Part shown: one piece after another, positions 1 to 56,256 of the stretch | How the letters are laid out: each line of letters begins with the position of its first letter | Numbering within the stretch: the first letter of the stretch is position 1 | Virus record (IMG/VR): IMGVR_UViG_3300035665_002545 | Span: 1 to 56,256 of that record | DNA: 56,256 nt | Origin: a virus | Lineage: Duplodnaviria; Caudoviricetes | Direction: 5' to 3' (one strand) | Notes under the pieces: model-generated | Databases searched by the model: none | What the model saw: only the letters and a program-made list of their open reading frames with translations | What the model was told of the DNA's origin: nothing | Translations under genes and position numbers: made by a program

Positions 1-72
1 CTCATGCTCAGGTTTGATGCCGGGAGAAAGAATTGCTTCATCAAGTTGTAAAAAGTTTTTGAAGTCTAACAT
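1..72 (-). CDS. N-terminal part of a late gene that runs off the window (MLDFKNFLQLDEAILSPGIKPEHE...)
   Basis: ATG at 70-72 with an open frame to the window edge. G-rich RBS and TATAAATA just upstream. The MxxFKxFL..E N-terminus is typical of T4-like head-associated proteins. Confidence 0.6.
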   Translation of the reverse strand, partial: MLDFKNFLQLDEAILSPGIKPEHE

Positions 73-93
73 AGAAACCCCCTTGTTTCTATG

Positions 94-101
94 TATTTAT
101 A
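94..101 (-). promoter_or_regulatory. T4-type late promoter TATAAATA
   Basis: Exact TATAAATA on the minus strand about 20 nt upstream of the ATG at 72; gp55 is encoded in the window. Confidence 0.7.
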
Positions 102-104
102 TTT

Positions 105-182
105 TGGAGCACAGAGCCAGATTCGAACTGGCGGTTTTAGAGTTTTGCAGACTCTTGCATTGGGCCACTCTGCCATCTGTGC
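105..182 (-). tRNA. tRNA-Cys(GCA)
   Basis: Acceptor GCACAGA/TCTGTGC, anticodon arm AGAGT-CTGCAAA-ACTCT, T-loop TTCGAAT, U73 and encoded CCA. Confidence 0.93.
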
Positions 183-184
183 TT

Positions 185-268
185 TGGTGCCCCAGGAGAG
201 ACTCGAACTCTCACGCCTTTCAGCACATGATCCTAAGTCATGCGTGTCTACCATTCCACCACCAGGGC
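185..268 (-). tRNA. tRNA-Leu(TAG)
   Basis: Acceptor GCCCTGG/CTGGGGC, anticodon arm CATGA-CTTAGGA-TCATG, long variable arm, A73-CCA. Confidence 0.93.
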
Positions 269-280
269 GAAGAAATTAAC

Positions 281-292
281 TGTTAAAGAACA
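281..292 (-). promoter_or_regulatory. boxA-like antitermination element TGTTCTTTAACA
   Basis: One mismatch to the rrn boxA consensus TGCTCTTTAACA. Directly follows a hairpin and precedes tRNA-Leu. Confidence 0.5.
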
Positions 293-293
293 T

Positions 294-395
294 TGCTACG
301 GGCCCACTCCCCCGCCTTCGTAGCGTAGCATCCTATCTGATGCCTTTCCCTCTATTTGCCTCAGGCGTTGTAGTTCACCAACGACTTAGAGAGGA
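294..395 (-). ncRNA. candidate structured RNA in the tRNA operon
   Basis: GC-rich non-coding spacer with stems CTCTCTA/TAGAGGG, CGTTG/CAACG, GCATC/GATGC and TGCTACG/CGTAGCA. Confidence 0.35.
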
Positions 396-406
396 CTTAT
401 TGAATT

Positions 407-501
407 TGGTAGTAGGTAAGGGATTCGAACCCTTCCGTTTCAGCCCATCTGACCGATCTCCAGGACTTATAAGATCCCGCCGCACACCAGTGCTACCTAC
501 C
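407..501 (-). tRNA. atypical tRNA with UAU anticodon (Ile-AUA reading), short D-loop and long variable arm
   Basis: Acceptor GGTAGGT/ACCTACT, D-arm GCAC-TGGT-GTGC, anticodon loop CTTATAA, variable hairpin TCGGTC/GGCTGA, T-arm AAGGG-TTCGAAT-CCCTT, A-CCA. Confidence 0.75.
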
Positions 502-523
502 GTTCAATTAATCAACAGAAATG

Positions 524-552
524 ATTCTACATCTACTTACGTTGCTTGTCAA
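524..552 (-). promoter_or_regulatory. sigma70-type promoter TTGACA-N17-TAGAAT driving downstream tRNAs
   Basis: Perfect -35 (547-552), 17-nt spacer and -10 TAGAAT (524-529), about 20 nt upstream of the tRNA at 501. Confidence 0.75.
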
Positions 553-589
553 CCACATGATGTCTTATTTTTACAACAAGAAAACTTTT

Positions 590-623
590 TGGCGGAGGAG
601 GTGGGATTCGAACCCACGGACCC
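590..623 (-). pseudogene. 3' half of a tRNA (Ser-like): T-arm, acceptor strand and G-CCA only
   Basis: GGGTCCGTGGGTTCGAATCCCACCTCCTCCGCCA, with no matching 5' half upstream. Confidence 0.7.
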
Positions 624-632
624 TAATTAAAT

Positions 633-721
633 TGGAGGAGGGCTGGTAGAATCGAACTCCAACCGCTTTCGCAGTCCATCCGCTTTCAAGGCGGTGCCGG
701 GCCCAGCCCAGATAACCCTCC
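633..721 (-). tRNA. non-canonical (8/4, allo-tRNA-like) tRNA with UGA anticodon (Ser-UCA reading)
   Basis: 8-bp acceptor GGAGGGTT/AGCCCTCC, long D-stem CTGGGC-TGG-GCCCGG, anticodon loop CTTGAAA, variable arm GACTGC-GAAA-GCGGTT, 4-bp bulged T-stem, U73-CCA. Confidence 0.75.
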
Positions 722-722
722 G

Positions 723-1050
723 TTATTCATAAAGACAAATAAAGTCTTTTCCATACTTACGTTTAACATATGTGAGCACAGGTTCTAAATCTTTTTCATA
801 CAAAACTTTTACATCAGGATTTGCTTCTAGCTTCGCTAACCATTGTTCGGTTTTGTATCCTTTAACTTCTGTCAATGATCCTTCAACTATAAAATCTGGA
901 ATATAATTTTTAACTACCCCATTCCAAATATATTTTCGTTTCTCTGTATTTCGTTTAATGTCCAAATTATGTTCTAAACAATAGATTACAAAAGCCAGTT
1001 CCCAACTAGAATCACAAAAAAACCTTTATACCATCCTTTCTTGCCTCTGC
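723..1050 (-). pseudogene. truncated, frameshifted PD-(D/E)XK (TnsA-like) homing endonuclease
   Basis: GRGKKGWYKG / CDSSWELAF ... YIPDF ... EVKGY motifs. The T7 run at 1016-1022 breaks the frame, and there is no start codon (fused to a tRNA 5' fragment). Confidence 0.65.
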
Positions 1051-1059
1051 CACGCTTCC
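1045..1059 (-). pseudogene. 5' fragment of a tRNA (GGAAGCGTGGCAGAG)
   Basis: Typical tRNA-Ser 5' end located right at the expected start of the upstream sigma70 promoter transcript. Confidence 0.45.
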
Positions 1060-1067
1060 AAAAAACA

Positions 1068-1096
1068 ATCATACAAAAAAATTTGGGGGCTGTCAA
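1068..1096 (-). promoter_or_regulatory. sigma70-type promoter TTGACA-N17-TATGAT for the tRNA cluster
   Basis: -35 at 1091-1096, -10 at 1068-1073, 17-nt spacer. Confidence 0.75.
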
Positions 1097-1102
1097 GCCC
1101 CC
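1075..1102 (-). terminator. intrinsic terminator after hsp20, overlapping the tRNA promoter
   Basis: GGGGGC-TTGACA-GCCCCC hairpin followed by AAATTTTTTT. Confidence 0.55.
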
Positions 1103-1119
1103 TGTTGAACTTTTTAACT

Positions 1120-1617
1120 TTACTCAGTCAAAAGCTGCTTGGGGGCAGCGGGTTCTTTTTTACTTGTACCTGACTCTTTGACTTCTATCTTCTTGGGCTT
1201 CTTGTGCTCAGGAATGATCATATCAAGCCAGATTCGTAGCATGCCGTTGAACATCTCTGCATCCTTGACTTCTAGATTGTCATTAAGAAGGAAGGTGCGA
1301 GTGAAGTTACGATTGGCGATGCCTTTATAGATCCAGTTGTCAATCTCAGCATCTTCCTTTGATATTCCCTTGACAATTAACTTACCTTCAGCAAGTTCAA
1401 TATCAATTTCGGATTTTCCGAAACCTGCTACAGCCATCTCGATGATGTAGCGATCCTCAGAAACTTTCTTGATATTGTAGGGAGGATAGTTGGGGATGCC
1501 TTTGGTGAGGTCATCATGCATCTTTGCCATACGGTTGTATTGGTCATCGAACCCAACGAAATACTTGTCGAAATCTTTGAACATATCGCGTCCAAACACA
1601 TCTTTTAGAAATGTCAT
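1120..1617 (-). CDS. hsp20: small heat shock protein Hsp20 (IbpA-like)
   Basis: NYPPYNI, IEMAVAGF, KGIANRNFTRTF and NGML motifs; AAGGAGA RBS before MTFLKD. Confidence 0.93.
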   Translation of the reverse strand: MTFLKDVFGRDMFKDFDKYFVGFDDQYNRMAKMHDDLTKGIPNYPPYNIKKVSEDRYIIEMAVAGFGKSEIDIELAEGKLIVKGISKEDAEIDNWIYKGIANRNFTRTFLLNDNLEVKDAEMFNGMLRIWLDMIIPEHKKPKKIEVKESGTSKKEPAAPKQLLTE

Positions 1618-1640
1618 GTTAGTCTCCTTTTTAAGCAAGA

Positions 1641-1790
1641 TTAAACTCGGAAATACTCATCTTTGTGGCAACCACATTCAGGACAAAGCCAGAATTGTGG
1701 AAGGTCTTCCCACTTAACTGCTTCTTTAGCTTCATCATACTCATGCCCACAAACTTCGCATACATATGCGTTATATTTTGTTTCGCTCAT
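1641..1790 (-). CDS. rubredoxin (49 aa, missed by the ORF track)
   Basis: [49 protein letters not shown] has CxxCG and W-x-CPxCG knuckles; AAGGAGA RBS. Confidence 0.9.
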
Positions 1791-1799
1791 TGGTTTCTC

Positions 1800-1896
1800 C
1801 TTTTCAGCGAGTTGAATTGTCTTACCCTTTAGGCGTAAGAGGCAGATTTGACTAGGATGCCAGCCTAGATCCCATCCCGAGGATATTTTATTTATG
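1800..1896 (-). promoter_or_regulatory. late-promoter variant (CATAAATA) plus a structured leader for rubredoxin-hsp20
   Basis: CATAAATA at 1889-1896; stems CTAGG/CCTAG and TCTTAC/GTAAGA in a ~90-nt untranslated region. Confidence 0.4.
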
Positions 1897-2323
1897 CAGT
1901 TTTGTTAGATTTTTTGCCTAGATTGTACTTAGTTTGAATGTTCCATTCACCTTTTTCTTTGAAGGATAGCACTTTGACTTGTGATAGAGGTGCCATATCA
2001 CTATGACGATCTTGGTTCAGAATGCTTACTAAGCCCCAGTCCTGCAGCAGCTTAGCAATCACATTTCTGCGTTGAAGATCGTTGTCAGTGATATCAGCAA
2101 ACTTTCCATCAAGGGCAAACAGTTCTTTGAAGTGAACAATAAAGTACCTGCCCTGCTTGTGCAGGATATGGCAAGATTGGTAGAGCGTTTTGTCTCTCTT
2201 GGAAGCAACTCCGATTCGTGACAGAGTTTCTTTGACTTTCAGAAAGTCGTCTGCTTCCTTTAGTGTGATCTCAAGCGGGGAGTACCCCACCAGATCAATA
2301 TTGAATGAAATGTCATCAGCCAT
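1892..2323 (-). CDS. regA: translational repressor RegA
   Basis: [16 protein letters not shown]...[27 protein letters not shown]; T4 synteny after gp62. Confidence 0.95.
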
Positions 2324-2729
2324 CTTTCAATCCACCTTTTTTTAATTTTTGTTTTAATGTATTGATCTGCTCCTGCGAAAGGATGGTGACACATTCTTGG
2401 GCTTTAGATGTGCTGTACCCATAGTATTGTTTCACAACATCAATCGCTTCTAGCTTTTCAGCTTTAAGCCACTTATTATAACGCTTCTTGCGCTTGATAA
2501 GAAGGCGAAGAAAATCAAACTGTAATTTCTTGTCAAGATGGGTGCGTGAGTTCATTTCATTGGCCTGAATCACAGTATCAGCCCCGTAACTTAACGCTTT
2601 ATTTATAATAAACGGGTTGTACTGCTTTTCTGACCACTCATCTACAATCAGATCCTCCTTAGTGTCGTTGATTGCATTTACAAAGTCAAAGGGGGAAATC
2701 GAGGGAAGGCCTTCTTTCTCCTTGCTCAT
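2316..2729 (-). CDS. gp62: clamp loader small subunit gp62
   Basis: PFDFVNAIN, YNPFIINKALS, ANEMN, VKQYYGYS; between gp44 and regA. Confidence 0.92.
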   Translation of the reverse strand: MSKEKEGLPSISPFDFVNAINDTKEDLIVDEWSEKQYNPFIINKALSYGADTVIQANEMNSRTHLDKKLQFDFLRLLIKRKKRYNKWLKAEKLEAIDVVKQYYGYSTSKAQECVTILSQEQINTLKQKLKKGGLKDG

Positions 2730-3667
2730 TTGAAGGAAACCGACGCCATGATTTCTGTGAGACATGCAACTAGATTGATCTCTTGATCTGCACAGAAAGC
2801 TGACTTGTAGCCATAGTCAGCCAGAATCAACACCAGTTGTGGAACTTCAACTACCTTGTTGGAGAAGTCATCATAGACCTTGCGAAAGATCACCTGTGGA
2901 TCGTTGTCGATGTTGTTCACAACCCACTTACGCATCTTCTGCCAGTCCTTCGCCTTCATTGCATCTGAAAGTTCAGCTGTGCTAACATCTCCAACTTTTG
3001 CGAGGATACCTTCATCAATCTTACCGCTTGAAGAATATCTTTGCAGTTCGTTGATGATCCTGCGATAGTCAGGAAAGAACTTTAGAAGAAGTGAAGCGAT
3101 GACTTTCTCGTCAAACTCAATCCCCTCTCTTTCAAGAATGAACTGAATTCGCTTCATAAACTTACCAGCAATCTTTGGTTTTTCTTCCTTGCTATACTTG
3201 AACTCAATGACTGCACACCGAGAATGCAATGCAGGGATGATTCGATTCTTGTAGTTGCAAGTCAGAATGAATCGACAGTTGGTAGAGAACTCTTCCATGA
3301 ACCTACGCAAGGCAGGTTGAGTAGAGTTAGGATTCAGATAATCCGCCTCATCAAGAATGACAACTTTCGTCTTTCCTGAGAAGGAAACCGTCGAGGCGAA
3401 CTGCTTGATAGTGGTCCTAAGAACATCGATACCCGATTCTTCCGAACCATTGATGATGATGTAGTCAGTTCCCAACTCCTCACAGATTGCTCGAGCAACA
3501 GTTGTCTTTCCCATGCCTGCGCCACCGCACAGAAGCATGTTCTGAATCTCCCCCTTATCAACCGACTCTTGAAACACCGCTCGCTGCTCTGCAGGAAGAA
3601 TGCAATCATCCAGTTTGCGAGGACGATAGCGTTCAACCCACAGAAACTCATTGTCACGAACTTGCAT
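2726..3667 (-). CDS. gp44: clamp loader large subunit gp44
   Basis: LWVERYRP, Walker A GAGMGKTT, Walker B ILDEAD, SRC motif. Confidence 0.95.
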   Translation of the reverse strand: MQVRDNEFLWVERYRPRKLDDCILPAEQRAVFQESVDKGEIQNMLLCGGAGMGKTTVARAICEELGTDYIIINGSEESGIDVLRTTIKQFASTVSFSGKTKVVILDEADYLNPNSTQPALRRFMEEFSTNCRFILTCNYKNRIIPALHSRCAVIEFKYSKEEKPKIAGKFMKRIQFILEREGIEFDEKVIASLLLKFFPDYRRIINELQRYSSSGKIDEGILAKVGDVSTAELSDAMKAKDWQKMRKWVVNNIDNDPQVIFRKVYDDFSNKVVEVPQLVLILADYGYKSAFCADQEINLVACLTEIMASVSFK

Positions 3668-3682
3668 AATATAAGACTCCAA

Positions 3683-4339
3683 TTAGATTGTCGAACCAGG
3701 TTCCATCGCAATCAGATAAGTCATCGTTCCTGCAGCATTCTTGAACTGACAGAACATCTTCTTAGAAATGATGCACTCATAAGCGTCGGGAACCAACTTG
3801 AAGTTTTCAGAGGAAAGGTTGCATTCAAACTCGAGTTCAGTTTCGCCAATCGTCTTGTTGAAACTATTTGCCGACTCATTCTTCCGATCACCAATCTTCA
3901 TTGTAACCCAACCCTTCTTGGCAATCAATGAGATTGTAGGAGCAGAAAGTAGACCTGCCGTCTTGATGATAGTTTGAACATCCTTGGCAGTTAGATTGAA
4001 CTTGAAGTGTTCTTCTACTTCAATGTTCTTGGTGGGAGCAGCAACAATAAGTGATGGTTCGCAGTAGAAGTATTCGAACTTGCCTACATCGTTAGTGATG
4101 CTAAGGCTCTTCTCGCCAAACTCAACCTCTTGATTGTCGCCAAAGGTCAGAAGTTGTAGCAGAGAGTTCAGGTCATAGATAGCAACTTCACGCGGAAAGG
4201 TCTCCGCGACTGATGCCCGAGCGAATACTGATTTGGGGGTCGAGATCGTTGAAATACTCTGGCCCTCCCGAAAGAGAAGATTCGAGTTGATCGTAGCGAA
4301 ATTCTTGAGGATGTTGATTGTTTCTTGCGAGATTTTCAT
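3683..4339 (-). CDS. gp45: sliding clamp gp45
   Basis: MKISQETINILKNFATIN, IYDLN, YLIAME; gp45-44-62-regA synteny. Confidence 0.93.
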   Translation of the reverse strand: MKISQETINILKNFATINSNLLFREGQSISTISTPKSVFARASVAETFPREVAIYDLNSLLQLLTFGDNQEVEFGEKSLSITNDVGKFEYFYCEPSLIVAAPTKNIEVEEHFKFNLTAKDVQTIIKTAGLLSAPTISLIAKKGWVTMKIGDRKNESANSFNKTIGETELEFECNLSSENFKLVPDAYECIISKKMFCQFKNAAGTMTYLIAMEPGSTI

Positions 4340-4646
4340 AATCTAGTTTCTCCTGTTGGGTTTCAAGGTCATGGGTGTAAAGCATAATCATCGCATAATG
4401 AAGAATCTTCATAATGTCCTTACGACTACGACCATCCTTCTTCCCATAACGCTGTGCGTATTTTATAACATTGCCACGGGTAAACGCAATACCATCACCG
4501 TTACTAATGATGAACTCAGTTGTCTGAATATCACCTTGGGCATAGTGTTGACTGTAGGTTGAATTTATATACTGAAGAAGTTGTTTGATTAGTTCTTCTT
4601 CATTGTACTTGTATTGCAGGGGCTTGCCAGGGTAGCTTTCCATCAT
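4188..4646 (-). CDS. DUF3310-like protein
   Basis: STYSQHY...FTRGNVIKYAQRYGKKDG...DIMKILHYA. The C-terminus overlaps gp45 by about 150 nt. Confidence 0.75.
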   Translation of the reverse strand: MMESYPGKPLQYKYNEEELIKQLLQYINSTYSQHYAQGDIQTTEFIISNGDGIAFTRGNVIKYAQRYGKKDGRSRKDIMKILHYAMIMLYTHDLETQQEKLDYENLARNNQHPQEFRYDQLESSLSGGPEYFNDLDPQISIRSGISRGDLSA

Positions 4647-5337
4647 ATACTTTCCTCATTTGTTCATTGCCTCTTAAAAAGAATTCAGGTTTGACTGAAT
4701 CCACTCGATTGCCTGCTCGATAGTTGACCGTGTACTGCCCGGTAACACAGCACTCAATGTTATTATGTTTTAGGACTGTTGTCAATGCCCTATCAACTTC
4801 TGGTTGATCTTCTGGATGCCTTGCCCTACGATACCATAAAGGTGTTAGTTGTAGTGCAAGTTTCTTAGGAAGAAAGAAACAGTTCACATCTACAAAGTAG
4901 TCATTGATAATCGACTTCCAGTTGCCAAGACTCTCACAATCATCATTGCAGATAAAGTTTCCTTCCATGTCTGTGATCTTGCGAAGGGAACACCCAAAAG
5001 CATTGGGTTTGTCTTTCAAACGATTGATTAAACTTTGCACATGGTTGGGTTCAATCCAGTTGTCCTCATCCAGGTAGATGATGTAGTCGCCTTTTGCAAT
5101 ATAGGTCATAGCCCCATATATCCTGTGACCATTGTACTGCTCGGTGCCAGTCGCATATGGAAGTGTGACTACATCTGCAGCGATATCATAATCTAACTTA
5201 TCATGATGATGTTTTCCATCTATGACTACTAGATGCTGGACATTGGGATAGGTTTGTGCTAAAACTGAGTTAATGTTTTGGCGTAGATAAGGGGTGCAAG
5301 TGGTTGCTGTGATGATAGTTACGAGAGGGGTTGTCAT
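4600..5337 (-). CDS. glycosyltransferase, GT2-like
   Basis: PLVTIIT, SVLAQTY, VVIDG, YLDED (DxD). Confidence 0.85.
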   Translation of the reverse strand: MTTPLVTIITATTCTPYLRQNINSVLAQTYPNVQHLVVIDGKHHHDKLDYDIAADVVTLPYATGTEQYNGHRIYGAMTYIAKGDYIIYLDEDNWIEPNHVQSLINRLKDKPNAFGCSLRKITDMEGNFICNDDCESLGNWKSIINDYFVDVNCFFLPKKLALQLTPLWYRRARHPEDQPEVDRALTTVLKHNNIECCVTGQYTVNYRAGNRVDSVKPEFFLRGNEQMRKVYDGKLPWQAPAIQVQ

Positions 5338-6032
5338 ATCACACCTTTATCAAATCTGAAACAGTTATCTAAATTTGTTTGATCAAATCCTTTCAAGGCA
5401 GCAATAGATGGTGGATAGAGAGGCATGTCGAACTCATCAAATCCGTTTCCGCAAAATGAGTAAGGATTTTTAAGTTGGTTCCTTGTTTCTGCAAACCAAC
5501 CCTCATGCATTGAATGAACCATACAGTTGTCCTTTACTGTAGGCCAAACAAAGTCACGCAGATAAACTTGATCATTTGTGTAATAATTTGTTTTTGATGC
5601 GAACTGATGCATTATGTTATGAAGAAAGGCAGATAACTTTCCCTTGTACCCAAAAGCACAAGCGATCACGGGAAACTCAAAGTGTGCCTCATGATCTCTA
5701 TATACATGAAAGGTGTTAGAAGAGGTAACCCATTCGTTAACTGCCATCATTTCTCTAAAGGTAATCCTTCCATCAGAATCTCTAACTATAACCAAGTTAT
5801 CGTCATTTTCAAATAATGGTTCAAACCTCCAAAAGACACCATGTGACCCATCTTTGACTTCGATGATATTTGCATCGGGCATATGATAGTTAGATTTGTT
5901 ATCTACATAAGCTCTAAATTCCCAATCTTTGTAGAACTGTTTTGAAAGTTCGTACTGCCTATGCATTCCTGTAATATACCTAGGATTCGCTCCATACGCA
6001 CTCACTGAAACAATCTTGTTCATTTTTCCCAC
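5334..6032 (-). CDS. putative GT-A-fold glycan-modifying protein
   Basis: FWRF, RDSDGR (DxD), RDH..H, DQVYL..VWP; island context. Confidence 0.5.
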   Translation of the reverse strand: MGKMNKIVSVSAYGANPRYITGMHRQYELSKQFYKDWEFRAYVDNKSNYHMPDANIIEVKDGSHGVFWRFEPLFENDDNLVIVRDSDGRITFREMMAVNEWVTSSNTFHVYRDHEAHFEFPVIACAFGYKGKLSAFLHNIMHQFASKTNYYTNDQVYLRDFVWPTVKDNCMVHSMHEGWFAETRNQLKNPYSFCGNGFDEFDMPLYPPSIAALKGFDQTNLDNCFRFDKGVI

Positions 6033-6721
6033 TCGACCATATAGTCGCTTTGTTGAATATTTTTGTGATTGAAAAATTCAGTTGCTCGAACTGTTCTTAC
6101 CATAACATAAAGTGGATTAGGATGTTGTATATCATGTCGCCCCCCTTTCTCGGGAGGAGAAATTTTGTATGTCCAGTTAGGGTTGGTTGTATCACCTAAG
6201 AACACCTCAGTATCTTTGTACCCATTTTTTTCAGAGTAAAGAGAAAAGAATAGTTCAGGTGACATTTGCCAAAACCCATGACCACATTGATTGTTTGCAG
6301 GTAACAGGTGTAAAATTTGACCCCCCACTTTACACATCTTTGATAGATTTTTAAAAGCCTGAGGAATGTTGTATATGTGTTCTAATGAACCCCCATCAAA
6401 GATAGTATCGTATGATTCGAAATAATTTTCGATAGGTATGTTTAGATCATGTAAAACAGTCGCACCTTCATACGAAGATACATCCATAGAGTCAACATAA
6501 TCAGCTCCCAAATGTTCTATGAGAATATTTTCTGCGAATTCAGATGTATTCATATAGTTAGGATCTTCATTTGGTTTGTAAGAATGAGCGTTCAGAATAG
6601 CTTGGATTGCCCATTTTGGGGAATGGTTACCCTGTCTACCTATTGTCAAAGTTTTCTTAAAGGGGCCAAACTTATCATATGAAATGCGAAGAAGTTTCAG
6701 AGCCTGTATATCAATTCCCAT
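6020..6721 (-). CDS. class I SAM-dependent methyltransferase
   Basis: SMDVSSYEGA, HDLN.PI, YDTIFDGGSLEHI, KVGG. Confidence 0.75.
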   Translation of the reverse strand: MGIDIQALKLLRISYDKFGPFKKTLTIGRQGNHSPKWAIQAILNAHSYKPNEDPNYMNTSEFAENILIEHLGADYVDSMDVSSYEGATVLHDLNIPIENYFESYDTIFDGGSLEHIYNIPQAFKNLSKMCKVGGQILHLLPANNQCGHGFWQMSPELFFSLYSEKNGYKDTEVFLGDTTNPNWTYKISPPEKGGRHDIQHPNPLYVMVRTVRATEFFNHKNIQQSDYMVEWEK

Positions 6722-6724
6722 GTT

Positions 6725-7669
6725 TCACCATATAAAGTTGTTTTTATACCAATTGCAAATAGCCACTAACTCATTGTCAAAATTAGCTTGAGGCACCCAT
6801 CCTATTGATCTCAATGCAGTATCATCAATTGCATACCTAACATCCTGCCCAGGTCTTGTTTCAGTTAGATCAACATGTAAAAGAGAATCAACATCTCCTA
6901 AAATAAGTTTAATTATCTTTTGAGCAACCACTAAGTTTTTATTCTCGTAGTTTCCTGATACGTTAAAGATTCTATTCTTCTCTGAACTTTCAACAATAGT
7001 TATAACTGCGTTTGCAGTATCACTAACATGAAGCCAAGTTCTTTTGGGCATCCCTCTATCATGTAAAGTTATAGGCCTACCCAAATACAAGTTTTTACAT
7101 GCCCTCGGAATGAACTTTTCAACATACTGCCCAATACCATAGTTGTTGGTGGGCCTAACAATTATATAGGGTATATTATAAGTCCTTGCCCATGCTAAAA
7201 TCAACATGTCTGCCGCAGCTTTAGTTGCACTGTAAGGATTGCTAGGTTTAAGTAGGTCTGATTCTGTATGAAATCCCACTTCAATATCACCGTAAACCTC
7301 ATCTGTGCTAAAGTGTAAAAGGGTGGGTCTACGTGAGATGGGTTTCTGTTTTATAAGTTCAAGAAGGTTATGAACTCCATTGATATTGCTATCAAGGAAA
7401 ACATCAGAGCTAACAATACTGTTGTCTACATGGGTTTCTGCTGCTGTATTGATAATATAGTCACAGTCATATAGATGAGTAATGGTGTTAATGTCAACCT
7501 TTTCGAAAATAAATTTCTCGGACTGTTGTAGCTCAGAGAGAAATGATAAATTGGCGGCGTATGTCTGGCAATCAATTCCACGCACATGCCAACCTTGTCT
7601 AAGGCATGCTAAAGTTACATGGTATCCAATGAACCCAAGGCATCCTGTAACATAAACTATTTTAGACAT
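6725..7669 (-). CDS. rfbB: dTDP-glucose 4,6-dehydratase (RmlB/RfbB-like)
   Basis: TGCLGFIG, AAETHVDNSI, STDEVYG, NPYSATK, RPGQDVRYAID. Confidence 0.88.
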   Translation of the reverse strand: MSKIVYVTGCLGFIGYHVTLACLRQGWHVRGIDCQTYAANLSFLSELQQSEKFIFEKVDINTITHLYDCDYIINTAAETHVDNSIVSSDVFLDSNINGVHNLLELIKQKPISRRPTLLHFSTDEVYGDIEVGFHTESDLLKPSNPYSATKAAADMLILAWARTYNIPYIIVRPTNNYGIGQYVEKFIPRACKNLYLGRPITLHDRGMPKRTWLHVSDTANAVITIVESSEKNRIFNVSGNYENKNLVVAQKIIKLILGDVDSLLHVDLTETRPGQDVRYAIDDTALRSIGWVPQANFDNELVAICNWYKNNFIW

Positions 7670-8454
7670 TTGTATTGTTCCAATTCAATGTGCAAAGGAT
7701 TTAGAGGTAACCCAATAGATGAGAGTCTTTCTGATGACCCAATATAATCTTTGCCTCGAGAAAACGAAAGTGGTCTAGTATGTCCAGTGACTCCACTCAA
7801 AAGTTTGAGCTGTTCTGATATAAGCATTTTTTTTGTGGGAACACAATTTATATCTTTATGTGTAGGATAGTTGATCACGTACTCTCTCATAATAATAATG
7901 AAGTCTTTTACAGAGATGTTGTCGAAGTATTTATCCTCGATAACAAACTCATGTGTGCCTGACATAAACTTAGAGAACAATCTAAAGTCAGGTTCACCTT
8001 CTCCAAAGCAACCGAAAAGTCTAAGAGTATAAAAGTTAGGTTCATGTAGACACAGTCTTGATATGAGATTTTTTGACAACCCGTAAGATGTTTTAGGTAC
8101 ACTATCTAGTATGTCATACTCGTGACAAATTCCCTCTTTTTCAAACTCTGCGCCAGAACCAATGTTAATGTAGCGATCAAAGAGGTGTTTGCATCGTCTA
8201 AAGTTATCAAACACGATTAAGTTTTCAGATACGATATCAATCGTATTATCATTTACCCTTGACTTTCCTCCCGCTGAATAGGCATTGATGATAACATCAG
8301 GATTCACACCCAAAAGGAAGGCGCGCACCTCTTGATGATTTAGTAGGTTTACATCCCCTCGATATACTGGAAAGACCCTGTGTCCGATTTCAAAAAACGT
8401 CTTTAGCGCAGATCCTATGAATCCTCCAGCACCTATGATAACTATCTTCTTCAT
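7657..8454 (-). CDS. NAD-dependent sugar epimerase/reductase (extended SDR)
   Basis: GAGGFIG, GSGAEF, YGLSK; translationally coupled to the TPP enzyme. Confidence 0.8.
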   Translation of the reverse strand: MKKIVIIGAGGFIGSALKTFFEIGHRVFPVYRGDVNLLNHQEVRAFLLGVNPDVIINAYSAGGKSRVNDNTIDIVSENLIVFDNFRRCKHLFDRYINIGSGAEFEKEGICHEYDILDSVPKTSYGLSKNLISRLCLHEPNFYTLRLFGCFGEGEPDFRLFSKFMSGTHEFVIEDKYFDNISVKDFIIIMREYVINYPTHKDINCVPTKKMLISEQLKLLSGVTGHTRPLSFSRGKDYIGSSERLSSIGLPLNPLHIELEQYKCLK

Positions 8455-10187
8455 ACTTCATCTTCAATAAAAGGAAACATTGTTTCTAGTGATCCACTAA
8501 CAATTTTGCCTGAAGGATCGCGCTTACTTTGAACTCGAGGAATGAGGAGTTGGTTTCTTACCATATTAACTTCAATCAAAACAGGTCCGTCGATATCCAG
8601 CAAGTGGTGTAGTTTTTCTTTAACCTGGGTCATATCACTTAAATGATATGCGGGAATACCATAAGCATTTGCCAGAGCAATAAAGTTAGGGTTGCTAACA
8701 CCCGAATCAGAATCAGCTCCAAATCGATTCTTATTAAAAAGATTGTCTTGCATTAGTGATATAGCCAACATACCATCATTATTCAACAGAATAATTTTGA
8801 TAGGAAGGTTATGGTGTGCTATAGTTTGAAGTTCCTGGATATTCATCTGTATACCACCATCACCTACGATGCAAATGGTACGATGCGATCTTTTACCTAT
8901 CTGAGCTCCTATGGATCCTGGCAACCCGAATCCCATTGAACATAATGCACTGCTTGTAAAAAGTCTATTAGATCCGTTACTTCGAAGAGACTGCATGGTA
9001 CATGTAAAACTTGTTCCCATATCAGTAACCAGTATATCATTTTGATGTAAACATTGTCCTAGTTCTTGCATAAGGTCAAAGCTATTTACATGATCCTTGT
9101 CCCGGGTGTGAGGTTCATTATAAACACTATACTTCATCTTCCAGCTGTATAGCTTATCACACCAATCATTACAATCGACTTTGCCAAACTCAAGTTGGGG
9201 GATGACTTCTTTCAAATCTCCGCTTATCTTATGGTCGATTGATACGGTTGATTTTTCCATCTCGCTATCATCTATATCAACCATTATCTTAACTGAGTTG
9301 GGAGAAAAGTTTTTAGTGTTGTAACCAATACAAGGAATACTCAATCTAGTCCCTAGAATGATAAGAAGATCAGATTGCTGTACAGCAAAGTTTGCTGCTC
9401 GTTCACCCAAAAGCCCAAAGTTACCTATGTAAAGGCTATCGTAGTAATTGAATAGGTCGGTTGCATTCCATGTACAAATTACAGGAATGGAGAGATTGAT
9501 TACTAAATTGTGAAATTCTCTTTCTGCATTTGCCAGATGAATTCCATTTCCCGCAACAATCAAAGGTCGCTTTGCGTTCTTGATTATGTCTCGCAAACTT
9601 GAATCAATATTCGTCTTGGTGGGGTTGGTAGGCTCTTTGAACACGAAACTATCAAGATTAACCATCTCTGCTTGCAGATCAATAGGAACATCTAACCAAA
9701 CAGGACCCATTCTTTTTTCAGTTGCTCTTTTCCAAGCGTAGTCTAAAGTATCGCGTAAGGCGAAAGGATCTGACAATTGTTCAGCGTAGTTAGTGCAATG
9801 TGACACCATTGAGATTATATCACATTCTTGAACACCAACTTGTCGTAAAAGCACGGGTTGAAATCCAAGGGTTTGATTTCTTGGAACTTGTCCGCTTATG
9901 ACAATCATAGGTATACTGTCTTGCCAAGCACCCAAAACACCCGTTAGTGTGTTTGTTGAACCGGGACCATTTGTAACCATGACCAAAGCAGGTTTTTTGG
10001 CAACCCTTGCATATCCTTCAGCTGCCATAGCACATGCTTGTTCATTATAGTTATGGTATACCTTAATATTACTTGTCCTCAAACTCTCCATAAGGTGTGC
10101 TGCAGCGCCACCTGCAATACAAAAACAAGTATCTATGCCCCTTGCTTCTAGATACTTGATGATATAGTCACTTACCTTTATCTGCAT
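8451..10187 (-). CDS. thiamine-pyrophosphate-dependent enzyme, acetolactate synthase/YerE-like
   Basis: NEQACAMAAEGYAR, TNGPGSTN, SMGFGLP, GDGG...NN TPP motif; lies within a sugar cluster. Confidence 0.88.
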   Translation of the reverse strand: MQIKVSDYIIKYLEARGIDTCFCIAGGAAAHLMESLRTSNIKVYHNYNEQACAMAAEGYARVAKKPALVMVTNGPGSTNTLTGVLGAWQDSIPMIVISGQVPRNQTLGFQPVLLRQVGVQECDIISMVSHCTNYAEQLSDPFALRDTLDYAWKRATEKRMGPVWLDVPIDLQAEMVNLDSFVFKEPTNPTKTNIDSSLRDIIKNAKRPLIVAGNGIHLANAEREFHNLVINLSIPVICTWNATDLFNYYDSLYIGNFGLLGERAANFAVQQSDLLIILGTRLSIPCIGYNTKNFSPNSVKIMVDIDDSEMEKSTVSIDHKISGDLKEVIPQLEFGKVDCNDWCDKLYSWKMKYSVYNEPHTRDKDHVNSFDLMQELGQCLHQNDILVTDMGTSFTCTMQSLRSNGSNRLFTSSALCSMGFGLPGSIGAQIGKRSHRTICIVGDGGIQMNIQELQTIAHHNLPIKIILLNNDGMLAISLMQDNLFNKNRFGADSDSGVSNPNFIALANAYGIPAYHLSDMTQVKEKLHHLLDIDGPVLIEVNMVRNQLLIPRVQSKRDPSGKIVSGSLETMFPFIEDEV

Positions 10188-10572
10188 AGTTGTCTTTTAG
10201 ATATTGTAAAGTTTGATTCCAAGTTTCGAATCGGTATCCGTTATCATCAATATAAAGAAAACTTCTAGGTTTCTCGCTAGTAACTTCAATAACACAATCT
10301 GCTATACCATACTTTTTCAACCATTCCCATACAAGTTCTTTACCTGTCTTTCCATTCACTAAAGGCCTATCAGGTTTTGCTTTTGCCGTGAAGATTACGA
10401 TACTATACTTTTTGCTTAACTCTCTTACCGCCGAGAGACTACCTTCAATGGGAAGCCCATAACAAGTCCCATCGTTAAACCCTAAGTTGTCGTTATGTAT
10501 GACACCATCAAAATCAATACTTAGATTGTTAAGCTGTGCTTCAAACCCAGGAGGAAAACTGTTACTTTTCAT
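10168..10572 (-). CDS. small HAD-superfamily phosphatase-like protein
   Basis: IDFDGVI, FTA, KP, YIDD. Confidence 0.65.
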   Translation of the reverse strand: MKSNSFPPGFEAQLNNLSIDFDGVIHNDNLGFNDGTCYGLPIEGSLSAVRELSKKYSIVIFTAKAKPDRPLVNGKTGKELVWEWLKKYGIADCVIEVTSEKPRSFLYIDDNGYRFETWNQTLQYLKDNYADKGK

Positions 10573-11219
10573 TTAATCACCAGTATAGTTGTGAAAGGAG
10601 AAACGCCGTCCATTTGTTGCATAACCTTCTTCACTACATGCATGTATCCCACATCCCCTGCTTGAATAGCTTCATGTATCCTGCCGTTGATAGACTTTAT
10701 AACTCCCCCATTTAGAAACATAATAATATCATTGTCATGATGCTTTGAAAGATCGAAATCTTCAATAAACCCAGACAACAATGAGCAAGTACCTAATTGG
10801 TATTCATTAATAACACCTTTAACTGTTTCTATCTGCAAAGTTGTATAATCTTCCTGAGCAGAATGATTTTCATATCCCCTGTTTGTTCTTCCGTAGTTAT
10901 CAGACAATCTGACAAGATCATCTTGATCTATCGGAGTTTCAACCTCCAACATGATAACACCCTCTTCGCCAACTGCAATGGTTTGGTGAAAAAGACCACG
11001 CCTAATCATTTTCTTCGAAGGTGCAGTCAACACACTTTGGTCAGCAATGAAGTTTATAATTGCTTGACCTTGTACAAGAACAAGGCCTGTGGTTTTATTA
11101 GGATGACAATGCAAACTGGTTCTTTCATTTGCATCAATATGTAAAACCTTTACGGCTACCTTTTGAGTTTGAAACGCAATATACTCATACCCCCAAGGTT
11201 TGTTTACAATCTTAGGCAT
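10569..11219 (-). CDS. cupin protein (mannose-6-phosphate isomerase type II-like N-terminus)
   Basis: VNKPWGYE, TSLHCH, EVETP..DDLVRLSDNYGR. Confidence 0.65.
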   Translation of the reverse strand: MPKIVNKPWGYEYIAFQTQKVAVKVLHIDANERTSLHCHPNKTTGLVLVQGQAIINFIADQSVLTAPSKKMIRRGLFHQTIAVGEEGVIMLEVETPIDQDDLVRLSDNYGRTNRGYENHSAQEDYTTLQIETVKGVINEYQLGTCSLLSGFIEDFDLSKHHDNDIIMFLNGGVIKSINGRIHEAIQAGDVGYMHVVKKVMQQMDGVSPFTTILVIK

Positions 11220-11760
11220 ATTTTTTGTAATACTCTTGCAATGTGGTTTCCATCCAAACTCCCATATGATCGTAGTGGGGGCTAGAGATAACATTCGCGT
11301 CTACAACTACCGGGCCTCTCGTGTAAGTAGCCCCTGCATTTGTGATATCATCTTCAATGCTGTAGTAACCAGAAATTTTCTTCCCTTTAACTACACGGGC
11401 ACTAATTAGCAACTGAGCCCCGTGACAAGTGCTTGAAATGATTTTATTTTGTGCATTCCAACTTGAAATGAAAGCAATAACCTTTGGAATAAGTCTTAAC
11501 TTTTCAAGTGACTTGACGCCCCCCGGAATAACCAATAGATCATAAGCATCAAGGTGGTGATCAAAATTTTTGCAGAAATCATCAATCAACATAGTACAAG
11601 GCATATTGACGCCAAGGATACCGTATATGCGACCATTGCTATCTCTTTTATCAGCAACTACATCAACACTAAACTCATCTCCTAACAGTCGATAGTAGGG
11701 GTAAACTAGTTCGTGATCTTGGAACCCGCTATGGGTAATTATAAGGGCTTTCTTTTTCAT
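11212..11760 (-). CDS. DJ-1/PfpI family protein
   Basis: GFQDHELVYPYYRL, LVIPGG, TCHG nucleophile elbow. Confidence 0.85.
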   Translation of the reverse strand: MKKKALIITHSGFQDHELVYPYYRLLGDEFSVDVVADKRDSNGRIYGILGVNMPCTMLIDDFCKNFDHHLDAYDLLVIPGGVKSLEKLRLIPKVIAFISSWNAQNKIISSTCHGAQLLISARVVKGKKISGYYSIEDDITNAGATYTRGPVVVDANVISSPHYDHMGVWMETTLQEYYKKYA

Positions 11761-11768
11761 AATCATCC

Positions 11769-13085
11769 TTAAAAAATGCTTAGAAATGTGTCAACCTTTT
11801 CTCCGATGTATGCAATCTGTTGCTCGGAGATGACAGGACTAGTTCCATGAAAGAAGGTATCTTTCATAACCTTTGTTGCAACAGGAAAGTTGTTTCTTGC
11901 ATCTTCAGGCCTCATTAGATGGGTATATGCAGGTTGCAGCATTAGATTGCCTGCAAAGTAAGGCCTTGTTTGAATCAAATTATCCTCGAGGTGTGATACA
12001 ATGTCAATACGCTTAAAGGGTGCATTATCCTTTATGGTCAGCGGGAAAGCAAACCAAGACGGGTCAGATTTGTCTCGAGGCCTCGGCAGGTGGAAGAATT
12101 CTTCATACTTCGAGTAGATATCAAACAGAAGTTTGTAATTCCTTCGTCTAAGAGCATGAATAGTGTCTAGCTTTTCAAGTTGAACGAGTCCCATCGCTCC
12201 CTGCATTTCAATCGGTTTGAGGTTATACCCGATTTCATCATAAACATACTTATGATCAAAAATTTCTCCTGGCATACAAGGCACCCATTCAGAAAACCTT
12301 TTGCCGCAGGTACCACATTGCAGTTTGTTTGCTTCTGGGCCCACACAATAGCACCCACGACCCCATTCTCGAAAGGATCGAAGAATAACTTCCTGGTCAT
12401 ATGTTCGAGATGCAACAAATCCCCCTTCTCCCATTGTCATATGATGAGCAGGATAGAAGCTACAAGACGCCATTTCGCCAAAACTACCTAGTGGTTTGCT
12501 ATCGTATGTAGACCCCAAAGCATCACAGCAATCTTCTAGTAGAACAAGATTATACTTCCTTACCAAAGACATGATATCGTCCATGTTGGGGGGATTGCCT
12601 AACACATGAGCGAATGTTAATACTTTGATATCGTGCTTCTTGATTAGATCCTCTGCCTTGGTGATATCAATGTTTAGGGTTTCAATCTCGATATCTACAA
12701 AGATAGGATTAAATCCCACTTGTAGAATAGGATTTAATGTAGTTGGGAATCCTGCAATAGGGACTAGGACATTTGTTCCTTTCGGAAAATTATAACCTCG
12801 TTTTGACGCAAGTGATGCCATCATCAAAAGATTAGAACTAGAGCCCGAGTTCGTAAGAATGCCATGTTCCTTTCCAAACTGTTTTGGAAATAGCTTTTCA
12901 AATTTGAGGCATTTATCCCCCATCACTAACCATCCGCTAAGCAGAGTGTCCATGACGGACATGTATTCATTCTCATCTACGAAAGGGCCTGCGTAGTTTA
13001 CAAAGTCCTTTCCTGCGACCCATGTCTTATTAGATTGTTTTTCTTTAAAGTACTGCCCAACCAGATCAATAATCTGTTGTTTCAT
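11769..13085 (-). CDS. rfbH: NDP-4-keto-6-deoxyglucose 3-dehydrase (RfbH/DdhC/E1-like)
   Basis: NSGSSSNLL, EDCCDALG, SFYPAHHMTMGEGG (His in place of the PLP Lys), WGRGCYC...TCGKRF, DHKY. Confidence 0.88.
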   Translation of the reverse strand: MKQQIIDLVGQYFKEKQSNKTWVAGKDFVNYAGPFVDENEYMSVMDTLLSGWLVMGDKCLKFEKLFPKQFGKEHGILTNSGSSSNLLMMASLASKRGYNFPKGTNVLVPIAGFPTTLNPILQVGFNPIFVDIEIETLNIDITKAEDLIKKHDIKVLTFAHVLGNPPNMDDIMSLVRKYNLVLLEDCCDALGSTYDSKPLGSFGEMASCSFYPAHHMTMGEGGFVASRTYDQEVILRSFREWGRGCYCVGPEANKLQCGTCGKRFSEWVPCMPGEIFDHKYVYDEIGYNLKPIEMQGAMGLVQLEKLDTIHALRRRNYKLLFDIYSKYEEFFHLPRPRDKSDPSWFAFPLTIKDNAPFKRIDIVSHLEDNLIQTRPYFAGNLMLQPAYTHLMRPEDARNNFPVATKVMKDTFFHGTSPVISEQQIAYIGEKVDTFLSIF

Positions 13086-13086
13086 T

Positions 13087-14013
13087 TCATCCCCAATATG
13101 CAAAATTGCTTTCAATTCCCTGTAATTTATTTTGGGGTTCATCTATTTTGAGGGGGTATATCCAATGTTCATTGAACATCTTGTGCCAGTCAGAATATGC
13201 AGGCACCTTTGCCCATCGACCACCCTTCAACCCAAAGTATAATTGTATCACACCTCCAGTTTGAATGCCAATCTTACCCATTGACTTTGCCTTTTGAACG
13301 AAAATGGGAGAAGAGGTTGTACTTCCCGAAAGCAATACGTCAAAGTCATATGATTCGATGAGTTTGCAAATATAGTTAACAGAATCTTCCCAAGTTTCAC
13401 AATTAGGATACTGGCGACTATCAACCTCAGGATGGTAGGGGGCGCGTATCACATCCACTAAATCAAATGGTACAATCAATTCTAATCTATCTCCCCAAAC
13501 TTTATGTCTATGTTCCCATTGATGTTTAATGCTTTCTGCATGAGTTGAGATTACCAAAACTCTTTTGTTTTTTAGATGCCTTGTCCAGGGATCAATGTAC
13601 TCGCTATGCTCTAAATTTTCTAAATAAAGTTTTGAATATCCTAAAATTGCTCCTGGATCAAAAACCATAAACCCATCTTTGAAAAAGGTTACTTTATCCT
13701 TGAGGTATTGTAGAAGAGGTGAGTCTTTTTTAATGTCTCCTGAGATATCTACAAACCCAACACAATCTGAGTTTATCATAGATTCAAAGGTTTTTTTGTA
13801 TGCAACATTGATAGCATACTCAGGTGTGTTTGGAAATATGCCTCCCTCCAAGATAGTTCTCGGATTAAAAAATTCACCAACTATTGACCTTTTCCTGAGA
13901 ACACTATCAATGATATATCCTGCAGTGTTATCTATTCTTAAGATAGATGTAGGTTGACCTTTCTGTAAAACCTGTGAAAGGTAGTCATTCAGCTCATAAA
14001 AGTTTTTATGCAT
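13087..14013 (-). CDS. hypothetical glycan-related protein
   Basis: Long ORF coupled to its neighbours; KRVLVIS...GKIGIQTGG..QLYFG..GGRW motif; function not assignable. Confidence 0.5.
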   Translation of the reverse strand: MHKNFYELNDYLSQVLQKGQPTSILRIDNTAGYIIDSVLRKRSIVGEFFNPRTILEGGIFPNTPEYAINVAYKKTFESMINSDCVGFVDISGDIKKDSPLLQYLKDKVTFFKDGFMVFDPGAILGYSKLYLENLEHSEYIDPWTRHLKNKRVLVISTHAESIKHQWEHRHKVWGDRLELIVPFDLVDVIRAPYHPEVDSRQYPNCETWEDSVNYICKLIESYDFDVLLSGSTTSSPIFVQKAKSMGKIGIQTGGVIQLYFGLKGGRWAKVPAYSDWHKMFNEHWIYPLKIDEPQNKLQGIESNFAYWG

Positions 14014-14716
14014 TTTGTAATAGTTGTAAAATTTGTTGACGATCACCTTTGATCCAATTGAACAACACCTTTAGTTCATTGGGAAGAACACTGAAAAGCT
14101 GATGCATCTCAACTTCAGCTTGGTTCTTATTATAGTTGGTTCCTGGAGGATGATCAATGGTGTGGTGGTAATCTCTGATAACTAATCTTCGCATCAGAAA
14201 ACTTATTCCTGGAAGGATGATATCCCACCCCCATCCCATCTTATAAGGAGACATGTCAATCTTTAGTTGCTTAAAAACATCAATGATATCTTTATGTATA
14301 AACCAGCAAGTGCAATCAGGACACGCTACAACCTTCATTGTCTTGTCTCTGAGCTGAACCCCTTCAATGTCTGTTCGTTCTCTTGTGTACCAAGTGTAGT
14401 CAACATTGGGAGCATAGATTCCCCACTTATAGGTCTCAAAGGAGTCCTTTGCATCTTTGATCAGGTGATTCCAATCATTGTATGATGCATCTCCTTGAAT
14501 GTGAAACATTACATCACCATCGAACAACTCGAGTGCTTTCATAAACTGATCGGTGAAGTAAGCTGACTCACCTATGTTAACCCAATGAACTTGATTGTGT
14601 TCTTCATCCGAGTTGATGACTATAACACGATAACCAAGCGATGAAAGAGCCTTCTCTTTCTCAATTGTCTTATCGAACTGATTACGCCAGTTAAATATGA
14701 ATACTTGAATGTCCAT
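14006..14716 (-). CDS. putative glycosyltransferase (GT-A-like)
   Basis: Start at MDIQVFIFNW; HIQGDA, GIYAP, DCTCWF, GWGWD; island context. Confidence 0.5.
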   Translation of the reverse strand: MDIQVFIFNWRNQFDKTIEKEKALSSLGYRVIVINSDEEHNQVHWVNIGESAYFTDQFMKALELFDGDVMFHIQGDASYNDWNHLIKDAKDSFETYKWGIYAPNVDYTWYTRERTDIEGVQLRDKTMKVVACPDCTCWFIHKDIIDVFKQLKIDMSPYKMGWGWDIILPGISFLMRRLVIRDYHHTIDHPPGTNYNKNQAEVEMHQLFSVLPNELKVLFNWIKGDRQQILQLLQNA

Positions 14717-15587
14717 CACGCTTCCCAATTCTACGGTTAATGACAGCATCAAACCAGTTCATCATATTGTCAATAGCAAGGTATGATGGTGGAATATTAA
14801 ACTTGAACTTAGATTGCTTCACCACAAAGTTGTAGAGGTCATCATTTACGTCTACTGTTTTAATTACCTCAATTGCTTCATCGAATGACTTGAACCGATT
14901 CACATCTATCATTGCTTGCTCATTGAAGTCAATGCTAACAGTAGGACTACCCCAGTAGATGGGAATAGTTCCTGCATAGAACGCATGAAGAATCTTCTCT
15001 GTTACATATCCTGGATGAGACATGCTCTCGAAGCAGATGTTGAACTTTCTAGAGGACAGGAACTCAATCTTTGCTGCTTCCCCCTGCAAAAGACCTCCTA
15101 TGTTGTTCAGATGCCTGCCGCCACTATCAACTCTTTTGTATTGTGATAGGAGTTCATAGAATTTGTTTCGCGGGGCACTGTTGGGGTTGCTAACAACAAA
15201 TGAACAGAACTCTGCCTTGGGTTTAATCACAGGATCAAAGATGTAGTTAAAATGGTATGAAGTCTTGTGAATGTGCTCTAGTGCCCACATATAGATCACA
15301 AACAGCGGCAAGCGATAGTGCCAGGAGTTGAAGTTGTGGTCAAATGAGATTGCATAGTCACAATCGTAATCTTCAGGGCGCTGATTCTCTCCTGTATAGA
15401 AAATCTTGGTCACATCTTTTCGTGAATAGTTTAGATTGTTCTGCCCAAAGTTCCTATCTGCGAAGATTAGGAAGTTGGGATTCTTGTTGTCGACCTCTAA
15501 CTCATATCGCTGTGCTAGATGTGAAGCAAAGAAGCTAGCAACATGGTTGTCGATATCCGTAAAGGCAATTTTAAGTTTTGATTTCAT
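14691..15587 (-). CDS. alpha-1,3/4-fucosyltransferase (GT10)
   Basis: FYTGEN, FCSFVVSN, KFNICFES...GYVTEKILHAF..GTIPIYWG signature. Confidence 0.88.
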   Translation of the reverse strand: MKSKLKIAFTDIDNHVASFFASHLAQRYELEVDNKNPNFLIFADRNFGQNNLNYSRKDVTKIFYTGENQRPEDYDCDYAISFDHNFNSWHYRLPLFVIYMWALEHIHKTSYHFNYIFDPVIKPKAEFCSFVVSNPNSAPRNKFYELLSQYKRVDSGGRHLNNIGGLLQGEAAKIEFLSSRKFNICFESMSHPGYVTEKILHAFYAGTIPIYWGSPTVSIDFNEQAMIDVNRFKSFDEAIEVIKTVDVNDDLYNFVVKQSKFKFNIPPSYLAIDNMMNWFDAVINRRIGKRDGHSSIHI

Positions 15588-16476
15588 TAATAACCCAATC
15601 AATTGTTTCGACAATGCTAGAATGGCTATGATGAATAACATGGCGATATCTCGCCTTCACATCTACACCATTGCTCATCGTTTCTTTGGGACCTTTACAG
15701 AAAGATACGATTACCTTCGATTCATCCTTGAGATTATCGTAAGTTTCACAAAACACAAAAGGACCTGAGTTCTTTCCTATAATTGCGTCACATTTTGTGC
15801 TCAAGTAAGAAATCTCATTGAGGTCACAGATGTTCAAAGGTTTGTCAAACCAATAAGGTTTATTCCCTGTGAAAAACTCTTGTCTATCATCTATGATATC
15901 ATCAGTGAACAAAACATTCAATAGCTGAGTGGGAAACTTTTGCGTACAGATAAAGTCAATATCAGGGTGCTTCCCGGCAAAGGTATTAATGATATCACCC
16001 ATGTCTGAGTCGAATGATTGATTCGACATTGGTTTCCCATTACAAAAAAGTATACGTTTTCTACTAGTGATAAGATACTTGTCAATGTTTGATGTATTGA
16101 AGAATGAATAGTCAATTCGTGGGAGATATGACTCAGGATCATCTCGCAACTTCAATCCAAACTTATCAAATATCCTTCCCCAACTTTCATACAAGGAGTG
16201 CATGTTGACCCCTTGATATTTTTCAAATATATCTCCCCATACACCTATCCAAGTGTTTACACCCACGTTCTCACCCTCTCCAATAAAAGGCACATTCCTA
16301 TCTAGGTTGTGGGGGGTATTGACTAATGGAATTTGAAGGTCAAGGTTCACTTTAGGATGATTAAAATGCCAATACTCAAAATTATCATTGGGCATCAACT
16401 GTTTCATGTGCCGAGCAAATTCCTTATGTGTGAATAAATCGCCACGATGAAAATGATTGAACAGAACGATTCTCAT
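15571..16476 (-). CDS. putative GT-B/GT9-like glycosyltransferase (paralog of 54432-55379)
   Basis: N-terminal H-x-G-D; NEISYLSTKCDAIIGKNSGP resembles the GT9 G-x-DSGP motif. Confidence 0.5.
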   Translation of the reverse strand: MRIVLFNHFHRGDLFTHKEFARHMKQLMPNDNFEYWHFNHPKVNLDLQIPLVNTPHNLDRNVPFIGEGENVGVNTWIGVWGDIFEKYQGVNMHSLYESWGRIFDKFGLKLRDDPESYLPRIDYSFFNTSNIDKYLITSRKRILFCNGKPMSNQSFDSDMGDIINTFAGKHPDIDFICTQKFPTQLLNVLFTDDIIDDRQEFFTGNKPYWFDKPLNICDLNEISYLSTKCDAIIGKNSGPFVFCETYDNLKDESKVIVSFCKGPKETMSNGVDVKARYRHVIHHSHSSIVETIDWVINEIKT

Positions 16477-16820
16477 TCTACGCCTTTGTACAACTTTACA
16501 GAATCTTCTGCTAGCGACTTACTATGAATAATTGCGTCATCAACCATGCGGTTTATTGCTTGGACAAACTTCGGTCTTTTCTGCTTGAAGCAGATATCAA
16601 CCTTTCGCTTAATCTCTGCGAGTTCATCTGCCGTAGCAGCCATCTGTGCTGCATCTTCAAGCATCCATGTACGAATGTGAAGAATTACTAGCTTCTCTAT
16701 CACCTCACCTAGATTATCAGTAGGAATGTACTCTTCGATATCGGGCATCGCACCTTGTGAGAGAACTTCGTCTACCTTCACCTTTATAATTTGTTCAATC
16801 GTTAGCGCTAAATTGTTCAT
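16473..16820 (-). CDS. hypothetical helical protein (DUF4254-like)
   Basis: DNLGEVIEKLVILHIRTWMLED...KR..FVQAIN; a family often found next to sugar genes. Confidence 0.45.
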   Translation of the reverse strand: MNNLALTIEQIIKVKVDEVLSQGAMPDIEEYIPTDNLGEVIEKLVILHIRTWMLEDAAQMAATADELAEIKRKVDICFKQKRPKFVQAINRMVDDAIIHSKSLAEDSVKLYKGVE

Positions 16821-17985
16821 TAACTTCCTCCACAATTTCAAAAAGAAAATTCATATCATCGTCAGTTACAAAGTGATTGTTGCCAATATAGACGCCATTT
16901 TGATGCACAATTTCAGCGTTCGATTGTCCTTTCTTCGTCTCAAGATTATACTTATCTTTTAGGAAAGGTTGTCGCATCAAGTTACCGCTAACCACAGGCC
17001 TATACTCTATACCGTTCATTGAGAATAATCGCTTAAGCTCAAGCATGGCAAACATGTTTTTACAAATAAAGGGAAAGCAAAAACTACTATTGCCCTCTTC
17101 ATAATTATGAGGATAGAACAGGTTTGGATAGGGTGAGATTAGATCACAATAACGCACATAGTTATTACGCCTTTGGTCGATCATATCATCAAGGCGTTTT
17201 AGCTGTGAAGAACCCAACACTGCACATATCTCATGGTTACGAAAGTTGTATCCGTCAGTCACAAACAAAAATGACTTCTCAATGTCTTTGTATTGTTCTG
17301 CATATTTATCGAACTGTATTGACTCCCTAGCCATTCCGTGACTTCGCTTCATACGCATCAGGTCATAAAGGGCAAGGTTACTTGTGTTGACCATGCCACC
17401 TTCAATCGTTGACATATGGTGCCCAAAGTAAAAGCTAAAGGTTGCACCTAATGTATCTGTACCTCGCTTAACACCATCAGGGCCAGTGCAACCATGTGAC
17501 TCACAGATATCTTCTATGATATGGGCGCCAGGGAAGATTTCTTTTAGCTTTTCATTCTCACCTGAGAACCCTAGAAGGTGTGTAATAAAGATGAGCTTAA
17601 TATCTTTATGCTTCCTTGCGATTGCTTTAGCATCCTCAAGATCGAAGCTGAAGTTTTGTAAGTTAATATCACAGAAGATAGGTCGAAGGCCTAACTGAAT
17701 GATAGGAGCGACATTAGTCACCCAAGTACATGCAGGCAGCAACACTTTGTCGCCATCCTTCAATCCCATCAACTCCTTTACAGCAGCGACAAGGAGAAAG
17801 TTGGCAGTACTGCCACTCGATACATAGATGGAGTTAGGACTACCCAACCAGGTTCCCCACTCACGCTCGAACTGTTTAACCCGTTCACCATTCGTGAACT
17901 TAGGTGCAGTCAAAGCAAAGTAAGCCATCTTGAGACGATCACCCATCGTAATCGTCTCACCCATTAAAGGCCAGCGCATTTTCAT
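16795..17985 (-). CDS. PLP-dependent GDP-4-keto-6-deoxymannose 3-dehydratase (ColD-like, DegT/DnrJ family)
   Basis: SSGSTAN, EDICESHG, TFSFYFGHHMSTIEGG (His in place of Lys), GYNFR; adjacent to gmd and fcl. Confidence 0.78.
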   Translation of the reverse strand: MKMRWPLMGETITMGDRLKMAYFALTAPKFTNGERVKQFEREWGTWLGSPNSIYVSSGSTANFLLVAAVKELMGLKDGDKVLLPACTWVTNVAPIIQLGLRPIFCDINLQNFSFDLEDAKAIARKHKDIKLIFITHLLGFSGENEKLKEIFPGAHIIEDICESHGCTGPDGVKRGTDTLGATFSFYFGHHMSTIEGGMVNTSNLALYDLMRMKRSHGMARESIQFDKYAEQYKDIEKSFLFVTDGYNFRNHEICAVLGSSQLKRLDDMIDQRRNNYVRYCDLISPYPNLFYPHNYEEGNSSFCFPFICKNMFAMLELKRLFSMNGIEYRPVVSGNLMRQPFLKDKYNLETKKGQSNAEIVHQNGVYIGNNHFVTDDDMNFLFEIVEEVNEQFSAND

Positions 17986-18920
17986 AGGAACCTCTCTTTG
18001 TTCTCTTTGAACCATCTTATCGTCCTTGTCAAACCTTCATCAAAAGATACCTTAGGTTTCCATCCCATATCAAATAGTTTGGTGTTGTCAAGTTTCCTGC
18101 GAGGTGTGCCGTTTGGTTTCTCTGTATTCCAGAAAATTTCTCCTAGGTATCCCACCTCCTTCCTTATGATCTCTGACAGATCTTTGATAGTGATCTCTAC
18201 ATCACTTCCCACATTGATATGATCAGGACTATCATAGTTTTGCATCAGGAAGATACATGCATCAGCAAGATCATCAACATAAAGAAACTCTCTTGTTGGA
18301 GTGCCATCACCCCATGCCTCAACAACCTTAAGATTTTTTTCTGTTGCATTCCAAAACTTGTTGATAAGTCCTGGAATGACATGACACTTATCAGGATGAA
18401 AGTTATCGTTGGGGCCATAAAGGTTAGCGGGCATCAAACTAATAGTGGGCATACCATATTGCTTAGTATAGTATTTTGCCATAGTCATACCTGCGATCTT
18501 TGCGATTGCATAGGCATCGTTGGTAGGTTCAAGGGGTGCAGTCATCAAGTATTCTTCCTTGATAGGTTGCGGAGTCACCTTAGGATAGATACAGGCAGAT
18601 CCCAGGAACAGCAATTTCTTGACACCGTTCTCACAAGCAGCTTTGATAATATTACTTTGAATCATCAGGTTGTCATATATAAAGTCTGCAGGAACTGTTG
18701 CATTATAATTGATTCCACCTACCTTTGCAGCAGCGAGAAAGACATACTCAGGCCTATAGGTCCTGAAAAAATAATTGACAGACTCTTGGTCCCGAAGGTC
18801 AAGGTGATCATGGGGCTTAGCAACAATATCCTTGTAGCCATCTGCAACTAGTTTGCGAACTAAAGCTGATCCAACAAGACCCGTATGACCTGCAACATAT
18901 ATCCTATCGTTCTTATTCAT
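17982..18920 (-). CDS. fcl: GDP-L-fucose synthase (Fcl/WcaG; ColC-like)
   Basis: [44 protein letters not shown]. Confidence 0.93.
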
Positions 18921-19917
18921 TGGTGCACATCTCCTCTACCAAATCGTCAAAGGTGTATTCGGGACTCCATCCCAATACAGTCCTTGCTTTTGTTGAATCA
19001 CCTAACAGAGTCTCAACCTCTGCAGGCCTAAAGTATTTTGGATCAACTCTTACTACTGTCCTTCCTGTATGTGTATCAATGCCCACCTCCTCCAACCCTT
19101 CTTCATACCATTCAATATTCATATCAAAGTAAGGGGCGCAGCGTTCTACGAACTCTCGGACAGAATACTGTTCTCCTGTGGCAATGACAAAATCCTCAGG
19201 AGTATGATGCTGCAAGATCATCCACATAGCCCTAGAATAATCTTTTGCATGACCCCAATCACGCAGAGCATTGAGGTTACCCAGAGTCAACATATCTTGC
19301 TTTCCGTTTTTGATATTGCGGAGAGCATCAACAATCTTCTTGGTCACAAAATTATGCCCTCGGCGCTCACTCTCATGGTTGAACAGGATTCCTGAACAAG
19401 CGAACATGTTGTAGGACTCTCGGTAATTCTTAACAATCCAGAACCCGTACAACTTTGCTACGCCATAAGGTGATCGCGGATAGAATGGTGTGGTTTCTTT
19501 TTGAGGAACTTCTTGCACTAATCCATAAAGTTCAGAAGTAGACGCTTGATAGATTCTTACATCTTGATCCATACCAAGAAGTCGCACCGCCTCGAGGATC
19601 TTAAGTGTGCCCAACCCATCAACCATAGCGGTGTATTCAGGTGTCTCAAAAGATACCTTCACATGACTTTGAGCAGCAAGATTGTAAATTTCGTCAGGTC
19701 GCACACCCTTGATGACCCCCATGATTGACAAGGAGTCGGTGACATCACCGTAGTGTAACTTTAGATTGGAATTGTTGTAAAGGTGGTCAATTCTTTGAGT
19801 ATTGATTGAGGAACTTCTTCGAATGATGCCATGAACTTTGTAGCCTTTTTCTAGCAGAATCTCAGTCAAGTAAGAACCATCTTGTCCGGTGATGCCGGTG
19901 ATGAGAGCAGTTTTCAT
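18913..19917 (-). CDS. gmd: GDP-mannose 4,6-dehydratase
   Basis: [45 protein letters not shown]. True start is MKTALITG at 19917. Confidence 0.95.
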
Positions 19918-19945
19918 AATGTACCCACAAGGAATAACGATACTG

Positions 19946-19953
19946 TATTTATA
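19946..19953 (-). promoter_or_regulatory. T4-type late promoter TATAAATA heading the sugar island
   Basis: Exact match, 28 nt upstream of the gmd ATG and just downstream of the CobS terminator. Confidence 0.75.
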
Positions 19954-19956
19954 CAA

Positions 19957-19986
19957 TAAAAAAAGGCGCCATTGATTGGCGCCTTT
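19957..19986 (-). terminator. intrinsic terminator after the CobS-like gene
   Basis: AAAGGCGCCA-ATCAA-TGGCGCC-TTTTTTT. Confidence 0.85.
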
Positions 19987-20002
19987 AACTAAGTGAAAAG
20001 GA

Positions 20003-21196
20003 TTAGGCAGCAGCGGGGACTGCTTCAGCAGGTGCTTCGGTCGTAGCAGCCTCGCCAGACACCGTGCTGTCAACTTTGGTGTAGAGGTCAAGGAAAGCGG
20101 TTTTGGTTTCAGCGTCAAACCGGTTGGTGCAGAGCTGGATTGCTTTCAGGCGATCCTTGAACATAGAGAAGGCCCGGACGATATGCACCAGACGGCGAGT
20201 CGAAACGATCTCATCGATACCCCCCTCGAGATAAGTTTTGCGGATAATGTCTGCCCAAGTGATCAGCTTGCTAGCAAAGTCATCATCCATGCAGTTAAGC
20301 TGGGTCATGTTATTGACCACAATCTTCTTCTCGACCGCGGCGGAAGGATATTCCTGCTCATGGGTGATCGGGAAGCGCTCGAGGAAGGCCTCATCAAGAA
20401 TCTGCGCGGCAATGAACTTGCCATCTTCGGTACCACGGCCTTTGGTGTTAGCGGTGGCGATGATATTGAACCCATCAGCAGGATAGATAAGTTCGCCTGT
20501 TTTCTTGTTGAAGTAGGGCTTACCCTCGAGGATTGCCTGCAGGCACATAAGTTTATTCGAACCGCGGTCGATCTCATCCAGGATAACGATAGCACCCCGC
20601 TTCATAGCGAGGAGGACAGGACCCTCACGGTAAACCACATTACCGTCCACCAGAGTATTGGAGCCGATAAGGTCATCCTCATCCGTCTCAATGCTGATAT
20701 TGACTCGGATGCACTCACGCTTGAGTTTAGCGCAGACCTGCTCGACCATTGTCGTCTTACCATTACCGGACAGGCCCGTGATAAAGACGGGATAGAACTG
20801 CTTGCTGGTGACAATCATCTCGAGGTCACGGTGAAACCCGAAAGCAACATAAGTAGAGTCCCGATTGGGAATCAGCGAGTCAGTGATATCAGTCACCAGC
20901 TTGCGCTGCTTGAGCGGGACTACCTGAGCGAGCATAGCGGGTTGCTCAGCGGGTGCAGGTGCAGGAGAAGTGACGGGAGGCAGGGTCACCTCAGTCGAAG
21001 TAACCGCGGCGACTCGATACAGGCCCCGACCCGCCTTGTAGGCGGCGCCGTCAAGAAGAAACCAAGGGGTCGCAAGTCCGTTGCTCTGGACATACTCCAT
21101 GACCTGAGCGCGAGTCACGGTGGGACCGTAGGCCTCGCCAAGGTTGCGAAGAAGTTCGAATTTCTGATCAGTGGTAAAAGCAGCGTTCTTAGCCAT
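20003..21196 (-). CDS. CobS-like MoxR-family AAA+ ATPase
   Basis: [42 protein letters not shown]. Confidence 0.9.
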
Positions 21197-21223
21197 GTCT
21201 TGCTCCGTTCAATTGACACTTAC

Positions 21224-21252
21224 ATTATGATGGAATCTGGGGGTCTTGTCAA
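21224..21252 (-). promoter_or_regulatory. sigma70-type early promoter TTGACA-N17-CATAAT
   Basis: -35 at 21247-21252, -10 at 21224-21229, upstream of the CobS-like ATG. Confidence 0.75.
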
Positions 21253-21265
21253 GAACTATTTTGAC

Positions 21266-21307
21266 TGTTGTTTCCACACAACAGAACTTTGTTGCACAGA
21301 AACAACA
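21266..21307. repeat. two tandem TGTTG-N8-CAACA palindromes
   Basis: TGTTGTTTCCACACAACA (21266-21283) and TGTTGCACAGAAACAACA (21290-21307), 24 bp apart. Confidence 0.75.
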
Positions 21308-21314
21308 CTTAGTT

Positions 21315-23471
21315 TTAGTGGTTTTTGCTGACAATCTCGGCAAAGCGACTCAGAAAGATGCGGTTCATACCCGCCGAGCGCACGCTCTCAAGGAAGGCCT
21401 TCTTGATATCATACTTAGAAGCCTTCGAGTCAACATTGATACCATGGTCAGTAATGCGAAGATTTTTGCTGGAAACAATGAAGTAGATATCGTACCCAGC
21501 ACCTGTCAGCGGGAAGAACTTTTGCTTACGGGCAGCAGCAATTTCTTTATCTGAAGGAAGAACTTTTTTGATAGAATACTCACGAGCCATGCTCTTGACT
21601 GCAGAGGGTAAACTATCGTCTGTGATAAAGAACCCGATCATATTTGCTTTGGTGATTTTCTTTGACAGATCAATCAGAACCCGAGTGACACACTCCCCAT
21701 GAGTGTAAGTAACTGACTCACGGGTCTTCGGATCAGTCAAGCAAATTTTGTAGTTGCCGTAGGTGCCATTGCCTGCCAAAGACCACAGATAACCACACTT
21801 CGAAGAATTAACGAACATGTTATCTGTGCCAGTAGCAGAGCCATCGGTGAGGAACATCGTAGTCAGAACTTCGAGTTTATAAGCTGCACGGAATTCTTGT
21901 GCAATCGAATTAGAAGCGATGATTGCCTCATTGAGCGGAGTACCCGAAAGCGCCTCACTATCAGGAACATGTCCACGGATGTACAGGTTCCGAAGAACCT
22001 CGAGGTCTTGCAAAGCGTTGGTAAACTCAAGTCGGGACATTGAAGAGGACAAGTATTCCTTCAAGTGAAACAAGTGATGCTCAACGGAGAGAACGTCTGT
22101 TTCAGTACGATTGATCAAGTTATTAGATTTTACTCCGCGGATGCTCCAAAGCTTGGGGCTATCGCTAAACCCATAGACGCGGAAAGGAATGTTAACTTTG
22201 CGGCAGAAAACACTCAGGACCATAACCTGCTCAAGGGTGCCTTCCATGTTGCTCCGCATAGAGCCCGACAGGTCAAGGAACATAAGCATGCCGTGGTTCT
22301 TACCCTGCGGTACTTGGGTAACTCGCTTGAACATATCATCGGTGAAGCGATACTTGCTGATCTTGGTCATATCAAGTTCGCCTGTCTTAGAAATAGACGC
22401 CCGGGCAAACTGCTTAGCGTTCTTGCGAAGTTCGAACTCTTGCACCAGACCATTGATATAGCGCAGGTTCTTAGAATAGAACTCCTTGAGGGGGAAGTTC
22501 GCTTTCTCGCCCTCGAAGAAAGCATTGAGGTGCATGTTGGCGTAAACTTCCTTATGCCCGACGATACGGTCAGTCAGATCATAAGTAGGAAGATCGATAT
22601 ATACCGTGGGAATGCACTTCTCATCCACCAGCGACTGCTCACGCTCCCGGAACGACTGGTCGGTATGAGAAACGGGATCAGTCAGTTCCTCATCATAAGC
22701 GCCTGTGTCTGCTGATCCGCCATAGTCAAACTCTTGGTCATCATCTGAGTCAGAGTCTAGATCTGAGGCCTCGAGTTCGCCATCTTCGGAATTATCATCC
22801 TCTTCTGAATAGTCGGAATTTTCATAGTCGGTATCCTCATAGTCATTTGTCTGAGGTTGTTCGGCACCCTCAGAGCTGCCAGAACGGTCATTGCCGCGCT
22901 CTTCAGAATTTTCTTGTTTTTTGGCGCGATCATAGAGGATAGTGGCAACATCCACCACATCTTCCCAGGTCTCGCACTCGCCAACCATATCGACAAAAGG
23001 CCGCTCTTCAGATGAGAAGGTCACCCCCGCCATGACACCGAGTTTATAATGCAGGTTGATCCGGTCGATCAAAGCAAGCAAGTTGATATCAGGAACTTTA
23101 TTGAGACCGAAGAAGTCACGCGCATCCAGTTCCTTGTAGCCACGATAGAAGGAAGGGCGAATGCCGGGAAACTTGTCCTTGATCATCCGCTCGATCCGGG
23201 CATCCTCGACCACATTAAGGAAGCTCTTGAACCCGGGACGGTTACCCGCAAGGGCATTGTGCCAACCTTCGGGGGGAGTATAAAGAGCATGACCAACCTC
23301 ATGGCCCATGAGCAAGTCATAGAGGTCAGCAGACATATCTTTGAACACCGGGCAAGCAAGAATACGCTGCTTGGTGTCAAAATAAGCGGTGGGGATGTTC
23401 TTGTGCTGAACAGTAATGTTCTCTTCGGCAAGCAGCCGAGCGAGGATTGACTTGGTTTCTACTACAGACAT
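21315..23471 (-). CDS. CobT-like protein: HEXXH metallopeptidase-like domain, acidic linker and VWA domain
   Basis: HEVGH, NVVEDARIE, D/E-rich linker, MIDAS DLSGS...GTPL...LTDG. Confidence 0.85.
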   Translation of the reverse strand: MSVVETKSILARLLAEENITVQHKNIPTAYFDTKQRILACPVFKDMSADLYDLLMGHEVGHALYTPPEGWHNALAGNRPGFKSFLNVVEDARIERMIKDKFPGIRPSFYRGYKELDARDFFGLNKVPDINLLALIDRINLHYKLGVMAGVTFSSEERPFVDMVGECETWEDVVDVATILYDRAKKQENSEERGNDRSGSSEGAEQPQTNDYEDTDYENSDYSEEDDNSEDGELEASDLDSDSDDDQEFDYGGSADTGAYDEELTDPVSHTDQSFREREQSLVDEKCIPTVYIDLPTYDLTDRIVGHKEVYANMHLNAFFEGEKANFPLKEFYSKNLRYINGLVQEFELRKNAKQFARASISKTGELDMTKISKYRFTDDMFKRVTQVPQGKNHGMLMFLDLSGSMRSNMEGTLEQVMVLSVFCRKVNIPFRVYGFSDSPKLWSIRGVKSNNLINRTETDVLSVEHHLFHLKEYLSSSMSRLEFTNALQDLEVLRNLYIRGHVPDSEALSGTPLNEAIIASNSIAQEFRAAYKLEVLTTMFLTDGSATGTDNMFVNSSKCGYLWSLAGNGTYGNYKICLTDPKTRESVTYTHGECVTRVLIDLSKKITKANMIGFFITDDSLPSAVKSMAREYSIKKVLPSDKEIAAARKQKFFPLTGAGYDIYFIVSSKNLRITDHGINVDSKASKYDIKKAFLESVRSAGMNRIFLSRFAEIVSKNH

Positions 23472-23495
23472 GTGATCTCCTACTGAACATCTACG

Positions 23496-23523
23496 ATTAT
23501 ACAGGAACCACAGCCCTTTGCAA
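23496..23523 (-). promoter_or_regulatory. sigma70-type early promoter TTGCAA-N16-TATAAT
   Basis: Perfect -10 at 23496-23501, followed by a GGAG RBS before the ATG at 23471. Confidence 0.6.
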
Positions 23524-23527
23524 CCGG

Positions 23528-23569
23528 CGTGTCAAAAATACAACATTTCGGTGTTGCGTAAAAACAACA
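23528..23569. repeat. tandem TGTTG-N8-CAACA palindromes (one degenerate)
   Basis: CGTGTCAAAAATACAACA (23528-23545) and TGTTGCGTAAAAACAACA (23552-23569), again 24 bp apart. Confidence 0.7.
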
Positions 23570-23570
23570 C

Positions 23571-24065
23571 CTATTTTCGCGCCTTTCGAACCGCCAGATC
23601 CCACTTCAACTTTGACACTCGATCTTTCATGGTAAGGCCTTCCATGTGATCATATTCATGCAGAAAGACCCTAGCTGTCAACCCCCGAAAAGTATTTCTT
23701 ACAACTTCTCCTGTCTCGATCTGATATTCGGCAACTATCTCAGAAGGTCTTTTTAGTTTAAGTTTGACTCCAGGATAGGATAGACAACCTTCCTCATAAA
23801 GTTCCTCACCATGAGCTTCTAGGATGTTGGGATTGAACACAAAAATCTTCAAGTCATCTATACCAATGACAAAGACTCTTCGATTAATTCCCAGCTGGTT
23901 TGCAGACAACCCCACGCCCTTCTCCTTGATCATCTGTTCAAAGAGTGCTAAAGCAAAAATTTTAGCAGTTGAACCTTCCTTTTCAAAGTCATATTCTTCA
24001 GGTTTGCTATGTAAGGTAGGATCTGATGAAGACACTAGTTTTAATTTATCTTTGCGAACTATCAT
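23571..24065 (-). CDS. def: peptide deformylase
   Basis: GVGLSANQ, EGCLS, HEYDH. Confidence 0.93.
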   Translation of the reverse strand: MIVRKDKLKLVSSSDPTLHSKPEEYDFEKEGSTAKIFALALFEQMIKEKGVGLSANQLGINRRVFVIGIDDLKIFVFNPNILEAHGEELYEEGCLSYPGVKLKLKRPSEIVAEYQIETGEVVRNTFRGLTARVFLHEYDHMEGLTMKDRVSKLKWDLAVRKARK

Positions 24066-25777
24066 TACGCTACCCTGCTAAAGTTTTGATGTTTCTCAAC
24101 TCGAATAACATTCTTGAACTTGTCTTGTAACTGATCTCCTTTATGACTTATGACAAAGACATGAGTTGTCTCATCAAGAGTGTCTAAGAGATTCATCACA
24201 TAGTCAGTCCCGTTTGCATCTAAACTGCTATCGAACACCTCATCAAGCAAGAGCAAGTTTGTGCTGACGCTGTTCTTGATCTTTGCAATAGTTCTCCAAG
24301 TGAACAGCAACGCTAAATCGATACGCTGCTTCTCACCTTCCGAGAATGATGCATAGCTAAAGTCATCACGGTGTCTTGACTTGATCGACTCATTGAATGC
24401 TTCGTCTAACTCAAACGACACAAAGAAATCCATTGCAGTTAGGTATTTATTGACTAGCTTATTGATCACCGGAATGTATTGCTTGATGATCTTCGTCTTG
24501 ATGCCCGTGTCTTTTAGGAGTGAGGATGCTGCATTCAGGTAGTACATATCTTCAGTCAGCGCAGCTTTGTCCTTTGCACCCTCGAGGAATTTCTTGGCAA
24601 GTTCCTTAAGCTGGCCCTTTGCCTCGTCAATATCCTTTGTATCAGAGGCAACCTTGGTGCCCTCTTCCTGAAGGCGCTTCACATAGTTCTGCTTGCTGAT
24701 GATATCAGTGTTTAGTTCAAGAATGTCCGTCTGCAAGAGTGAAATGCGTTCTTTAGTGGCGACGATGGTGTCAATTTTCTTCTCAATCGCTTCAATTCTT
24801 CCTGTCAAACTGGCGATTGCTTCGTTAACTTCTTCTACCTTGTGTGAGTGTTTCTGAATTGCCGCTTCCTTAAGATCACCTGAGATCGCCTGTGAACAAG
24901 TAGGACAACTATCGTGGTTCTCATAGAACACAATCTCGTTGTGTGCTTTCTTGATACGCTCACTCAGATTCTTCAGCAAGGTATTGAGTTCAGATCGCTT
25001 TTCAATCAACGACCTCTCTTGGCTAATCGTTGTTTTGTATTCGTTACACACATTCTGGAATGTCTCGACCGATACCTGTAGGTTAGCAATACCTACCGTT
25101 GCTTGTTCGATCTCGTTCTTAACATCTATCTCTCTACGCTTCTGATCCTGCTCTAACTTGTCAATGTAGTCCTTCTGCAGTTTGACTGCCTGTTTGTCAA
25201 CAGTTAACTGTGCCTCGAGCGTATCGATCTCTCCTTTCAATGTGGCGATGCGATTCTTCAGAACGCTGTTCATCGTAGTGAAGATTTGAATGTCAAGGAT
25301 ATCTTCAATGACTTCACGACGATGACCCTGAGGCAACTGCATGAAAGGTGTAAAGGATGCTGAACCTAGAATGACGATCTGAGTAAAAGACTTATAGTTC
25401 AACTTGAGAATCTTGTCCTCAAGATAGTTTTGATAGTCCTTCGAGGCAGAGTCTTGATTAAGAAGTTCACCATCCTGATGAATCTCAAAGACAGTTGGCT
25501 TGATACCACGAACGATCTTGTACTGGCGTTTGCCTATATCAAAGAAAACCTCAACCAGACAATTTTTCTGATTGATACTATTGACTAGTTGAGGTTTGTT
25601 GATATTTCGAAACGCCTTCCCGAAGAGCCCGAAGCACAGTGCGTCCAGAATGGTGCTCTTACCTGCCCCGTTCTCACCTATGATGAGAGTAGAACGATGT
25701 GCGGTAAAGTCAATCTCAGTAAACTGGTTTCCTGTCGATAAGAAGTTGCGCCATTGTATTCTGCGGAATGTTATCAT
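24065..25777 (-). CDS. gp46: recombination endonuclease ATPase subunit gp46 (Rad50/SbcC-like)
   Basis: GENGAGKST, CPTC zinc hook, FSEGEK signature, LLDE. Confidence 0.95.
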   Translation of the reverse strand: MITFRRIQWRNFLSTGNQFTEIDFTAHRSTLIIGENGAGKSTILDALCFGLFGKAFRNINKPQLVNSINQKNCLVEVFFDIGKRQYKIVRGIKPTVFEIHQDGELLNQDSASKDYQNYLEDKILKLNYKSFTQIVILGSASFTPFMQLPQGHRREVIEDILDIQIFTTMNSVLKNRIATLKGEIDTLEAQLTVDKQAVKLQKDYIDKLEQDQKRREIDVKNEIEQATVGIANLQVSVETFQNVCNEYKTTISQERSLIEKRSELNTLLKNLSERIKKAHNEIVFYENHDSCPTCSQAISGDLKEAAIQKHSHKVEEVNEAIASLTGRIEAIEKKIDTIVATKERISLLQTDILELNTDIISKQNYVKRLQEEGTKVASDTKDIDEAKGQLKELAKKFLEGAKDKAALTEDMYYLNAASSLLKDTGIKTKIIKQYIPVINKLVNKYLTAMDFFVSFELDEAFNESIKSRHRDDFSYASFSEGEKQRIDLALLFTWRTIAKIKNSVSTNLLLLDEVFDSSLDANGTDYVMNLLDTLDETTHVFVISHKGDQLQDKFKNVIRVEKHQNFSRVA

Positions 25778-26811
25778 GTTTCTTCGTAGTCGTGTGCTTC
25801 AACAAATAGTTCCCTAAGGACTCTCTTCAGTCGTTCTTTGTCTGCATTTGTCTCAATTACATCTATATAGTCAGATAGGAGAGTCATTGTATCATCCACA
25901 TTGATACTTTCATCATCAACTGGAGTCTCAAATTCACTCATATCCTCAATGATCTTGAGTTCAGCAGGATTATGATTATATAACAGTTCAACTGTCTTGT
26001 CGAACAACTTGAAATCTTTTTTGTTGTTCACCACTAACTTAACATACTTGTCTCGAATTTTGGTTGCATCGATTTTGACCTCTTCAGTATCATCATAGAA
26101 AAACTTGATGAACATCGGATCATTGTTCTGAATAAACTGCATAGAATGATCAACTAAGTCAAAGACGAAGAATCCTTTTGGATCTTTATAGTCATTCCAA
26201 AACAACTCATATGGTGTTCCTAAGTACATGATGTTGTCTTTGTTTGACTTAGTGTGAAAGTGCCCACTGATGACTTGCTTATACTTTGAGAGAAGGTTGG
26301 GATCCATACCATCATGGTTCTCCATTCCTCTCATCATCTCGAACCCTTTCAATTCAAAGTGCCCAAAACAATACCCAGCTATGCTGCCCTTAATGAACTG
26401 CATCACTTCCTTCTCATTCTCCTTACAAATCCAAGGAACCATATCGATCCCAAGAACATTAGAAGGTGTAGTGATGATCTGAATGTTATTGTATTCCTTC
26501 AAAAGAAGTTCAGGTGAGTTAATCACAAGGCTCTCACGCCAAAAGATATCGTGGTTTCCTAAGAATGTGATTAAACTCACCCCTCGCTCTTGCAAAGGAT
26601 CAAAGAAGTATTTGCGTGATTCGGTTAGTGATAGAAAGTTGATATACTTGCGACGATCAAACAAGTCACCGAACTGCACTACTGTCTTGATCCCATGCTC
26701 ATCAATGTACGGAAAGAACTGTTCCTTGTAGAACTTTTCCATATAGGCGTGAAAAATTTTGCTGTCATTTCTCACGCCGAAGTGAGTGTCACCTAGTAAG
26801 ACAATTTTCAT
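25774..26811 (-). CDS. gp47: recombination endonuclease nuclease subunit gp47 (Mre11/SbcD-like)
   Basis: GDTHFG, GDLFD, GNHD, SGHFH. Confidence 0.95.
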   Translation of the reverse strand: MKIVLLGDTHFGVRNDSKIFHAYMEKFYKEQFFPYIDEHGIKTVVQFGDLFDRRKYINFLSLTESRKYFFDPLQERGVSLITFLGNHDIFWRESLVINSPELLLKEYNNIQIITTPSNVLGIDMVPWICKENEKEVMQFIKGSIAGYCFGHFELKGFEMMRGMENHDGMDPNLLSKYKQVISGHFHTKSNKDNIMYLGTPYELFWNDYKDPKGFFVFDLVDHSMQFIQNNDPMFIKFFYDDTEEVKIDATKIRDKYVKLVVNNKKDFKLFDKTVELLYNHNPAELKIIEDMSEFETPVDDESINVDDTMTLLSDYIDVIETNADKERLKRVLRELFVEAHDYEET

Positions 26812-27473
26812 TTTGCATACTTAGCGTCATCATTAGACGGCGCAAAAGAGACAAGAGGTGTCAGTGCAAGAATGAATAGTAGTTTGAACAAAGTGGAGCC
26901 TGATACGATCCTGGCGATAGCAGCATTGATATCAAGTGCATTCCCCCCAAGAATCATAGGCATAGCAACGAAGGCAAGCATCACAAAGAAGAAAGCATCA
27001 ACAGGCAAGCTGACTAAATTAGAGAACCAGGTCCGTGCCCACGATCCCCAATCACGCTCCCACAAAAACTGATAGACATAGGTGTTAACCCATTGAGAGA
27101 TAATAGTTGCGATTTCTGATCCAATGACGATACCTAGTGACATTTTGAATACCGCATCAAAATTTACGCTAGGCCTAAAAGAAGGTGACGGAAGAAAGGT
27201 CATTAGGTACATGAAACCTGCAACTAGCAAGTTAAGAATCACACCTATAAGAATGACTCGAGTCACAAAAGCTGCACCTGCCAGTTTGTGCAGCATGTCT
27301 CGAAGCACAAACACTACACCGAACAACATAGCCCCTGCAGGAGTGACTACCCAACCAAAGTCAAGAAATTTTACTGCAGCAAAATCTGCCACAGTCATGC
27401 AAAGAATAAGTGCAGCAGATAGTGATGCAATCCACATCGTGGTATTATCTTTTTTACTAGAAATGTATAGCAT
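26808..27473 (-). CDS. yhhQ: VUT-family preQ0/preQ1 transporter (YhhQ-like)
   Basis: Multi-TM protein with KF...G...PAG..F..RD, GS..A...SQ, R...SN.VS..VD; last gene of the Que cluster. Confidence 0.8.
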   Translation of the reverse strand: MLYISSKKDNTTMWIASLSAALILCMTVADFAAVKFLDFGWVVTPAGAMLFGVVFVLRDMLHKLAGAAFVTRVILIGVILNLLVAGFMYLMTFLPSPSFRPSVNFDAVFKMSLGIVIGSEIATIISQWVNTYVYQFLWERDWGSWARTWFSNLVSLPVDAFFFVMLAFVAMPMILGGNALDINAAIARIVSGSTLFKLLFILALTPLVSFAPSNDDAKYAK

Positions 27474-27483
27474 TTAGGTCCCC

Positions 27484-27948
27484 TTAATTGTTTATCCACA
27501 TGGCGGAGTTTGAAGGTGTCTCCATCACCTTTACCATACGCAATCGCACACGACCATCAGCGTACCCATTTTCAGGCATCCAAATCTCTTGAATGTAATC
27601 AGCAAGCCATTTAGACAAACCTTCACATCCTGTGCGCTCAACTACAATCATCTTACAAAGTTTCTTCTCATGCAACATCTTGAAAGTTTCAAACTCAGGA
27701 TCATCCTCTGCTACAAGCAATGTATGATCAAACCAGTCATCGAGTTTCTCTTTCAATGATTTATACCCACCAAAATCAACACACCAGTTGCGTCGATCTA
27801 GCTTGTCCTCATCGCACTCAAACTCAAAATGGAATGCAAGTGCATACCCGTGGATTAGATTGCAATGAGTGTCTGCACGCCATTGACGATATGCTACAGC
27901 ATATCCTCGCTCATGTCCATATGTTTTTGTAGAAATAAATTTGCCCAT
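27484..27948 (-). CDS. queD: 6-carboxy-5,6,7,8-tetrahydropterin synthase QueD
   Basis: HCNLIHGY, VDFGG, FDHT, GCE, ETPSN. Confidence 0.88.
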   Translation of the reverse strand: MGKFISTKTYGHERGYAVAYRQWRADTHCNLIHGYALAFHFEFECDEDKLDRRNWCVDFGGYKSLKEKLDDWFDHTLLVAEDDPEFETFKMLHEKKLCKMIVVERTGCEGLSKWLADYIQEIWMPENGYADGRVRLRMVKVMETPSNSAMWINN

Positions 27949-27950
27949 AG

Positions 27951-28583
27951 TCACTCCGCAAAGAAGTAGGGGTTCATAACTGTATTGTATTCATAGATAG
28001 AAAACAGTTCATCAAAGTTGAAGTCGATATGTAACATCCTATTAGGGGGAACTTCTGTTGACCCTTCAAACTTCGTAGAAGAGAAGTTCAACTTTGAGTC
28101 AAAGAATAGTGGCGAGATTTCGTTTCTGAATGCAAACAACTTTTCATGGGCATACATCAGACAAGCAAAGGATCCATCAAACAGTTTTACTGCGTGAATA
28201 TCATCATAGAGTGCCTTTAGCATCAGAAAGGTATCCCAAGAGCAAACTTCATCAAGGTCCTTCTTCAGCTTTGCAACATATTCTTGCTTTAGAATACCAT
28301 TGTGCCAAAGATAGCGATCTTGATACTTTGCAGGATGAACAGTCGTTACTTTGAACTCATCTGAAGTCGGGGCTTGCATATGCACAATCACATAAGTCAG
28401 GTGATCCTTTTGTAATCCCAGGATCTCATCATAATCAACAGGTCCTACACGCCTCTGCACTTTAATCTCACCTGAAGTAATATCATACAAGCTAAGCGAG
28501 TGACTGACTTGACCTCGATACTCATTTAGTTTGCAAAGATCAACAACTTTCTGAACATCAAAAGATCCTATGATTGAGCACAT
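27951..28583 (-). CDS. stand-alone class II (Ntn) glutamine amidotransferase domain
   Basis: N-terminal Cys (MCSIIG), YRG, HP, LWHNG, WDT, GSFAC, RN...PL; overlaps the queC stop. Confidence 0.8.
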   Translation of the reverse strand: MCSIIGSFDVQKVVDLCKLNEYRGQVSHSLSLYDITSGEIKVQRRVGPVDYDEILGLQKDHLTYVIVHMQAPTSDEFKVTTVHPAKYQDRYLWHNGILKQEYVAKLKKDLDEVCSWDTFLMLKALYDDIHAVKLFDGSFACLMYAHEKLFAFRNEISPLFFDSKLNFSSTKFEGSTEVPPNRMLHIDFNFDELFSIYEYNTVMNPYFFAE

Positions 28584-29326
28584 AGTTTACTCCAAGGAAT
28601 GTCGATTGAGTACGGTATAGGATCAATGTGTCCCGCCTTTGCAAAGTTTGCAATACGCTCTGAGCATGAAGGACACTTGCCGCATGATCTACCCATCTGA
28701 TCGGGATTATAACATGTAAGCGTACTCATCAACAATCCTACACCCCCATCAAGTTCCTCGAGAAGTTTAATCTCTTCAAACTTGTTAAGTGTCACAAAAG
28801 GTGCGACTAGTTTGATCTTGATCTTTCTGTTCTCTGAAAAAACAGAATTCATCTTCTCTACGAACCGTGCCGTTGTGTCCCAGTAACCGTACTCGTCATG
28901 CACCTGCAAACCACATACCACATATTCCATACCTTGTGTCTCGGCGTAAGCTGCTGCCAGAGACATTAGAATCATGTTACGATTAGGCACATAGGTCTTA
29001 GGTGTGGGGTCACCTAGCACATCCTTGATAGTTGGCATGTCGATTGACTTATCAACATTTGCAGAGAATCCTTGACTAATGTCACCCAGAACACTCAAGT
29101 CGAGGATCTTGTGTTCTACCATCAAATGTTTAGTCGTTTCCCTTGCCTTCTCAATCTCAATAGCTTGCTTTTGCCCGTAGTTAAAAGTCAAAGCACGAAC
29201 ATTCTTATACCCATACTTCTCAACGCATAGACGCATTGCAATCGTGCTGTCCATACCTCCCGAGAGAACCACCACTACACCCTTTGTTTCGGGAAGTAAG
29301 TTCATAGTATCATTTAACTTCATCAT
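28568..29326 (-). CDS. queC: 7-cyano-7-deazaguanine synthase QueC
   Basis: LSGGMDS, YGQKQ..E, YVPNRN, TCY...CGKCPSC. Confidence 0.93.
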   Translation of the reverse strand: MMKLNDTMNLLPETKGVVVVLSGGMDSTIAMRLCVEKYGYKNVRALTFNYGQKQAIEIEKARETTKHLMVEHKILDLSVLGDISQGFSANVDKSIDMPTIKDVLGDPTPKTYVPNRNMILMSLAAAYAETQGMEYVVCGLQVHDEYGYWDTTARFVEKMNSVFSENRKIKIKLVAPFVTLNKFEEIKLLEELDGGVGLLMSTLTCYNPDQMGRSCGKCPSCSERIANFAKAGHIDPIPYSIDIPWSKLCAQS

Positions 29327-30261
29327 TGCCTCAAAGTTTTTTCACAAACAAAATCAGGATTAGCAAGGGCAAAGGCATGTAGGTCAATTACATTTTTTGA
29401 GGAAGCACGGATAGGATTGATATCAATGCCACCCCTGCGAGTATATAGGCAAGTAACAAGAAGGTCATCGGGTTCCAAAAGATCCCAAAGGCGTTTATAA
29501 ATGCATTCAGTAATTTCTTCATGGAAGTGATTTTCCTTTCTCATGGAAACGATGTACTTGAGGAATGACTCTGATGTGACACCTCTGTTTCCTCTATAGA
29601 AAACATATACATCTCCCCAGTCGGGTTGATTAGTTACACGACAGTTGGAACGCAATGAGTTAGTGTGAAGATATGTATCTTCACCAGGTGAAGTTTCTAT
29701 AACTTGCAGTAAAGAAGGATCTTCCGCATATGCATCAAATTTTAGAGATGTTACATCTATTACACTATCGATATGCCAATAATTATTTGAAAGTGGAGCA
29801 AAACCTTTCAAACTGCCGTTCTGGACATGTAAACGAACTCGCACATTAACCTTTAGCGCAGCACACAGATCCTTTGCAATAGCTGCTTGAATATGTTCCA
29901 CTGCATACCTTACTGACATACCTGCAGGAACGATCCTAGCCATGTTGTATGAGTTCAAGTACAACTTTAATGACTTTGACTCAACAATGCTCTCCGACTC
30001 TGCGGGATAAACAATCTTCAAGAGACCAGAGATTGGATACCCGTTATGTAACAGAGTTGAAAACTCATAGCAATTCCAACTGTCATAACCAACAAAAGGC
30101 AAACGACTTTCATCAATGTTATATTGAATCCTGTTGTAGATTCTAGGAACTGGGACAAGCAATGATGGGTCAACAGCATCAGGTGTGACATAGGGTTTTA
30201 CAATTGATCCATCACCTGCCTTACCTAAATGGACAGATGCTAGTTGTTCAATGGTATTCAT
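29323..30261 (-). CDS. queF: NADPH-dependent preQ0 reductase QueF (bimodular type)
   Basis: QueF motif ESKSLKLYLNSY, catalytic SNCRVTNQPDWG, FHEE, YTRRGGIDINP. Confidence 0.9.
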   Translation of the reverse strand: MNTIEQLASVHLGKAGDGSIVKPYVTPDAVDPSLLVPVPRIYNRIQYNIDESRLPFVGYDSWNCYEFSTLLHNGYPISGLLKIVYPAESESIVESKSLKLYLNSYNMARIVPAGMSVRYAVEHIQAAIAKDLCAALKVNVRVRLHVQNGSLKGFAPLSNNYWHIDSVIDVTSLKFDAYAEDPSLLQVIETSPGEDTYLHTNSLRSNCRVTNQPDWGDVYVFYRGNRGVTSESFLKYIVSMRKENHFHEEITECIYKRLWDLLEPDDLLVTCLYTRRGGIDINPIRASSKNVIDLHAFALANPDFVCEKTLRQ

Positions 30262-31580
30262 GTGAAGAGTCCTTCAAGTGAACTGTGGTTTTCTTTGCGC
30301 TTGATTCTTTTGCTTGGGACATGCTTACTAATGTGTGTGAACCATGCATCCATGTCCTCATCAGAACGAACACTTAAGAGACTGTCTATCTCTTTGTTGC
30401 CTGAAGAAGGTTCACGCATCACCGCATCAATACAAGTCACAAAGTTGTCGATCTGGAAATAAGTATGCAACACCTTCGACAAAAATGCAATGATCATCTC
30501 ATCATCAGATAAGTTTATTGCACCTTCTTTGACCGTAGAATACTTCCAGTCACGCTTGCCGTCTCCCAGGATGATCTCGAGGAATCTTTCTAATGAAACT
30601 TTAGGACGGAGAAAGTCATTAAACAAAGTATATACATTAGAGAAGTGTGCTTCTGCTTTAGGAGTCCTCACAGATCCCAGGGCCCGGCAAGTCCCATTGA
30701 CCTTCAAGAGCCCGTAGTCAAATGTAGAGGTGTGTGAGGAACTGTCATAGGAAACTTTCTCGAAGGTATCAAGATATCCCGAACGATTCAGATACAAAAT
30801 AGGCCTCATCCTGGAAATACTTCCTACTCCCAGAATATGCAAATGCTTCTTGATGTTAGGGTGGCAAATCTTTGTAATCTCTTTTGCCCCCTTAAGCATC
30901 TCAATCGACTCAAGAACACCATTGCCGATGCAAGTATCTGCAATAGCCATGCCACTAATGTTTTCATAATCTTCTTCTTTCAGTTGTGCTGCAATCTGCA
31001 AAAAGAAGTTCATCATGTCTCCGGCATTATTCCCTTGAACGATAGGAATCACCTTTGTCTTTGCTTTGTTCTCTTGAAAGACTTTGATCTGTTCTTTAAT
31101 GTTCCTGCCCGTAGCGGCTCCCGACTCAGTGTGCTTTGACTCATTGAATAGTTTGTTTCCCACATTTGATCTTTCATTACGTGTGCGCGAGACGCTGAAA
31201 GATTCGAGGGGGATAACATCAAAGCACATTGCATAGTCGGCAAAGGTTTGTGTCTTGTAGATATCACGCTTGATCTGTTCGGTAATTGTTTTCCCTGCAG
31301 TGACAATCTGCAATCCGCCTGAATCCGCGTAGACAGACCTTGCACCTAGCTTATTTAAGGAATCAAACTTCTCTACAAAGTTACCTTCAGTATAAGCGTT
31401 GAAGAGAACTGCGATACATGGATGACTGCTTTGTGCCTTTGCAGCGATACTTGCATTCAGACTTTGCATTAGGTCAAGAAGGCCTTGCCGCAAAATCGCA
31501 TGCTTGTTATCGTAAACATAGTTAGTAAACACACCCATCATCCCGCAAGCTGAGATGACATATTCGAGATTGGGTTTCAT
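30258..31580 (-). CDS. dpdA: TGT-fold deazaguanine transglycosylase (DpdA-like, probably DNA-acting)
   Basis: ADSGG, FDVIP, IPIVQG, HILGVG, YDSSS; lacks the CxCxxC zinc site of tRNA TGT; embedded in Que genes. Confidence 0.72.
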   Translation of the reverse strand: MKPNLEYVISACGMMGVFTNYVYDNKHAILRQGLLDLMQSLNASIAAKAQSSHPCIAVLFNAYTEGNFVEKFDSLNKLGARSVYADSGGLQIVTAGKTITEQIKRDIYKTQTFADYAMCFDVIPLESFSVSRTRNERSNVGNKLFNESKHTESGAATGRNIKEQIKVFQENKAKTKVIPIVQGNNAGDMMNFFLQIAAQLKEEDYENISGMAIADTCIGNGVLESIEMLKGAKEITKICHPNIKKHLHILGVGSISRMRPILYLNRSGYLDTFEKVSYDSSSHTSTFDYGLLKVNGTCRALGSVRTPKAEAHFSNVYTLFNDFLRPKVSLERFLEIILGDGKRDWKYSTVKEGAINLSDDEMIIAFLSKVLHTYFQIDNFVTCIDAVMREPSSGNKEIDSLLSVRSDEDMDAWFTHISKHVPSKRIKRKENHSSLEGLFT

Positions 31581-32251
31581 CGTTTGTTTACCAAGTTCAT
31601 AAACTCTGCACGAACCGCAGGATCAGTTTTGAACTCTCCGCCTAGCTTGCTAGTGATGGTTGAAGAACCCACATCTTCAATACCTCTTGACTTGACACAG
31701 TAATGCTGTGCATCAATGACTACAGCAATATCATCTGTATCAAGAATAAATTGTAGTGCATGATAAATTTGTTCTGTGAGTCGTTCTTGGATTTGAGGGC
31801 GCTTAGAGAAGTATTCAACTACTCGATTGATTTTACTGAGACCCAGAACTTTCTTCTTAGGAATATAAGCAACGGTTGCCTTACCATCAATCACAACGAA
31901 GTGATGCTCACAGTTCGATTGGACATTGATATTGCGCTCAATGACCATCTCATCATACTTCATTTTATTTTCGACAGTCGTGCATTTGGGGAATGCATCG
32001 TGATCTAATCCATAAAAGATTTCGTTCACATACATTTTTGCAACACGATTGGGAGTTTCATTGAGCGAGTCATCATCTGTATCAAGACCCAGAACAAGCA
32101 TGATATGCCTAAAGCTACTCTCAATTTCTTTGATCTTATCTTTACGCTCTACAGCGTGCTTGAAGGTGGGTGTCTCTACACCACATTTCAGAAGATGCTG
32201 ATGGACCTTTTGTCCAAGAATAGGATCAGTTTTAGTTTTATTGTATGACAT
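31577..32251 (-). CDS. folE: GTP cyclohydrolase I
   Basis: ETPNRVAKMY, SNCEHH, GLSKINR, PQIQERLT, HYCVKSRG. Confidence 0.95.
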   Translation of the reverse strand: MSYNKTKTDPILGQKVHQHLLKCGVETPTFKHAVERKDKIKEIESSFRHIMLVLGLDTDDDSLNETPNRVAKMYVNEIFYGLDHDAFPKCTTVENKMKYDEMVIERNINVQSNCEHHFVVIDGKATVAYIPKKKVLGLSKINRVVEYFSKRPQIQERLTEQIYHALQFILDTDDIAVVIDAQHYCVKSRGIEDVGSSTITSKLGGEFKTDPAVRAEFMNLVNKR

Positions 32252-32276
32252 ATTATCCTTCCTTACGCGGATATGA

Positions 32277-33131
32277 TTAGGTTCCCCATGCATTTTTGAA
32301 CAAGGGGACTTGTAGTCGATCTGAGTATCGCCATCCTTTCTTCATAGCCAACTCTGCGACCTTTCTATTATTCATAGTATAGACAAATTCAACACCACCC
32401 ACAGGCATGAGATAAACAGGACCTCTAAATCCACATTCCTCATACTCGTAAACTGCTTCTTCAGCTTCTGCAACATCATCTTCTGTTGCAACAACGAACT
32501 TTAAGTATGTATATCCCACCGATTGATACTGTGCAACCACTTCGGGTTTGATTGCCTCTTTCCAATCCTCGCCACTTACACTAAGTTTAGGACTAACCGA
32601 AAAGGTCAGTTGGTTGGGATTACGAATATCGCCAATCCATTCGCCCCGCAAATAATCTTCAAAATCATCTGTGAGACTTTGCGTGCCATTTGTCTCAAAA
32701 GTCAATTCAAGCAAAGGTTGCATATTGATATGTTCAAGAAGTTCGGGATATGCCTTTTGCCACCCCAACAAAGGTTCTCCGCCTGTAATAACTAAATGCT
32801 CATCTCGCCAATCTTTGTGTGGAAGTGAGTTGACGATTGCTTCTGCAATTGCCTCAGTTGTCAACAAAGGGGACAGATGTTTGAAGTTAGGATCCCAACT
32901 CGCATATGAGTCACACCCTGTAGATACAAGAGGCAGTTGTTCGTACTTTGTATATTTACTTGCCTCACCTGCAATCATAAATCGTTCTTTTGAGAATTCA
33001 CCTTTAGGCATACCAAACCCGCCGCAGGTAAAGTTACAACCGAAGGTTCGAAGAAAGACACTTGGTACACCCATGTACCTGCCTTCACCCTGAATGCTAT
33101 AAAAAAGTTCACTTACCTTGATCTTTTGCAT
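32277..33131 (-). CDS. queE: 7-carboxy-7-deazaguanine synthase QueE (radical SAM)
   Basis: ELFYSIQGEG, FLRTFGCNFTC...GCDS, ITGGEP, ETNGT, SPKL. Confidence 0.9.
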   Translation of the reverse strand: MQKIKVSELFYSIQGEGRYMGVPSVFLRTFGCNFTCGGFGMPKGEFSKERFMIAGEASKYTKYEQLPLVSTGCDSYASWDPNFKHLSPLLTTEAIAEAIVNSLPHKDWRDEHLVITGGEPLLGWQKAYPELLEHINMQPLLELTFETNGTQSLTDDFEDYLRGEWIGDIRNPNQLTFSVSPKLSVSGEDWKEAIKPEVVAQYQSVGYTYLKFVVATEDDVAEAEEAVYEYEECGFRGPVYLMPVGGVEFVYTMNNRKVAELAMKKGWRYSDRLQVPLFKNAWGT

Positions 33132-33174
33132 TTTCATCTCCAAAGGTGCATTGTATAGTAGTATTTAGCAAAAA

Positions 33175-33714
33175 TCAATCGTCAAAGTTCAGTCGCGGAC
33201 CTGGTTGTTCAGAAAGTTTTACACTTTTAGCTGCAAGAGACCTTCTATCAGGATCTATCTGATCAAGTTGTTTGCGTATGTAATCAAGAAGTTGTGTGCC
33301 CACCTCATCGTTATCACCCTCTTGAGTAATGATCTCATCTATGTTAATATTCTCAAGCATCTTATACTTTGTTGCTTGCTGCTTCTTCTCCTTTTGAATT
33401 CTGCGAATGAAAGCGAAGTAAACGATCTGAGTATAGTATGCGAATGGGTTGGATGACTTGGTATGATCAAACTTCTCTGCTGCAATCAGGCAGTTTTCGA
33501 TAGCATCAGATACCATATCATCTCTAAACGAATAGTTGATAAAGTTTCCCTTATATGCAAGGTGTGTTGCAATTTTGATGAAACACTCACCTATGTAGTT
33601 AGGAAGGATGGGTTTATCTCTTCCCTCGGCGACTGCCTCATTGCATGATGCCTTATAGGCAATCAAGGCATGAAGAAACTTCTCATTGTCTACATAATGC
33701 GCTGTCTTTTTCAT
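33175..33714 (-). CDS. gp55: late-transcription sigma factor gp55
   Basis: HYVDN, YIGECFIKIA, NFINYSFRDDM, NPFAYYTQI..FAFIRRI.KEKKQ. Confidence 0.94.
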   Translation of the reverse strand: MKKTAHYVDNEKFLHALIAYKASCNEAVAEGRDKPILPNYIGECFIKIATHLAYKGNFINYSFRDDMVSDAIENCLIAAEKFDHTKSSNPFAYYTQIVYFAFIRRIQKEKKQQATKYKMLENINIDEIITQEGDNDEVGTQLLDYIRKQLDQIDPDRRSLAAKSVKLSEQPGPRLNFDD

Positions 33715-34157
33715 TAGTGTAACCACCTTTTCGGTTCATCATCTTGTGAAAGTTCATCAATAATTTCTTCTAAAACCCCGTCTTTTTCTGAATCTTCGTC
33801 ACCCTCCATTCCTTCCTCAAGTAGCTGGTGTGAGTCAGGATCGGTGATGTACTCAATATACTTCTCAACGAATGCTTCCTTCAAGTCACCAACAAAGATC
33901 ACATTATTGATTGGTATCACTACCTCGTTTGTTGATGAGAATGGCGCCCAGGCCTGCATAATATACTTTTCGATGATTGATCCATTGAAGGGCATTTTGA
34001 ATGAGTAGATTTGTATGGGATCTGTAACAAGGAGGTGTTTTAGTTTTCTAATGTCTGTTACATCTTCATAGGAAGTACACATGAGGTTATCACCATTAGT
34101 TAGCTTTACGAAGATGAATTTAGCTTCAACCTGTTCGCGCTCTTTTGGTTTACTCAT
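33714..34157 (-). CDS. conserved T4-like hypothetical protein between uvsW and gp55
   Basis: VKLTNGD N-terminus, W.PFS, acidic tail ending in LH; conserved position. Confidence 0.65.
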   Translation of the reverse strand: MSKPKEREQVEAKFIFVKLTNGDNLMCTSYEDVTDIRKLKHLLVTDPIQIYSFKMPFNGSIIEKYIMQAWAPFSSTNEVVIPINNVIFVGDLKEAFVEKYIEYITDPDSHQLLEEGMEGDEDSEKDGVLEEIIDELSQDDEPKRWLH

Positions 34158-35649
34158 TTAAGTCTACCTTTATCAACTTATAGTTGAATTGTTCTTCGTT
34201 ATAAATCTTTATTCGTTCAACCATATGCTCAAGGGTGAAGTTTTTTCTTGACTTCCATGACAAGTCATCACCAATATCGTACAAGTTACAGGAGTCTTTA
34301 GTTGCTGAGATGCGTAGGCCTCTACCTATTGACTGTAAGTTCCTGATGCGTGACTTCGAGGGAGATGCAAAGATTACATTGTGAAGGTTTTTGATACTTA
34401 TACCTGTCGAAAAAGTCCCATACGATGCAACGATTATAGCACCATATTCTTTTTCTGTCAATGCTCTAACATTCTCACGCTGCTGAGCATCAGTGCCTCC
34501 GTACACAAAGAAAACTTTTCTGTCACCCGCTTTCTCTTGTATCATCCCAAGCAACTTCTTGCCATGCTTTTCTACATACTGAAACAAGACAAGGGTGTTT
34601 CCCTCACACTTCAAAGTTAGATTGCGTATGAATCTATTTCTTGCATCATTATTTACCAAGAAATCCATCTCCTGCTGGTAGTCAAACTTCGCAGAACGCT
34701 TGGTTTCATCCTTGTAGTTGAGGACAATGCAGTAGATTTTCAGGTCAGCCACACGCTTGCTGTCCATCAACTTCTTAGTTGTAGTAACTTTATAGACAGG
34801 TCCAAAGAGACCTTCAAGAACTAACTTATGTGTTTGTGTGCCGTCAAGTGAACCTGTAGCACCCACACGATAGGGGGCATTCACGCACTTCGACATGATA
34901 CCCGTAAGAGACTTCGCTTTGAAAAGGTGTGCCTCATCACCGTAGATACATGAAAATGATTCAAAAAACTTCTTTGGGAGCTTTTGTAGAGATTGCCAAG
35001 TTGATATGACCACAGGATAATCACCACTCTTGGTTGCATGTCCTGCATCAGAATGAATACGAAAACAATGCAACCCAGGATCCCAGCGATTCAAACTCGA
35101 ATAGTCGGCGAAGTCAGAATACATTTGTTCCACAAGTGAGGTGGTAGGAACAATGATTAGTTGCCTACGATTTCTTTCGAAATGCCATCGAACCAATGAG
35201 TAAATGATGAATGACTTTCCTGAACTTGTGGGGGAAAGTAACATCTTGCGACCTGTGGTGATCACACGATGAATAGCATCGACCTGATAATCATACACCT
35301 CGAAAGGTTTGCCTTGACTGGTTGGCTTTAGATCATCACAAAATGCCTTAACCTGTTCAGATGTTACTTCTTCACCCTTTCTATCAAACTTAGTAAGGTC
35401 AATGCTATAGTCATTGCTTGTAGCGTAGGCCTCAAGATAATCAACAAGGCCTACATATAACTCACCCGACATATAGTTTAGCAAACGAATTTTGCCATCC
35501 CACATTCGATTACGATACAAAGGAGTGAACTTCGCACCAGGAACATCAAAGGTAAAGTGTTCTGATAGCTCCTGCCGCAAGCTAGGGTCACAATCTACGA
35601 TTGCATAAACCTCATCCCTCTTTCGTACTCGAATATCAGATTGATCCAT
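34150..35649 (-). CDS. uvsW: UvsW helicase
   Basis: WDGKIRL, SPTSSGKS, GDEAH, QSIGRGLR. Confidence 0.94.
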   Translation of the reverse strand: MDQSDIRVRKRDEVYAIVDCDPSLRQELSEHFTFDVPGAKFTPLYRNRMWDGKIRLLNYMSGELYVGLVDYLEAYATSNDYSIDLTKFDRKGEEVTSEQVKAFCDDLKPTSQGKPFEVYDYQVDAIHRVITTGRKMLLSPTSSGKSFIIYSLVRWHFERNRRQLIIVPTTSLVEQMYSDFADYSSLNRWDPGLHCFRIHSDAGHATKSGDYPVVISTWQSLQKLPKKFFESFSCIYGDEAHLFKAKSLTGIMSKCVNAPYRVGATGSLDGTQTHKLVLEGLFGPVYKVTTTKKLMDSKRVADLKIYCIVLNYKDETKRSAKFDYQQEMDFLVNNDARNRFIRNLTLKCEGNTLVLFQYVEKHGKKLLGMIQEKAGDRKVFFVYGGTDAQQRENVRALTEKEYGAIIVASYGTFSTGISIKNLHNVIFASPSKSRIRNLQSIGRGLRISATKDSCNLYDIGDDLSWKSRKNFTLEHMVERIKIYNEEQFNYKLIKVDLNE

Positions 35650-36076
35650 TTGTCCATTTCAACCATTCAATATGGTTCTTTATGTCCCAAGTGCGTGAGT
35701 TAAGTGATTTGAGAATATTCTCAAGTTGGTAAACAACTGTCTTGAAGTATTCAATTTTGTCTTGTAACGATATAAGTTGTTCGTCATGAGCAAGGAACTC
35801 ATCCATTTCATTCTTTAACGGTTTTGTTCCTTGCCATTGTGACCAACCTTCATCTTCTAGTTCACTTCGTGTCATTTCTCCACGATAATAACGAAATTTC
35901 TTTCTACGCATGTTTTCATATGTGGATTCTGTCTTGCGTAGGTTCAATTTTGCTGAAGTGAGAAGGTTAAGATATTTGGCGTGAAGTTGTGGTGTTCGTG
36001 TTGCCTCTATACCCAAATTCATTTCATCTATCTTACAATCCTTCTCCCAGCTTTCTTGCAGATCACTTAGTTTCAT
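35636..36076 (-). CDS. uvsY: recombination mediator UvsY
   Basis: WEKDCKID, PQLHAKYL, YYRG, RTWDIKN.IEW.K. Confidence 0.9.
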   Translation of the reverse strand: MKLSDLQESWEKDCKIDEMNLGIEATRTPQLHAKYLNLLTSAKLNLRKTESTYENMRRKKFRYYRGEMTRSELEDEGWSQWQGTKPLKNEMDEFLAHDEQLISLQDKIEYFKTVVYQLENILKSLNSRTWDIKNHIEWLKWTNGSI

Positions 36077-36897
36077 TGTACCTTTTCAAAAATGATTGTA
36101 GGGTTGCCTTGGAAGGGAATCGTGCCATAATGATTCAAGCTGATGTTTGGATCAAGCCAAACTTGACCCCCCAGGTTCTGCCACCTGCGACAGAAAGTAT
36201 AATCCTCTGATAAGTAACGCTTTGAACTTTCTTCAATGATAGTATCGAAGAAGGCGTAGGTGTGTTTATCTAGATCCTTATCAACATTGATATCATTGTT
36301 GTATTGAAGTTCAGGGTAAGCCTTAGCCATACTTTCAAGAACACTACGCTTGATAAGCATGAATCCTGTGCCGGCATCTTTCAATGCAACCAATCCATCT
36401 TGAACTTCGATTGATCGTTTTTCTATTTCTTTGAACTGAAAGTTGATAGCATACTCACTTCCTGCTGCCGCAAGATCACTTGAAGGGGAGTCAGGATTTT
36501 GCTGAATAAATTTTTTGATAATTTCCCAGTTGATACCCTTTTTTGGATATGCGCCAACAACTATATCTTTATCAGCTGCAATCAAGCGAATAACATCATC
36601 AACCTTAAATTCAATATCTGCATCAATGAAAAGAAGATGGGTGCAATCAGAACGCAGGAAAAACGCAGTCAATGTGTTTCGTGCTCGAGGAACAAGAGAC
36701 TCATTAGCAATAGTTCCAAACTGCAAAGGGATGCTGTGCTTATCACAAAAGAAAACTAGTCGAAGAATACTTTTGAAATAGGGTTCAGTTAGTGCTCCGC
36801 CATAACAAGGTGTAGCAATAAAAAGTTTTGACTTCTGTAGATCAGCGATAGGAATACTTTTTTGCACCGCACCAGGGGGTAGTGTTTGTTCAGCCAT
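36073..36897 (-). CDS. phage GT-A-fold glycosyltransferase-like protein
   Basis: FIATPCYGG, ESLVPRARN, LFIDADI (DxD), GTGFM, YLSEDY.FC. Confidence 0.7.
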   Translation of the reverse strand: MAEQTLPPGAVQKSIPIADLQKSKLFIATPCYGGALTEPYFKSILRLVFFCDKHSIPLQFGTIANESLVPRARNTLTAFFLRSDCTHLLFIDADIEFKVDDVIRLIAADKDIVVGAYPKKGINWEIIKKFIQQNPDSPSSDLAAAGSEYAINFQFKEIEKRSIEVQDGLVALKDAGTGFMLIKRSVLESMAKAYPELQYNNDINVDKDLDKHTYAFFDTIIEESSKRYLSEDYTFCRRWQNLGGQVWLDPNISLNHYGTIPFQGNPTIIFEKVQ

Positions 36898-36913
36898 AAT
36901 TTACTCCAAAAAG

Positions 36914-37495
36914 TTATTGTGTAACCACTTCAAACGACAAATATTTGAAAGTTGCTCCGCAGACAAGATACTGAATGTTATCAACCGTTGTGTTAAATGA
37001 CAATGGCGATAATGTGATGGGAAAAAGTTGTTTGAACTTTACTTCAATCTTAGGTAAGTTAGAAGAGTTAAGAATGAACAAGGATGCATCTGAATACTTA
37101 ACTAACTCAGAATATTTATTCTCTTTCGTTGCACCCGGAAATCTATTAAGCCTCTTATTGATAAAAATATCATAAGTTTCAGAATCATATTGTGTCAGTC
37201 CCAATAGCCAGTTAAATAGTTCCTTATAATTTTGCATGTTTTCTGAAACAATGAAACTTAAACTAAAATCACCAAACTCTGGTTTATGATCAGGTATTTT
37301 TATGTCAATGCTAGGATATCCAACCTGTACGAAACCAATACCCAAAGTAGGAAGTGTAACCTCTTGGCAAGTATACGCAACATTAGGCAAATCTTTAATA
37401 ACAAACCTAAACCCGTTGGGCTTCAAATAATCATAAGTCGCAGGAAGATTTGCGTTATAAGAATTCGCTAAATCGGATGACCCTTGAATATACAA
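36914..37495 (-). CDS. gp3: tail completion/terminator protein gp3-like
   Basis: YLKPNGFRF, CQEVTLP, FIVSENMQNY.E..NW, FP..LS; located after gp23. Confidence 0.75.
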   Translation of the reverse strand: MYIQGSSDLANSYNANLPATYDYLKPNGFRFVIKDLPNVAYTCQEVTLPTLGIGFVQVGYPSIDIKIPDHKPEFGDFSLSFIVSENMQNYKELFNWLLGLTQYDSETYDIFINKRLNRFPGATKENKYSELVKYSDASLFILNSSNLPKIEVKFKQLFPITLSPLSFNTTVDNIQYLVCGATFKYLSFEVVTQ

Positions 37496-37515
37496 TGTTT
37501 TTCTCCATTATGCAA

Positions 37516-37523
37516 TATTTATA
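37516..37523 (-). promoter_or_regulatory. T4-type late promoter TATAAATA
   Basis: Exact match between the gp23 terminator and the gp3 RBS. Confidence 0.8.
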
Positions 37524-37527
37524 TGAT

Positions 37528-37552
37528 AAAAAAAGGGGGACCGAAGTCCCCC
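37528..37552 (-). terminator. intrinsic terminator after gp23 with a cUUCGg tetraloop
   Basis: GGGGGAC-TTCG-GTCCCCC-TTTTTTT. Confidence 0.9.
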
Positions 37553-37574
37553 AAGACCGATCTACGCCGGTTTC

Positions 37575-38870
37575 TTACATGAGATTCAGAACACCAGTCT
37601 TACGATAATACTGGTTACGTCCCGAAGTAAAGTTGTCACCGTCAGCAGCAGATGAAGCTGAGTTGATTGTGACATAGGGGTTAGCAATCATACCATAACG
37701 TGTCTTGAAGCCAATCTTTGGCTGGAAGGTGTTAGGATCGACTGCACGAACCATCTGAAGAGGAACATATGGGCAGTAGAAAAGACCTGCATCATATGGG
37801 CTTGCACCTTTGTATCCAACAACATAGAACTGATACTGAGCGCCAAGGTTTGCTGAATATGGATCAACATAGACACGGAAGCGTCCATTGAGGATACCAG
37901 CAAATGTGTTGCCTGTGTCATCAACATTTAGACCTGTTGAAAGAGCAGGAGCGTAATCAAGAACACCAGCCATTGCAAGTGCAGATGCAACATCTGCTGA
38001 GCAGATTACGAAGTTGCCTTTGCCTCTACGAGTATCTTGTGCAATATGGTTAGCATCACGCTCCATATTGTATAGAAGACCCTTGAAGCGCTCAACAGAC
38101 CAACGACCGTTTGAGTCAATGTCAAGGTCAAAGGTACCCGGAGTTGCTGTTGCAGGTGAACCTGTCTTTGCAACTTTATAAATGGTACGAATAACTTCAC
38201 GGTTGATTTCAAACATGATTTCTTGTGAAAGGATGTTTGAAAGCTCTGACTCAGCGTCAAGACCGTGAACTGCCTTAAGGTCTTGCGCCAATTCAACAGT
38301 GTATTCTGCTTTTAGCGCACGGCTCTTTGCAGTAACTGTTGTCTTGTCGATGCTGAAAGACATCTGACCAAAGTCAAATCCGGTTGTGCCTAGCTGTTCT
38401 GCCCATGCAGTAACGTTACCGGTACCTGTTGTGTAAGATCCACTAACAGGGTTTGAACCTGTATGAGACCCTGTACCAGAGAAGTCTGTATCAGCTTCGT
38501 TGTAAAGAGCCTCAACACGACCACCTGCATTAGTACGCTCTGTGCCATAAAGTGAACGCATTGCGAAAATAAGACCTGTTGGACCAGTCATTGGCTGAAC
38601 GCCAGCAACATCATACGCCATTAGGTTAGGCATAGCACGACGAACTAGACCAATAAGAATTGGATCATACTTATCGATACCGTTGGTTGCTGCAATGTTG
38701 TTTGCAGGTGCATCTTCGAAAAGTGCGCTACGCTCTTCACGCAGTGCTTTCTCTTGGTTTTCAAGAAGAACAGCGGTAACTGCTCTCTTGTGTAAATCTT
38801 TGATTTCTGGAAGATCTGAGTGCTCAAGAATGGCGCCCCATTTCTTCTGAAGTTGTTCGGTCATATACAT
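37575..38870 (-). CDS. gp23: major capsid protein gp23
   Basis: GVQPMTGPTGLIFAMR, SRALKAEY, ELAQDLKAVHGLDAE, FQPKIGFKTRYG. Confidence 0.97.
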   Translation of the reverse strand: MYMTEQLQKKWGAILEHSDLPEIKDLHKRAVTAVLLENQEKALREERSALFEDAPANNIAATNGIDKYDPILIGLVRRAMPNLMAYDVAGVQPMTGPTGLIFAMRSLYGTERTNAGGRVEALYNEADTDFSGTGSHTGSNPVSGSYTTGTGNVTAWAEQLGTTGFDFGQMSFSIDKTTVTAKSRALKAEYTVELAQDLKAVHGLDAESELSNILSQEIMFEINREVIRTIYKVAKTGSPATATPGTFDLDIDSNGRWSVERFKGLLYNMERDANHIAQDTRRGKGNFVICSADVASALAMAGVLDYAPALSTGLNVDDTGNTFAGILNGRFRVYVDPYSANLGAQYQFYVVGYKGASPYDAGLFYCPYVPLQMVRAVDPNTFQPKIGFKTRYGMIANPYVTINSASSAADGDNFTSGRNQYYRKTGVLNLM

Positions 38871-38897
38871 TAGTTATCTCCTTATGGATTATTTTTT

Positions 38898-38905
38898 TAT
38901 TTATA
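38898..38905 (-). promoter_or_regulatory. T4-type late promoter TATAAATA
   Basis: Exact match upstream of the gp23 RBS (AAGGAGA). Confidence 0.85.
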
Positions 38906-38907
38906 AC

Positions 38908-40002
38908 TTATCGTACCTTGACAGCCCTTGACAAAGCCGCTGCGTACTTTGCAATGGTGTCACCTGAGTCTTGTGTTACTGGAGCTTCTTCATTGAGAAT
39001 CTGCTCCTCAGGGGATGATTTAGCGGCTCTGGGGAAGTAGTTTTCCTTAACAACCTTCACTTTTTCGCGGAATAACTGCTCAGAATCATAAGACACACCC
39101 TCAAGTAGCTTTGTGAGCTTCTCTGCTTCTGTGTCCGCAAGATCTTCAGTCATTTCGCTTAAAACTAGTGCCTTCTTAAGGTCTGAAAGCTCTTTAGTTA
39201 GCTCAACATTTTCAGTGATAGCTGAATTGAGTTTCTCTTCAAGCTCTTCTGCCTTACCATTTAGTTCCTCAAGTACATCAACTTTATCTTCAGGAACTTC
39301 GATGTAGTGCTCTTGGAACAATGTCTTAAGACCAGTGATGAAATCTTCAGCGATCTCAGTGCGTAGGCCTGATTCAACTTGAAGTTTGTTATCTTCCATC
39401 CACTGCTCAACCACATAGTTCATAAAGGAATCGATCTTGTCAACAAGACCTTCTGTGATATCAGCAAGCTCTTGTGTCTTTTGTTCTTCGATTTGAGAAG
39501 CAATCTTTTCCATTTCCTCATTGACACGAGCGATAACAGCAGCTTCAAAAATTGCTGTTGCTTTCTCACGAAAATCTTCTGAAAGGTCATCGCCGAAGAT
39601 AGCAGATAGCTGTTCTTTGAGAGATGGTTGACCAGATTTTTGTTCTTCACTTTCACCTATGGGTTTATTGCCACTGGATGCTTGCATGTTAACTACTGCA
39701 GTAGGATCAGTTGTAGTCATATAGTTAGGTGCCTGACCCGCACCTGTATTTGCGGGACGAGGACTATTAGGGGTTGACTTGGATGCAACAGCGCCTTGAT
39801 TCTCTTCGGTTTCATCACGTTCTTCGTAATCAGCGTCTTGTGATCCGCCCTGACGAGGCATAGTGGTATCGCCCGGGATTGCAGTTTTGATTGATGTGTC
39901 TTTATTGACACCTGCAGCACCCATAGGTTGCCCTTCCTCATCAAGTCGCTGAGCAGAACCTGCACGCTCGAGCAACTCTTTGATTTTGCTTTCAATAGAC
40001 AT
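38908..40002 (-). CDS. gp22: prohead core scaffold gp22
   Basis: LSEDFREKATAIFEAAV, YVVEQW, HYIEVPEDK; acidic coiled coil. Confidence 0.92.
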   Translation of the reverse strand: MSIESKIKELLERAGSAQRLDEEGQPMGAAGVNKDTSIKTAIPGDTTMPRQGGSQDADYEERDETEENQGAVASKSTPNSPRPANTGAGQAPNYMTTTDPTAVVNMQASSGNKPIGESEEQKSGQPSLKEQLSAIFGDDLSEDFREKATAIFEAAVIARVNEEMEKIASQIEEQKTQELADITEGLVDKIDSFMNYVVEQWMEDNKLQVESGLRTEIAEDFITGLKTLFQEHYIEVPEDKVDVLEELNGKAEELEEKLNSAITENVELTKELSDLKKALVLSEMTEDLADTEAEKLTKLLEGVSYDSEQLFREKVKVVKENYFPRAAKSSPEEQILNEEAPVTQDSGDTIAKYAAALSRAVKVR

Positions 40003-40024
40003 AGAAATCTCCTATTTTGTTTTT

Positions 40025-40032
40025 TATTTATT
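40025..40032 (-). promoter_or_regulatory. late promoter variant AATAAATA
   Basis: Upstream of the gp22 RBS. Confidence 0.6.
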
Positions 40033-40036
40033 AAAC

Positions 40037-40681
40037 TTAATTTTTAGAAATCATATGCATGAACTTATTGAAAAGTTGTAGTTTCTTTTCTTCAGTTAGC
40101 TTTGATTTCTTTGCTTCATTCTTGACTTGCTCCATGACCCAACCTCTTCCTTCAACATACAACCATGCTGCATCTTCCATAATACCTTGTACAAATGCAT
40201 CAGGTGCAGAAGGATCAGCAACAATGTCAACAGTAGCTAGATGAAAATCGTCTTGTACTTCATTAACACCTTCCTTGTTTAGCTTTACGGTACCCAAGCC
40301 ACGCGACGATACACCTAAGCGACAACCCTCATCGATGAAATTCTGCGCGATCTTGCCCATGGGGGTATCAAGAATCTTTGCCTTTCCAACGATATCATTT
40401 CCTTCAAACCGTAAATTCGTAATGAGGTGTGATACTTTGTCTAGGTTGATTGAAGGATTGGGAGGATGTCCTAACTCACCCAAAGCACGTTTTTCACTAA
40501 TAATCTGTTGAAAACGTTGCAATTCTTTTTCAACGATAGGTTTTCTATAGATTCGACCGTTGCGGTTTGCCATTTCTGTCTGCATGAAGATACCTTCAAT
40601 GAAGTATCTTTTCCCGCCAGACTCTTTCGCCTCGGTGATGTACTTAATGTCTTGGGTGGTTTCTGTAATTAAACGAAGCAT
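40037..40681 (-). CDS. gp21: prohead protease gp21
   Basis: IEGIFMQ, NRNGRIY, ALGELGHP, GVSSRG, DIVADPSAPDAFV. Confidence 0.95.
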   Translation of the reverse strand: MLRLITETTQDIKYITEAKESGGKRYFIEGIFMQTEMANRNGRIYRKPIVEKELQRFQQIISEKRALGELGHPPNPSINLDKVSHLITNLRFEGNDIVGKAKILDTPMGKIAQNFIDEGCRLGVSSRGLGTVKLNKEGVNEVQDDFHLATVDIVADPSAPDAFVQGIMEDAAWLYVEGRGWVMEQVKNEAKKSKLTEEKKLQLFNKFMHMISKN

Positions 40682-40694
40682 TTTAGTTCCTATG

Positions 40695-41090
40695 TCAGTT
40701 ACCTGAAACAAAACCTTGTTGATCGGGTTCAACAAACCCTTTCTCTTTTGTAAGACCCAAAATAACTGTGCCACCCGGAGAAGGAATAGTCACAACAACA
40801 TTTGCGGATGAGTTTGAAGTGTCTGAGAAACCTGACACTGCTGTAAAGAACCAATTATCACTTCCATAAAGAATCATAACATTGCTATTATCTCTCTTTA
40901 TAGTGATAGGTCCTGTATCATTATTAAAATAAATGGAGTTAATGTTTACTTTGATATTTGCAGGATCTAAAGGTGTCTCGTCCGATAACTTTAGATCAGC
41001 AATTAAGTCAACATTAGCTGTGCCATCGCCAACAAACTTTACAATAGCTTGTTGACGAACTTTTTTAACAATAGTTTTAGTTATCGGCAT
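40695..41090 (-). CDS. hypothetical virion-associated protein
   Basis: Beta-rich ORF with an RBS, within the head module. Confidence 0.6.
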   Translation of the reverse strand: MPITKTIVKKVRQQAIVKFVGDGTANVDLIADLKLSDETPLDPANIKVNINSIYFNNDTGPITIKRDNSNVMILYGSDNWFFTAVSGFSDTSNSSANVVVTIPSPGGTVILGLTKEKGFVEPDQQGFVSGN

Positions 41091-41098
41091 TTTACACC

Positions 41099-41230
41099 TT
41101 ATCTAATTACACGACGCTTGGGTGGCGACTTGAAGGTTTGTCTTGCTGTCAATCCCAAGGAAACGCTACCTCCTGGAATTTTAATCTTTTTCGTGGCACG
41201 TAAAACAGAGGTTAAAATTGAGCTAAACAT
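41099..41230 (-). CDS. small basic protein (43 aa, missed by the ORF track)
   Basis: MFSSILTSVLRATKKIKIPGGSVSLGLTARQTFKSPPKRRVIR exactly fills the gap between two head-module genes. Confidence 0.5.
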   Translation of the reverse strand: MFSSILTSVLRATKKIKIPGGSVSLGLTARQTFKSPPKRRVIR

Positions 41231-41234
41231 TTTT

Positions 41235-41924
41235 TTATGCCTTTTTCATGGGTTTCTTTTTCTTGGCGGGACTATGATTGTTGTGAAACTCAGCCATCAT
41301 AATTTCTACATCCTCAGTGAAGATAACTTCTTCACCGTGCTCAAACTTAACAGTATACCATTCGATATTACCATTTGCATCTGGTTCAGCATGTTGACCC
41401 TCAAGAACAACACCTTCACCAAATGTTTCTGAATACACATGCTTGGCGCAATAGTGTTGACCTTCACCTGCTTCTTCAGACTTCATTGCCTGTTTAGTTG
41501 CAGTAGCGTACATGACTTCCTTAGCGCGCTCTCCATAACGCTTCTTGAAACCTGCGAAACCTTTCTTCATGGACTTAACCATCTTTTCGCGCTTTGCCAT
41601 TTCTGCAGGTGTCATTTTCTTTTCGTCTAGTTTCATTTCTGTTCCCTCTTTAACTGTTGGGGGTGCATAAATCGCTTTGACTTTAGATGCTTCATCATCA
41701 CTAATTTCATCATCACGAACCAACTGATTTACATGTGCAGTTATTTTCTTATGAAGCATAGCATGCACTTTCCCCTGCAAGTTTATTAATTGTGCATGGG
41801 CCTTCATAGCAGACATCATTGAAGCAGGAATGCCCTTACCCTGACTAGACCCAATAAGATCTAGATACACCTCATGGTGCTCTGCTGGTGTCTTCGCATT
41901 TTTAGCGTATGCAGGTAAAGCCAT
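41235..41924 (-). CDS. head-module protein (prohead core or internal protein candidate)
   Basis: KMTPAEMAKREKMVKSMKK...RYG..AKEVMYATATK and HYCAKHV segments; between gp67 and gp21. Confidence 0.55.
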   Translation of the reverse strand: MALPAYAKNAKTPAEHHEVYLDLIGSSQGKGIPASMMSAMKAHAQLINLQGKVHAMLHKKITAHVNQLVRDDEISDDEASKVKAIYAPPTVKEGTEMKLDEKKMTPAEMAKREKMVKSMKKGFAGFKKRYGERAKEVMYATATKQAMKSEEAGEGQHYCAKHVYSETFGEGVVLEGQHAEPDANGNIEWYTVKFEHGEEVIFTEDVEIMMAEFHNNHSPAKKKKPMKKA

Positions 41925-42103
41925 TATTCTTCCTCCGAAGTCTCGGGTTGTGCGTACATAGATGTTGCAACTGCTTGCTTTTGTGCCTCTAGCGCATCAG
42001 TTACTTTTACTGCAATAATGTCCTGAAAGCGTTCTTGCGCCTCGGCAGGTTGCCCATCAAGAACATTAATAACCATCTGCTTAACTAATTCTTTTGTGTC
42101 CAT
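41924..42103 (-). CDS. gp67: prohead core protein gp67-like (59 aa, missed by the ORF track)
   Basis: MDTKELVKQMVINVLDGQPAEAQERFQDIIAVKVTDALEAQKQAVATSMYAQPETSEEE; immediately after the portal gene; CATAAATA and GAGG upstream. Confidence 0.75.
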   Translation of the reverse strand: MDTKELVKQMVINVLDGQPAEAQERFQDIIAVKVTDALEAQKQAVATSMYAQPETSEEE

Positions 42104-42118
42104 GAATACCTCTTTTAT

Positions 42119-42126
42119 TATTTATG
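42119..42126 (-). promoter_or_regulatory. late promoter variant CATAAATA
   Basis: Upstream of the gp67-like RBS. Confidence 0.6.
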
Positions 42127-42130
42127 CACT

Positions 42131-43702
42131 TTATGATTGCGAAGGGGGTGTTTCTTGCGGGGCTTCTAATTCTTGTTGTGCCTGCGCTACCTGAATCTGT
42201 TGCAGCTGTTGCTGTGGCAGAGGAGGTTCTTTTTGAATTTCCGCTGCAATGTTTTCAATCTCGTCATCTTTCAAACGAAGGACATGTTTTCTAATATAAT
42301 CTTGACTGTAGAATGTGCCGATGTATGGCAGCATTTGGTTTAGAATGTCAAGTCGATTACGAAGATTCTCTGCATCTTTAGCTTCTTCGAAGTACACATC
42401 CTCGGCGTATTTGAAACGAATCTGCTCCTTCATATCTTCCCAGTCCTGTTCTACAATGATTCCTTTTAGAATAAGCTGAGTCTTGAGCAAATCACGAAAG
42501 AGATCAGAGAACTTGTTTCGCAGACGACCAATGAATTTAGCAAACTTTAACTCATCTCGTGTGACTTCAGCGACTCTACCAAAGTTCATACCTTGTTGGG
42601 GTTGCAATCTTGAAATAGGAACATTCAATGCCTGATACATCTTTTGTTTGAAGTATTCAATGTCATCTATTTGCCCAAGATTTTCACCACCCTGCAGAGT
42701 AGTAATTTCGGTTCCTTTTCCGCCCTCACGGCGAGGAAGCCAAAAGTCCTCAAGCATTGACATAAACTTTCTATCATCTCGAACTTCACCTGTAGATGAA
42801 TCGTAGACGATCTTGTTACGATATCTCGCCATAACATCTTTTAAATATTGTTCTGCCTTGAGCTTGGGCAGGTTGCCCACATCAATGTAAAAGATTCGGC
42901 GTTCTGGCGCTCTTGCAAGACGGTAGATGACTAATGCATCTTCCATCATCTTTAATTGGTTGACAGGTTTGATTGCCTTATGCAAGTAACCTACCACAAT
43001 GTTTCGGTCAAGATCAATCAGTCCGCTGTGGCAGTAAGCTATAGTATCAAGTGTAATTTTTACACCCGAACCTTGCGTTAGTGTTTGACCAGTACCTTGA
43101 GCAATACTATAGGTAATACCTCTTTCATTGTAGAGAAAGTATTCATCTATAGTCTTAATAACTTCTAATCCGTTAGGAAGTTTATCCTTTTTAATATCAC
43201 GAACCTTCTTGATCTTTCTAGGATCAATGTATCGAAGTTCTGTGATACCCTTAACTGAATTCTTGGTATCAACTATCTTCTGATAGTATAACCTGCCGTC
43301 AACATACCACCTACGAAAGATATCATGCGCCTTCGAATTGAAGTCAAGAAGTTTTAGAATTTCATTAAACTCATTTTCAATTGTCTTGCGAATCTTAGGT
43401 GATAATTGAAGTTCTTCTATGTCTATAGTAACAGGGGGCTCATCATCTAAATTAGCAATAGCTTCTGATACGATATCTTCAACGGCAATATCACATTCTG
43501 GATAAAGCGACATCTGACGATATCTAGAGATAAGCTCTGATTCCGTCTTAGACGTTGCGTCCAGATCAACATAGGTACCATAATATCCGCCTGCAGAAAT
43601 AGTAGAAGCACCATCCTCCGGCGTAGGAGGAATAAAATTCTGTGACGCCGGAGGATCTTTCTTTGGACGGGTTAGCTTAAACCCAAAAATATTCAAATCC
43701 AT
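42131..43702 (-). CDS. gp20: portal protein gp20
   Basis: FRRWYVDGR, RAPERRIFYIDVGNLPK, EDFWLPRREGGKGTEI. Confidence 0.97.
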   Translation of the reverse strand: MDLNIFGFKLTRPKKDPPASQNFIPPTPEDGASTISAGGYYGTYVDLDATSKTESELISRYRQMSLYPECDIAVEDIVSEAIANLDDEPPVTIDIEELQLSPKIRKTIENEFNEILKLLDFNSKAHDIFRRWYVDGRLYYQKIVDTKNSVKGITELRYIDPRKIKKVRDIKKDKLPNGLEVIKTIDEYFLYNERGITYSIAQGTGQTLTQGSGVKITLDTIAYCHSGLIDLDRNIVVGYLHKAIKPVNQLKMMEDALVIYRLARAPERRIFYIDVGNLPKLKAEQYLKDVMARYRNKIVYDSSTGEVRDDRKFMSMLEDFWLPRREGGKGTEITTLQGGENLGQIDDIEYFKQKMYQALNVPISRLQPQQGMNFGRVAEVTRDELKFAKFIGRLRNKFSDLFRDLLKTQLILKGIIVEQDWEDMKEQIRFKYAEDVYFEEAKDAENLRNRLDILNQMLPYIGTFYSQDYIRKHVLRLKDDEIENIAAEIQKEPPLPQQQLQQIQVAQAQQELEAPQETPPSQS

Positions 43703-43712
43703 TATTTAATCA

Positions 43713-44270
43713 TTAAAGTAAAGTTGTCCCAAGACCAGGTGTTCCCGCGGGGGCACCGGACCCATCAATTTCAAGTGTTTGATACTGCCATGTAACACTA
43801 AAAGAACTAATCTGATCATTTGCATCAAAACTTAAAGGCACATCAGAAATATCAGAAGGCCAACAACCAATGAGTTTGTATTCACGAATTGCATTACCTG
43901 CTCTATCTAGTTGTCTGACTGTTACATCTCCAAAATAACCTGCAGGTTCACCTGTCTCATTGCTTTGAGCTGTTTTAACAGCCAAATCTTCAATGTAATC
44001 ATTCATCCATGACTCAATGTACGCACGAAGTTGCATTGCGCTGTCATTAATGATAGTCGTTGTCCAAGGTGCAAAAGACATGTCCCCCGCCAACTTAAGT
44101 TCACGACCACGATAGAATGCGCTTGCTACGCCGATAGTTCTGCCGGGCAAGGAAGCTGCGGTAACTAAAAAACTTGACAGTTCCTCAGCCCCTTGAATTT
44201 CAACCTCAAAGAGGTTGGGCCTTGCTCCAGCCAATAATTGATTTCTGAACTCTTCTATTGCGAATGCCAT
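43713..44270 (-). CDS. gp19: tail tube protein gp19
   Basis: GARPNLFEV, RGRELKLAGD, WTTT, QLDR, WPSDIS. Confidence 0.93.
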   Translation of the reverse strand: MAFAIEEFRNQLLAGARPNLFEVEIQGAEELSSFLVTAASLPGRTIGVASAFYRGRELKLAGDMSFAPWTTTIINDSAMQLRAYIESWMNDYIEDLAVKTAQSNETGEPAGYFGDVTVRQLDRAGNAIREYKLIGCWPSDISDVPLSFDANDQISSFSVTWQYQTLEIDGSGAPAGTPGLGTTLL

Positions 44271-44281
44271 TTAATCTCTCC

Positions 44282-46042
44282 TTAGGCGGTTACTTCTGAA
44301 AAATCAATGCCTGTCTTAGTGGCAATGAAGTTCAGACTGATGAAGTTAATAGAACGAGCGGGCTTAACATATATATCCGCCACAAACTCATTTCTATCAA
44401 TGACTTCTCCAGTATTGTTGGTTTCGTCGCAAACAACTTTGAAGTCGGTAATACCACGACGACCTTTAACATCACGGAGGTAAGGCTCTACAATATTTCT
44501 AAACTGGGCGCGTGTAAATGCATCATTGAACTCAAAGAGTTGTCCTCTTGCAGCTGCTGTAATCGCTTTCTTAAGAACAATGAAGAGCCTACGAACATTG
44601 ATGCGATCAAATGCACTTGGCTTGATCTGAAGAGTCTTGTCACCAAATAGAATGGTACCGTATCCGGGTGAGGAGATAACAGGATTAACACCTGCCTTAT
44701 AGAGCGTATCGCGTTGTGCTTTATTGGGATTGAATGCCAACTTGACGACATTACGAATCTGTCCACGGTTAATACCTGCAGGGGAGAACCAAGGATCATT
44801 CGTGAAGTCAGTGCGAGCGCAAAGACCTGCAATATCTGCATTCAGCGGAATCCAACGATACACATCATTGTAACGATCATACTGATATTTCCAGCCGCTA
44901 TCCATGACAACATAAGACGATGACAGATTGGTTAGATCGGTATTTCTAAACCCCGTCACATTGGTTGCCTTGGTTGAGTCTGAAAGATTTCCTTGTACAT
45001 CTGCATATTCGGGTGAGCAGAAAACGACCACATCATTTCTCTTGCTCTCTCCGGTTAGGGAGTTAACAACAGAAACAACATCAGATCCGCCCAATGATCC
45101 AGTAGGAACAAGAGAAATATCATAAATTTCATCATTTTCTAACAAACCAAATCCCGTTGCAATTTGCCCGCCAGTTGCTTGAATACCATCATTTCCACTA
45201 CTTAAGGACATAAATGCTTCATTTACAATAGCGTTTGCACTTGTTGTTAGTGTATTAAACTGAATATTTGTATTTCCTAAAGGACCCGTAATTAAAGAAC
45301 CCCAGTTAGTAGAAAGAGGATGACTTCTCCAACGAATATAATTTGACTGTTCGTTGATTACCTTTTGGTAATAAATGCTTCTGCCATCTGCGCCAATCGC
45401 ATCTCCAGCTTTTGATAGATACTGAAACTTTTCTAAAACAGTATTTTTAGCACCGGTAATGAATCCATCTTGATCGATTACAGCAATGTGAATCTCATCA
45501 CTTGCTGCAGCATTTCCATAAGTCGATGCAAAAGATGAAATATTAGGACGCACATCAAAAAGTGCTTGCATTGTAGATGTTATATTAGCCCAATTACCAT
45601 TATCGACTAAAACGAGAGCTAAAGAATCGCCTAGAACGCCGGGATGTTTAGCGGTCGCTAGGATCGATGTATTTGCAGTAAGAGAATCAAATATATCATC
45701 GTTTTTTATTAACTCTCCTCCGACAGGATTAGAATTAGAAGCTACCTGTATATTTGATCCCAGAGTTGCGTTAAGTGCACCGTTTCCAACAACGCGAATA
45801 TTATACAGCTGATTAGCGTAACCCAAAAAGTTTGCTGCGGTAAAGAAAGAAAGATAGGTGTTTGCGTCAGGTTTTCCAAACTGGTTGACTAGATCAACTT
45901 CGCTCGTAACAAGTGTGGGAACATCAACAGGTCCCCATTGGAATTGACCCGCAAATCCACCTACAGAGGTAGCAACAGCAGGGACTACGGTCGTTAAGTC
46001 TCTTTCTGTTGTTACGATACCTGGTGAAAGTTGGTATGGCAT
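44282..46042 (-). CDS. gp18: tail sheath protein gp18
   Basis: LSPG...ERD, FQWGP, DSGWKYQYD, PWFSPAG.NRG, FDRINVRRLF. Confidence 0.96.
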   Translation of the reverse strand: MPYQLSPGIVTTERDLTTVVPAVATSVGGFAGQFQWGPVDVPTLVTSEVDLVNQFGKPDANTYLSFFTAANFLGYANQLYNIRVVGNGALNATLGSNIQVASNSNPVGGELIKNDDIFDSLTANTSILATAKHPGVLGDSLALVLVDNGNWANITSTMQALFDVRPNISSFASTYGNAAASDEIHIAVIDQDGFITGAKNTVLEKFQYLSKAGDAIGADGRSIYYQKVINEQSNYIRWRSHPLSTNWGSLITGPLGNTNIQFNTLTTSANAIVNEAFMSLSSGNDGIQATGGQIATGFGLLENDEIYDISLVPTGSLGGSDVVSVVNSLTGESKRNDVVVFCSPEYADVQGNLSDSTKATNVTGFRNTDLTNLSSSYVVMDSGWKYQYDRYNDVYRWIPLNADIAGLCARTDFTNDPWFSPAGINRGQIRNVVKLAFNPNKAQRDTLYKAGVNPVISSPGYGTILFGDKTLQIKPSAFDRINVRRLFIVLKKAITAAARGQLFEFNDAFTRAQFRNIVEPYLRDVKGRRGITDFKVVCDETNNTGEVIDRNEFVADIYVKPARSINFISLNFIATKTGIDFSEVTA

Positions 46043-46060
46043 GAAAATCTCCTTGAAGTT

Positions 46061-46101
46061 TATTTATGACAAATATTGTAATATGTTATAGTTTATTTAT
46101 A
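46061..46101 (-). promoter_or_regulatory. tandem late promoters upstream of gp18
   Basis: TATAAATA at 46094-46101 and CATAAATA at 46061-46068. Confidence 0.7.
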
Positions 46102-47804
46102 AAATCACTCTTTTTGTCGGGAATCTGATCATACCAAGTTTTCTTCAGTTCATCATAATAGGTATTCAATTCACCTGTTATCCACAAGTCCCCCGCCATT
46201 ACTTCGGCAGTAACCTTCTCAGGAACTCCCGTGTTTACCATACCAAACGGTGTCAGTTCTTCTTCAATTTGTTTCAATTGGTTTTCAAATAGTGCATTGC
46301 GAAGATTGACATTAGTGATTTCTTTGAAGTATGGGTCTTTTGCTGCCCAACCTAAGAGAACTAATGTCATCACCAAGTCGTCATGGTATCCTTCATCAGC
46401 TTTATATGAACCTCTCACTTCTATAAAGGTAGACAACTCTGATATAATATCTTTGTCGAATATCAGAAGCTTCTGAGACTCGACTAATGTCTTAAGGTTA
46501 CTACAACCTATACTTTTTACTTGTCTAGATGTCTTAACACCCAATGTTGTAGAACCTTTGAATCCGGCAGACAGGAACTGTCCTGTCTTTCCACTACCCA
46601 CCTTGAATATGTTTTCATACTCGAGTTCATAATGTAGAATATCTGCTATTTGCTGTCCGTTATCGTTAACTTCAATAAGAACAAAAGCATCAAAAAAGTC
46701 TTTTGCTACTTTATGTATAATATTAGGAAACAGAAGCGGACTGATCTTATTGTTTCTATACTTCCCAACTACCTTATATGGGGCTTGTGTCACATCGGTG
46801 ACAGTAAACGCCGAGTAATCACCCCCCACACCCCGTGATGTGTCTACCACTATAACATACTGGTGCTCTTTTACAGGTTCTTCAAGGATATCCAACCCAT
46901 CATCTGAGGTAAATACATAGGGTAACGGCGACATTCTGGCGATAACATCACCTGAAATGAGAGACGCTGATGAACCAATGAACGAACAAAGAACCTCTTG
47001 GTTGAATTTGAGGTCTCCGAGCAGCTTTTTCTGCTCCTCTGCCCACTTTTCATCCCGGTCAGGATGTTCCCAATACTTAACATCGAGGGGAACAAACCCA
47101 TTAACACCTTGAACCGCATCATTCCAGAACTTCCAGAAGTGATTGAATCCCAATGGTGTAGACGTAAGAATGATTTTAGTAGTAGAACCCGCTGACACCA
47201 CCGGGTAAACTGCAGTGAAAAACTCATCAGCCAGATTATTGGGAATAATCGCCGCCTCGTCAACATACAAAAGGTTAACAGAACGACCCCGGACACCCGA
47301 CTTACTGGTTGCAGCAGTAAAGACTATTGATCCATTCTCAAGTTCAATGTCTCCTTTGTTCCATGTCTTGATACCTTGCTGCATCCAAAGCGGAAGATGC
47401 TCATACATCAACTGATATCTAAAGAGAATCTCCCGCGAAGCGAGTACCTTATTGGCAAGAATAGCAACTGTTTTGTTAGGTTGGAATAATGTATACCACA
47501 AAATATACGCCGCAACCGTCTGTGTCTTTCCCATCTGGCGAGGCTGCATACTGATAACCTTACGATTATCCTGCATTGTCCCAATGAACTTCTTCTGATA
47601 GTCATATAACTGAAAGGGAATGATACCGAAGTCAAGAGAAACTATCTTGCAATACTTCTGTATAAAATAAACAGGATCTTGAGTACAGCGAATCAGGTCC
47701 TGTACTTGGTCATGAGTATACTGAATAACATAACCAATCTGCTTTAGATTGGAGTTACCATTATACCTATTCTTGATATTAGCTGTTAGTATCGCTTGAG
47801 TCAA
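46086..47804 (-). CDS. gp17: terminase large subunit gp17
   Basis: PRQMGKT, YVDEAA, STPLG, VDTSRG..GDYSA, HDDLVM. Confidence 0.96.
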   Translation of the reverse strand: MTQAILTANIKNRYNGNSNLKQIGYVIQYTHDQVQDLIRCTQDPVYFIQKYCKIVSLDFGIIPFQLYDYQKKFIGTMQDNRKVISMQPRQMGKTQTVAAYILWYTLFQPNKTVAILANKVLASREILFRYQLMYEHLPLWMQQGIKTWNKGDIELENGSIVFTAATSKSGVRGRSVNLLYVDEAAIIPNNLADEFFTAVYPVVSAGSTTKIILTSTPLGFNHFWKFWNDAVQGVNGFVPLDVKYWEHPDRDEKWAEEQKKLLGDLKFNQEVLCSFIGSSASLISGDVIARMSPLPYVFTSDDGLDILEEPVKEHQYVIVVDTSRGVGGDYSAFTVTDVTQAPYKVVGKYRNNKISPLLFPNIIHKVAKDFFDAFVLIEVNDNGQQIADILHYELEYENIFKVGSGKTGQFLSAGFKGSTTLGVKTSRQVKSIGCSNLKTLVESQKLLIFDKDIISELSTFIEVRGSYKADEGYHDDLVMTLVLLGWAAKDPYFKEITNVNLRNALFENQLKQIEEELTPFGMVNTGVPEKVTAEVMAGDLWITGELNTYYDELKKTWYDQIPDKKSDFINKL

Positions 47805-48195
47805 TTGTCTTTACCTGCTGCTGTCTAATCATCTGCAGCAGATCATTAGTTGAACCCGCAAAGAGGATATTGTTTTGCTGAGCTATTTGCGGCACTGTAT
47901 CTGCGGCAGGTTTCTCCAAATCTTGTTTTTGTTTTTGAAGTGCAAGAAGGTCTTTCGATACATCAGACATAGTTTTCATTATCTGACCTGCAACCTCATA
48001 GCTTCGAGGATGCTCTGAACTTCTAGCAAGCATCATTATGTCATCGAGCGCATTAGTACCCTTGACGATGACTTCACGCAATGTCTTTCTGGCAAGTTCG
48101 TAATCCGACTGCGTGTCATCTCCATCAACCTCACGAATCAGCTTTCTTTCAGGTGAAGGTTCTAAATTGAAAACTTCATTCAACTTGTCAGTCAT
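47779..48195 (-). CDS. gp16: terminase small subunit gp16
   Basis: DYELAR, SEHPRSYEV, FAGSTNDL. Confidence 0.92.
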   Translation of the reverse strand: MTDKLNEVFNLEPSPERKLIREVDGDDTQSDYELARKTLREVIVKGTNALDDIMMLARSSEHPRSYEVAGQIMKTMSDVSKDLLALQKQKQDLEKPAADTVPQIAQQNNILFAGSTNDLLQMIRQQQVKTIDSSDTNS

Positions 48196-48946
48196 CGAAG
48201 CCCTCAAATGTTTCAACAAACACTACGCTATTTCCCGCGTACACATTTGCATTGGTTGTGACAGTGTAAGTTCCTAAATTATTAGTTAGGAGTTCATCAT
48301 TGTAGTAATTAACTTTCGCTGTTCTTATAACCCCTTGTTTTGTGGCGGGACCATAAAAATTTGTTTTCATAGTGAAAGACAATGTCCAAACAATTGCACG
48401 CCTTTCAGTGAACTCTCCATCATAATTGTCCGAGAAGTCAACGCTGTCAAGAATTATAGGAATGTCATGCTTAATATTAAGGTCAGGTACTGCCTTTATA
48501 GTAAGATTGAAGTCAGGGTTGAAGTATGGAAGGATCTGCTCTACTACTTGCAATGCATCATCAGAGTTCTTAGCGTAAACATACAAATTAATTAAAATAT
48601 TATATGGTACGGGAACATACTGTGTGGTTAAAACATTATTACTCGAACTCACATACCGATTTTGTTGAACAGAAGATAGCTTTCTAGATGCATCATACTC
48701 AATCTTAATCATCTCAAATGACATGCGAGGAAGTGTTATCTGAACATTTCTTTCCTCAGGATTTGGAAGTTGGTCAATTCTAGCCAAAAACTTTTGTCTT
48801 GGGGCATATGCAAGCGGAACTCTAATGGATTTGTTGATGTTCCCGCTTGAATTCAGACGCTCTATCTCAATGTTATTGAATAGATTGCCAAAAGCGATAA
48901 TACACTTTCTTAAAGTGCCCCAATAAAATTTACCTGAGCTTAACAT
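48188..48946 (-). CDS. gp15: tail terminator/sheath stabilizer gp15
   Basis: IAFGNLFN, VPLAYAP, LPRMSFE, QVVEQILPYF. Confidence 0.93.
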   Translation of the reverse strand: MLSSGKFYWGTLRKCIIAFGNLFNNIEIERLNSSGNINKSIRVPLAYAPRQKFLARIDQLPNPEERNVQITLPRMSFEMIKIEYDASRKLSSVQQNRYVSSSNNVLTTQYVPVPYNILINLYVYAKNSDDALQVVEQILPYFNPDFNLTIKAVPDLNIKHDIPIILDSVDFSDNYDGEFTERRAIVWTLSFTMKTNFYGPATKQGVIRTAKVNYYNDELLTNNLGTYTVTTNANVYAGNSVVFVETFEGFDD

Positions 48947-49689
48947 TATCGCGTGTAAACCTCACCAAAAGGATTTCGTTCTGTAAAGTCGAGGATATCT
49001 GTTACTGTTGTTTCAAAGTCATCATTTTGTGCATTCTTGTCTGTAGTGTTGATATCAAATGTCTCGAGATGGAAGGGTGAAGGTGAGCTAGTTTCAAGAA
49101 GGAACTGGCTGTCATCCTCAAACACCAATGTATAAGCATCTCCTTGCTCATACTTATCTATGATATTATCTATTTCTGCTATTTCAGTTGAAATCTGCTC
49201 ATGGCTGTACTGGAACAATTCACATTCTAATTTGTAGACATACAACTTTCCGACTTGAAAGAAGGGATCCTTGACTTCAACATATTTGATTTCAAAGAAA
49301 GATTTTGTGAGCGGGAAGTATAATAAATCTCCTTCAGCGGGCCTCTTTGGAAGCACACTTGCATTCTTTCTCCCTATAACTTCTTCCCATCGACGCCTTG
49401 CAAGAATAAAAGTTGCTGTATCTTGTATCTCCACGCCAAACTTAGATAAGAGATCAGTTCCTCCAAACCCCGTAGTATTCTCAAGGTAAACTTCTACATT
49501 GAATGCATCTTCATACTTATTAGTTGGATCTTCATTGAGTATCATATCACGATTAACAGCAACTCGCGGAATATAAAATACATCAAACCCGTAAATTTTA
49601 ATACATTCAAGAATAAGATCTTCATGGAGGAGCGACTCAGATCGCTTCCCCATCGGAATACCACTTTGAAAGTAATGATTGGTCGCCAT
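48946..49689 (-). CDS. gp14: neck protein gp14
   Basis: YIPR, SKFG, RPAEGDLLYFP, FFQVGK, DFTERNPFGE. Confidence 0.92.
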   Translation of the reverse strand: MATNHYFQSGIPMGKRSESLLHEDLILECIKIYGFDVFYIPRVAVNRDMILNEDPTNKYEDAFNVEVYLENTTGFGGTDLLSKFGVEIQDTATFILARRRWEEVIGRKNASVLPKRPAEGDLLYFPLTKSFFEIKYVEVKDPFFQVGKLYVYKLECELFQYSHEQISTEIAEIDNIIDKYEQGDAYTLVFEDDSQFLLETSSPSPFHLETFDINTTDKNAQNDDFETTVTDILDFTERNPFGEVYTR

Positions 49690-49705
49690 TTATTTCTTAT
49701 TCTTA

Positions 49706-49734
49706 TTGACAATGATTGACATGAGGTGTATTAT
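49706..49734 (+). promoter_or_regulatory. antisense sigma70-type promoter TTGACA-N17-TATTAT
   Basis: In the gp13-gp14 gap, pointing against the gp13 reading frame. Confidence 0.5.
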
Positions 49735-49758
49735 CGCGTTGTTGGGAATGATAATAAC

Positions 49759-50718
49759 TCATCCTACAAAGAAATTAGTAGGTAGTTCAAATCTATCTTG
49801 CATCTCATCTTCTATCTTAAGTATTTCAGCTGTTGCTTCATCATAAATTTGTTGTCCATTAAGCACAACACCCCCAGGAAGTTGTACTCCCCCAAACTTC
49901 TTAAGATTGTTACCCCACTGTCTTTTCATTAGAGCCGTAGCATATCTTTTCAGAAACATGTCATTGTAGACATCTGTAAAGGTATTGGGGTCAAGAATTC
50001 TAAAGCAGTTGACTATTAGGTAATCATTTATTGAGACGTCTCTTTCCCAATCCATGTCTACATAAAGGCGATTCATGTGCCTATTAAACCTGAAGGGCTT
50101 TTCTCCGACTAATAATGTGTTGATTAAGCGGAGGTGGTTTTGAACCATGGTGTAGTGAATCATGTCTACAGACATTAGATTGTACAGGTCATTAACTAGC
50201 ATTTGATAGCGAATATCAAATAGATTGATGCCTGATGCTTTGTCATAGAAGGGTAGGACATTTTTGACACCAGTCACTGCGTCTGAAATGTCAAAGTAGC
50301 GATTGTCAAAGCTACCTTTACTGAAAGAAGAAACGGTTGCAGTAGCTCCTGATGTAGCCCCCGTTATTATTTCACCTACTGTGAATGATGCACCTTCGGG
50401 TGTTTTAAAGCAAAATAGTTTATTTCCTGAAGTTGGCACTTGTAAGATAGTTGAAAATACACCGGAGGTTGCACCTGTAACAACTTCATTATCTACAAAA
50501 GTATTAGCAACATTTGCAGAAAGAACTATATTTGACGCGGTTATTTGAGTCTTTAGATAAATTTCTTCTACAGCATCAAAGTGATACTCTCTGTAAAACT
50601 GAAATGCTTCATCGAGACGATCCTCAATTTGATCGTCATCGATATTAATCTCAATAACGGGATGACCTAGATTGCGTAAGCAATAGTCGGCGAGATCTTG
50701 TCTTGATGTAATAGCCAT
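49759..50718 (-). CDS. gp13: neck protein gp13
   Basis: YCLRNLG.PVIEIN, YHFDA, FRFN, KRQWG.NL.KF.GVQLPGG. Confidence 0.93.
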   Translation of the reverse strand: MAITSRQDLADYCLRNLGHPVIEINIDDDQIEDRLDEAFQFYREYHFDAVEEIYLKTQITASNIVLSANVANTFVDNEVVTGATSGVFSTILQVPTSGNKLFCFKTPEGASFTVGEIITGATSGATATVSSFSKGSFDNRYFDISDAVTGVKNVLPFYDKASGINLFDIRYQMLVNDLYNLMSVDMIHYTMVQNHLRLINTLLVGEKPFRFNRHMNRLYVDMDWERDVSINDYLIVNCFRILDPNTFTDVYNDMFLKRYATALMKRQWGNNLKKFGGVQLPGGVVLNGQQIYDEATAEILKIEDEMQDRFELPTNFFVG

Positions 50719-50719
50719 A

Positions 50720-50755
50720 CCAGTCCTTATCTTTTTGAATATTTATAAAGACTGG
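50720..50755 (-). promoter_or_regulatory. late promoter TATAAATA inside an RBS-occluding hairpin
   Basis: TATAAATA at 50740-50747; CCAGTCTTTAT pairs with ATAAGGACTGG, which contains the gp13 SD. Confidence 0.65.
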
Positions 50756-50762
50756 GTTTTGG

Positions 50763-51599
50763 TTATTTTAGACCCATGGCTTGGCGAATTTTAGTGGCAC
50801 TAATACAATGAATATTGTCATCAAAAACTTCTTGCTCGATCTTATAGCCAACATCACGCCCATACGTAATATTAACTACATTAGGCACTACTAAAATTTC
50901 ATAACGACCTTGATAAAGGGGGTCTAAATCACGCCTAATGTAGTTTTTTACTTGTTCAATCGCAAACGGATTGCTATCATTCCACCCCTGGCAGTCACGA
51001 ATCATAATGCAAACTTGACCTGTTTTTTTCAGAGCTCTTTCAAAAAGCGCACGATGACCTTCATGCCAAGGTTGCCAACGACCTAACATTTGAACAGTTT
51101 CTTGCTTCCAGTCAAAGCGTGGACGGCGTTGTTCATTAACGATCCGTTCCCCCACATACTCAGCCCACCTTTCTGCATTTTTTTCTGTGATACGAAAGTC
51201 GTATATATCGGGAGGTATAAATGCCTTGTTAGTATCCTCGTATCTTCCTGCATCAATAGTATCCATCCAGATTGTCCAGTCAGCTTTGAAGTTATGGCGC
51301 ATCTCAGGAAGTGGAGCAATAAAATCACAAATTACATAATCTGTGCTTGATTCAAAAGCAAACTGCGCCATTCGAATACTTTGGCGTATTCTTCCCTCTC
51401 TAGAAAAGTCCCAGTCGTTGAACTTCTTACGAATTTCATCTGCGTTAAACCAAGTGACAGACGCATTGGGAAGCCGAGGGACCATCTCACGATTGAACCA
51501 ATCCATAGGAGGTACGCTTAGCTCGAGATACTTCTTAAGTTTTTCTGCAAGGTATGTCTTTCCTGATCCGGGGAGACCCATAACAAGAATTTTTTGCAT
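50763..51599 (-). CDS. APS-kinase-like domain fused to an HxGH nucleotidyltransferase domain
   Basis: P-loop MGLPGSGKT, NADEIR...DFSREGR.RQ; C-terminal GRWQPWHEGH and ISATKIR. Confidence 0.75.
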   Translation of the reverse strand: MQKILVMGLPGSGKTYLAEKLKKYLELSVPPMDWFNREMVPRLPNASVTWFNADEIRKKFNDWDFSREGRIRQSIRMAQFAFESSTDYVICDFIAPLPEMRHNFKADWTIWMDTIDAGRYEDTNKAFIPPDIYDFRITEKNAERWAEYVGERIVNEQRRPRFDWKQETVQMLGRWQPWHEGHRALFERALKKTGQVCIMIRDCQGWNDSNPFAIEQVKNYIRRDLDPLYQGRYEILVVPNVVNITYGRDVGYKIEQEVFDDNIHCISATKIRQAMGLK

Positions 51600-51600
51600 A

Positions 51601-51852
51601 TTACACCAAAGCTGCTTTTCCGTTTGCAATTGCGGCGGTTAGATCAGAAAGATCGCCACCGAGTTCAACAACTTTTGGATCTGCCATGACAATCTCCAGA
51701 TGGGCAACGTTTCTTTCAATGTTGCCACGACCTTCGTCGGTTAGTTCGCCGCGATCTGCTTTCTTCTGAAGTTCATCAGTAATAACCCAAACACTGTCAC
51801 GCGCTGCGCGAACGGTGCCATCTACTCTTTCTTGATCGGTTGGTTCTGTCAT
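51601..51852 (-). CDS. hypothetical protein
   Basis: 83-aa ORF with a GGAG RBS, tightly packed between its neighbours. Confidence 0.65.
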   Translation of the reverse strand: MTEPTDQERVDGTVRAARDSVWVITDELQKKADRGELTDEGRGNIERNVAHLEIVMADPKVVELGGDLSDLTAAIANGKAALV

Positions 51853-51853
51853 T

Positions 51854-52807
51854 TTAAGCTCCTATGATACTTGAAGGTTCGTCGGTTGATTTAGGTGGTT
51901 CGGCATCAGGCTCGAACTCATCGGTTGGAATAGGATCATCGAGAGTTCTCCAAAACTCTGCATTCACACATTTAGATAGTGTTGCTTCAGAAAGAATTTC
52001 ATCAGGATTAATACCCCTACGACCCAAAGATTCTCTAACTTCATGCATGTCTGCCATGCCGTAAACTTCTGCATCACGTTCACGATGAATATTTTCAATC
52101 TTAGAAAAGTCATGCTCAAAGTATTCTTCACCCAAAAACTCATAAATCTTTTTCATAGTTTCTTCTGGCTTATCCATCAGATCACTATACTCGATGAAGT
52201 GTAACGACTTGAGATTACCTTCCATGATAGCTTGTTTGATTCCATTGTAGCTTTGACCCAGAATACCCATGGGGCTGGCAAGAAACTCACAACGATTGTC
52301 ATCAGTCAAAGGAACATTTGACTTAATCAACATTTCATCAATAAAGTTAATCTTTGCGCCGTCCTGTGTATAGGTGTTTCTGCGCTGCATGGCGATAAAC
52401 GAAGCAAGAATTTCCTTAATGTCTCGTACAGGACACAAAACTTTTGCTTCTACACCAAAGTAACCAGGAATGTAATGCAAACGGTTGACCCATGAACGAT
52501 TCTTATCGAAGATTACGGGTTTATCCACATCCGAGTAGTAGTTTTCCATAACCCCCGAAATAATCTTTGCCGCTTGTTGGGGTTTTGGATATGCCAGAAA
52601 CAATTCATCTTGCGACAAAGAGGTTTCAAGTGCAATCATGGTTGGGACTACAGGTGAACTAGGACCCGAGTAGAACCTAGGATTCTGATTAAGAATAGAA
52701 GAAAGCAATGTACTACCTGCGCGAGGCAATCCTGACATGAAGTAATACTTTTTCATGTTAGCTTTCATCATTTCTTCACGAATAATTTCTTTGATCATTT
52801 CTTTCAT
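51854..52807 (-). CDS. sulfotransferase family protein
   Basis: 5'-PSB loop SGLPRAGSTLL, FDKNRSW, 3'-PB motif PVRD..EILAS, IEYSDL...PEET. Confidence 0.82.
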   Translation of the reverse strand: MKEMIKEIIREEMMKANMKKYYFMSGLPRAGSTLLSSILNQNPRFYSGPSSPVVPTMIALETSLSQDELFLAYPKPQQAAKIISGVMENYYSDVDKPVIFDKNRSWVNRLHYIPGYFGVEAKVLCPVRDIKEILASFIAMQRRNTYTQDGAKINFIDEMLIKSNVPLTDDNRCEFLASPMGILGQSYNGIKQAIMEGNLKSLHFIEYSDLMDKPEETMKKIYEFLGEEYFEHDFSKIENIHRERDAEVYGMADMHEVRESLGRRGINPDEILSEATLSKCVNAEFWRTLDDPIPTDEFEPDAEPPKSTDEPSSIIGA

Positions 52808-52814
52808 AGTAACC

Positions 52815-53711
52815 TCATTGTTTGTCTACAGATGCAATGATTTTATTTATATCAAATAAATCTACATCTTCGGTGAAGGGATATTCAATCTCATTGCCAT
52901 TGAAGTCAAAGTCAAACAAGTAACTTCCTGGCAGTTTGAAGTCATACGGAATGTCGGTTGTGATATTGTCATGCATATCATAACCAAAAACTTTAGGACT
53001 TGTGCCATTCCACAAAACTGTTGACTTGCGCTTCATGGCAGCTGCTGCATGTTGCAAACTTGAATCAATCAGAATACGCTTTTTTGAATGCATAAGCAAA
53101 CTAAAAAACTCCATTAGCGATAGAGACTGCTGTGGTGTTGCATAAATGTGTTCAGCCCCATTTAGTTTGGGAGAGTTCAACTTAGTCACTTGAAAGATGT
53201 GATAATCTTTTTGATAGTGATTCACCAACTTTTGTGCTAGATCCGTGGGCATGTCGCGTGTCCATGCATAAGGTTTAGCATCAGTGGTCATCATTCCCCC
53301 GTTGGTATGAATAACCATGACAGGTTTCTTTCTTGCCCAAAACTGTTTTGACAAATCGAATTGCAGCTTATTAAACTTTACTGTGGGAGTTTCATTATTG
53401 TACTTCAATCCATACATCTCACACCAGTTTGGAATCAAACGCTTTCGCTTGTGAATGTGATTTGTAGTATAGTATGGTTCATGATGAAACAAAATGCTGT
53501 CTTTATCTTGAATGAATTCTTGATAGAAGTAACTAGTGTTGCCTAAGGTAAACACACGATCCACAAAAGGTAGATTGATGAAGATATCGGGGTATGCACA
53601 AACCACAACCAGTTTTCGGTCGGGATGATTGTTCTTGATGCATTGTGCTACGGCAGTTGCTGCAACATGTTTGCCAATTCCCCCTTGAAGGTGAAAAATG
53701 CTATATTTCAT
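52815..53711 (-). CDS. GT9-like (GT-B) glycosyltransferase
   Basis: GGIGK, NLPFVDRV, WTRD, IDSSLQHAAAA...VLW. Confidence 0.7.
   Translation of the reverse strand: MKYSIFHLQGGIGKHVAATAVAQCIKNNHPDRKLVVVCAYPDIFINLPFVDRVFTLGNTSYFYQEFIQDKDSILFHHEPYYTTNHIHKRKRLIPNWCEMYGLKYNNETPTVKFNKLQFDLSKQFWARKKPVMVIHTNGGMMTTDAKPYAWTRDMPTDLAQKLVNHYQKDYHIFQVTKLNSPKLNGAEHIYATPQQSLSLMEFFSLLMHSKKRILIDSSLQHAAAAMKRKSTVLWNGTSPKVFGYDMHDNITTDIPYDFKLPGSYLFDFDFNGNEIEYPFTEDVDLFDINKIIASVDKQ
52844..52851 (-). promoter_or_regulatory. possible internal late promoter TATAAATA for the sulfotransferase
   Basis: Exact match 36 nt upstream of the sulfotransferase start, inside the end of the upstream gene. Confidence 0.5.
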
Positions 53712-53712
53712 T

Positions 53713-54435
53713 TCAAATTCCTATAGTTTTACGAATAATATCCCAGTTTCTCGCATTGAAGAAATGGTTGTACCGATAGACATTTTTAGTATCAAGATCG
53801 ATACGCTTTTGAATCTGACTCTTGATATCTTTAGAGATGATTGTCTTTGATATCTCGCCATGAATCTTGCTTGTCTTTAGTGTGTAGATGTTTTCACTAC
53901 GTTGTATCAGATAATCGTCACCGTACCACACCTGGTATAAACTAGGTATAACTCGATACGAAGATCGCTTGATAAACATACACACACCATAGGCATAACT
54001 TTGCCCACCAATAGGTTGTGACTTGTTTACATTCAGGCGGATAAGTTCTTCTTTCATGTCAGGATGATTTATAATGTGAAAGTTATCTACACTTCCTTTA
54101 AGATGCACACCAATGATATCTATCTGAGAGAAATCTAGTGAATGCATAAAGTTAAAAACATCATGTTCTACTTGAACATCATCATTAAGAAAGCAAATCA
54201 CATCTGCACATGAACGATAGTATCCTTCATTCCATGCAGGATTGACATAGATGTTCTTGCCATAGTTTATGATATGCAACTTTTCATGGGATACCAGATG
54301 CTTGGGCCTCTTTGCATAGTCATTGTCTATCAGATAGATGTTTGATATGCTATCACAGTCGCAATAGGTTTGCAATGCCTCTGGAAAGTTTTCATCCTTC
54401 CACATAGTAGGAATAACTAAGTCAATTTTTGTCAT
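53713..54435 (-). CDS. GT2-like glycosyltransferase
   Basis: LVIPTMW, LIDN, NIYVNPAWN.G, FLNDD, VWYGDD. Confidence 0.75.
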   Translation of the reverse strand: MTKIDLVIPTMWKDENFPEALQTYCDCDSISNIYLIDNDYAKRPKHLVSHEKLHIINYGKNIYVNPAWNEGYYRSCADVICFLNDDVQVEHDVFNFMHSLDFSQIDIIGVHLKGSVDNFHIINHPDMKEELIRLNVNKSQPIGGQSYAYGVCMFIKRSSYRVIPSLYQVWYGDDYLIQRSENIYTLKTSKIHGEISKTIISKDIKSQIQKRIDLDTKNVYRYNHFFNARNWDIIRKTIGI

Positions 54436-55379
54436 AGCGATATAATTGATCGTTTTTGAATAGAAAATCCAGACAGGATAGTTTTTAGAATCGAAGGATC
54501 ACTTGTTGCATTGCTGTGAAGATAGGTGCAAGGAAGGTTGGTCATGTGACAAGGATAACAGTCACTTGCTTTATTACTGAATGCTACAAATACTTTGTTA
54601 GGATTATTTATGTTGTCTTTTACATGAGTAAACATGAACGGTCCCGAGTTCTTTCCCACGATAGTCGAGCAATGCGTTGATAGGTATGCAATCTCGTTGA
54701 TATCATTTTCAAGATGAAAGATATCATCTGTAAACAAAACATTCTGCAGAGAGGTGTCAAACTTTTCTGTACAGATAAACAACTCATTAGGATTTGATGA
54801 TGCAAGAGAGTTTACAATGTTTTGCATGCTTCCTATTTGTGATTGGAAGCTTCTAACCTTTCCGTTGCAAAACAGATGCATTCTTTTGCCTTGTTCAGCA
54901 ATAGTTTGTACGGGGTTGATATCATACTTGTCCCATTTTATGCTAGGAACACAATCTAGAGGGTTTTGCGGTAGATCAATCTGGCACTTATGGTATGAGT
55001 TGAGATAATTGATAATGAACTGATACATTCGATGCAATGATCTATAGTTAGCATGATCTTCACCCGGTAGATTGATAATGTGGGTTGGAAAGTCAACCAC
55101 CCTATTCTGATTCTGATGAAAGTATGCACCAACCCATGTGTTAATGTAGATAGTTTTATCTGTTTCAAATATCTTACGATAGTTCAGAAAATCAACTTGA
55201 AGTTTGTTTAGATCCGGTTCAAATGTAATCTTTGTGAGATCAGAAACAATTTTGGGGTGATTCTTATGATAGTATCCGAACTTTGCATCAGGTATAGAAT
55301 CAATTATAAGTTTGATATAGCCTCTACCCGAAAACACATCGCCATTGTGCCATAGATTATAGAATAGTATGTTTTTCAT
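54432..55379 (-). CDS. putative GT-B/GT9-like glycosyltransferase (paralog of 15571-16476)
   Basis: HNGD, INTWVG, LFCNG, NVLFTDDI, NEIAYLST.C..IVGKNSGPF. Confidence 0.5.
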   Translation of the reverse strand: MKNILFYNLWHNGDVFSGRGYIKLIIDSIPDAKFGYYHKNHPKIVSDLTKITFEPDLNKLQVDFLNYRKIFETDKTIYINTWVGAYFHQNQNRVVDFPTHIINLPGEDHANYRSLHRMYQFIINYLNSYHKCQIDLPQNPLDCVPSIKWDKYDINPVQTIAEQGKRMHLFCNGKVRSFQSQIGSMQNIVNSLASSNPNELFICTEKFDTSLQNVLFTDDIFHLENDINEIAYLSTHCSTIVGKNSGPFMFTHVKDNINNPNKVFVAFSNKASDCYPCHMTNLPCTYLHSNATSDPSILKTILSGFSIQKRSIISL

Positions 55380-56013
55380 TTAGATCACGCTCAAAGTCAC
55401 CTTTGTACATCTTGGGTCCCATATGTGCAACAGTATGGGTGGGATTGATCCAAATTGTGTATCCCATCTCCATGAGCTTCCTACAAAGAAGAATATCTTC
55501 ACCTACAAATGAATCGTTTTGAAAACTATAGTCAAAAATGAGTTTTAGTTTCTTATTTCGAAAGAGAATTTCAGGATTCGATTCCCATAGATCATGAATA
55601 GCTTTCTTAGATAGCTTCATAAATCCTGTGCCTACTTTTTTGGTTTTAATATAACCATCATTATCCTGTTCTACATGAGCTTCTAAAAAGACATTATACT
55701 CAATCTTCTTATCACCTTTATTAACTACAGGAAGGCATACCACATCCTTAGGAGACATGAGAATGTCTATGAGTGCTTTGGGATCCCAATACTCATCATC
55801 ATCGATGAATACCATGCCATCATAATCTTGTTGATACGCCAGATTGATTAGTTCATTCCTAGCCATGGGCAGTATGCTCTCATTGGCTAGGAAGATTGCG
55901 TTTAAGGCAAGATCATGTTTTGCACATAATTTTATGGATTCACAAAGGCTATGCACATAATATGCATCAACCTTACCATATAAGCATGGAGTAGCTATCA
56001 AAATACGCTTCAT
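55357..56013 (-). CDS. phage GT-A-fold glycosyltransferase-like protein (paralog of 36073-36897)
   Basis: ILIATPC, ESILPMARN, FIDDD, GTGFM, GEDI..C. Confidence 0.7.
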   Translation of the reverse strand: MKRILIATPCLYGKVDAYYVHSLCESIKLCAKHDLALNAIFLANESILPMARNELINLAYQQDYDGMVFIDDDEYWDPKALIDILMSPKDVVCLPVVNKGDKKIEYNVFLEAHVEQDNDGYIKTKKVGTGFMKLSKKAIHDLWESNPEILFRNKKLKLIFDYSFQNDSFVGEDILLCRKLMEMGYTIWINPTHTVAHMGPKMYKGDFERDLNEKHTIL

Positions 56014-56033
56014 AATACCTCAAATGTTTTAAA

Positions 56034-56255
56034 TTAGACGAAAAATAACAAAAATTTATTTCTTATAGCAGATACTACAGGGGCTACAAAAGATTCAAAC
56101 AACCAGCCAAGACTACCGTTGTTCGTTGAGTTCGCGCCCGCGTACCATGTTGTATCAAGACTGTACGCCCTCACACCCGTGATCGCTAAGTAGTCAACGT
56201 TCGCTGCCGTTCCAGACCCGGTAAAGATCAGCGTACCCGGAGATGCTGCCGATGT
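56034..56255 (-). CDS. C-terminus of a probable virion or tail-appendage protein (partial)
   Basis: Open frame ...GTAANVDYLAITGVRAYSLDTTWYAGANSTNNGSLGWLF...FLLFFV*; G/T/S/A-rich and higher GC. Confidence 0.55.
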   Translation of the reverse strand, partial: TSAASPGTLIFTGSGTAANVDYLAITGVRAYSLDTTWYAGANSTNNGSLGWLFESFVAPVVSAIRNKFLLFFV

Positions 56256-56256
56256 A

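What the first reader, a model, noticed from the sequence alone, without database searches (positions are those of the whole stretch)
50763..51599. Possible miniature bifunctional PAPS synthase
Seen: a ~278-aa fusion of an APS-kinase-like P-loop domain and a ~110-aa domain with QPWHEGH and ISATKIR, two genes from a sulfotransferase. Known: ATP sulfurylases belong to the HxGH nucleotidyltransferase superfamily and carry HxxH and IS(G/A)TxxR motifs, and PAPS synthases fuse these two activities in much larger proteins. Inference: a minimal viral enzyme making PAPS from sulfate and ATP, which would usually be annotated only as a cytidylyltransferase.
Basis: partly seen in the sequence, partly recalled or inferred. 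Interest (0 to 1): 0.75.

Follow-up and report, generated by a model that had tools for sequence, protein, structure and literature searches.

The report
Miniature phage PAPS synthase candidate
A 278-residue phage protein joins an APS-kinase-type domain to a tiny nucleotidyltransferase that gene fusions and operons repeatedly tie to sulfate activation, so it probably makes the sulfate donor PAPS using a previously unrecognised kind of ATP sulfurylase.

Summary
Window 50763-51599 (-) encodes a 278-aa two-domain protein in a T4-like myovirus contig, two genes from a sulfotransferase. The N-domain belongs to the APS kinase family. The 113-aa C-domain is an HxGH nucleotidyltransferase. By sequence and fold it is closest to NadM/archaeal NMNAT, not to Sat-type ATP sulfurylase.

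- Sulfotransferases lie upstream in 34 of 49 related viral loci that have at least 5 kb of upstream DNA.
- A Rhizobium protein fuses sulfotransferase, this kinase and this NTase.
- In one marine alphaproteobacterial family the NTase is fused to a canonical CysC, and 0 of 25 genomes show Sat or CysD.
- In another family of 11 small genomes, a CysG-like/sulfite reductase/CysH/DUF2061/kinase/NTase operon was seen whole in 9. CysD was found in 0 of 11 and Sat in 1 of 11.

Best reading (about 0.75): the small domain adenylylates sulfate and the kinase makes PAPS. This is inference; no biochemistry exists.

Earlier AI notes of this scan reached the same reading on other DNA. I found no paper describing the family.

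Evidence against: complete Sano-like phages carry a homologue but no clear sulfotransferase, and the kinase lid is shortened.

The parts
50763..51599 (-). Whole gene: 278-aa kinase-nucleotidyltransferase fusion (stop codon 50763-50765)
   Evidence: ORF list, translation, PHROG 10255 'kinase' E 6e-48. AF2 model pLDDT 91.8.
51150..51599 (-). N-domain (residues 1-150): divergent APS-kinase-family P-loop kinase, inferred APS 3'-kinase
   Evidence: Pfam APS_kinase 25 bits against a cut-off of 21.1. The family profile hits solved APS kinases at E 6e-16 to 1e-12. The top Foldseek hits of the full model are APS kinases 3cr7, 1m7h, 4rfv and 2ofw. The lid region is about 16 residues shorter than in canonical CysC (alignment).
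51555..51578 (-). P-loop GLPGSGKT (residues 8-15)
   Evidence: G8, G13 and K14 are invariant in 48 homologues.
51381..51446 (-). NADEIR (52-57) and FSREGRIRQ (65-73): counterparts of the CysC LDGDNxR and GFSxEDRxEN motifs
   Evidence: Residue-level profile alignments to solved APS kinases. R57 is invariant; D54, F65, R70 and Q73 are at least 90% conserved. The roles of these residues in APS binding are recalled, not tested.
51312..51326 (-). DFIAP (92-96): counterpart of the CysC FISP motif
   Evidence: Alignments.
50766..51107 (-). C-domain (residues 165-278): 113-aa HxGH nucleotidyltransferase, inferred sulfate adenylyltransferase
   Evidence: AF2 model of the domain alone, pLDDT 93.7. Profile against PDB: MJ0541 NMNAT at about E 1e-11 over the first 70 residues. 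VIA-align: PPAT Z 10.1, NadM 10.0, T. thermophilus ATP sulfurylase 8.9. Genomic links to sulfate activation.
51054..51083 (-). GRWQPWHEGH (173-182): HxGH nucleotide-binding signature
   Evidence: G173, R174, Q176, P177, H179, G181 and H182 are at least 90% conserved.
50844..50864 (-). YGRDVGY (246-252): GRD-type loop
   Evidence: G247, R248 and G251 are invariant in 48 homologues. In a weak profile-profile alignment it lines up with the VGRDHAGVG loop of 40 Sat sequences (P 0.0044, probability 7.9%). The NMNAT alignment skips this segment. The role of the GRD loop in Sat comes from passages of PMC3779200.
50784..50804 (-). ISATKIR (266-272): ISxTxxR phosphate-binding motif
   Evidence: I266 and S267 are at least 90% conserved and R272 is invariant.
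51601..51852 (-). 83-aa ORF between the sulfotransferase and the fusion gene; function unknown
   Evidence: No Pfam or PHROG hit. Homologue at the same place in 15 of 80 related loci. Its stop lies one base before the fusion gene's ATG.
51854..52807 (-). Sulfotransferase (317 aa), the presumed PAPS consumer
   Evidence: Pfam Sulfotransfer_3 E 6.9e-15 and Sulfotransfer_1 E 1.1e-10. PHROG 27463 E 2.6e-76.
52815..54435 (-). Two weakly glycosyltransferase-like genes upstream (GT9-like 52815-53711, GT2-like 53713-54435); context only
   Evidence: Pfam Glyco_transf_9 17.7 bits and Glycos_transf_2 16.6 bits, both below their cut-offs. TIGR02193 heptosyltransferase I E 3.5e-4.

Best explanation
The gene encodes a compact bifunctional sulfate-activating enzyme, in effect a PAPS synthase. 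The proposed mechanism has three steps.

1. The 113-aa C-terminal HxGH nucleotidyltransferase takes ATP and sulfate and forms adenosine 5'-phosphosulfate (APS) plus pyrophosphate. The conserved basic residues R174, R201, R248 and R272 would hold the triphosphate and the sulfate. This step is inferred.
2. The N-terminal APS-kinase-family domain phosphorylates the 3'-OH of APS with a second ATP to give PAPS, which also pulls the unfavourable first reaction forward. Family membership is shown; activity is inferred.
3. PAPS then feeds the phage sulfotransferase two genes upstream. Together with the neighbouring glycosyltransferase-like genes, that enzyme would sulfate an unknown acceptor during infection. 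This step is inferred from gene order only.

The small domain is a NadM/NMNAT-like offshoot, not a Sat relative. If the reading is right, it represents a separately derived, minimal type of ATP sulfurylase that also occurs in bacteria.
For: Kinase domain:
- Pfam APS_kinase is above its cut-off.
- A profile of 58 homologues hits solved APS kinases at E 6e-16, with LDGDxxR, GFSxEDRxxN and FxSP counterparts aligned.
- Foldseek top hits of the full model are APS kinases.

Links between the kinase-NTase pair and sulfotransferases:
- Of 80 related IMG/VR loci, 48 carry one or more sulfotransferase ORFs upstream on the same strand, and none carries one downstream. Among loci with at least 5 kb upstream the count is 34 of 49.
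- In a second set of 79 loci, which partly overlaps the first, the count is 28 of 79.
- P0298, a 555-aa protein that NCBI names for Rhizobium sp. BK376, is Sulfotransfer_2 + kinase + NTase. The window protein aligns with its residues 289-542 at 42% identity, E 2e-68.
- In genome G176 the fusion gene is followed after 12 bases by a Sulfotransfer_3 gene.

Links between the NTase and APS:
- P0246 and its relatives are NTase + canonical CysC, scoring 212-220 bits on PF01583.
- This fusion sits on chromosomes in 4 of 25 genomes of one alphaproteobacterial family. In that family 0 of 25 show Sat and 0 of 25 show CysD. Sulfotransferases are present in 5 of 25, on the fusion's contig in two of them.
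- The two domains also occur fused in the reverse order (P0207) and as adjacent split genes in 8 viral loci.

Operon evidence:
- In a second family of 11 small alphaproteobacterial genomes the stand-alone NTase is present in 10.
- In 9 of those 10 it ends an operon of CysG-like methylase, sulfite reductase, CysH, DUF2061, kinase and NTase. The tenth locus is cut by a contig end.
- CysD was found in 0 of 11 and Sat in 1 of 11.

NTase domain itself:
- It lacks about 25 residues corresponding to NMNAT 75-109.
- Its invariant GRD loop aligns, weakly, to the Sat GRD loop.
- T. thermophilus ATP sulfurylase is a near-top structural match: Z 8.9, 114 residues aligned, against a best Z of 10.1.
Against: - No enzymatic data exist.
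- By sequence and fold the C-domain is closest to NadM/NMNAT and PPAT. No Sat structure is among the 50 Foldseek rows shown. PF01747 finds nothing in the window at E<=10. The Sat RNP loop (QxRN) is not present as such.
- The hhalign match to Sat is not significant by HH-suite standards (probability 7.9%).
- The kinase lid, which is said to take part in substrate binding (PMC10322725, passages), is about 16 residues shorter than in CysC.
- The complete phage genomes Sano, Bacata and DLP_6 carry homologues at 33-40% identity but have no Sulfotransfer_1 or Sulfotransfer_3 match at E<=1. In Sano and Bacata (of three records inspected) the gene follows a gene for a NADAR-domain protein.
- In a sample of 401 alphaproteobacterial genomes, NTase carriers are not clearly depleted in known ATP sulfurylases. 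4 of 11 carriers have Sat or CysD, against roughly half of the sample by my rough hand count.
- All 'absent' calls are on incomplete genomes whose completeness was not shown.
- The CysH in the operon has CC...CxxC. As I recall, that marks APS-type reductases, so the operon demands the sulfurylase step but not the kinase step.
- 31 of 80 viral loci in the first set have less than 5 kb upstream, and 15 of the 49 with full flanks show no sulfotransferase.
Confidence: 0.75

Rival explanations
1. Only the kinase half works in sulfur metabolism. It converts host-made APS to PAPS for the phage sulfotransferase. The small nucleotidyltransferase domain has another job: a regulatory or nucleotide-binding module, or an enzyme that activates a different small phosphate compound.
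For: The kinase family assignment is solid, while the C-domain's sulfurylase role is only inferred. Fungal ATP sulfurylases and the Thiobacillus Sat/APS-kinase-like protein (3cr8, listed) show that domains of this pathway can become non-catalytic (recalled). Many hosts have their own Sat or CysDN: Sat in 45 and CysD-like hits in 178 of 401 sampled genomes.
Against: The HxGH, GRD and ISxTxxR residues of the NTase are invariant or nearly so across 48-58 homologues, as expected of a catalyst. In two bacterial families the NTase accompanies CysC or a CysH/sulfite-reductase operon where no other source of APS was found: 0 of 25, and 10 of 11, genomes with neither Sat nor CysD. DUF2061-NTase proteins also occur with no kinase within 8 kb (L113, L114, L117).
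Confidence: 0.12
2. It is a NadR-like NAD salvage enzyme. The C-domain is an NMN adenylyltransferase and the P-loop domain phosphorylates nicotinamide riboside or a related ribonucleoside.
For: The best sequence and Foldseek matches of the C-domain are NadM and archaeal NMNATs, including the shared GRFQPFHxGH-type motif. NadR joins an NMNAT to a P-loop kinase (8x7f and 6gye appear). In Sano-like phages the neighbouring gene encodes a NADAR domain, 92 bits.
Against: NCBIfam NMNAT scores are far below their cut-offs: 30.8 against 397, 26.6 against 127, and 23 against 181. About 25 residues corresponding to NMNAT 75-109 are missing. As I recall, that stretch carries nicotinamide-binding residues, but I could not confirm it from a paper. 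The kinase matches APS kinases at E 6e-16, whereas nicotinamide riboside kinase matches only over the P-loop at E 0.001. None of the conserved contexts contains NAD genes; they contain sulfotransferases, CysC, CysH and sulfite reductase.
Confidence: 0.05
3. The pair makes some other 3'-phospho-adenylylated or nucleotide-activated compound. Examples are a CoA-like PPAT plus 3'-kinase logic, or an activated sugar or glycerol phosphate for the adjacent glycosyltransferases.
For: PPAT is the top VIA-align match at Z 10.1. Cytidylyltransferases and HldC-type enzymes also appear at Z 6.7-8.1. The window has GT9-like and GT2-like neighbours. CoA synthase follows the same logic of adenylyl transfer followed by 3'-phosphorylation (recalled).
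Against: GT9-like neighbours occur in only 14 of 80 related loci, and GT2-like in 11 of 80. The kinase is of the APS-kinase family, not the dephospho-CoA kinase or sugar kinase families. This reading does not explain the fusions to canonical CysC or to a sulfotransferase, or the CysH/sulfite-reductase operon.
Confidence: 0.05

Closest known systems
Animal bifunctional PAPS synthase (PAPSS1/2; e.g. 1x6v)
   Same: The domain order is the same: APS kinase first, then an HxxH-type nucleotidyltransferase. The inferred overall reaction is the same: 2 ATP + sulfate gives PAPS. The kinase domains are homologous: the family profile hits PAPSS1 at E 5.8e-13, and Foldseek lists 1x6v and 2ofw.
   Different: PAPSS is over 600 residues (630 in the listed chain) against 278 here. 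Its sulfurylase is a Sat-type domain of about 390 residues with a PUA-like part and RNP, GxxKxxD and GRD loops. Here the second domain is 113 residues and NadM-like, with VIA-align Z of only 6.1 to 1x6v.
Sat-type ATP sulfurylase (PF01747), alone or fused to CysC (Aquifex 2gks, Thermus 1v47)
   Same: Same nucleotidyltransferase superfamily and, by inference, the same chemistry. The order of the signatures is shared: HxxH/HxGH, then a GRD loop, then IS(G/A)TxxR. T. thermophilus Sat aligns over 114 residues at Z 8.9.
   Different: No PF01747 match at E<=10. No QxRN loop, no GxxKxxD mobile loop as such, no N-terminal PUA-like domain and no C-terminal domain. The profile-profile match is weak (probability 7.9%). 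Nearer sequence relatives are NMNATs.
NadM / archaeal NMN adenylyltransferase (MJ0541 1f9a, F. tularensis 2qjt)
   Same: This is the closest homologous family. The profile E-value is about 1e-11 over the first 70 residues, with a shared GR(F/W)QP(F/W)HxGH motif and an NPF motif. It gives the top Foldseek hits and VIA Z 10.0.
   Different: About 25 residues equivalent to NMNAT 75-109, and everything after the ISxTxxR helix, are missing. It has an invariant GRD loop that the NMNAT alignment skips. Its genomic company is sulfur metabolism, not NAD metabolism.
CysDN heterodimeric ATP sulfurylase with CysC (often as CysNC)
   Same: Same inferred pathway role, and the same habit of joining the sulfurylase machinery to an APS kinase.
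   Different: CysD is an unrelated PP-loop ATP pyrophosphatase driven by the GTPase CysN (recalled; also stated in a legend of PMC10322725). No CysD was found in the two bacterial families that carry the NTase in sulfur contexts.

Membership tests
APS kinase (CysC, PF01583) | Significant match to the family model and to solved members | tested here: met
   Pfam 25.0 bits against a cut-off of 21.1. The homologue profile hits solved APS kinases at E 6e-16 to 1e-12. Foldseek top hits are APS kinases.
APS kinase (CysC, PF01583) | P-loop plus LDGDxxR, GFSxEDRxEN and FISP motif counterparts | tested here: met
   GLPGSGKT, NADEIR, FSREGRIRQ and DFIAP align with these motifs. The first Asp of DGD is Asn, and the Ser of FISP is Ala or Cys.
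APS kinase (CysC, PF01583) | Full-length mobile lid (KGLYKKAR...FTGI region) | tested here: not met
   In alignment A2 the divergent kinase has about 12 residues where canonical CysC has about 28. The Pfam match covers model positions 5-93 of 152 only.
APS kinase (CysC, PF01583) | Phosphorylates APS to PAPS | not testable with these tools
   Needs an enzyme assay.
Sat-type ATP sulfurylase (PF01747) | Match to the family model | tested here: not met
   No match in the whole window at E<=10.
Sat-type ATP sulfurylase (PF01747) | RNP loop QxRN preceding HxxH | tested here: not met
   The sequence is GRWQPWHEGH: HxGH is present, QxRN is absent (motif definition from PMC3779200 passages).
Sat-type ATP sulfurylase (PF01747) | GRD loop after the last core strand | tested here: inconclusive
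   YGRDVGY is invariant at G, R and G and aligns to the Sat VGRDHAGVG, but in an alignment with only 7.9% probability.
Sat-type ATP sulfurylase (PF01747) | Shared catalytic-domain fold | tested here: met
   VIA-align: 1v47 Z 8.9, rmsd 3.2, 114 aligned. Other Sat structures score Z 5.5-6.4. The fold is shared with the whole superfamily.
Sat-type ATP sulfurylase (PF01747) | Forms APS from ATP and sulfate | not testable with these tools
   Inferred from fusions and operons only.
NadM/archaeal NMN adenylyltransferase | Score above the curated family cut-off | tested here: not met
   NCBIfam: 30.8 against 397, 26.6 against 127, and 23 against 181.2.
NadM/archaeal NMN adenylyltransferase | Complete core, including the segment equivalent to MJ0541 residues 75-109 | tested here: not met
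   The profile alignment jumps from MJ0541 residue 74 to 110 while the query profile advances only 11 positions.
NadM/archaeal NMN adenylyltransferase | GRFQPFHxGH and ISGTxxR signatures | tested here: met
   GRWQPWHEGH and ISATKIR.
Bifunctional PAPS synthase (functional class) | APS kinase and sulfate adenylyltransferase in one polypeptide, associated with PAPS users | tested here: inconclusive
   The kinase half is met. The second half is inferred. The association with sulfotransferases is shown.

The most novel reading that the evidence does not exclude
The 113-aa domain is a third class of ATP sulfurylase, derived separately from a NadM-like NMNAT. It is the missing sulfate-activating enzyme of at least two families of small-genome marine Alphaproteobacteria: in one it ends a conserved CysG/sulfite-reductase/CysH operon, in the other it is fused to CysC. 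Phages carry it widely, fused to a lid-less APS kinase, as a self-contained PAPS supply for their own sulfotransferases. The small membrane protein DUF2061, which lies next to it in the operon and is fused to it in some viral contigs, may be a further part of this system, for example in sulfate entry.
Probability: 0.6. Interest if true: 0.85.

Novelty: new variant of a known kind. Interest (0 to 1): 0.78.

Why it matters
ATP sulfurylase is known in two forms, Sat and CysDN (stated in PMC10322725). A third form of about 110 residues would change how sulfate assimilation is called from genomes. Lineages scored as unable to activate sulfate because they lack Sat and CysDN may in fact do so. Here that applies to 25 of 25 and 10 of 11 genomes of two alphaproteobacterial families.

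The family is very common in viral metagenomes:
- at least 8000 relatives in the protein collection
- 918 representatives at E<=1e-10
- 409 stretches in IMG/VR

So phage-driven PAPS synthesis and sulfation may be widespread and is currently annotated only as 'kinase'.

A 278-residue PAPS synthase would also be a convenient tool for enzymatic PAPS regeneration. The claim can be tested directly with one recombinant protein.

Tried and rejected
- A Sat-type assignment by sequence was rejected. PF01747 finds nothing in the window, and profile searches of the PDB give no significant match to a sulfurylase catalytic domain. The only hits are sub-threshold HxxH and ISGT snippets in 2gks.
- Foldseek of the C-domain lists NMNAT and PPAT, and no Sat structure, among the 50 rows shown.
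- Phyletic anticorrelation between the NTase and Sat/CysD at class level gave no clear signal: 4 of 11 carriers against roughly half of 401 genomes. My first CysD threshold (1e-60 with the curated cut-off) misled me. Hits of about 220 bits covering positions 1-205 lie next to CysNC frames and are probably real short CysD proteins. I therefore rechecked the carriers at E<=1e-5.
- The AprA search is uninformative because no control genome rang.
- A possible small sulfotransferase in phage Sano (the gene two upstream of the homologue) rests on one Pfam Sulfotransfer_4 hit below the cut-off (20.7 against 22.8 bits) and on motifs seen by eye. My viral sulfotransferase HMM and hhalign give no support: probability 0.9%, the same as the controls. 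I treat it as a lead only.
- I could not confirm the NMN-binding residues of archaeal NMNAT from a paper.
- Literature searches for prior descriptions of this family found nothing relevant. The library lacks most subscription journals, and supplements were closed, so prior mention cannot be excluded.
- P0221 and P0256 (NTase joined to partial chorismate synthase or DHQS pieces) look like chimeric gene calls and were set aside.
Full report
**What is there**

The window is an IMG/VR viral contig with CheckV completeness 31%. All long ORFs lie on the minus strand. Downstream of the finding lies a myovirus structural module: head-tail adaptor, head closure, sheath stabiliser, small and large terminase, sheath, tube, portal and major head protein. 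As I recall, this is the T4-like gene order.

The gene at 50763-51599 (-) encodes 278 aa. Its ATG lies one base after the stop of an 83-aa ORF. Further upstream are a sulfotransferase (51854-52807; Sulfotransfer_3 56 bits) and weakly glycosyltransferase-like genes.

**The N-domain**

Pfam APS_kinase scores 25.0 bits, above its cut-off of 21.1. A profile of 58 homologues hits solved APS kinases at E 6e-16 to 1e-12. The alignments pair the LDGDxxR, GFSxEDRxxN and FxSP motifs of CysC with NADEIR, FSREGRIRQ and DFIAP.

The AF2 model has pLDDT 91.8, and its best Foldseek matches are APS kinases.

The region that forms the lid in CysC is about 16 residues shorter here. Passages of PMC10322725 describe that region as involved in substrate binding. 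I therefore file the domain as a divergent member of the APS kinase family, with activity unproven.

**The C-domain**

It is a 113-residue HxGH nucleotidyltransferase. The model of the domain alone has pLDDT 93.7.

By sequence it is closest to NadM and archaeal NMNAT:
- 2qjt at E 4e-12.
- MJ0541 at about E 1e-11 over the first 70 residues.
- NCBIfam NMNAT scores are far below their cut-offs.

Structural comparisons agree:
- Foldseek ranks NadM/NMNAT first and PPAT next.
- VIA-align over 48,161 chains gives PPAT Z 10.1, NadM 10.0, MJ0541 10.0 and NadR 9.0. T. thermophilus ATP sulfurylase follows at Z 8.9 (114 residues aligned), and other Sat structures score 5.5-6.4.
- PF01747 finds nothing in the window at E<=10.

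So the fold places the domain in the superfamily but does not single out Sat.

Two details separate it from NMNAT. About 25 residues equivalent to MJ0541 75-109 are absent. The segment YGRDVGY, with G, R and G invariant in 48 homologues, is skipped by the NMNAT alignment. In a weak profile-profile alignment against 40 Sat sequences (P 0.0044, probability 7.9%) that segment lines up with the Sat GRD loop, collinear with HxGH/HxxH and ISAT/SGT. Passages of PMC3779200 say the Sat GRD loop contacts the ribose and, through a backbone NH, the sulfate.

**Comparative genomics: phages**

The family is large:
- 2140 representatives at E<=0.001
- 409 stretches in IMG/VR

In the 80 best IMG/VR loci an iterated HMM finds one or more sulfotransferase ORFs upstream, on the same strand, in 48. 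By amount of upstream DNA the counts are 34 of 49 (at least 5 kb), 9 of 16 (2-5 kb) and 5 of 15 (under 2 kb). None lies downstream. These loci are related phages with conserved gene order, so they are not independent events. However, the sulfotransferases differ in type, number and distance.

A second set of 79 loci partly overlaps the first. It has sulfotransferases in 28. It also shows the two domains as adjacent split genes in 8 loci, one of them in reverse order, and as DUF2061-NTase proteins without a kinase nearby in 3 loci.

**Comparative genomics: fusions**

- P0246 is the NTase followed by a canonical CysC, at 212 bits over the full PF01583 model.
- P0207 is the NTase followed by the divergent kinase.
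- P0298 is 555 aa, and NCBI names it for Rhizobium sp. BK376. It is Sulfotransfer_2 + kinase + NTase. The window protein aligns end to end with residues 289-542 at 42% identity, E 2e-68.

**Comparative genomics: bacteria**

The NTase-CysC fusion lies in an ordinary chromosomal context in an OCS116-cluster single-cell genome. Across the 25 genomes of that family:
- the fusion is in 4
- Sulfotransfer_3 genes are in 5, on the fusion's contig in two of them
- Sat is in 0 of 25
- CysD is in 0 of 25

The AprA search was uninformative.

In a sample of 401 genomes of the class, the NTase occurs in 11 (plus one weak hit), either fused to the divergent kinase or split from it. Seven of the 11 show neither Sat nor CysD even at E<=1e-5. 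Compared with the background of the sample this is not a significant depletion. In one of these genomes (G176, a 2.06-Mb contig) the fusion gene is immediately followed by a Sulfotransfer_3 gene.

The most telling case is a family of 11 small genomes (0.6-1.2 Mb). The stand-alone NTase is in 10 of them. In 9 of those 10 it is the last gene of a conserved run: CysG-like methylase, sulfite reductase, CysH, DUF2061, divergent kinase, NTase. The tenth locus is cut by a contig end. CysD is in 0 of 11 and Sat in 1 of 11. An operon for reducing activated sulfate makes sense only if something activates sulfate.

That CysH carries CC...CxxC. As I recall, this marks APS-type reductases. If so, the operon requires the sulfurylase step rather than the kinase step.

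**Evidence against**

- No assay exists.
- The nearest homologues are NMNATs.
- The Sat-like GRD alignment is weak.
- The kinase lid is short.
- The complete genomes of phages Sano, Bacata and DLP_6 carry homologues at 33-40% identity but have no Sulfotransfer_1 or Sulfotransfer_3 match at E<=1. In Sano and Bacata the gene follows a NADAR-domain gene. The Sano gene two upstream has only a sub-threshold Sulfotransfer_4 hit, which my local tests did not support.
- All genome absences are on incomplete assemblies of undisclosed completeness.

**Verdict**

I put 0.75 on a sulfate-activating PAPS synthase whose small domain is the sulfurylase. The rivals are:
- kinase-only function with a non-sulfurylase second domain: 0.12
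- NadR-like NAD salvage: 0.05
- another activated nucleotide product: 0.05

The protein is a member of the APS kinase family in its first half. In its second half it is not a member of the Sat family: it would work like Sat but descends from NMNAT-like enzymes.

Five literature searches found no description of this family. The library is incomplete and supplements were closed. Earlier AI notes of this scan reached the same reading on other genomes. I treated them as leads, and tested the 'missing Sat' idea myself on two unnamed alphaproteobacterial families.

Noticed in passing
window 51601-51852 (-): An 83-aa ORF with no Pfam or PHROG match lies between the sulfotransferase and the fusion gene. 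Its stop is one base before the fusion's ATG. A homologue holds the same position in 15 of 80 related loci.
   Followed up: partly
L267 3487-3780; L113 7767-8345; protein P0176: DUF2061, a small predicted membrane protein, sits directly before the kinase and NTase genes in the bacterial CysG/SiR/CysH operon (seen in 9 genomes). It is fused to the NTase in some viral contigs (76 and 75 bits). It may be a third component of the system.
   Followed up: partly
L001 4963-6002 (phage Sano) and L002 (phage Bacata): In Sano-like phages the homologue follows a NADAR-domain gene (92 bits). Before that comes a 195-aa protein with a sub-threshold Sulfotransfer_4 hit and PRSRS / RPxxEVxHS motifs seen by eye. 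Local profile tests did not support a sulfotransferase assignment.
   Followed up: partly
window 52815-56013 (-): A block of four or five genes upstream of the sulfotransferase has only weak GT9-like and GT2-like matches, or none. It sits inside the structural region just before the head-tail adaptor gene.
   Followed up: no
window 20001-24000: G+C rises to 0.47-0.50 against about 0.40 elsewhere. The stretch holds a 718-aa ORF (21315-23471) and a 397-aa ORF with a weak P-loop hit at 20702-20788.
   Followed up: no
L177-L179, L203, L206, L218, L225, L232 (Thermoplasmata MAG loci): Canonical CysC genes here are followed by small ORFs of about 190-225 aa that match my viral sulfotransferase HMM (31-45 bits). 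In seven of these eight loci a Sat gene was also found in the locus (not in L188/L221-type loci outside this list).
   Followed up: no
proteins P0299, P0300, P0302: Proteins of about 660 aa combine an HMGL-like domain (PF00682, precomputed) with the divergent kinase half only, covering 53-55% of the query. The meaning is unknown.
   Followed up: no
L269 (genome G412) 9898-10679: Here the split kinase and NTase genes sit among Rieske oxygenase, HalD-like, dehydrogenase and aldolase genes. No sulfur gene is in view, so this context does not fit the sulfur pattern.
   Followed up: no
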